DNA from: a virus
Lineage: Duplodnaviria > Caudoviricetes
Strand: one strand, 5' to 3'
Length of the DNA: 31,266 bases
IMG/VR virus record: IMGVR_UViG_3300011334_000170
Coordinates: 1 to 31,266 of that record
Shown here: positions 1 to 31,266 of the stretch, in pieces
Numbering within the stretch: the stretch's first letter is position 1
How the letters are laid out: each line of letters opens with the position of its first letter
Notes under the pieces: model-generated
Seen by the model: only the letters and a program-made list of their open reading frames with translations
Databases searched by the model: none
Told to the model about the DNA's origin: nothing
Program-made: the position numbers and the translations under genes

Positions 1-36
1 TATTGGAACACGAGATTTTCAATAAATGAGTTATAA
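1..36 (+). CDS. 3' end of an upstream cassette gene (…YWNTRFSINEL*), truncated by the window edge
   Basis: Frame 1 is open from base 1 to TAA at 34-36. The stop overlaps the TAAC that opens the first attC-like hairpin, as in the gene ending at 596. Confidence 0.5.
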   Translation, partial: YWNTRFSINEL

Positions 37-163
37 CGGTTCTCGGCTTGCTGTCAGGGCGGGAATTATAGCACAAAACTTAAATAGGATTACTAACTTT
101 TAAATAACAACAAAATGTCAAACGAAAAACAAAAACCCGCCTTGCAGCAAACCGATGTTGTGC
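31..163 (+). mobile_element. attC-like hairpin site 1
   Basis: TTATAAC (31-37), 5-nt spacer, arm TCGGCTTGCTGTCAGGGCGGG (43-63) pairing with CCCGCCTTGCAGCAAACCGA (136-155), 1 nt, then GTT (157-159). Confidence 0.75.
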
Positions 164-309
164 GCAGTTTTTTGGAAGAAATGTCTAAAAAGCACCAATG
201 TCCAATAGACCAAGTAATGGTAGGAATAGTATTTAATGAAATGCACATTTGGAGATATAACGAAGGTGCTTATGAAAAATGGAAACAGTTAGAAATTGTG
301 TCGCTCTAA
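115..309 (+). CDS. hypothetical protein, cassette 1 (64 aa)
   Basis: ORF track. ATG lies inside the hairpin-1 loop. The body is bounded by GTTGTGCGCAGTTTT (157-171) and AAAATTGCGCACAAC (308-322), a 14/15 inverted repeat. Confidence 0.75.
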   Translation: MSNEKQKPALQQTDVVRSFLEEMSKKHQCPIDQVMVGIVFNEMHIWRYNEGAYEKWKQLEIVSL

Positions 310-315
310 AATTGC

Positions 316-440
316 GCACAACGTGTGGTGGCTTGGCGAAGTTGCCGAACACAAAACTTCATTAGAATTACAAATGTTTAAATTAAGATAAAATGTCAAT
401 AGAAAACGAAAACGGCAATTTTGCCAAACCGATGTTAGTG
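316..440 (+). mobile_element. attC-like hairpin site 2
   Basis: AAC (320-322). Arm GGCTTGGCGAAGTTGCCG (330-347) pairs with CGGCAATTTTGCCAAACC (413-430). GTT at 434-436. The loop closely resembles the site-1 loop (CACAAAACTT…ATTAC…TTTAAAT…AAAATGTCAA). Confidence 0.75.
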
Positions 441-596
441 GCTGGTGCATCTGAAAAGCCAACGATGGAGAAATATGGTTATCACTCTCAAAGTGGATTT
501 GATGACCTACCAAGTGGATGGATGTTTGAAGGTGGAGAAGAAGCGTATTATGAAGCACTAAAGGAGTGGGAAGCAGTCAACGGCACTTGCCACTAA
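393..596 (+). CDS. hypothetical protein, cassette 2 (67 aa)
   Basis: ORF track. Bounded by GTTAGTGGCTGGTGC (434-448) and GCACTTGCCACTAAC (583-597), a 13/15 inverted repeat. The stop TAA is part of TAAC. Confidence 0.75.
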   Translation: MSIENENGNFAKPMLVAGASEKPTMEKYGYHSQSGFDDLPSGWMFEGGEEAYYEALKEWEAVNGTCH

Positions 597-714
597 CGTT
601 CCCTCGCTTGGCTTAGTGCCGAGTTATTAAAACAATAATTTCTAATTAAAAAATAAAACGTGATGAAAAACGATATAAACGAAAATAAGGCATTGAGCCA
701 AACGAGTGTTACAG
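591..714 (+). mobile_element. attC-like hairpin site 3
   Basis: CACTAAC (591-597), 5-nt spacer, arm CTCGCTTGGCTTAGTGCC (603-620) pairing with GGCATTGAGCCAAACGAG (689-706), 1 nt, then GTT (708-710). Confidence 0.75.
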
Positions 715-1400
715 GAAGTGCGGTTTATAAAATACTTAACTTGTACGCTTGTTTAGGTGGCAATCGTTACAAATGGGATGAAGTAGCAAAAGAAAAAGGA
801 ATTGAAATTGAAGTAACAGCCGTTGAACTAGACCCCGAAGCAGCTAGGCTATATCAAGATCGTTTTGATAAAGACATTGTTGTTATAGGTGATGCTCATC
901 AATATTTGCTTGAACATTTTAAAGAGTTTGATTTTATATGGGCTTCACCTCCTTGCCCTAGTCATTCAAGACTTGTTCAGTCTAATAAAAACAAGGAAAA
1001 TTATGATTTGCGTTATCCAGAAATGAGCTTGTATCAAGAAGTAATATTTTTAGATAACTTTTTTAAAGGAAAATACGTAGTTGAAAATGTGATACCATAT
1101 TATGAACCATTGATACCCGCAAAAAAAAGAGGTAGGCATTTATATTGGACTAATTTTTTATTGCCAACTAATATAGGAGAACGTGAAACAATAGGTATCT
1201 CTACAGCAAAAGAAGAAGTTAAAAAACTTTGTGAGTTTCACGATTATGATTTTTATAAATACAAGGGCAAACAACCAATTAATAAAATGGCTAGAAACCT
1301 TGTTGACTACGAAGCTGGAAGAACAATTTTTGAAACTGTATTAGGAATAGAGAAAAAGTCTAATATAAACCAAGTTTCTATTTTCGATACGATTACGTAG
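660..1400 (+). CDS. C5-cytosine DNA methyltransferase, cassette 3
   Basis: Motif I variant LYACLGG, AVELD, catalytic motif IV ASPPC, motif VI VENV, and RGRH. Bounded by GTTACAGGAAGTGC (708-721) and GCATTTCCTGTAAC (1400-1413). The start may be the ATG at 663. Confidence 0.85.
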   Translation: MMKNDINENKALSQTSVTGSAVYKILNLYACLGGNRYKWDEVAKEKGIEIEVTAVELDPEAARLYQDRFDKDIVVIGDAHQYLLEHFKEFDFIWASPPCPSHSRLVQSNKNKENYDLRYPEMSLYQEVIFLDNFFKGKYVVENVIPYYEPLIPAKKRGRHLYWTNFLLPTNIGERETIGISTAKEEVKKLCEFHDYDFYKYKGKQPINKMARNLVDYEAGRTIFETVLGIEKKSNINQVSIFDTIT

Positions 1401-1478
1401 CATTTCCTGTAACTCCCTACTACACGCTATTTTTACAGACCTATCTCTCTATGTGGATGGGTATAATTTAACTAAAAA

Positions 1479-1763
1479 ATGAGAAATCCAACTAAATACT
1501 GCAATGTAAACCTTAAAAATAAAAGGCATTTATTTTTTATTTCACTACTTTATAGAGTTAATTATGTAACTAAATTTAGAGGTAAAAAGATAGCTGACAT
1601 CGACGCATTAAATTATTGGTTAGAAACAAGAACGATTTATAAAAAACCTTTAATACTATTAAAGCGTAAAGAGTTAATTGTTGCAATGAGGAAATTTGAA
1701 AGCGAGGTAGTAAAGAAGAAATATGTTGACGAATTAAAATCTTTGTTGCCACTTGCAAATTAA
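1479..1763 (+). CDS. hypothetical basic protein (94 aa)
   Basis: ORF track. ATG follows an A-rich region, and a terminator lies downstream. Confidence 0.6.
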   Translation: MRNPTKYCNVNLKNKRHLFFISLLYRVNYVTKFRGKKIADIDALNYWLETRTIYKKPLILLKRKELIVAMRKFESEVVKKKYVDELKSLLPLAN

Positions 1764-1782
1764 AAACTAATTACTATCTTTG
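1753..1782 (+). promoter_or_regulatory. Bacteroidota housekeeping-sigma promoter
   Basis: TTG (1753-1755), 19-nt spacer, TATCTTTG (1775-1782), matching the TTG-N19-TAnnTTTG consensus. Confidence 0.55.
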
Positions 1783-1797
1783 AATGTAATTTTGTTT

Positions 1798-1932
1798 TTA
1801 AGTTTGAATTAGCCGTTGAGAAATTAACGGCTTTTTTATTTCATCTTCAATCGGTGGCGTTCCGTTCCAAGTATTAACTACTATCGGAACACGAACATAG
1901 TCTTTGCCTTTTTTTATCCATTCATACTGCAT
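1798..1932 (-). CDS. small hypothetical protein (44 aa, MQYEWIKKGKDYVRVP…)
   Basis: Manual translation, below the ORF-track cut-off. Its start overlaps the end of the 57-aa ORF. Confidence 0.4.
   Translation of the reverse strand: MQYEWIKKGKDYVRVPIVVNTWNGTPPIEDEIKKPLISQRLIQT
1811..1840 (+). terminator. intrinsic terminator at the junction of converging transcription
   Basis: AGCCGTT (1811-1817) / AACGGCT (1826-1832) stem followed by TTTTTATT. Confidence 0.75.
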
Positions 1933-2095
1933 AAGCCTTGTCTATTTTATTAATTCCCTTTACACGCCAGAAACCTATGCTAAAATCACTTTTAGTAGGC
2001 TTTGAATCCTTTTGAATGTTTACTAAACTATTTTCATAGTGCCTAACCTCGATAAAGTTCGGCTGCGTTGCTCCTTTTACGTTTGATATTCTCAT
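1922..2095 (-). CDS. small hypothetical protein (57 aa, MRISNVKGATQPNF…)
   Basis: Manual translation. ATGA overlap with the spanin stop at 2092-2095. Confidence 0.55.
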   Translation of the reverse strand: MRISNVKGATQPNFIEVRHYENSLVNIQKDSKPTKSDFSIGFWRVKGINKIDKAYAV

Positions 2096-2580
2096 AATAA
2101 AGGAAATTTAAGATAGCCTTTATATCTGCGATATGCTAAATAACAAGCTAGAACAATAATCAACCACAACCACCAAGTTCCCCAGTTAAACTGCTCTTTG
2201 TAAACTATCTTACTGCTTTGCACTTTATTTACTTCTATTTCGTTTGTAAGCGAATCAACTACGATTTTAGACACACTTTTCTCATTTACAACTATTGTAT
2301 TGTCTTTTCTTTTTTTGTGGCTTATACGAGCGTTTTTATACTTTGTAACTTTGCCCTCGTTGTTAATTATTTCAATCGGTTTAGTAGTGTCGACTGGCTC
2401 GATAATTATTTCCTCTGTAGCGACATTGAATTTAATTGAAGTGCTATCTGTGGAAGTGCTATCTGTTTTTATAATTTGAGTAGCGACTGCGGTGCTATCT
2501 GTTTTCGTTTGCTCTTTGTTGAGTGTTTTCGCTCCGCATCCAATAAGCAATAGAGTGAGTAGTAGTGTAGTTAGTTTCAT
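2092..2580 (-). CDS. unimolecular spanin candidate (lipoprotein with C-terminal TM helix)
   Basis: Signal peptide with lipobox LLIG-C; Thr/Ser/Val-rich middle; C-terminal WWLWLIIVLACYLAY followed by RRYK; located in the lysis module. Confidence 0.75.
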   Translation of the reverse strand: MKLTTLLLTLLLIGCGAKTLNKEQTKTDSTAVATQIIKTDSTSTDSTSIKFNVATEEIIIEPVDTTKPIEIINNEGKVTKYKNARISHKKRKDNTIVVNEKSVSKIVVDSLTNEIEVNKVQSSKIVYKEQFNWGTWWLWLIIVLACYLAYRRYKGYLKFPLL

Positions 2581-2696
2581 TTCAATTTGCTTTTAATTAT
2601 TTTACGATATACTTCGTTAACGTTTTCTCTGCATTGTCCTCTGTTGTAGTAAAATTGCATTACTCTTTTAATCCGTTGGTATGGTGTTTGGCTCAT
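2577..2696 (-). CDS. small hypothetical protein (39 aa, MSQTPYQRIKRVMQFYYNRG…)
   Basis: Manual translation. It fills the gap exactly and has an ATGA overlap with the spanin start. Confidence 0.6.
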   Translation of the reverse strand: MSQTPYQRIKRVMQFYYNRGQCRENVNEVYRKIIKSKLK

Positions 2697-2697
2697 A

Positions 2698-3849
2698 TTA
2701 AAATAAATGTGTTAATCTACTTGTTTGTCCATGCTGAAAATCGTGTATAAAACCCTCAACCGCTTTAGGTGAATGTTGGTAACCATTCCTATGATGCCAA
2801 CTATCCGTTCCACTAGGAGAACGTAAAGCCTCAACACAAACACTCATATAATCTTTACTAATCTTATGGTGGAAATGGTGAATGTAAAAATACCTATGCT
2901 TACATTCTTGCCAGTCTTTACTTTCGTGCGCCATTAATAAAGCTAAATCGTTTTCCTTTGCTCCATCTCCGTGAGTAGTACCTATTAAATTGTTACCATA
3001 TTGGTAATACTTCCTATGTGATATTGAACAATCAAAAGTAACATTCATACAATCTTTAAAATGAGCCTCGATAACTTGTGCCAAAAAGAATCCATTTGTA
3101 TAATCGTGGTTACTAGGATTGAATACAACGTGAACATCTGCAACCGACATCATAATTTCAATAATATCTACATAAAGTTGTTTTGCTATTAGGAAATTCT
3201 CAAACCACATTCCATCAGTATCTTGAGGTGTTCCGCTTGTCGTTGTTCTTTTCGCATTATCGATATGCAAAATATCGTTTCCTATGACAAATAATATTTG
3301 TTCTATGCTATCTGTTGGCAGTTCGCTTAATAGTCCGTTACAACCATCTAAAACACGTTTAACCGCTATTTGATTATTATAATCTTCTCCGCTTTCAAAT
3401 GCGTTACATAACTTTCCTATGTGAATGTCAGCAGGAGAGAATACAAATAGTCTTTTCTTTACATTTTTAGAACGTTTAATCTGTGGATATTTCGGAGTGT
3501 AATCTTTTAAGTTATCAACTAACTTGGTTCGTAGTTCTTCTAAGTCTTTTTTATCTTGCTCAACGTAATTAGGATTTTTTACAAATAAAGAGGCTTCTTT
3601 ATTCTTTACCCAAAGATGCTTAACTGTTGTATTGTCAATATCTAGGCTATTTGTAGCGTTGTAAATACCCTCGTGATTGTCTAAAAGTCTGTTTAGGTTT
3701 CTCTCTAGATATTTACTAAAAGATTTTTTGTCTGGTCCATTTAGATTATTATCTATTCGCCTTATAATTTCAATCTTTTGTAATTTGTGTTCTGAATTAT
3801 TTACTATTTCTAGTATTTTATTGTCGTAAATACTCCATTTTGATAGCAT
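2698..3849 (-). CDS. calcineurin-like metallophosphoesterase
   Basis: Motifs in order: DIH, GND, SNHD, HGD, HHFH. Confidence 0.8.
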   Translation of the reverse strand: MLSKWSIYDNKILEIVNNSEHKLQKIEIIRRIDNNLNGPDKKSFSKYLERNLNRLLDNHEGIYNATNSLDIDNTTVKHLWVKNKEASLFVKNPNYVEQDKKDLEELRTKLVDNLKDYTPKYPQIKRSKNVKKRLFVFSPADIHIGKLCNAFESGEDYNNQIAVKRVLDGCNGLLSELPTDSIEQILFVIGNDILHIDNAKRTTTSGTPQDTDGMWFENFLIAKQLYVDIIEIMMSVADVHVVFNPSNHDYTNGFFLAQVIEAHFKDCMNVTFDCSISHRKYYQYGNNLIGTTHGDGAKENDLALLMAHESKDWQECKHRYFYIHHFHHKISKDYMSVCVEALRSPSGTDSWHHRNGYQHSPKAVEGFIHDFQHGQTSRLTHLF

Positions 3850-3868
3850 AATTTGTAGTTTAGTTAAA

Positions 3869-3900
3869 CAAATATAACCATTTATCTAAACAAAATACAA
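3869..3900 (-). promoter_or_regulatory. host-type promoter upstream of the phosphoesterase
   Basis: TATATTTG on the minus strand at 3876-3869, with TTG 21 nt upstream. Confidence 0.5.
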
Positions 3901-4332
3901 ATTCGCCTCTTTTGTTCGTCGTTTGGTCAGTCCATCAAGCACTCTGCCACCCGCTTTATTCCATTTTAAGAACTCGTTTCTAATTGTCGCATCGCTTGGA
4001 TTGATATTTACCTTTTTAAGAAGTGTGCTTTTACCTAGTGCCGTAACTCCCAAATTAAAAGCAAACGATACAAGGGCATTAAATTGATTTTGTGTAATGT
4101 TTGCCTTTACTAATTTGTCTACATCGACTGCAAATTTATCGGCAGTTTCTTTGAGCATCCATTTAGCAGTAGCCAAACTAATCGGAGCGTCTTTCATAGT
4201 TACTTTTTTACCGCTTGGATAAAATGTACTTCCGTAAGCTATAGTAGCAACGCCAGCACTACACAAATAAGGCACTAAAGATAAACCCTCAAAGCCTTGA
4301 ATCAATTTATATCCGTTCTCGTCTAGTTTCAT
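3886..4332 (-). CDS. endolysin, GH24 lysozyme
   Basis: FEG…YLCSAGVATIAYG catalytic region, QNQFNALVSFAFNLG, GLTKRR..E. Confidence 0.93.
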   Translation of the reverse strand: MKLDENGYKLIQGFEGLSLVPYLCSAGVATIAYGSTFYPSGKKVTMKDAPISLATAKWMLKETADKFAVDVDKLVKANITQNQFNALVSFAFNLGVTALGKSTLLKKVNINPSDATIRNEFLKWNKAGGRVLDGLTKRRTKEANLYFV

Positions 4333-4823
4333 TTAGCTAATTTTTTATGATTATCAAAATCTGTTTTTAGTTTTGAATATAACCCCTTTAATTGTTCGTG
4401 GTCTTTGGCTAATTCGTTGTATTTGTCGGTTAATTCTCTATGCAATTTTTCCCAGTTTTGAGATTGCTCAACTTCTTTAGCATACGCCATCTGAATAGAA
4501 TTAAATTGAACTTGCATTTCTGCTAATTGACTTCTTAATGTATCAACTTGCGTTCTAAAATATTCCTTTTCAGATTTAAACTCCGCTACAATAGCATCTT
4601 TATCCGCTTTCAATATTTCTTTATCGCTATTGGCTTGTGCTAATAAACTTTCGTATAGTTCTCGTACTTTTACGGCATAATCAATTTCAGCTACTTCTAT
4701 TTCGACATCTCCCTTTTTCAATTCTTGGTTTTTTGCTTGTTTACCACCTAAAAACCACCCAATAACTCCACTTAAACTACCGCCCCCTAGTAACGTCAGC
4801 CAATTATTGTAAATCCAATCCAT
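4329..4823 (-). CDS. holin-like protein (N-terminal TM segment plus coiled coil)
   Basis: N-terminal hydrophobic Gly-rich segment, long coiled coil, and ATGA coupling to the endolysin. Confidence 0.55.
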   Translation of the reverse strand: MDWIYNNWLTLLGGGSLSGVIGWFLGGKQAKNQELKKGDVEIEVAEIDYAVKVRELYESLLAQANSDKEILKADKDAIVAEFKSEKEYFRTQVDTLRSQLAEMQVQFNSIQMAYAKEVEQSQNWEKLHRELTDKYNELAKDHEQLKGLYSKLKTDFDNHKKLAK

Positions 4824-4824
4824 A

Positions 4825-5082
4825 CTATGTAGTCAATAAATTTTCTAATAAATCCGTTTTCTCTTGGTCGCTTAATGTTTCAACTTGTTTAGTGAGTAAA
4901 TCAATAACGATTTCGTTCACGTTTGAAGTATCATTAACCGCAATTTCATACTCAGTATCTAACAACTCACCATCGTTCTGCAAATAGGCTAAATATGCGT
5001 TGTATTGTGGTGTTCCCTCTTGCATTACAACAAGATTATTGTTAGCGTCAAAGATTTGGTATTTTGAGTTTTTATAGTACAT
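4825..5082 (-). CDS. small acidic protein after the tail fibre (possible fibre chaperone)
   Basis: ORF track; position directly after the fibre gene. Confidence 0.6.
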   Translation of the reverse strand: MYYKNSKYQIFDANNNLVVMQEGTPQYNAYLAYLQNDGELLDTEYEIAVNDTSNVNEIVIDLLTKQVETLSDQEKTDLLENLLTT

Positions 5083-5083
5083 A

Positions 5084-7480
5084 TTATTGATTTTTTACGT
5101 TACCGATTACCCCGCCATCTAAATAACTTGCTATTGCAGCAGTAGCGTTATTTGAAATCCAAGTTAATAATTGAATTACTCCCGTTGCATAATTAGGAAT
5201 ATTTGTTGTTAAAGTGTTTGTAGTTGATATACTTACGCCAGTTGCAATAGTTACACGCTCAACACTTACAATATAAGATGTCGTTGTTTGCTCGATTGTA
5301 ATGTAGTAATTATATTGCGAATCATTGCAAGGATATGAACTTCCTAAATCTATTGTTGTTGCCGTTCCGCTTGCGTCATTATGAACAACGTGCATATTAG
5401 TAGAAGTTGACAACTGACAAACTCCTACAATATCTGTTAATGTACTCGGCTCAACATTTGTAGGTGCTGCAAATTGATTGCCTTTTGAAATACCTGAAAA
5501 GAATCTTTGTCCTGACACGTTGGAATTGAATTGAATTTTACGAGTAAAAACAACTTCCAAACCCGTTAATATTAAAGCATCGTTTCTTCTAGAAAATGCA
5601 AGTATTCCAGCGGTTGCCGTTGTATTAAAAGACAACATTCCTCTTACTATTGTTCCGTTGTTAAGGTATGTAAAAGTTGAACCAGATATTCTTTCAGATG
5701 TACCAAAATTATAACCACCAGCACCTAGTGTTATTGCTGCTGGAACAAACCAAAAGTAATTATCTCGCATTATTGCCTTTTGAAGCGAATCAAAAATTAA
5801 TGTAGATGAATTTTGTTTAAGTGCTAAAGCATCAAACACCGCGTTTTGACTTGGTGCTTTATCTGTAACTGAATCAACTATTGCATTTTCAATTATTGTT
5901 TTATTTTCCCAAATATCAGTTGCAGAAGTATAGGTTAACGCTTGGTTATTTGTTGCAGTAGTTATTTTTACGTTATGTAGTTCGTCTAATTCATAACCAT
6001 TATCAACTTTAACAAAAATTGAACCTTGCGTAGCGTGTGCGCTTACTACATACCCTATAATTACCAAGTGATTAGGTGCGCTTGGTTTTGTTTTTGTAAC
6101 TCTACCAGCAACTGTTGGAGATAAATAAAGAATATCCCCATCTGCCCACGTTTCACTTTGTAAAGAACCTGTTGTATTGATATTTCTAATCAATCCGCTA
6201 GTAGTGATAAAACCCTCTTGATTGTTGTTTATTGTTTCTGTTACAAGACCAATAGTTTCAGCAGATAAATTATCACTTGTAGCTTGCGCTAAATCAACTT
6301 TTAATCTTTGCCCTTGTGCGCCAGTAACTCTAACAGCTTGATAATTGGCTTCTAATAGATTGATATTGGTAGCAGTTTTATTTACTACTCGTAAAACTTG
6401 TTCTTGACCGATTTGTAAAGTAACGTTTCCGCCTTTTAATTTTAAATCTAAAGTTCCATCTGTATCGTTCCAAACCATTGCACCCGCATTCGTTGGAATA
6501 TTAGTAGGTGTATTGTCAAATTCTATGTTTCCAATAATTAAACCAAACTCACCTAAATTAACATCAGCAGTAGCACCAGTATAAGGAACCGCATCGTCAA
6601 GCATTGCAAATGTTCCGCTTTTACTTGGCAGTTGTTGTTCGTATGTACCATTTACTAAATCAGTTTTAATAGATACCGAACCAGTTAAGATACCATCTGA
6701 ACCGCTTAATTCAATATATGGTTTCGCATTATTATTTGAAAGCCCAAAATAATTATAAGTTAATTGAATACTTGCGTCAACCGCTTGCATTACTATTTCT
6801 CCAAGTCTAATAGAACCATATTCTGCGTCTGTTACATCATTTAATTCAATTAATGAACCAAAACTATCAACTTGAAATGTTAATGCATCATCTCCATTTA
6901 CAACTTGAATTACAGAACTTCCAGTTGCTTTACTTACAATAATATCATTTGTAGTAGTGTTACCCTCATCTGTTACTTGTTGAAATGTCGGAACATTTGT
7001 AGCGTAAATCTCCCAAGCTGCTGCGCCTGTTGTATTGTCGGTGCAAGTATATAAAGTACCATTGTACATTTCCCAATAAGCATTTACAATAAAGTCTTTT
7101 GTATCATCGTCATTTACAGTTGGAGCAAATCTTGCGTTTTCTTTTCTTGTAATTTGTCCGCTTTGATTTCTAATATAAATATCTCCAGCTTCCCATTTCC
7201 ATTTATAACCAATAGAGCAAGTTTGTTCAATACCTCCGTTACCACCAGTACCCTCATCAGTACCTTTTGCAATATAAGAACCATTTTCAAAGTCAATCGC
7301 ATCATCATCATTTATAAGCGGATTAAAACCACCAGTATTTCTACCATTGTCTAGTGTTTGCGACCAAGTTTGAAAACCGCCGCCGCCGCTTGTTCTAGTT
7401 ACATTAACCTCGATAATATTAGGGTTAACCGTAATATCAACCGAATCAATCGTTTCGTTAATCGTTATATCTACTGCCAT
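5084..7480 (-). CDS. tail fibre / receptor-binding protein (798 aa)
   Basis: Thr/Gly/Asn-rich modular sequence with related motifs SQTLDNGRNT and QQVTDEGNTT; located between structural and lysis genes. Confidence 0.7.
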   Translation of the reverse strand: MAVDITINETIDSVDITVNPNIIEVNVTRTSGGGGFQTWSQTLDNGRNTGGFNPLINDDDAIDFENGSYIAKGTDEGTGGNGGIEQTCSIGYKWKWEAGDIYIRNQSGQITRKENARFAPTVNDDDTKDFIVNAYWEMYNGTLYTCTDNTTGAAAWEIYATNVPTFQQVTDEGNTTTNDIIVSKATGSSVIQVVNGDDALTFQVDSFGSLIELNDVTDAEYGSIRLGEIVMQAVDASIQLTYNYFGLSNNNAKPYIELSGSDGILTGSVSIKTDLVNGTYEQQLPSKSGTFAMLDDAVPYTGATADVNLGEFGLIIGNIEFDNTPTNIPTNAGAMVWNDTDGTLDLKLKGGNVTLQIGQEQVLRVVNKTATNINLLEANYQAVRVTGAQGQRLKVDLAQATSDNLSAETIGLVTETINNNQEGFITTSGLIRNINTTGSLQSETWADGDILYLSPTVAGRVTKTKPSAPNHLVIIGYVVSAHATQGSIFVKVDNGYELDELHNVKITTATNNQALTYTSATDIWENKTIIENAIVDSVTDKAPSQNAVFDALALKQNSSTLIFDSLQKAIMRDNYFWFVPAAITLGAGGYNFGTSERISGSTFTYLNNGTIVRGMLSFNTTATAGILAFSRRNDALILTGLEVVFTRKIQFNSNVSGQRFFSGISKGNQFAAPTNVEPSTLTDIVGVCQLSTSTNMHVVHNDASGTATTIDLGSSYPCNDSQYNYYITIEQTTTSYIVSVERVTIATGVSISTTNTLTTNIPNYATGVIQLLTWISNNATAAIASYLDGGVIGNVKNQ

Positions 7481-7800
7481 TATCTTGAAATATCATCGTT
7501 AATAATAAACAACCCGCTTATCCAAGTAACTACTGTATCGTCTGCTAAAGTAATTTGAATATCGTATTGATATTTACACGCAGGAATATTTATAATTTGC
7601 TCATCAATTTGGAAGTCGCCACCTACTGCATCTGTAATAGTTAAAGATGGTGTAAAAGCAACAACGCCACCCGCCTCTTTTCGAAGTTGCATTAATATAG
7701 TAGCATCAGTCAAATCTAAATCAACATTATTTACCTTTATATTTATCGGTGTTTGGTAAAATGTGTCCCCTCGTTTGTGCGTGAAATTTACTGTTTTCAT
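7480..7800 (-). CDS. BppU-N-like fibre attachment / baseplate protein
   Basis: KRGDTF…DLTDATI.MQLR…YQYDIQIT…G.F pattern typical of this fold; directly precedes the fibre gene. Confidence 0.6.
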   Translation of the reverse strand: MKTVNFTHKRGDTFYQTPINIKVNNVDLDLTDATILMQLRKEAGGVVAFTPSLTITDAVGGDFQIDEQIINIPACKYQYDIQITLADDTVVTWISGLFIINDDISR

Positions 7801-7861
7801 TTGATAAATACTTTTCTAATTTCTTAATGTTTTCTTCTGTTCTTTTGTCTAATTTTCTCAT
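7727..7861 (-). CDS. small basic peptide (44 aa, MRKLDKRTEENIKKLEKYL…)
   Basis: Manual translation. ATGA overlap with the upstream stop; the 3' half overlaps the next gene. Confidence 0.35.
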   Translation of the reverse strand: MRKLDKRTEENIKKLEKYLSNENSKFHAQTRGHILPNTDKYKGK

Positions 7862-8358
7862 TGCTCTAAAAAATACCATCGGTTAAATATACTACTTTTG
7901 TGTACTGGTGGGATAATTGTATTTAATGGACTATCATATTCGGGTAATACGTTTAACGCAAGCCAACGTTCCAAACGCCCTTGATACATTTCGGCTTTTA
8001 ATCTTTGGTTATTTACCAAATAGTCAACTTCGGCTTTATCAACTGAAGCGGTGTTTTCGGGTTGCGTTTTATAAATACCATTGTTGGTAATCTTATAAGC
8101 ACCCACTAAAAGATATTCTACTGCGCTCTGATGAATCAAAAAAGGTTTAATGTAATTGTCAAACAAAGTTAAATATAAACCGCTTAAATCGTCATTTCCA
8201 AAGTCTACATCTATTTTATTAAATAAAGTTTCCCCTAGTATTTCCTCCAACCTTGTACGTTGTGCATCTGCTATACAAGGGATATACAAATCAATATCGA
8301 TATTGCCACCTAGTAGCGTATTTTTCGTGAGTTCGTTTTCTTTTAACCAAATATTCAT
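7858..8358 (-). CDS. putative head-tail adaptor (connector) protein
   Basis: 166-aa predicted helical protein directly after the portal; GNID.D…AQ…LG..LF motif. Confidence 0.6.
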   Translation of the reverse strand: MNIWLKENELTKNTLLGGNIDIDLYIPCIADAQRTRLEEILGETLFNKIDVDFGNDDLSGLYLTLFDNYIKPFLIHQSAVEYLLVGAYKITNNGIYKTQPENTASVDKAEVDYLVNNQRLKAEMYQGRLERWLALNVLPEYDSPLNTIIPPVHKSSIFNRWYFLEQ

Positions 8359-8376
8359 AATACTTTATTTTGTAGG

Positions 8377-10107
8377 TTACATATCGTGAGGAGCGATATA
8401 GACTTTTTGAGGGTTTGTAGGTGCAATTTCTCCCGCTTTTCTTACATCTGCTGGCGTTGATTGTTGCGCTGCGGTGTTTTTACCTGTTCCTATTTTTCTG
8501 TACATTTCTCTAGTCCAAAAATGCTTGCAAGTTCCATAAGGAAAAGCATCTGAAAGCAAACCACCGCCTTTCCATAAAAATATATCGTAAGGTGCATTCG
8601 GGTTTGGTCGCATACCAAAGCCTGGATTTACATTTCTCTCGCTCATAGCTTGAATATCCTCTTTACGATACAATTTATTAGCTTTCATCATAGCTTTGCA
8701 AAAACCTCTTTCGGGGTTTGGATTGCCACTATATCTGTAACGTGTAATGTATAACTTGGTATCTTGTTCTGAAACGCTTTTAGTTCGTGCAGTACCTGTA
8801 CTTAAATCTGCTAAAGCTATGTTCATTAGTTTAATAGTTGTAGCGTTTAGCCTTTCTAACTCTGCATCTCGCTCATCTTCTTTGTCGTAGTCTACGGGAT
8901 CGGAACTAACCAACTCCCACTCGTTCAAATCTATTTCCTCTCCTAAATCTGAAAAATCATCCGCAGCCATTTTGATTGGGGTTACTATTGTTTCTGTTGG
9001 GGTTATAGTTGGCTCTTCACTTCTTAAACTTTCAAACTGCAAATCTAAACTAATTCCATTTGCAGATAAAACTTCCATTAAACCATCGAGAATAATCTCT
9101 TGCTTTGGTTTGATTACATTTATCATTAATTCTGCAAAACCTACTTTGATTTCCTCTGCCGTTGAACTGAATCCGTTTGCCTCTTTTACACCAACCAACA
9201 TTGGCGAAGTAAGTTTGTGAGCAGTCATTAATTGTTGTCTAGCTTCCGCAGTTAGATATTCGTATTGTTTATGCGCCTCGCTAACTTCTAAAGCGGTTAT
9301 TGTAATTTCTGAATCCTTATTGTCATTCCAATTTAAAAAGAAATTCCCTGCCTTTTCTGAACCAGTTAAATTTTTACGAATCTTTGCAGTAGTTTCCATT
9401 ATTTCAATTTCACTCGATTGAACGCCTGCATTCATATTAATTATGTACCCAAAAGACAATCCGTTTTGAATATGCTTAATACAATAATTCTGAAATTCCT
9501 CCTCAAACTTTGCCCAAGACAATCCACTCACATAACTAGGATTGCTATAATAGAATTGACCTACTTGGTAATCTCTTATAATATAAATCTCTGAACGTTC
9601 TCCGTTTCCGCTGCCAAAACCAAACGCATCATAACGCTCGGGTTTATACTTGTTTGTTTTAGTCCAATCATAAGAGTAGTAATACCCAGTAATATCGCCA
9701 TCTTCATTTGCCACCTCTGGAGCAACCTTTTCCTTTGCAATATGGTAGACTTTTTTAACAACATTGTTTAAGTACTTTACTTCAACACTAGCCTCGCCAA
9801 ACATTTCAAAGTCTTTACAAATGCGTCTTAAATCTTTTTTAGAAAAGATAGTCGATAATGCGCTCCACTCTTTTACTTTGGTTGCTTTCTCGTTCGATGT
9901 CAAGCCTTTTCCGTAAATAAATTGCGAATAACTATCAATTATAGCACTATTAGTAGTTGAGCCGTTATAAGCGTCTATAATCGTTTTATAAAATTCGTTG
10001 TTATTGCCGTTTAAAACCCATTTTTTACCTTGTACTTCCTTAATTTCTGGTCGTATGTAGTTGCTTAATTGGATTTCAAATACTCTTTGTTGTGGTTTAT
10101 CAGACAT
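8377..10107 (-). CDS. portal protein with a C-terminal Cys/His-containing extension
   Basis: About 360-aa portal-like region (STTNSAII, YYSNPSY, LTGSEKAG, AHKLTSP.L.G, NVIKPKQ), then a linker and an RGFC…KGG…CKHFW domain. Confidence 0.75.
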   Translation of the reverse strand: MSDKPQQRVFEIQLSNYIRPEIKEVQGKKWVLNGNNNEFYKTIIDAYNGSTTNSAIIDSYSQFIYGKGLTSNEKATKVKEWSALSTIFSKKDLRRICKDFEMFGEASVEVKYLNNVVKKVYHIAKEKVAPEVANEDGDITGYYYSYDWTKTNKYKPERYDAFGFGSGNGERSEIYIIRDYQVGQFYYSNPSYVSGLSWAKFEEEFQNYCIKHIQNGLSFGYIINMNAGVQSSEIEIMETTAKIRKNLTGSEKAGNFFLNWNDNKDSEITITALEVSEAHKQYEYLTAEARQQLMTAHKLTSPMLVGVKEANGFSSTAEEIKVGFAELMINVIKPKQEIILDGLMEVLSANGISLDLQFESLRSEEPTITPTETIVTPIKMAADDFSDLGEEIDLNEWELVSSDPVDYDKEDERDAELERLNATTIKLMNIALADLSTGTARTKSVSEQDTKLYITRYRYSGNPNPERGFCKAMMKANKLYRKEDIQAMSERNVNPGFGMRPNPNAPYDIFLWKGGGLLSDAFPYGTCKHFWTREMYRKIGTGKNTAAQQSTPADVRKAGEIAPTNPQKVYIAPHDM

Positions 10108-10109
10108 TA

Positions 10110-10418
10110 TTATACTTTTAAAATACCTTTGTTCATTTCGTAGTTTTCTAAATCGGTTTGAGCAGTTACATAAGCCTTTCCTCTGTACGTTATATTGCCA
10201 TTTTCTAGGACTTCAATCTCAAAACTTTGCCCCTCTGTCATTGGAAAGCCAGTAAAAGGAATCATTAATTGAAAGTTTTGATAGTAAACCGCATCGTATT
10301 CGATTGCATAGGTTATATTTTTGGTTTCATCTCTGAAATTTAACACAATTTCGCCACCATTATAACTAGATGGAATACATTTAAAGGTTCGTGTAGTGGA
10401 TAAATCGAATACTATCAT
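10110..10418 (-). CDS. putative virion structural protein (102 aa)
   Basis: ORF track; YRGKAYVT motif; preceded by the candidate late-promoter motif. Confidence 0.65.
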   Translation of the reverse strand: MIVFDLSTTRTFKCIPSSYNGGEIVLNFRDETKNITYAIEYDAVYYQNFQLMIPFTGFPMTEGQSFEIEVLENGNITYRGKAYVTAQTDLENYEMNKGILKV

Positions 10419-10447
10419 AATACTATAACTAAATAAATCTATTTTGT
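10419..10447 (-). promoter_or_regulatory. candidate phage late promoter, copy 3
   Basis: ACAAA-ATAGATTTA-TTTAGTTA-TAGTATT-ATG. Confidence 0.65.
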
Positions 10448-10450
10448 AAC

Positions 10451-10477
10451 AAAAAACCCACCGATTAAGTGGGTTTT
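10451..10477 (-). terminator. intrinsic terminator after the major tail gene (possibly bidirectional)
   Basis: AAAACCCAC/GTGGGTTTT stem with flanking A and T runs. Confidence 0.75.
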
Positions 10478-10499
10478 ATAGTAGGTATAGGACAAAAAG

Positions 10500-11027
10500 T
10501 TAAGAAACAACGTCTTCAGATACCAAAGTGAAAAGGTCTGTTTTAGCACCTGCATCCAAAAATGGTGATAAACTTCCCTCTTCGGCAGTAATTGTTAAAG
10601 TATAGCCAGTCAAGTCACCACCTGCACCACCTGTTACTTTAGTACAATTCGCCATCGTTCCATTGGTTGCTCCTAAAAGCATAATATTTCCGTTATAATC
10701 TTCAACAAATACAAAAGGTCTGCCTTGACAAATTAATTGTACTTGCGCTTGTAAGTCTGCTGCCAATTTTGGTAGCGTAACCGCCAAAGATTGAGCAACT
10801 AAATACGTTCCGTTATCTTCTGAAGAAGTGCCAGTTTCTGTTAGTGTGTTTGTTGTTGCTTTTACTTCGTACTTAAATACTTCGGCTAAAGTACCCAAGT
10901 CTGTCAAAGTTTGAGCAGAGATAACAAACGCATATGAATCGTAGTTGGCAAAGTATAAATTTTTATACCCACCTCTTTGATTTTTACAGTTGTTTAATAA
11001 TCTACCTGCTGTAATAGGACAAGCCAT
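10500..11027 (-). CDS. putative major tail (tube) protein
   Basis: MAC.IT.GR…C…GG.K..YF; VEDYNGN…G..NG; GDLTGYTLT. Follows the capsid gene. Confidence 0.65.
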   Translation of the reverse strand: MACPITAGRLLNNCKNQRGGYKNLYFANYDSYAFVISAQTLTDLGTLAEVFKYEVKATTNTLTETGTSSEDNGTYLVAQSLAVTLPKLAADLQAQVQLICQGRPFVFVEDYNGNIMLLGATNGTMANCTKVTGGAGGDLTGYTLTITAEEGSLSPFLDAGAKTDLFTLVSEDVVS

Positions 11028-11040
11028 AATTTATAAATTT

Positions 11041-11068
11041 AAAATAAGGGCGGTAACTAAACCGCCCT
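11041..11068 (-). terminator. terminator/attenuator after the major capsid gene
   Basis: AGGGCGGT (11047-11054) / ACCGCCCT (11061-11068) stem followed by TATTTT on the minus strand. Confidence 0.7.
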
Positions 11069-11077
11069 AGTTACTTA

Positions 11078-12112
11078 TTATCCTCCGTAAAGTACATTCC
11101 ATTTTTGTAGAGTAACCCAAGTAGTCATCGTATTGATGATTTTAAGGATTCTGCGAGTAGATGCGTTTGCTTCTTTTTCGATAATCAATTGAGATGAATC
11201 GCTCAACAAATCCATAACTAATTTTAAGTTTGATTTTTGTGCTGCAATTCTAAATCCTACCAAATCAACAAATATAATGTTAACATCATTAAAATACATA
11301 TCATTAAATGATGTACCGACAAAGTTTTCTTGTAACGCTGCGCCTTGTACTCTGTTTACAGTTTTGATGAGTTTATAATCTCCTTTAGGTGCGTAGATAA
11401 CTGGCGCTTCCTCTCCCGTTTTTACTAAAACATCGTCTGGTATTGTGTTGTAAATTTTCACATACTCTGCAACAATAGTAGATGCTGTAACTGCTGCAAT
11501 CGATAATACTTTTTTATAATCGCCTAAACCTGCACCCGGTGTTGCTTTTGAGTTTGAATCATTATAAAGCATTGTTGCGGGAATAGAATCGAATAACGTA
11601 GTTGGCATTGCTGCTACTAAAGTTTGCGCTCCTGCTGAAATACTGCCTTGACCTGCTCCCGGTGTTAATGCTGCGATAGCTGCTTTTGTTGCAGTTGTAG
11701 CACCATTCCAAACATTTGATTCTAATTTTGCTCCCGTTGCAGGCTGTACTTGAATTAATACTCTTTGATCGAACTCATCTGAAACAACGTTAAACGCACC
11801 AGCTTGCATTGACTTTTCAAATCTAGTACCTAACAAAGAACTTTCATCGATGATTCCCTCAACATTAAAAGTCTTGAGGTTTACGGTTGATTTTTGAGCT
11901 GATAATGTAACGTTGTCTGCGGTTACTGGTCCGTAATTAGCTGCTGAAAAAGTAACAGATGCTGAACTTTCGTAAATATCCATTCCCGATTTGTGTCCCT
12001 CTACTAATTCAATTGTTTCTCCTCTAAAGGTTGGAGAATCCGCATATATCTCTTGGATAATTTCTGGAAACTCTGATTGGGCTGTTTTTGTCCCTGTAAA
12101 TGATACTGCCAT
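11078..12112 (-). CDS. putative major capsid protein (344 aa)
   Basis: Size, position after the protease/scaffold, a downstream terminator, and the VWNG motif. Confidence 0.7.
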   Translation of the reverse strand: MAVSFTGTKTAQSEFPEIIQEIYADSPTFRGETIELVEGHKSGMDIYESSASVTFSAANYGPVTADNVTLSAQKSTVNLKTFNVEGIIDESSLLGTRFEKSMQAGAFNVVSDEFDQRVLIQVQPATGAKLESNVWNGATTATKAAIAALTPGAGQGSISAGAQTLVAAMPTTLFDSIPATMLYNDSNSKATPGAGLGDYKKVLSIAAVTASTIVAEYVKIYNTIPDDVLVKTGEEAPVIYAPKGDYKLIKTVNRVQGAALQENFVGTSFNDMYFNDVNIIFVDLVGFRIAAQKSNLKLVMDLLSDSSQLIIEKEANASTRRILKIINTMTTWVTLQKWNVLYGG

Positions 12113-12118
12113 AGTTTT

Positions 12119-12298
12119 TTATTGTTTATTGTTGTTTTTATAATTCACTAATTCTTCTAAAATCCAATCGATTTCTTCTTGTTCTAAGTTGCCTTTTAGA
12201 TAATCTGCAACATCTGTTTCTTTTGGAATTGCCTTTAAAAATTCCTCGTAAGTTATACCCTCTTTTAAAGGATTTACAAATGTTTTTTCTTTTGCCAT
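12119..12298 (-). CDS. small acidic protein (59 aa, MAKEKTFVNPLKEG…)
   Basis: Manual translation; fills the gap between the scaffold and capsid genes. Confidence 0.7.
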   Translation of the reverse strand: MAKEKTFVNPLKEGITYEEFLKAIPKETDVADYLKGNLEQEEIDWILEELVNYKNNNKQ

Positions 12299-12301
12299 TT
12301 T

Positions 12302-13396
12302 TTACAATTTACCTCTGTTATACAATGTTTTTTCATAGTTGCTCATTTGCTCATAAGTCTTTGCAACTTTAACTTCTGGCTTTGCTTTTGTACTTGCGCT
12401 TAATTGGATTTCTTTAGCTTCTGTAATTTCAGCTTTCAATTCAACTTTTAAATCGTTGATTTGCTTTGCTACTTCGCTAGATAAATTCATTACGATTGAT
12501 TTGATTAACGCTTCAAATTTTGCATCGTTATTCATTTCAACTTCTACCTCTACTTCCGCTTCGGCTGGTTTAATTTCAGCAATCATACCCGCTTCCGTAA
12601 TTACCAAGATGCTACCATCTTCGAGTTCGTGTTCGCCAACTGGTGCAGGAGTAGTCGTGCCATCTTCGGCTACGATGTTTACTTCTTGACCAGCCTCGAA
12701 ACTTGCCGCTTCTAAAACTGTAACGCCATCGCTAAGTTTCATTTGTGCTAATTGCACTTCCACCACTTCGGGTGCTGGTTCATCTGTCGATAGTTTTATC
12801 GCAGCGAATCCCTCTTTAATTGCGTTTGCAATCGCTTCTAAATTCATAGACTCATTATTTAAATTAATTTTCTCTAAACCGAACTTTGTACCATCTATTG
12901 AAAAGCCTTTCACTTTTCCAGTCTTAATATAATCGTTCCAAACTTCGTCATTGTTTATTTTCTGCATTGCGAATAATGTACCTACTGGTTGATTAAATCC
13001 ATACAAAACCGACTTATCGTGTACATCATCTTCTTTTATCCAAGTTTCCACGAACGTAACGTCTTCAATAAATTTCCCATCGTGTTCGATAGTGCTATTG
13101 TTCTGAAAGCCGTTTTTGATAAACTTCTCTTGAATCCCTTTTATCGTTTCCGCTTCAAACATAATGTTAAAAGGTTCGCCACCATCGGGATCGTTTCTTA
13201 ATATTAATTGATTTGGAATTAAAACCGCACCTACTACAATTCTCTTTTCATTATCTACTGTTGCTAATTGTATTTCAGTTTCCTTTTCTGCTGAAAGTGA
13301 AATAAACAATTCCTTTGTTGCAGGGTCATCTACAAGTGAAATAGCGTAAATCCCGCTTTCGTCGTTTTCGTTAAGAATTACTTTGTACGTTTGCAT
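12302..13396 (-). CDS. XkdF-like prohead protease fused to an acidic scaffold
   Basis: AISLVDDPA, G.VLIPNQ.I.R, STIEH, VETWI, IKTGKVKGFSIDG. The C-terminal half is acidic with APVGEHELEDG. Confidence 0.8.
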   Translation of the reverse strand: MQTYKVILNENDESGIYAISLVDDPATKELFISLSAEKETEIQLATVDNEKRIVVGAVLIPNQLILRNDPDGGEPFNIMFEAETIKGIQEKFIKNGFQNNSTIEHDGKFIEDVTFVETWIKEDDVHDKSVLYGFNQPVGTLFAMQKINNDEVWNDYIKTGKVKGFSIDGTKFGLEKINLNNESMNLEAIANAIKEGFAAIKLSTDEPAPEVVEVQLAQMKLSDGVTVLEAASFEAGQEVNIVAEDGTTTPAPVGEHELEDGSILVITEAGMIAEIKPAEAEVEVEVEMNNDAKFEALIKSIVMNLSSEVAKQINDLKVELKAEITEAKEIQLSASTKAKPEVKVAKTYEQMSNYEKTLYNRGKL

Positions 13397-13425
13397 ACTC
13401 TTTTAACTAAATTAAATTTGTTTGT
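13397..13425 (-). promoter_or_regulatory. candidate phage late promoter, copy 2
   Basis: ACAAA-CAAATTTAA-TTTAGTTA-AAAGAGT-ATG. Confidence 0.65.
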
Positions 13426-13436
13426 TATAAACTTTT

Positions 13437-15314
13437 TTATCCTAAACTAGCATTTCTTATAATATTTCTGTCTAAAGATTGTCCGCTTGTTACATCGCTA
13501 GGTACTACATAAGCCTTAACTGGCGTTTGCTCATTCGTTGCCATTATTCCTGCTAATTGATTAACTCCGCTATTGCCTACTACGTTAAATTGTGGTGCGC
13601 TTGGTGTACTTCCACCGCTAGGAACTCCACCGCCACCACCGCCACCGCTTGGGGTTTTAACTGCTAATATCTTTTTTACGTTTGCCAATCCTGCAGCTAC
13701 TGCTACACCTGCTGCAATACCACCCAATGCTGGACCAACTACTGGAATACCTGCAAGTGATTTATAAGCTGCGGTTGCACTTTGATAGGTATCTATTGTT
13801 GTTGCCGCTATTGCTGCGGCTTTCCCTGCTGCGGTTGATTCTCCTAATAATGTAGCTGCTTGCTTTAAAGTGTTTGAACCTGCTGCCAACCATTGCTCAC
13901 GTGCAGCGGCTTTCTTCTTTTCGATTTCCTCTTGAGTTTCTGCGTTTGCTTTTTTATTGGCTGTATCGCCATCCTCTAAGGCTTTTTTGTCGGTATAAAA
14001 TTTAGCATCTAGTAATAAAGTCGATTGATGAGCCGCTTCTAAAATTGCCCTTTCTTCATCGTACTTTTCTTGTAATTTTTGAGCAGGAGTTTTCGCATTA
14101 TCTTTAAGACCTTGTTGAATATCGTCTGCTTTCTTTTTAACCTCTGCTTCTTTGTCTAATCTGTTTTGTTCTAATTTAGCTTTTAATGCTTCTAAATCCT
14201 CTGCATCTTTTAAATAATTTTCACGCTCTTTTTTTCTTGCGTCTGCTGCTTTTTTACTAGCCTCATTAGTTTTTTGATTTTCTTTATCCGCCGCCTCTTT
14301 TCTTTTCTTTTCCTTTTCATCTTCACGTTCTTTGTCGGCTGCTGCTAATTCTCTATTTAATCTTTTCGCTAATTCTATTCTATCTTTTTCAGAATTACCC
14401 TCATCTTTTAACGCTTCTAAATATCTGTTTTTGGCTTCAATTTTCTTTTTTGTAAACTCATCTAATTGGTCGCCTTGTTGCTCTAAATATTTTTTATTTA
14501 ATGCTAGTGATTTGTCGGCTGCCTCACGCATTGCATCCAAAGCCCTTGTTGCATTTGAAGTAACTCCTACAAAATCCGTTACTGAATTAACAATACCTGT
14601 AAAAAATTTACCTACTGAAGCCAGTCCGGGAATAAAATTTAAAACCGCCTCTTTTACTTTGTCAAAGTTTTGGTATAAAGCTACCAATCCCACAACTAAA
14701 GCACCAATTCCAGTACCTATAATTGCCAATCGTAACAACTTCATTCCTGTTGTTGCTGCACTTGTTGCCGCTGTTGCCGCTACTGTTGCAGTTGATTGTG
14801 CCGCAGTCGCTACTACATCTTGTCTTTTTAAGGCAATCGAACCATTTTGGATAAAATTATTTGCGGCTTGAACAATATTTAAAGACTTAATAACTGCTCC
14901 AAGTTGTTTAAAGCTATCTACGCTTTCTCCAATCTGTTGAAGTCCTTGCGATAGTGCCATTGCAGACTGAACTTTTAGAAGTGTTTTCTCTACTTCTTTT
15001 GATTCAGCACCAAACAAAGCCATTCCGCCCTGCACCGCTGCAAATCCGCCCGCTACTCCTGCAAGGGAAGCCGATAAGGCTTTAAACTTTGCATCGGGAT
15101 TGAAAGCATCTGTTAAGGCTTTAGCATCGCCAATCCTATCTTTTAACTCCCCTGCTTTTTTAGCGGCTTCGACTGCTTGTTGTGAAGTAACGCCAAACTT
15201 TGCAGATAATTCAGCGACATCGGCTTGCGCTTGTCTTAACTGACTGCGTAAAGAACCAACCGCTTCATCTGCGTTGCCTTGTATTTTTATATCAATTACT
15301 TTCTCTATTGCCAT
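13437..15314 (-). CDS. tail tape measure protein (625 aa)
   Basis: Ala-rich helical protein with TGIGALVV, a charged coiled coil and a C-terminal VKAYVV..DVT..Q. Confidence 0.8.
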   Translation of the reverse strand: MAIEKVIDIKIQGNADEAVGSLRSQLRQAQADVAELSAKFGVTSQQAVEAAKKAGELKDRIGDAKALTDAFNPDAKFKALSASLAGVAGGFAAVQGGMALFGAESKEVEKTLLKVQSAMALSQGLQQIGESVDSFKQLGAVIKSLNIVQAANNFIQNGSIALKRQDVVATAAQSTATVAATAATSAATTGMKLLRLAIIGTGIGALVVGLVALYQNFDKVKEAVLNFIPGLASVGKFFTGIVNSVTDFVGVTSNATRALDAMREAADKSLALNKKYLEQQGDQLDEFTKKKIEAKNRYLEALKDEGNSEKDRIELAKRLNRELAAADKEREDEKEKKRKEAADKENQKTNEASKKAADARKKERENYLKDAEDLEALKAKLEQNRLDKEAEVKKKADDIQQGLKDNAKTPAQKLQEKYDEERAILEAAHQSTLLLDAKFYTDKKALEDGDTANKKANAETQEEIEKKKAAAREQWLAAGSNTLKQAATLLGESTAAGKAAAIAATTIDTYQSATAAYKSLAGIPVVGPALGGIAAGVAVAAGLANVKKILAVKTPSGGGGGGGVPSGGSTPSAPQFNVVGNSGVNQLAGIMATNEQTPVKAYVVPSDVTSGQSLDRNIIRNASLG

Positions 15315-15439
15315 TTTGCTACTTTTTTAAACAACTCCCAATTAGTTGTGTATTGATATTTTCCCTTTGCGGTTTCGATTATCTCGTTGCCTTTGTATTC
15401 CTCTGCTATTTGTAGCATCTGTAAAATTTGTCTAAGCAT
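15305..15439 (-). CDS. small protein (44 aa, MLRQILQMLQ…AKGKY…)
   Basis: Manual translation; overlaps both neighbours and fills the gap. Confidence 0.6.
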   Translation of the reverse strand: MLRQILQMLQIAEEYKGNEIIETAKGKYQYTTNWELFKKVAKWQ

Positions 15440-17801
15440 ATTGTAATACTGGTATTGATATGGTTGTACTTGTCGCTCCTTTAAAGTATTCGATTAAAAT
15501 ATTGTCTTGTCTGTCTACACCGCTTGTATTTATCGGAATAGATATGTTAAGCAATCCATCTTTATAAGTGTTAGCTTTGAAATAAGTTCCGTTTAAAAAT
15601 CCAACGGCTATTTTACTACGCCATAAATCGGACTGGTTTAAGAAAACTTGAATCTCGATATCTTGCTCTGTATTGTCGATAATTAGTTGAGATACATTTG
15701 TATTTCTTAACCCTAAATTAGCATCTGTAAACTGTCTAAAATCGCTTAATAGTTCAAAGGTTGTTTCCTTTGTTATTAGGTCAACTGTCATTGTGTTTAT
15801 AGTGTACCTTTTATTATTATAAATTATTCTGTCGTATAACTGAATATTGTTTACTGTTAATGTATTAAGCATAGCTTTTACAGTTACTTTTCTAGTTCTA
15901 ATATTGTAAAGATTCTCTACATAGTTTGCGTAGTAGGTATCGTATAAACCTTTAGGCGGTGCAGCTTCTGTATTTACAACTCCTAACTCGTTACTAAAAT
16001 TAAAGCCATAAAGCAAAGAAGTATCTGTCCCTGCTATTTCTATTTCATTTGTGAATCTTCTGTATCTATTTGTTGTGAAATCAGAAGCACCAAAACTATA
16101 TTTAATAGTTGGACTTGTACCATCTACATCTAAAACTTTAAACCCATTATCATACATTAAAATAGGCTTTGGAGTGTATGGTTGCGTGTCTTTATTCCAA
16201 AGGGTTGCAGTTACAAAATTGGTTATTGTAGTGCCATCTGTTATTGGTGGTATGTAACGCTCGTACATTATATCCTCAAATGGTAGTTTAACCTCGTAAA
16301 CTTCCGTACTTGTTATGTTTTCATTGGTGTAATCTAAATCGCCATACTCACGATTAAACAAACCACGAAAAGCGTTATTGATTATATTCTCTGACTTTTC
16401 AAATAAGAATTTAATTGACTTGAATATTTTAGGCTTACTAATTTGCTCATCATCAGTCTTGCAATATTTCGTTATATCCAAATATTTGCCACGCTCAAAA
16501 TAAACATCCATTGTTACGAACTCAAAAGAGTTTTCGTTTAAAGGGATAATCATAAGATTGTGCGCTTTCATTATTCCAACTAAAAACGCTTCGATTGTTA
16601 AATCTGGAACATAATTTTGAATGTTTAGATTGCTTGTCGTTGTTTGATTAGTAAAAGGCAAAGTATTATTTGAGTAATAAAACTCAGTAAAAATTCCTGT
16701 AGTAAGTGCATATTGTTTTACTAATTGAAATAAAGAAGTAAAAGTCATCGGAAAAACGGAACTGACTGAAAATGTAAATCTATGTTCAATAAATTGTCCG
16801 TTTACTTGCGGCTCTTGACTTATTTGTTTTTCAAAAAATACAAATCCTTGAAACCCTAAAACGTTTTCGTATGTTTGGTATAAAACACCATTGTCGAAAA
16901 TGGTTAGCGTGTAAGGTATTGCATCATCAGTAGGTGTAATACTTATAAAACCCCTAAAATAATTTGTAGTTGAAACGCTTTGAAATTTAAAAACCATTTC
17001 ATTAGTTGACAAATCATAATAGTCAGAATCAGTAGTTGTAAACATATCGACTTGTATCGGTTCTGTTCTAACACTAAACTCCTCTGCATTTTTTAAAAAT
17101 AACCATAGCTTTCTAAATATCAAACTATCTAAAAATACACCGCTAAAATTAAGGTCGTATCTACTTTGTATGTACTCAAATATTTTCCATACAGGAATAG
17201 CAGGGAATAAAGTCCTTGTATCTATTTCTCCGCTTGCAGTAGTAATATCTGAACCAGTGCCAGTGCCACATTCAAAGCGTCTATTGCTTCCAATTAAAGG
17301 GAACGCTACATAAGGGGTTAAAGTTCCTAATGTTAAAGCGTTATTAATGTTTGTTAAATTATAATCAAAGTTCAATTCGCTATAATCTAAACTATTTAAC
17401 TTATCATCTTTGAATCTATCTTTTATTTGAGTTAGATTGCCAGTAAAATTGATTGTATAACTTTCAATCATATTATTCTTTTTATCGGCTTTCTCTAGCT
17501 GAAATTTTCCAAAGCGAAAAGGTATATCGTCAATCTCTATTCTACCAAAGTATTTTTTGCGTTGGTCAAATCCATTACTAACTGAATTTTCATACCAATA
17601 CGAAAAGATTTTATTGTTGACCGCAGATGCAGGAATCGTAAACGACTTTGAGTAGTCTGTAAATATCTTGCCTAAATCGTTAAAGTTTTGAATAGATGAA
17701 GTAATAGTAATTGTTTCATCCTCAAACAACTCTATTCGTTTTGAAATTGGTGTGAGTACATCGTCAATTAGTTCATCTATGTAAATATAAATTGATACCA
17801 T
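15432..17801 (-). CDS. tail tip / baseplate hub protein (789 aa)
   Basis: ELF.DE.I.IT..IQ…FTDYSKSFTIPAS..N..IF N-terminus; adjacent to the tape measure gene. Confidence 0.65.
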   Translation of the reverse strand: MVSIYIYIDELIDDVLTPISKRIELFEDETITITSSIQNFNDLGKIFTDYSKSFTIPASAVNNKIFSYWYENSVSNGFDQRKKYFGRIEIDDIPFRFGKFQLEKADKKNNMIESYTINFTGNLTQIKDRFKDDKLNSLDYSELNFDYNLTNINNALTLGTLTPYVAFPLIGSNRRFECGTGTGSDITTASGEIDTRTLFPAIPVWKIFEYIQSRYDLNFSGVFLDSLIFRKLWLFLKNAEEFSVRTEPIQVDMFTTTDSDYYDLSTNEMVFKFQSVSTTNYFRGFISITPTDDAIPYTLTIFDNGVLYQTYENVLGFQGFVFFEKQISQEPQVNGQFIEHRFTFSVSSVFPMTFTSLFQLVKQYALTTGIFTEFYYSNNTLPFTNQTTTSNLNIQNYVPDLTIEAFLVGIMKAHNLMIIPLNENSFEFVTMDVYFERGKYLDITKYCKTDDEQISKPKIFKSIKFLFEKSENIINNAFRGLFNREYGDLDYTNENITSTEVYEVKLPFEDIMYERYIPPITDGTTITNFVTATLWNKDTQPYTPKPILMYDNGFKVLDVDGTSPTIKYSFGASDFTTNRYRRFTNEIEIAGTDTSLLYGFNFSNELGVVNTEAAPPKGLYDTYYANYVENLYNIRTRKVTVKAMLNTLTVNNIQLYDRIIYNNKRYTINTMTVDLITKETTFELLSDFRQFTDANLGLRNTNVSQLIIDNTEQDIEIQVFLNQSDLWRSKIAVGFLNGTYFKANTYKDGLLNISIPINTSGVDRQDNILIEYFKGATSTTISIPVLQYA

Positions 17802-18895
17802 TAATTCACATCGTTGATTAAGTTAAACGCATATTCAAACTCCATTTCGTAGTTAATCATTTTATCTTTTAGCCTTGTTTTCTTTTCAATTTGGCGGCTT
17901 GTTAACGTTGCAGGAATATTGTCAATCAATACTGTTTCACTATTGGTTAAGTCTGCTAGTAATTCAATATAGTTTTCATCTACCCATCCAGTATTAACTT
18001 TTATCTTTTGCGTTTGCTCAAAGTTGAAATTCTTTTTTTGCCCTCTTAATGGATTGTAGTCAACACCATCTGCGAGTAAATTATATGCTTTGGCTTTTGT
18101 ATCGTAACTTGTCGAACTTGCTTTGAAGAATGTAAGGTACTGCCACCCACCAAAGTTATTTATAAACGTGCATTTTATCGGAGTGTACAAACAAACATCT
18201 TCGTTTAAGAAGTAAATAAGAGGTTGGTCTGGAACTCCGCCAGAAGTATTTAATCTAACTTGTACGCTATTTCCGTTTTCTTGGCCAGGTGTTTCAGTTC
18301 GATATGGTACTTTCATCATAAAAATACCAGTAATTTCATCCGCTAAATTGATTGCTTTGAAATTTTCAATCGTTGCGCCTGCTAAATTTCTATATCTATA
18401 AATCAAATCATATCCATCGTTCCAATCATAATCAACTAGCACATTAAAATATTGGTTGTTATCCCCTCGTTTTAGCCTTACATCTGGATTTGTTAAACAA
18501 AGAACATCGGTAGTTATATCTTGGTTATAACCACCCATATAATTAGTATAGCCATTAACTGCGACAAATTCTTGAACATCTAATTCAGTCCAATCGTCGT
18601 TTATATCTGCTTTGTAGTAAGTAACTGCAACTGCCTTGCGCCACATATCAAAGTCTTCATCTGTTGGCTCTACGGAAGTAGGTGCTATGTTTTCGATATA
18701 GTCTTTAATGTAAGGCGAAATATTAAAATAACACGATCTGTTTATTGTGTCAGGTATTTGTTTCTCTAACACTATTGTCGGTGTAGCTGGTGCGCTTTCA
18801 TTTCCTTTCCAAATGTATAACTCTACCTTAGTCAATAACTGCGTTGCTTCATCAACTGTTATAGTGTACGGACTTCTAACAAATATTACTTTCAT
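17801..18895 (-). CDS. distal tail-like structural protein (364 aa)
   Basis: RSPY N-terminus, FINNFGGWQ, NTGWVDE, INY..EF.YAF. Confidence 0.6.
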   Translation of the reverse strand: MKVIFVRSPYTITVDEATQLLTKVELYIWKGNESAPATPTIVLEKQIPDTINRSCYFNISPYIKDYIENIAPTSVEPTDEDFDMWRKAVAVTYYKADINDDWTELDVQEFVAVNGYTNYMGGYNQDITTDVLCLTNPDVRLKRGDNNQYFNVLVDYDWNDGYDLIYRYRNLAGATIENFKAINLADEITGIFMMKVPYRTETPGQENGNSVQVRLNTSGGVPDQPLIYFLNEDVCLYTPIKCTFINNFGGWQYLTFFKASSTSYDTKAKAYNLLADGVDYNPLRGQKKNFNFEQTQKIKVNTGWVDENYIELLADLTNSETVLIDNIPATLTSRQIEKKTRLKDKMINYEMEFEYAFNLINDVN

Positions 18896-19437
18896 TTTAT
18901 TTCTTTTAACGTGAACTTTAAAAACGTTTCAACATCTAAACCATATTTTTCAACTATATTTTCATCCAATCTTTTGTAAGATGTTTCAAAGGCTTCTCAG
19001 AAAAACTTTGTTTCGGGTGTACCCTTTAGATAAATGCTTCGGCTAATCATTGACACCATTTGCTTACGTGTCATAAACCGACCATCTGCGCCCCTAGTTC
19101 CTGCAAGTCCTTTGCGTACTACCCATTTATCTATTGATGCTCTTAAACCGCCTTTTTTACCTGTTCCACTTCCAAACTTATAAGGCGAGTTCGGTGCTTT
19201 TGCGCTCGATATTTTACCCTTAACTCCATAATCTAAAAACTTCCAATAGTCCTCTGCATAAAAATCAAACCCAATACTTCGGGGCATTTCTTTTGTTTCA
19301 AACTTTAAAGAGTTGGTCAACTTGTTACTCGTATTGTGTGAACCATATTTGCCTCCTTTCTTTAAGTTAGACTTTGCTCGATCGATAACAAGTTGTCCGA
19401 ACTCATTTAACGCTTGTTGTACATTATCAATCTTCAC
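18892..19437 (-). CDS. tail completion / neck protein; in-frame TGA at 18997-18999 (146 aa, or 181 aa if read through)
   Basis: Basic protein with YWKFLDYGVKG. The frame stays open for 34 codons after the TGA and ends in an ATGA overlap with the next gene. Confidence 0.65.
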
Positions 19438-19888
19438 AACACACGCTCATTTCGTTATTTGGAATTGAAAGTGTAAGTTCAACTTTCCAACCATCTAACA
19501 TATTTGCAAACTCTAAAAGTAAAGGCGATAAATCCGATACGTTTTCAATCTCTATATCGAAATCGTTTCTGCTTAACTGCATCTTGGTTATAGCGTAGTT
19601 AATTATAGCGTGGCAAGTGTTTAAATTGTCAATCTCATTATCGTTGCCCAAGAACTTGTCATTTGATTTTTTTTTGCTTACGTTGCGAATATCTAGCACC
19701 GCTATTTCAAAAGTGAATGTATTACTTTGTGCAGGTGCAGAGGCATTTAAAATATTAATATGCGCTAAAGGAAATATGTTTTTCTTAACGTTATCGATTA
19801 TGTCAGTACCTTGAGTTATCGTATTGATAAAAGGAGCATCTTTTATGCTATCTCTAATGAAGTTTAAACAAGTATAGTATTGGTTCAT
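19427..19888 (-). CDS. putative tail terminator protein
   Basis: TQG…D..K.NIFPLAHI…F.N.LDGW; acidic; located in the tail module. Confidence 0.6.
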   Translation of the reverse strand: MNQYYTCLNFIRDSIKDAPFINTITQGTDIIDNVKKNIFPLAHINILNASAPAQSNTFTFEIAVLDIRNVSKKKSNDKFLGNDNEIDNLNTCHAIINYAITKMQLSRNDFDIEIENVSDLSPLLLEFANMLDGWKVELTLSIPNNEMSVCCED

Positions 19889-20133
19889 CTTTGTTGTTGT
19901 TGTTTAATTTGTCTAGCTTCCTCTTTGCTCTCGTCGATTAAGTAAGATAGTAACGTGAGTGATTCGTGTAAGTCCTCTGCTCCCACTTCTCGAACTCGGA
20001 TTTTAAGTTCTCTTGCAATTCGGATAAAAGATTGATACCAACCCCAACGCTCTCCAAATCCACTCTCTCCATCTCCGCTTTCTTGGGAATAGAGGATAGG
20101 GTATTGCTCAATAATTCCTTGAATAAAGTCCAA
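19885..20133 (-). CDS. -1 frame extension of the tail assembly chaperone (T-like part of a GT fusion)
   Basis: Opens at the T9 run in the -1 frame; YPILY…FGERWGWY; ends with an ATGA overlap to the next gene. Confidence 0.7.
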   Translation of the reverse strand: MDFIQGIIEQYPILYSQESGDGESGFGERWGWYQSFIRIARELKIRVREVGAEDLHESLTLLSYLIDESKEEARQIKQQQQR

Positions 20134-20618
20134 AAAAAAACCATTGCACCACGAACGATATTCATAGGAACATCTTTAAAATTATCCGCTAGTGATTCAT
20201 CACCAGTATAGGGTTCAATCTCATAAAACTCTCCTGCTTTTCTTTTAATAGGTCGATACATTACTGACATCATTAACTCGGTCAATTCATCTTTGCCCAT
20301 ACAAGTGTCAATCGTTGCGTGTTCTCCTAGTGATATGCGTTCCCAATTTGGGATAAATCCGTAGTTAACTCCGTTTAGTTTAAATGTTCTTGTAAGTGCT
20401 GGAGTTTGGTCGAGTGTTTGTGCTATTGTCTTAACAATATCTGCAAACTCCAACGCTGGGATTGTCATTACTTGGGCAATATCTAAGTTGCAGAATATAG
20501 CAACCATTTGAATACAAACATACGTTTCATCATCTGCATTATCCTGCACAACCTTTTGGTATCGTTTGTACTGCGATAGGGTAATCTCTTTTAAATCTGT
20601 GGGTATAACTACTCTCAT
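19938..20618 (-). CDS. tail assembly chaperone (lambda G-like)
   Basis: P..L.EITL.QY…YGFIP…SLGE…LYRP-like motif; contains the T9 slippery run at MVFFW. Confidence 0.7.
   Translation of the reverse strand: MRVVIPTDLKEITLSQYKRYQKVVQDNADDETYVCIQMVAIFCNLDIAQVMTIPALEFADIVKTIAQTLDQTPALTRTFKLNGVNYGFIPNWERISLGEHATIDTCMGKDELTELMMSVMYRPIKRKAGEFYEIEPYTGDESLADNFKDVPMNIVRGAMVFFWTLFKELLSNTLSSIPKKAEMERVDLESVGVGINLLSELQENLKSEFEKWEQRTYTNHSRYYLT
20132..20141 (-). other. programmed -1 frameshift slippery site G TTT TTT TTT
   Basis: Nine A at 20132-20140 on the + strand, which fits the XXXYYYZ pattern. Confidence 0.75.
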
Positions 20619-20647
20619 ACTATTATAACTAAAAAATGTTGTTTTGT
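20619..20647 (-). promoter_or_regulatory. candidate phage late promoter, copy 1
   Basis: ACAAA-ACAACATTT-TTTAGTTA-TAATAGT-ATG. Confidence 0.65.
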
Positions 20648-20648
20648 T

Positions 20649-21914
20649 TTATGTTATTATTACTTTTCGGGTGGGTTTTAATTCAAAATAAATCCGCATC
20701 ATTAAAGCATCGCTATAATCTGGAGATCGGCCTATCTTCTTTTTAATCTCATCTTTGCTAATAATAGCAATTTTTGATGCATCAATTTCTTTGGCCAGCC
20801 TTACCATTTCTAATTCTTCTGTAAGTTGCCTTTCTTGAAATTCGTTGCAGTCAATATACATTTCATTTCTATTTATTACTTCGGCCAATTTGTAATAACA
20901 TTGCGTTTTAAGATTAACAAAGTTTTCTTCCTTGTTGTTATATTTAAGTGGCCTAGCATTATTTGTAAATCCTATGCACTTAAGATAATCTTTAACACCA
21001 CCACCAACTCCATCCTCGTCAACTATTATATTGTTTCGGTTTACGTTGTATTTTGTGGCCAACTCGTTAATTGCATCCACGCTTTGATTGACTGTTGAAA
21101 CTTGCATCTCTATTATTTCGCAAACCCTTAAACCATCCCAAACAAATATAACTGTCTTGTCTTTTCCTAATCGAGCAATATCGGCAGTTATAAATTTAAC
21201 TCCGCTTTCAATATGAACATTTGAGAATAGTTTAATAATGCTTTCATTCATTACTAATTGGCCTACATCTTCTGATTGTTCGGCCATGTAAAGTTCTTTA
21301 AATATCTTTTCGGGCAAATCTCGTTTGGCTTGTAATACTTCCTCCTCTTCAATTATCCCCTCGGCCACCGCATCCCAACATGTAACACGAAAATACTCGT
21401 ACTCTTTATCATTTCGTGCTTTCTCTTTTAGCTTATGCACCCAATTAGATATGCCGCCAAAGTTGCCAATAAGTTTGCAAGGTGCGTTTGTGGATGTTAA
21501 TGTTGAACGCAAAGCAAACCACGCTTCCTCTCTTGCTCTTGGTGCTTCATCAAACACGCAAGCGTAAACATCCTCTCCGTAAAGGTTGTCGGGTTTTTCG
21601 GCCGACTTAAAATGTATTTCAGCACCATTCGGACAATAGATAATTAAATTTGTTTCATTAAACCTATACATCTTTGTGGCCGATAGGTATCTTCTTAATC
21701 GATTAAAAGCTATTTTAGATTGATTAAATACTGGAGCAACCCACCAAAAGTTACGGCCTTGAAAATCTTGCCCCTCGTGTGCTTTTCCGTATAACCAAAT
21801 ACTATGCGAAAACGTTTTACCTACCTTGGTTGATGCCTCGGTAATAGTAAAACGTGCTTTAGAGTTTAATATTCTCTTTTGGTAACTTGTTAATTTTGGT
21901 GGTATTATTTCCAT
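20649..21914 (-). CDS. terL: terminase large subunit
   Basis: YQ adenine-binding motif, Walker A STKVGKT, WVAP..NQS, Walker B FDEA; RNase H-like nuclease ADIARLG.D, DEDGVGGGV, SPDYSDA. Confidence 0.93.
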   Translation of the reverse strand: MEIIPPKLTSYQKRILNSKARFTITEASTKVGKTFSHSIWLYGKAHEGQDFQGRNFWWVAPVFNQSKIAFNRLRRYLSATKMYRFNETNLIIYCPNGAEIHFKSAEKPDNLYGEDVYACVFDEAPRAREEAWFALRSTLTSTNAPCKLIGNFGGISNWVHKLKEKARNDKEYEYFRVTCWDAVAEGIIEEEEVLQAKRDLPEKIFKELYMAEQSEDVGQLVMNESIIKLFSNVHIESGVKFITADIARLGKDKTVIFVWDGLRVCEIIEMQVSTVNQSVDAINELATKYNVNRNNIIVDEDGVGGGVKDYLKCIGFTNNARPLKYNNKEENFVNLKTQCYYKLAEVINRNEMYIDCNEFQERQLTEELEMVRLAKEIDASKIAIISKDEIKKKIGRSPDYSDALMMRIYFELKPTRKVIIT

Positions 21915-22168
21915 TGCGACATATCAACAATCGGGATTGCTCCATCGAGTTCGATTGTTTGGTCTGGTTTTCCTAATGTATATTCAAGATAAAGTTTAGC
22001 TGCTGCAATATCTTGATCGGCTATTGCTTTGTGCTTAACCATATTCAAAACGTTCTTAACATCTTCAGGCGTTTGGCTTTCAGATATTACTTCTCTAAAA
22101 GCGTTTTTCCTTTTGTCAATCCCCTTGGCCTTTGTGCTATGGCCTCCATTTTCTTTTCTTTTATCCAT
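21905..22168 (-). CDS. terS: putative terminase small subunit
   Basis: Directly upstream of and overlapping terL; NGG N-terminus and AAKLYLEY..GKP.Q motif. Confidence 0.6.
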   Translation of the reverse strand: MDKRKENGGHSTKAKGIDKRKNAFREVISESQTPEDVKNVLNMVKHKAIADQDIAAAKLYLEYTLGKPDQTIELDGAIPIVDMSQWK

Positions 22169-22180
22169 AATTAATACAAA

Positions 22181-22468
22181 TTAACTATTAAATAGCTTAT
22201 TTAAATCGTTAGTCATTACTTCAATTACCTTTACGTTGGTGCTATTTGTATTGTCTAAACCGAAGTATTTTAGGTATATTTCAGCTATCTTAGGCTCTGC
22301 ACTATTAAAAGCCTCGCAGTCTTTTACATCTACTTTTCTAATCGGTTTTTTATGTGTCCATCTGTCCATTGCAAAGGCTCTACCCTCACAACTTGAACAG
22401 GTTTCAATTCCTATAGTTTCGGTTACTTTCTTTATAGCTGTTCCGAGTTTTGGTTTTTTACTTGACAT
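22181..22468 (-). CDS. hypothetical protein with CxxC
   Basis: LG..IKKVT…GI..CSSC..R; lies between the sigma factor and terS. Confidence 0.7.
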   Translation of the reverse strand: MSSKKPKLGTAIKKVTETIGIETCSSCEGRAFAMDRWTHKKPIRKVDVKDCEAFNSAEPKIAEIYLKYFGLDNTNSTNVKVIEVMTNDLNKLFNS

Positions 22469-22872
22469 ATTAATTTCTCTTTAACCATTTTATTAATTCT
22501 GTGAACTGTTTGGATATGTATTTCTGTTTGCCTAGAGAATGGTCTTTGTCCTTGCAAGGTTGAGCAAACAAACATCGTTCGTTCATACCAAGTTAGATTT
22601 TTAGCAAGTTCGTGAAACTCTGGCAAAGATACATATTCATCTTCGATAATCTCAAACCTTGTAAAGTCATCAATTAGTATTTCTTTTGTCTTTAAACTAT
22701 CGTAGAATAGATTTCTAAGGATGGTGTAAATATAAGAACTTTTGCAATCTTTAAACGTATGCGCTTTTAAATACATTTCCTGCACAATCTCGTCGGCAAG
22801 GTCTTTGTCTTTCGTTAATCTGAAAGCCATCTCTCTCCATTCGCTATCTCGTTGTGCAAGTTGTTCGATCAT
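22432..22872 (-). CDS. ECF-like RNA polymerase sigma factor (candidate late-gene activator)
   Basis: Region-2-like A..L..D.DLADEIVQEMYLK…YIYTILRNLFYD; region-4-like LTWYER…R..SRQTEI…TV. Confidence 0.75.
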   Translation of the reverse strand: MIEQLAQRDSEWREMAFRLTKDKDLADEIVQEMYLKAHTFKDCKSSYIYTILRNLFYDSLKTKEILIDDFTRFEIIEDEYVSLPEFHELAKNLTWYERTMFVCSTLQGQRPFSRQTEIHIQTVHRINKMVKEKLICQVKNQNSEQL

Positions 22873-23109
22873 CTAATTACATATCTTTTCCCCTAATCTA
22901 TGAATCCCTACTAAATCTCTTTGTCTTTGCGCTCCTGTACAATCGTTTGCTAATATTGCTACAGTCCAAACATAACCGCTTGGTAGATGAAACGTGTCGG
23001 CTCTTAAAATTGTTTCGCAGGAGCAGTTTGCAGGTTCTTCTTGTCTAGCTTGCTCATCTGTCGAACAGGAAGCGAACGCTATTGCTAATATAAATAAAAT
23101 TCTTTTCAT
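22873..23109 (-). CDS. small Cys-rich lipoprotein
   Basis: MKRILFILAIAFAS-C lipobox plus four further Cys. Confidence 0.75.
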   Translation of the reverse strand: MKRILFILAIAFASCSTDEQARQEEPANCSCETILRADTFHLPSGYVWTVAILANDCTGAQRQRDLVGIHRLGEKICN

Positions 23110-23121
23110 AAGTCAAATGTA

Positions 23122-23331
23122 TTAATTAATTTCTAAAGTTTTACTTTTTATTCTATCTCTTACCCAGTCGGTAACATTTGACTTTGGATCTAGGTCGATA
23201 ACCTCATCAAATTCTGTTCCGTCTAAATCGGATTTTCTAGCTATTTGCCTAGCATCCATAAAAGTTAATGAATTTTGTAGTAGGTATAGTTGATATACTT
23301 TTTGGTCTGTTGTAATTACTGCTTTTTTCAT
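23122..23331 (-). CDS. hypothetical protein (69 aa)
   Basis: ORF track; ATGA coupling. Confidence 0.7.
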   Translation of the reverse strand: MKKAVITTDQKVYQLYLLQNSLTFMDARQIARKSDLDGTEFDEVIDLDPKSNVTDWVRDRIKSKTLEIN

Positions 23332-23543
23332 TTTTCTATCTCTTTTAATTGGTTTTCTCTAATATTTTTTATTTCTCGTTGTAGGTAGTCAACTGCCTTT
23401 TCTAAATCTTGTAACTCGTTTTGCTTTTTCCCTGCTCTGCAAATGTATTTTAAAACATTAAAACGGAAGAAATTAAGGTTGTAATGTGTTCCAACATCGA
23501 TAAGGTCGTAATCTTTTCCTGAGGTGTAGTGTATTGGTGTCAT
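23328..23543 (-). CDS. DUF3310-like phage protein
   Basis: P.HY…ID…F…NVLKY..RAGKK…DLEKA..YL. Confidence 0.85.
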   Translation of the reverse strand: MTPIHYTSGKDYDLIDVGTHYNLNFFRFNVLKYICRAGKKQNELQDLEKAVDYLQREIKNIRENQLKEIEK

Positions 23544-23761
23544 AATCCTTTTTCTTTTTTGTAAATTTCTAATAGTTCATTCATTGGCGTGTAATAAGTT
23601 TTACTGCAATTTACCCACTCCGAAAATCCAATAGCAAATTCATCTGATATTTTTTCTAAGTTATTAATACTTAAATTATAATTATCAATATCTTTTTGCG
23701 TTGGACTTACTTCTAAAGGCATTTCTTGAACTTGGTCTGTTATTTTTTCTTTTAGTGTCAT
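23540..23761 (-). CDS. hypothetical phage protein (…DEFAIGFSEW…ELLEIYKKEKGL)
   Basis: ORF track; ATGA coupling. Confidence 0.75.
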   Translation of the reverse strand: MTLKEKITDQVQEMPLEVSPTQKDIDNYNLSINNLEKISDEFAIGFSEWVNCSKTYYTPMNELLEIYKKEKGL

Positions 23762-23764
23762 AAG

Positions 23765-24031
23765 TTATTTATTAAATTTGTCGTTGTAGTATTGTTCTCC
23801 AAAAGTTATAGTTTGTGTATTAGCAAATTCTAACATTTCATCCATACTCATTTTATCAACTTTATCATTGTGTAAATGTTGCTTAATAGCACAACTATTT
23901 CCAGCATCAATTATCTGTTGCTTTTCCATTTCTTTGGCTTGTTGAAATATCTTATTAGTTATAGGCATATTTTTACTAAATACTAAATCATTTATTCCTA
24001 GTTCTTTTACTAACCATTGTACTGCTGTCAT
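23765..24031 (-). CDS. hypothetical phage protein (TAVQWL…AKEMEKQQIIDA)
   Basis: ORF track; tightly packed with neighbours. Confidence 0.75.
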   Translation of the reverse strand: MTAVQWLVKELGINDLVFSKNMPITNKIFQQAKEMEKQQIIDAGNSCAIKQHLHNDKVDKMSMDEMLEFANTQTITFGEQYYNDKFNK

Positions 24032-24032
24032 C

Positions 24033-24278
24033 TTATTTCTTTTTTAAATTCATTAATATTGTCGCTCTCTGACTTGCACAGCTTAATTTATGATTGTTTT
24101 CATTTTGTCCGCAGTATTTACATTTACCATTATGCCAAAATAAATCGCAGTTGTAAGCATCGCATTCTCTATTGGTGTTGATGTAACTTTGTCTAAATTC
24201 ATTTACTGGCGCAGTAAAACGATAACAAATAGTTTTGGAAGGGCAAAGGTGGTCTTTGCATTTACTTATATCAGCCAT
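24033..24278 (-). CDS. Cys-rich small phage protein (MADISKC…CP….CYRF)
   Basis: ORF track; 8 Cys, probably Zn-binding. Confidence 0.75.
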   Translation of the reverse strand: MADISKCKDHLCPSKTICYRFTAPVNEFRQSYINTNRECDAYNCDLFWHNGKCKYCGQNENNHKLSCASQRATILMNLKKK

Positions 24279-24471
24279 TTTTAAATAGTTTTATTTTATT
24301 GAATTTATCTTTTGTTACAATATACCCCAGTGCTTCATAAAGTTTAATATATCGATATACTGTTCTATTATTTACATTTAAATATCTTGCTATCGTATGC
24401 ATATTTCGTGGTTTTTCCTGCAAAAATTCCATCATCCTAATGCACCTGTACATTTTGTGCTGGTTCATCAT
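24271..24471 (-). CDS. winged helix-turn-helix DNA-binding protein
   Basis: IARYLNVNNRTVYRYIKLYEALGY. Confidence 0.8.
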   Translation of the reverse strand: MMNQHKMYRCIRMMEFLQEKPRNMHTIARYLNVNNRTVYRYIKLYEALGYIVTKDKFNKIKLFKNG

Positions 24472-24701
24472 AGCTTTTCAATTTCTTTTTTTACGTTTTG
24501 CCAATATTTATTAGGAATGCTTCCCTCATACCAAACTACATTTGCTTTTAAAATCTCATCAACTGCAATTAATGCACATATTTTTGCAGCAGCATTTGAC
24601 ATTCCACATTCGTCACAAAATAAATCTAAATTAAGATTATTGTAATTATCTAAATCTAAATACTTATCTACTAACTCTAATGCCATTTGTTTCGGTGTCA
24701 T
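24468..24701 (-). CDS. hypothetical phage protein (MTPK..A.ELVDKY…CALIAVDEI…YW..VK.EIEKL)
   Basis: ORF track; ATGA coupling on both sides. Confidence 0.75.
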   Translation of the reverse strand: MTPKQMALELVDKYLDLDNYNNLNLDLFCDECGMSNAAAKICALIAVDEILKANVVWYEGSIPNKYWQNVKKEIEKL

Positions 24702-24949
24702 ATCTTAAATAATTTTAGCGATTGCTCGTGGTTAAACTTTTGTACAAATTTATCATTATAATCAAACTCAAATCCAAAGAAGCTATTGTCATCTGTGTAC
24801 TTGAAAATATAATACCAGTGCCAACATTCAACCTTATTAATCCATTTGCTAGGAACTTGTAAATTCTTTAAAATACCTGACAATCTATAAAGCCTGCCTA
24901 ACTTTGATGGTTGAGGTGTAGATGTTAAATTTAAGTCGGTGGGTTTCAA
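24698..24949 (-). CDS. hypothetical protein (83 aa, TTG start)
   Basis: ORF track; TTGA overlap with the upstream stop. Confidence 0.6.
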   Translation of the reverse strand: MKPTDLNLTSTPQPSKLGRLYRLSGILKNLQVPSKWINKVECWHWYYIFKYTDDNSFFGFEFDYNDKFVQKFNHEQSLKLFKI

Positions 24950-25542
24950 CTTACAAACTCTTTAAAGAATGACAATAATTTATCTTTATATCCAGCATCA
25001 GCAGCATAAGCATCAGCATAAGCATCAGCAGCAGAAGCAGCATAAGCAGCAGCATAAGCATCATCAGCAGCAGCAGCAGAAGAAGCATAAGCATAAGCAT
25101 CAGCATCAGCAGAAGCAGCATAAGCAGCAGCATAAGCAGCAGCATAAGCAGCAGCATAAGCAGCAGCATAAGCAGCAGAAGCAGAAGCAGCAGAAGCAGC
25201 ATTTTTTCTAAAAACTTTTAATTCTTCTAAAGTAATTTCACTTTTTAAATATTTTTGCGATGCTTCAATAGCTTTTCTAGGCGCATCATTATCAGGGTAT
25301 TTATTCTCATAAATAGGCAACACAACCAAAGCACATCCAATAGCAAACTCTTTTTTTTCTAAATCAGTCAATCCTATTGAATTTCTAATAAACCAAGATT
25401 TGTTTTTTAATGGTATTTCGGAATCAAGTATTTCAATAATTGAAATATTATCTTTAACCATAAAAGAACATTTGTTTAATTTTTCTTTTGAGTAACAACC
25501 CTTAAGGTTGTACATTTCTTCTTTTGTAAATTCTGTGTTCAT
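24946..25542 (-). CDS. Imm5-like protein with an Ala/Tyr low-complexity tract
   Basis: FA..CA..VL..YE..YP….PRKAIEA followed by about 70 aa of A/Y/D/S repeats. Confidence 0.65.
   Translation of the reverse strand: MNTEFTKEEMYNLKGCYSKEKLNKCSFMVKDNISIIEILDSEIPLKNKSWFIRNSIGLTDLEKKEFAIGCALVVLPIYENKYPDNDAPRKAIEASQKYLKSEITLEELKVFRKNAASAASASAAYAAAYAAAYAAAYAAAYAASADADAYAYASSAAAADDAYAAAYAASAADAYADAYAADAGYKDKLLSFFKEFVS
24994..25200. repeat. GCA-rich tandem repeat with a 12-nt unit GCAGCAGCATAA (encodes YAAA)
   Basis: About five near-consecutive copies at ~25115-25177 inside a degenerate GCA/TCA/TAA/GAA tract. Confidence 0.9.
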
Positions 25543-25595
25543 TTTTGTAATTGTTTTAAAGTTTCAACAAAGATTAAAAAAGTTTTTTAATTGAA

Positions 25596-25859
25596 CTAAT
25601 TTTTTAACATAAAATCGCACTCGTAGTCTGTCCACACTTTACAATCAAATCCTAAATCGGTTAATTGATTAATTCTTAACTTCTGCAATTCAGACAAAAC
25701 TCCAGTCGATTGCTTCACTTCTATAAAAATAACTTTGCCATCTTTTAGCGCCATTAAATCCATAATTCCGTTGCACGAAGTTTTAATTAGCTTAACGACT
25801 AAATACCCCTTTTCTTCCAACTTCTTTTTTATTTTCGTTTGTAACTTTTGCTCTAGCAT
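25596..25859 (-). CDS. VRR-NUC domain nuclease
   Basis: E..LQ..I…GIMDL…FIEVK…G.LS.LQ, a PD-(D/E)xK signature. Confidence 0.88.
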   Translation of the reverse strand: MLEQKLQTKIKKKLEEKGYLVVKLIKTSCNGIMDLMALKDGKVIFIEVKQSTGVLSELQKLRINQLTDLGFDCKVWTDYECDFMLKN

Positions 25860-25875
25860 CTTTTAAAAGTTTTTT

Positions 25876-26580
25876 TTAAACATAAATAAATGGTAATTTT
25901 CTTTTAGTTCTTCCATTTAGATAATGACTAAAAGCACCATAAGACATTCCAACACTACTTGCAGCCTCTATTACAGTTTCATAAAAAATACCTGTTTCAA
26001 AATTTAAAACAATTTTTGCAAAAGAATTTTGACCTCCTTTTTGTTTTTCGCTTTTTATTTTTTTTGTAGTTTCATTATCCTTTCTTCCAGTTCTACTTAA
26101 AACACTTTTTCTTATTGCTTCTGGACTTCTTTTTAAACCTGTTTGACCAATAGATAAAGACCTAATATGTGATTCGCTTAATTTTTTACCCGTTAATGCT
26201 TTAGATATATTTATTAATCTTTGTTCGGGATTTTTATAAATTGGCTTTATTCCCTTTTTTGATTTAGAAATTTTTAATTTACTTTCTTCACTAAATATTC
26301 CGCTTTTGTCAGAACTTTTTGTTAATCTACAATTTAAACCTTTTTTTAAAACATTGTAATAATCTTGCCAAAACCTTTCACGTTCATTTAATAAATTAAT
26401 ATCACATTCTTCTATAACTTCAAAAATATGATTTTCATAACCGTATTTATTTATAGAATAAAAAATTTTAGTTTGGTTAATTTTTAAATATTTATAATCT
26501 ACAAATCTTTTTGTAATATTAACACTTTGTCCAATATAAATTTTACCACTTGGACTTGTAATTTTGTAAATTCCTATCAT
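25876..26580 (-). CDS. free-standing GIY-YIG homing endonuclease with NUMOD-like repeats
   Basis: GIYKI…YIGQS…R…ERE..W…GLN; repeated SEES/SESH/SPEA-K/R units; C-terminal HTH-like part. Confidence 0.9.
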   Translation of the reverse strand: MIGIYKITSPSGKIYIGQSVNITKRFVDYKYLKINQTKIFYSINKYGYENHIFEVIEECDINLLNERERFWQDYYNVLKKGLNCRLTKSSDKSGIFSEESKLKISKSKKGIKPIYKNPEQRLINISKALTGKKLSESHIRSLSIGQTGLKRSPEAIRKSVLSRTGRKDNETTKKIKSEKQKGGQNSFAKIVLNFETGIFYETVIEAASSVGMSYGAFSHYLNGRTKRKLPFIYV

Positions 26581-26589
26581 AACAAAAAA

Positions 26590-26682
26590 AATTCAAACCT
26601 TTTCGAGATTGCGGCTCTACTGGGGTTTGAATTAAATTATTTTTTTACTTATCAATTCCGCAATAATTGATACACAAATATA
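26590..26682 (-). promoter_or_regulatory. promoter plus kissing-loop 5' leader of the GIY-YIG gene
   Basis: TATATTTG at 26682-26675; two hairpins whose 7-nt loops are complementary (26658-26664 and 26608-26614). Confidence 0.6.
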
Positions 26683-26687
26683 CAAAA

Positions 26688-27947
26688 TTATGCTTTAATT
26701 CTATTGCTTTTTTTTTCTATTTTTTTAATTCCAAAGTTTTTTAGGAATAGGCTAGTTGTGTAATCTTTTTTTGCTAAAACAGTTTTGTATATTGAATTTT
26801 CTATACCATTTTTAGAAAAAATAAAAAATACCTCATTACTTAATCTAGTTTTTTCAGTAAGTCGATCCCTACTTTGCCAATAGCTTACACTAGAGAAGTC
26901 AATATTATAATAGACTAAATACTTTGCCTCTTTTAAAGATATTCCCTCTCTGCCACTTACAATCTGCAAAGCAATACATTTATCGGTTGTATTAAACTCC
27001 TCTAGGTTATCTGTTAACTTATCCGCTAAAATCGATTTTAAAGCGTTCCATTCCTCTTTAAATTTATAAAATATACCAATCTTTACATCTTTAAAATTAT
27101 CCCTTATAAACTCTGCTTTTGAATAGTCAATCACTTTGCTAGTGCCATCTTCAAACTTACACGTTCCACTTGAAAGCTGGTGGACTTTCTGCATTAATTT
27201 AACGCCAGTATCGGCAAGTATTATTTGACCTTGTGAATTTTTTACAACCAAATCTTTTTTTAACCTTTCTATAATTTGATAGGTAATAGGTTTCATTTCA
27301 ACTTCTAAAACCATTTCGTTAACTGTTGAAGTAAAACCCGCTTGCTCTTGAGTAAAAGTTAGGATGAAGTATTTAATTCTCCTTTCAATATGTTTAATAT
27401 CTGCATCGCTATAATCATTCACTTTTGCGTATCCGAGATGCTTAACTTTTACATTTACAAAGTCTGCTGCCCATTTATAAAAGTTTGCATATTCCTTAAA
27501 CGGACTGTTATCGCTAACCCAAAATTGATGATACCATTGCGAGTGCGATTCAGCCGTTGGCGTTCCTGATAGGAATATCATTGGCAAATGCGAATACTTT
27601 TGTTTAAATAGTTTGGCTACTGCGTTTGGCTTAGGGTATGCACCAAATCGATGGTGTTCGTCGTGTATTACCAAATCAAAATCGCCTATAACTTTGTGTA
27701 AACTCTCGTTATTTGCTATTGTTATTTTAAAAGAAAAAACCATCTGGTCATAATCAAATTGAATAGAACTAAATGCTTTTATCTTAGTGAGGAACAAAAC
27801 ATTTTTAGCTCCAAAGTTCTCTGCTGTTTGAAGTGCTGTTAATGTTTTGCCAGTTCTTACTTGCATCGCCAGATAAACCAATCCTTTACGTTTTAATATA
27901 TCGGCTGCTTCATTTGATAGCTTTATTTGATAATCTCTAAGTTCCAT
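26688..27947 (-). CDS. superfamily 2 (SNF2/DEAD-like) helicase
   Basis: LRDYQ, RTGKT, DEHH, LSGTP, GREGISL, QSRDR. Confidence 0.88.
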   Translation of the reverse strand: MELRDYQIKLSNEAADILKRKGLVYLAMQVRTGKTLTALQTAENFGAKNVLFLTKIKAFSSIQFDYDQMVFSFKITIANNESLHKVIGDFDLVIHDEHHRFGAYPKPNAVAKLFKQKYSHLPMIFLSGTPTAESHSQWYHQFWVSDNSPFKEYANFYKWAADFVNVKVKHLGYAKVNDYSDADIKHIERRIKYFILTFTQEQAGFTSTVNEMVLEVEMKPITYQIIERLKKDLVVKNSQGQIILADTGVKLMQKVHQLSSGTCKFEDGTSKVIDYSKAEFIRDNFKDVKIGIFYKFKEEWNALKSILADKLTDNLEEFNTTDKCIALQIVSGREGISLKEAKYLVYYNIDFSSVSYWQSRDRLTEKTRLSNEVFFIFSKNGIENSIYKTVLAKKDYTTSLFLKNFGIKKIEKKSNRIKA

Positions 27948-27949
27948 AA

Positions 27950-30309
27950 TTAAAACATTATATCGTTATCTTCTTCCTCTTTTATTTCTCCGCTTTTAAT
28001 AATAAACCATTGCATACCATTTGAGGTATCGCTTATGTATTCAAAGCCATTGAAAGTGCAAAACTTTTGAACCCATAAATTAAACTTCTTACGAGTGAGC
28101 CATTTTTTAAAGTCTGGGTATTCTTCCGTAAACTTTTCAAATATTGCTTTTTTGTCAAGCCTTTCATTTCTTAATACCACTTCTTCATCCTTAACAAACT
28201 CAAAGAACTCCATCGCAGTTTCAGCGATAAACTTCCGCATCTTAATATTCTTAGCATTTTGTCTTACCAATCCATTATTTAAAAATAACTGTAAACAATG
28301 AACCATATAATTATCAAACTTTTGAAAGTCTATAAGTTCCCAATCATCAAACAACTGTCTTTTAAACTCATCCTCTGGTGTTAAATCTTTACCGTAATAT
28401 TGTGCTATCTCTAACTCATATCTTCTTCTATCGTGGCTATTTCCCTCGCCACGAATAGCATAATTTGTAGATATAACTAACTTAGGACTTTCGTGTACAT
28501 TTAACTTAATAGCATCTTTATTTTTACGCTCTAAAGTCAATCCTTCCGTTACCAAACTAAACTTTTCTTCAAAGTTGAAGTTCTTATAACATCATCAAAT
28601 ACTAATATTTTAGTGTCTAAGGAAACTGTCTGATAAGGGAAAGACTTTTTACCATCGAATAGCTTACCATCAATAATAGATGTTTTTCTAATTTGGCTAA
28701 TACCTTGTACAAATACTCCTTTACCTGTTCCTCCCTCTGGATTCTCGCTAATTACCTCATCATTTAATATAATGGCTTTGTTATTAGAACGGTTTTTATA
28801 AGTTGACATCAAGTAACCTATAACACACTCGGTTGGTAATTCTGTTTCGTTGGAGATGTTTTTTATAAATCTTTGGTAGTCATTCTCAAACTCATCCATC
28901 TCAACAAAATCCCTATCTAAAATGTGGTCTTGCCAAATGTAAAAGTCAATATCAATGTAATCAATTAAATTAATAGTGTTCTTAGTAACCTCTAGCACTC
29001 CATTTTTAAAAGCAATATAAGACTTGTATCTGTCATCATTCAACATCTTTAAATCAATGCTCTCAAGCATCAATAAGAAGTTTTCAGCGAATAAGTTTTG
29101 ATATTTAGCACAATGATTCCAAACTTCAAACTCTTTCTTTTCAAGTACATAATTAAGTACAAAGTCTTTTATTATCTCAACACTTGTAATATTAACTTTG
29201 TTTGAATTGATATAAACCCAAGTAGGTTTTTGGCTGTCATTAGGGTAATGTTTTTTAAATCCATTACGCTCTAAAAAGAACTTATATTTAAGTGGATCAA
29301 CTGTTACCTTTTCCTTACCATTTTTGTCGTAGGTAATGAACCAAAATTCTTCGTGTTCTAATACTTCCTTTAGCTCATCAAAAGTATCCTCCGATATACC
29401 GTGTTTTTTTATAACTGCTTCCTTACCTCTTTTTAAATCAACTCTTACTTTATCAATCTTTTGGTAATCCTCAAAGAACTTACTATCAAAGTTTCTTTTT
29501 TTGTATGCGCTTTTAATTGTGGTGCGCATCTCTGTTTCGGTAAAATCTCCAATAACTACATTATTGTAAATATAGTTTTCAGCACTAGACTGGGTTACTC
29601 CATACTCGCAAAACATACCAGCTAAATCAAATATAAAATTATTTCGTTCTCCATCAACAAAATCCTTTTTCCAATCAAAAGACATTATCTTTTCAATTAT
29701 CTTATCTTCATCTGTAATTGGTATTAAAGGTGTCTTTTCTGATACACTATAACCTACATCAATTAAATTTGGTGCAAATTCAATAGCATCGTAATTAACA
29801 AATATATTTGGATCGTATGATTCATAACATACCCTATCAACATTTGAGCAGTTCTTATCCCAATAGTCGAAATCAAACTCCTTTTGAAATGCAGTAAAAT
29901 ATTTAGGGTGTGTTTCTTTTGTGGCTTTTGGTATTTTAACTACTCCTTTTGTACCGTTACCACTAGGGGAAGTGAATAATAGTATAAAGTGAGGATTACG
30001 CTCCAGTATCGCCCGATGCTCGAGCATAACGTCATCATTTGGGTATTTATCAAAATCTACACACATAAGTCCAGAATGATTGACTAAACCATTTCCAGTA
30101 CGCTCTGCAAACTCTCCAGCAAACAATATACAAGGAAGCGTTGACTTTATCCTATCTGCTTCTTTTTTGTTTGGTGCTGCTCTTACCTTTTTAATAATCT
30201 CGATTGACTTACCAACTTTTACACGTTGGATGATTTTTTCCAAATCTACAATGTATGGTACATCCTTAGATTCAAAAAGGTCTTTAAAAACTGAAATTTT
30301 ATATTCCAT
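27950..30309 (-). CDS. primase-helicase (BT4734/VirE-N-like primase, PriCT-like domain, P-loop), split by a one-base frameshift near 28585
   Basis: K..LP…F.G.F, CVDFD, SPSGNG.K, GERNN, GGTGKG, VFDD. The -1 frame continues KNFNFEEKFSLVTEG…STNY…RR. Confidence 0.8.
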
Positions 30310-30325
30310 AAGTACTTAAAAGGTT

Positions 30326-30411
30326 AATGCCACTCAAACACGCTGGAAGTCGTGAAAGAGTGGCATTGATAAGATTTTCTCAATAGCTTCCAGACTACAA
30401 ATGCAAATATA
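30326..30411 (-). promoter_or_regulatory. promoter plus kissing-loop 5' leader of the primase gene
   Basis: TATATTTG at 30411-30404; hairpin AATGCCACTC/GAGTGGCATT with loop CTGGAAG (30343-30349) complementary to CTTCCAG (30387-30393). Confidence 0.6.
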
Positions 30412-30655
30412 GAAATTAAATTAATATAAAATACAATAGTAAACATTATTTTTAATAGTAAAGATTAAAACACAACAAAAGTGTTAATATTATGTTAACG
30501 TTTTTGAACCTACATTTTTAAATATAACAAAATCAAATACTTATAAATTTAGAGTAAACATAGTAAACATTGTTTTACTTTTTTGATACCCCCCTATCAC
30601 TTTTTATAAGTCTGTTTTCTAGGGGGGTATAGAGAACTAAAAATGTTTACTTTGT
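30412..30655. other. candidate replication origin
   Basis: Non-coding and AT-rich. AGTAAACAT at 30438, 30553 and 30562, inverted at 30643. Perfect 11-bp inverted repeat ATACCCCCCTA (30586-30596) / TAGGGGGGTAT (30620-30630). Confidence 0.55.
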
Positions 30656-30661
30656 ATCAAT

Positions 30662-30687
30662 AAAAAAACCGCTAGTTATAGCGGTTT
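30662..30687 (-). terminator. intrinsic terminator after the SSB-like gene
   Basis: AAACCGCTA/TAGCGGTTT stem followed by a T run on the minus strand. Confidence 0.8.
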
Positions 30688-30709
30688 AATTAGTTGTGTT
30701 GTTTGGCGT

Positions 30710-31266
30710 TTAGAAGTCTAATCCATCTTCATCAGCATCTTGCATATCGTTGAAGTCATTTGCAATATCTCCGTGTAGTACTACTTCAATAGCTGGCTCT
30801 GCTTTGGCTAGGTATGTTTTAAGATATGATTCTAATATGTTAAACGCTTCATCTGCCATATTAGCTTCCTCATCTGAAATAGAGTTTGCAAAAGAGAAAC
30901 TTGGAGTTGAGAACTTAACAGCTCCTTTCTTACCATCTTCGGCTTTAGCTACGATAACCCACTCGTCTGCAAGTCTGTTGCGTGTCTTTTGTGTGAAGTC
31001 TGCCCATTTGCCTACGCAAGCACCTTTGAATTTAATGTTTGCTAGTGATCCATCCTCTAGCATTACATAAATAGATTTGTGATATTTAGCTCCAGCAGTT
31101 ACAACTTGATCTTTAATATCTTTGTATAATCCTTTTGCTATTTCGGTAGTAACGCTTTCGCCTTTTACGTTTTTGTGATAACATTTAGCAATTAGCGTTT
31201 CTTTTGAGATGAACTTAACTTCGTTTGAAATTATGTTACCTGTTAAAGCATCGCTCCATCCTTTTA
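30710..31266 (-). CDS. putative single-stranded DNA-binding protein, 5'-truncated by the window edge
   Basis: The frame is open to the edge (KGWSDALTGNIISNEVK…YHKSIYVMLEDG). Acidic tail ending DEDGLDF; located in the replication module. Confidence 0.65.
   Translation of the reverse strand, partial: KGWSDALTGNIISNEVKFISKETLIAKCYHKNVKGESVTTEIAKGLYKDIKDQVVTAGAKYHKSIYVMLEDGSLANIKFKGACVGKWADFTQKTRNRLADEWVIVAKAEDGKKGAVKFSTPSFSFANSISDEEANMADEAFNILESYLKTYLAKAEPAIEVVLHGDIANDFNDMQDADEDGLDF

Follow-up and report, generated by a model that had tools for sequence, protein, structure and literature searches.

The window analysed here is a complete virus record of 31,266 nt. Its terminase, portal, tape measure, endolysin and primase genes lie on the minus strand, and a row of cassettes occupies the left end on the plus strand, where the contig end cuts it on the upstream side. 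The hairpins of this row match those of cultured Flavobacterium phages, and its start regions resemble those of Bacteroidota, which makes a Bacteroidota bacterium the probable host. A detector for AAC, spacer, stem and GTT returned exactly three sites in the 31,266 nt and none on the window's other strand. The features of the row are listed below.

1..37, plus strand: 3' part of a further upstream cassette, truncated by the contig end and closing in AAC 35-37 (read from the sequence)
35..159, plus strand: hairpin 1, consisting of AAC, a 5-nt spacer, inner stem, A/T-rich loop, 3' arm, a 1-nt spacer and GTT
35..322, plus strand: cassette 1, hairpin 1 plus gene 1 from AAC to AAC, delimited by public contig junctions
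115..309, plus strand: gene 1, 64 aa, its first 15 codons supplied by the hairpin
160..171, plus strand: 5' outer arm of cassette 1, complementary to 308-319 at 11/12 positions, with G.T at position 8
308..319, plus strand: 3' outer arm of cassette 1, the partner of 160..171
320..436, plus strand: hairpin 2 with ATG 393, from the site detector and relatives
393..596, plus strand: gene 2, 67 aa, its leader using another frame of the hairpin arm; outer arms 437-448 and 583-594
595..710, plus strand: hairpin 3 with GTG 660 / ATG 663, from the detector; heads other cargoes elsewhere
663..1400, plus strand: gene 3, C5 cytosine DNA methyltransferase-like, 245 aa, with PF00145 above cut-off from residue 22; outer arms 711-722 and 1399-1410
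1411..1440, plus strand: terminal hairpin-less, attI-like site, a putative insertion point, matching six other terminal sites at 12-13 of 17 positions
1479..1763, plus strand: 94-aa ORF in the slot that relatives give to a recombinase; not a recombinase, no family match

An initial annotation had placed the start codons of the three genes inside hairpin loops. Rereading the coordinates bore this out: ATG 115, 393 and 663 lie in the loops of AAC35-GTT159, AAC320-GTT436 and AAC595-GTT710, at 42, 41 and 45 nt from the G of GTT, and the 3' arm of each hairpin, hairpin 1 included, reads as a leader in frame with the cargo. The peptides from hairpin start codon to GTT span 14-16 codons. The stretch had been given as 64..721, but hairpin 1 begins at 35 rather than 64. 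Similarly, the proposed L.Q..V motif of related leaders fits leaders 1 and 3, but leader 2 comes from the other arm frame. Absent from that annotation were the 12-nt outer arms and the terminal AAC at 1411-1413 behind gene 3, which has no hairpin.

The inverted 12-nt outer arms flank each window gene directly inside GTT and AAC, with 11/12, 10/12 and 10/12 matches. They would pair in a circle cut on either side and are therefore silent on polarity. Predicted RNA stems of the three sites reach -36.5 to -38.8 kcal/mol, and a one-base bulge, further inward, occurs in hairpin 1 only among the window hairpins. Against shuffled sequences, single sites scored z values of -0.33 to -1.60 in five strands and +0.43 in one; the single folds are weak by this measure because the loops are long and A/T-rich. 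The reality of the hairpins is confirmed by family conservation, with 646 distinct hairpins in 281 of 403 sequences.

The three hairpins and their genes have separate distributions. Hairpin 1 has four relatives at 85% identity or more, each heading a different cargo. Gene 1 gave no PHROG or Pfam match, and a search of viral contigs with it found no locus; among its seven homologues, the closest two share the window leader and the rest bear other in-frame leaders. Hairpin 2 recurs in 18 contexts at 85% or more, ahead of 12 different cargo starts. Gene 2 has 39 homologues, and searching with its body only returned 13 loci. In the closest of these, hairpin 2 is kept upstream, and the downstream hairpin and the upstream neighbour are both different. 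Captured copies of gene 2 show three or more arm types and two frames, and several of its distant copies stand free, with their own start and no hairpin. Hairpin 3 heads other cargoes in public runs X7 and X10 and in one further phage locus (L217). For gene 3, GTG 660 is in the same frame and may be an alternative start; the earliest in-frame start codon past GTT is TTG 741, which falls within the PF00145 domain.

We assembled the site family from pattern and protein scans, which gave 402 loci and, with the first 6 kb of the window, 403 sequences. Those with sites (281) hold 831 of them, overlapping loci being counted twice, and seven strong sites lie on the opposite strand among the phage loci. 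The 646 distinct hairpins have a median length of 123 nt; their spacers are 5/1 nt in 330 and 5/2 nt in 148. All 330 hairpins with 5/1 spacers pair at least 8 of the first 10 inner positions ungapped, a figure to be read with the detector's preference for ungapped stems, which also bears on the lack of extrahelical bases. Pseudo-symmetric arms stand on either side of the core. On the coding strand, 472 of 481 cargoes have G.T at outer position 8; these cargoes were preselected at 10/12 arm matches (8/12 for chromosomes). The coding strand gives the better fold in 328/412 hairpins and 409/412 circle junctions, and it carries the longest ORF in 420/424 cargoes. The largest cargo cluster consists of DNA methyltransferases (252 ORFs in 154 loci, 136 within cassettes); a set of 80 methyltransferase loci consisted mostly of free genes that lack hairpins.

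The initial annotation proposed that hairpin, start codon and gene travel together with exchange in AAC, the reverse of classical cassettes, and that homologous genes keeping their downstream hairpin while swapping the upstream one would speak against it. We compared 487 distinct cargo contexts, from which 198 homologous pairs aligned over 90% of their length; pairs with less coverage or too short a flank were dropped. A flanking hairpin was scored as kept at 85% identity over 90 nt. Copies identical in cargo and both flanks had been collapsed beforehand, so the class with both hairpins kept is undercounted. Only the upstream hairpin was kept in 85 pairs, only the downstream hairpin in none, both in one and neither in 112. 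Random pairs reached the same mark upstream 18 times and downstream 11 times in 3995. At cargo identities of at least 99%, six of seven pairs were upstream-only and one kept both; at 90% or more, the upstream side was closer in 37 of 41 pairs and the downstream side in three. Hairpin anchors had been used to sample the loci, and 135 cargoes came from the downstream side of an anchor and 85 from its upstream side; the eight anchor-free pairs comprised five upstream-only, none downstream-only, one with both and two with neither. Pairs are not independent of one another. When grouped at 90% identity or more, 13 of 19 clusters show upstream-only pairs, none downstream-only, eight neither and one both.

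The position of the joint was visible in the same cargo pairs, where sequence identity starts and stops at AAC. The base preceding AAC goes with the cargo, pairing with the base behind that cargo's GTT in 480 of 481 cases, and the base behind AAC changes where the terminal site replaces a hairpin. Therefore, crossover is confined to the AAC triplet. AAC is the main joint, yet not the sole one. The upstream hairpin falls below 85% identity in 11 of 19 pairs at 95-99% cargo identity and in 8 of 19 clusters at 90% or more; these replacements are partly loop drift, and several are a clean switch at GTT.

Cultured isolates show the same units. We compared six Muminvirus genomes whose flanks are 99.6-100% identical. 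Between mumin6-1 and mumin6-3, a 506-bp unit of upstream hairpin plus gene is absent between two AACs and the downstream hairpin stays. Filifjonk9-1 differs from mumin6-1 by three units, a 1.58-kb block bounded by AAC at each end, and has gained a 412-bp unit at the terminal site with its left break immediately behind AAC. In tooticki6-1, the final unit is exchanged AAC to AAC. Two further comparisons within this group showed no indel. Since these are isolate genomes, metagenome chimeras do not explain the indel pattern. The between-hairpin indels share at most 7 nt at both ends and may reflect short-homology slippage.

Contigs of four public runs, aligned to window positions 1-1800, break at corresponding places. 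One contig matches the window at 1-38 and then differs (run X8, record 25), and another from run X8 joins the window at 34 from a different upstream neighbour. A run X10 contig covers 34-322, that is, cassette 1, before continuing unlike the window. In run X7, gene 3 is matched from 684 to 1414 and is followed by a different terminal site, and in run X8 the window's terminal site sits behind another cargo. Hairpins 1 and 3 occur in these contigs ahead of other cargoes. RNA runs contain small fractions of the window. The cargo pairs, the isolate indels and the public contigs all uphold the proposed unit of hairpin, start codon and gene exchanged in AAC.

We examined chromosomal arrays of a related kind as a control. 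In Christiangramia LLG6405-1, a related recombinase is followed by an array of about 55 sites, and the control set comprised 34 stretches (583 kb) from 11 Christiangramia genomes. This set holds 462 sites in mirror polarity and seven in phage polarity; the four of these seven that score at least 30 are sub-folds of mirror sites. An ORF lies on the sense strand in 221 of 241 cargoes, and none of the 221 starts before GTT. Outer position 8 is A.C in 228/241, and the other, non-coding strand folds better in 229/232. The downstream hairpin is closer in 24 of 36 pairs and the upstream hairpin in 11, with the background high at a median of 0.86. In three identical duplicates it is the downstream hairpin that is kept, at 1.00, compared with 0.70, 0.73 and 0.92 upstream. 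The control shows classical polarity, and the method therefore detects classical polarity where it is present. The phage polarity is opposite to that of the chromosomal arrays, as the initial annotation had it for classical cassettes, and the side that travels follows site asymmetry.

Phage rows end in a site of a different kind. Of 443 cargoes with enough sequence to either side, 112 are without a downstream hairpin; in 26 no upstream hairpin was detected, although the 3' arm is visible by eye in most of these 26. The base after AAC is G in 317/331 hairpins and T or A in 87/112 terminal sites. Nine array loci continue, on the same strand, into a tyrosine recombinase gene that is whole, cut or split. 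The recombinase of related phages is 266-294 aa long and starts 54-71 nt behind the terminal AAC. A hairpin-less AAC site is conserved at this distance ahead of the recombinase start in 53 of 76 viral loci. Of 54 viral recombinase loci with at least 1.5 kb upstream, 41 have same-strand hairpins upstream and two have them downstream. Three array-linked phage enzymes score 124-159 bits with TIGR02249, in two stretches, below the cut-off of 265. They have 21 residues where IntI4 (2A3V) has 64, about 43 fewer of the IntI insertion, and phage recombinases score below every Xer cut-off. In a quick tree, 20 phage enzymes group by themselves (SH-aLRT 100) and separately from Bacteroidota Xer-like rows; we use this tree for the phage clade only, its deep branches being unsettled and two of its rows being wrongly picked ORFs. 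A scan of genome contigs with the recombinase alignment, covering 2 of 64 parts, yielded mostly Xer-like genes and has no bearing on the frequency of the system in chromosomes. No recombinase gene was found in the 31 kb of the window, nor in mumin6-1 or P12002L, though their arrays vary. Where the enzyme is absent, other small genes occupy its slot.

These comparisons support a mobile cassette running from AAC to AAC, hairpin then gene, which is likely moved by a small integron-like tyrosine recombinase cutting in AAC. We give this reading a probability of about 0.85. At the level of sequence, genome comparison establishes the unit boundaries, the polarity, the terminal insertion site, the association with a recombinase clade and the mirror arrays. 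Breakpoints at AAC mark the units that have been gained, lost or reordered, and the upstream hairpin stays with its gene. The phage cassette is thus a chromosome-type cassette with the gene written backwards relative to recombination polarity, and the hairpin therefore comes to stand at the cassette's 5' end.

The predicted substrate of the recombinase would be the folded coding strand, cut inside AAC. After excision, pairing of the gene's two arms of 12 nt within the circle would extend the hairpin to a full site, composed of outer stem, AAC/GTT, 5-versus-1 bulge and inner stem. One strand would be exchanged and replication would resolve the product, by analogy with the integron pathway as outlined in PMC8946536. 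The enzyme would be a phage-type recombinase of 266-294 aa, supplied to the window in trans by a co-infecting phage or the host. Long hairpins (at least 105 nt) would have acquired an A-rich Bacteroidota initiation region, so translation from the loop is predicted for about half of the cargoes. Less often, an exchange at GTT would swap the hairpin ahead of the gene, with selection keeping or restoring the frame afterwards.

The GTT side deserves a closer account. Across 11 loci, the leader of hairpin 2 is joined at GTT to seven different continuations, so a leader can part from its gene. At first, this spread of one leader over several continuations had suggested classical polarity. Four gene families combine unrelated hairpins with leaders on both copies. 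None of them has lost the frame: GTT phase is equal in three, and in the fourth it has changed with a compensating one-base indel after GTT. Because the frame survives swaps on the GTT side, in-frame fusion reflects selection and gives no evidence on the crossover side. We therefore rejected the initial argument from matching frames, by which the three fusions of the window (expected by chance 1 in 27) had been taken to favor crossover at AAC.

Such switches raise the possibility of a two-part system, in which hairpin (AAC..GTT) and cargo (GTT..AAC) are both exchangeable on either strand and a programmed GTT step tries out leaders and creates cassettes. Clean breaks at GTT at 95-97% cargo identity (L217/L379, L167/L184, L135/L317), the several arm types, two frames and free copies of gene 2, and the pseudo-symmetric arms flanking the core would fit it. 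We consider it doubtful, as the upstream hairpin changed in 0/7 pairs at 99% identity or more, the mapped isolate differences include no GTT-side exchange, and some replacements alter the arms only and keep the loop (L203/L224), which resembles conversion.

Translation from the loop was assessed in 424 distinct cargoes with an upstream hairpin. The frame is open back to a hairpin ATG in 221, starts after GTT in 172 (about 40%) and has no dominant ORF in 31. GTT phases of the 221 loop-start cargoes number 100, 22 and 99, and 218 of them use hairpins of at least 105 nt. The frequency of A at -13/-12, the positions reported for initiation in F. johnsoniae (PMC6847099), is 0.76/0.81 at 210 in-frame loop ATGs, 0.44/0.41 at 453 other loop ATGs and 0.67/0.72 at 172 ordinary starts. 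Some homologues of genes 1 and 2 lack the internal methionine and have conserved residues ahead of its place. Loop starts are thus very probably used.

The fold might also act on translation, as the initial annotation suggested when it proposed that the RNA structure gates the cassette gene. The start region from -15 to +15 is predicted to be unpaired at 0.65-0.77, and the loop is mostly unpaired. The ATG lies at least 18 nt ahead of the 3' arm in 186/195 cases, and a structure 18 nt past the ATG is outside the footprint of an initiating ribosome. The loop position of the ATG is consistent with accessibility rather than gating, and no alternative fold or ligand is in view. Stable RNA stems, a coding 3' arm and the report that mRNA structure tunes initiation in Flavobacterium (PMC6847099) count in favor of gating. 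We regard it as unlikely; it was examined by folding only and did not find support there.

Movement of the cassettes could also proceed without a site-specific enzyme, the hairpins being regulatory or initiation modules shuffled by host or phage homologous recombination and slippage. Neither the window nor two cultured phages contain the recombinase, the strand that folds better is at the same time the mRNA strand, and hairpin likeness suffices for short-homology events. Nevertheless, AAC is the breakpoint even where a hairpin meets an unrelated terminal site, the gene-specific 12-nt arms covary while one G.T mismatch stays fixed, the terminal site is followed by a recombinase from a dedicated clade, and in chromosomes the better fold belongs to the non-coding strand. 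These points make enzyme-free shuffling very improbable. Classical polarity, with G/TT crossover, hairpins owned by the upstream gene and leaders fused to incoming genes, would account for near-identical hairpins ahead of unrelated genes with a break at GTT and for some near-identical genes with unrelated upstream hairpins, but as the main route it is refuted and retains next to no probability, given the lack of downstream-only pairs among the 198, the AAC-to-AAC isolate indels, the rows closing in a hairpin-less AAC and the classical pattern that the same method recovers in chromosomes.

The AAC-to-AAC cassette amounts to an integron-like shuffling platform in lytic phages with its polarity reversed, where a single 120-nt stretch serves for recombination, for initiation and as coding sequence. 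The leaders explain unrelated phage proteins that share N-terminal peptides, which are a trap for homology searches. Since the cargo is rich in methyltransferases and Nilsson et al. 2020 tie one Muminvirus methyltransferase to plating efficiency (PMC7077304), the cassette system may tune escape from restriction; the words integron and cassette are absent from the portion of that paper available to us. Cultured phage-host pairs make the polarity, the enzyme and cassette birth directly testable. Tentatively, Bacteroidota phages might run their own gene-capture system, a sister of the integron with an enzyme that recombines folded DNA despite lacking the IntI insertion, a plug-in start hairpin and programmed GTT exchange. 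In that event, any captured frame would be expressed at once with a ready-made leader, and programmed GTT exchange would make cassettes from free genes and reshuffle N-termini. Cassette birth, an open question of integron biology, would become visible in cultivable phages, and gain and loss of methyltransferase cassettes would explain host-range shifts.

We compared the phage cassettes to known systems. A literature search, with most subscription journals and bioRxiv supplements outside its scope, returned only Qi et al. 2023 as touching this system and no description of reversed, translated sites. Their site P12002L_attC1 in Polaribacter phage P12002L is a hairpin of the window's family that precedes a methyltransferase gene in a genome without an integrase, and it was the only one of six assayed sites to give no recombination product with IntI1 (PMC9892861). 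Our detector found about ten more hairpins in P12002L. Qi et al. read two P12002L sites as attC of 'divergent directions' (PMC9892861); attC2 was located on the reverse strand, at the place of the terminal site that closes the row at its 3' end. Relative to their account, as far as it was available, the polarity, outer arms, translated leaders and phage recombinase are additional here.

The Christiangramia arrays share the site build, the outer arms and the position-8 mismatch with the phage cassettes, along with a recombinase that is 35% identical and a similar short motif before GTT at the insertion site. In contrast, their hairpin comes after the gene and their starts after GTT. These arrays hold 40-55 or more sites behind the recombinase gene, and their recombinases form a separate clade. 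A cassette pair from class 1 integrons, gcuF1-blaOXA-28, likewise has an attC read in frame with the next gene, although there, as described in PMC3375312, the upstream frame runs by chance through its own attC, and excision removes the fusion. About half of the phage cassettes instead have their predicted start within the site, and it travels along with the gene. With three hairpins and no integrase in 31 kb, the window may approach a CALIN, defined by at least two attC sites lacking a neighbouring intI, but its sites fail the attC features and the contig is cut upstream. A Xer/dif relationship is not indicated by the quick tree or the cut-offs, which place the phage recombinases outside the XerC/XerD clade.

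Classical integrons (IntI/attI/attC; class 1, Vibrio) resemble the phage rows most in their general plan. In both, the cassettes stand in a row and mostly carry one gene each, the hairpins are imperfect, strand-asymmetric and built around AAC/GTT, and crossover falls in that triplet; a single hairpin-less insertion site adjoins a tyrosine recombinase of Phage_int_SAM_4 plus Phage_integrase build. An insertion site adjoining the recombinase gene is present in the 53 of 76 loci and received the gained unit in filifjonk9-1, and the sites are imperfect palindromes with a favored strand, judged by folding energy and G.T placement. Phage genes run backwards relative to recombination polarity, with the hairpin first and the insertion site at the 3' end, and the recombinase gene follows the row on the same strand. 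The gene-then-attC order with G/TT crossover is found in the Christiangramia arrays and not in the phages. The phage spacer is 5 versus 1-2 nt, and a 12-bp gene-specific outer stem carries a fixed G.T. Phage sites lack a regular extrahelical base and often hold a start codon; the L-box extrahelical bases and two-sided unpaired central spacer, attC features listed in PMC8946536, are missing. The IntI additional domain, named as defining for integrons in 10.1101/2022.02.06.479319, is missing from the phage recombinase, and the window has no recombinase. The insertion is described as not fully conserved within the integron-like subgroup (PMC8138268). Because the predicted enzyme lacks an insertion held essential for folded DNA, either this rule or the proposed mechanism would have an exception. 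Bacteroidota are listed among integron hosts, without the build seen here, in the accessible parts of PMC8618304 and 10.1101/2022.02.06.479319. The phage system is integron-like in its working, but its enzyme domain, polarity and site build place it outside the integrons.

In hairpin 2 of the window, the 8 nt directly 3' of AAC (323-330) are unlike those of every family copy, even the one that viral locus L403 carries on this gene, and two pairings with the 3' arm are lost in this variant. We read 323-330 as a locally replaced stretch, lying immediately behind the crossover.

Changes in arms were also seen in other viral loci. In the cultured Muminvirus isolates mumin6-3 and mumin6-4 (L612 and L613), the 5' outer arm behind the hairpin at record positions 4922-4852 is changed at four positions relative to mumin6-1, filifjonk9-1 and tooticki6-1; L613 is identical to L612 across the altered stretch. 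The changed arm now pairs with the 3' arm of its own unit. The arms were thus re-matched in one step, possibly by repair in a folded circle or by template switching. Loci L203 and L224 share the same gene and a similar loop, yet both stem arms are altered together, and arms are therefore exchangeable without the loop.

One array (L220) carries a single cassette twice, at 3322 and 4052, with the same upstream hairpin and different downstream hairpins. In Polaribacter phage P12002L (L617), hairpins of about 200 nt (39710-39515, 32695-32491 and 31314-31117) hold a short annotated gene mostly or wholly in the loop. In these hairpins the site itself contains cargo.

We surveyed the slot behind the terminal AAC in 87 arrays. 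In arrays that have no recombinase, a gene for a small protein from one of a few families often occupies this slot: a family of about 60 aa at 11 loci, ribbon-helix-helix-like as judged by eye, and another of about 75 aa at 8 loci. Array-linked recombinase genes are split or truncated at three of nine loci (L258, L378 and L091), which suggests frequent decay.

Three further features of the window were recorded.

1811-1837, stem with a T run behind it, immediately 3' of the 94-aa ORF, read from sequence
24946-25542, minus strand, ORF with a tract of 9-12-nt repeats at about 24990-25205
27950-30309, minus strand, primase-like pair of adjoining ORFs matching successive parts of phrog_28855 (1-584 and 594-792)

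The stem and T run would end the cassette transcript at its meeting point with the minus-strand genes. The repeat-bearing ORF has an additional open frame on each of the two strands. The primase-like pair is a split gene or a frameshift.

Chromosomal arrays were found behind a recombinase lacking the IntI insertion in Christiangramia (G001:C1:2954000-3057000) and in chromosomes G011, G013, G017 and G022, with 34 to more than 90 pattern matches each. Integrase-based integron searches would be expected to miss arrays of this kind.
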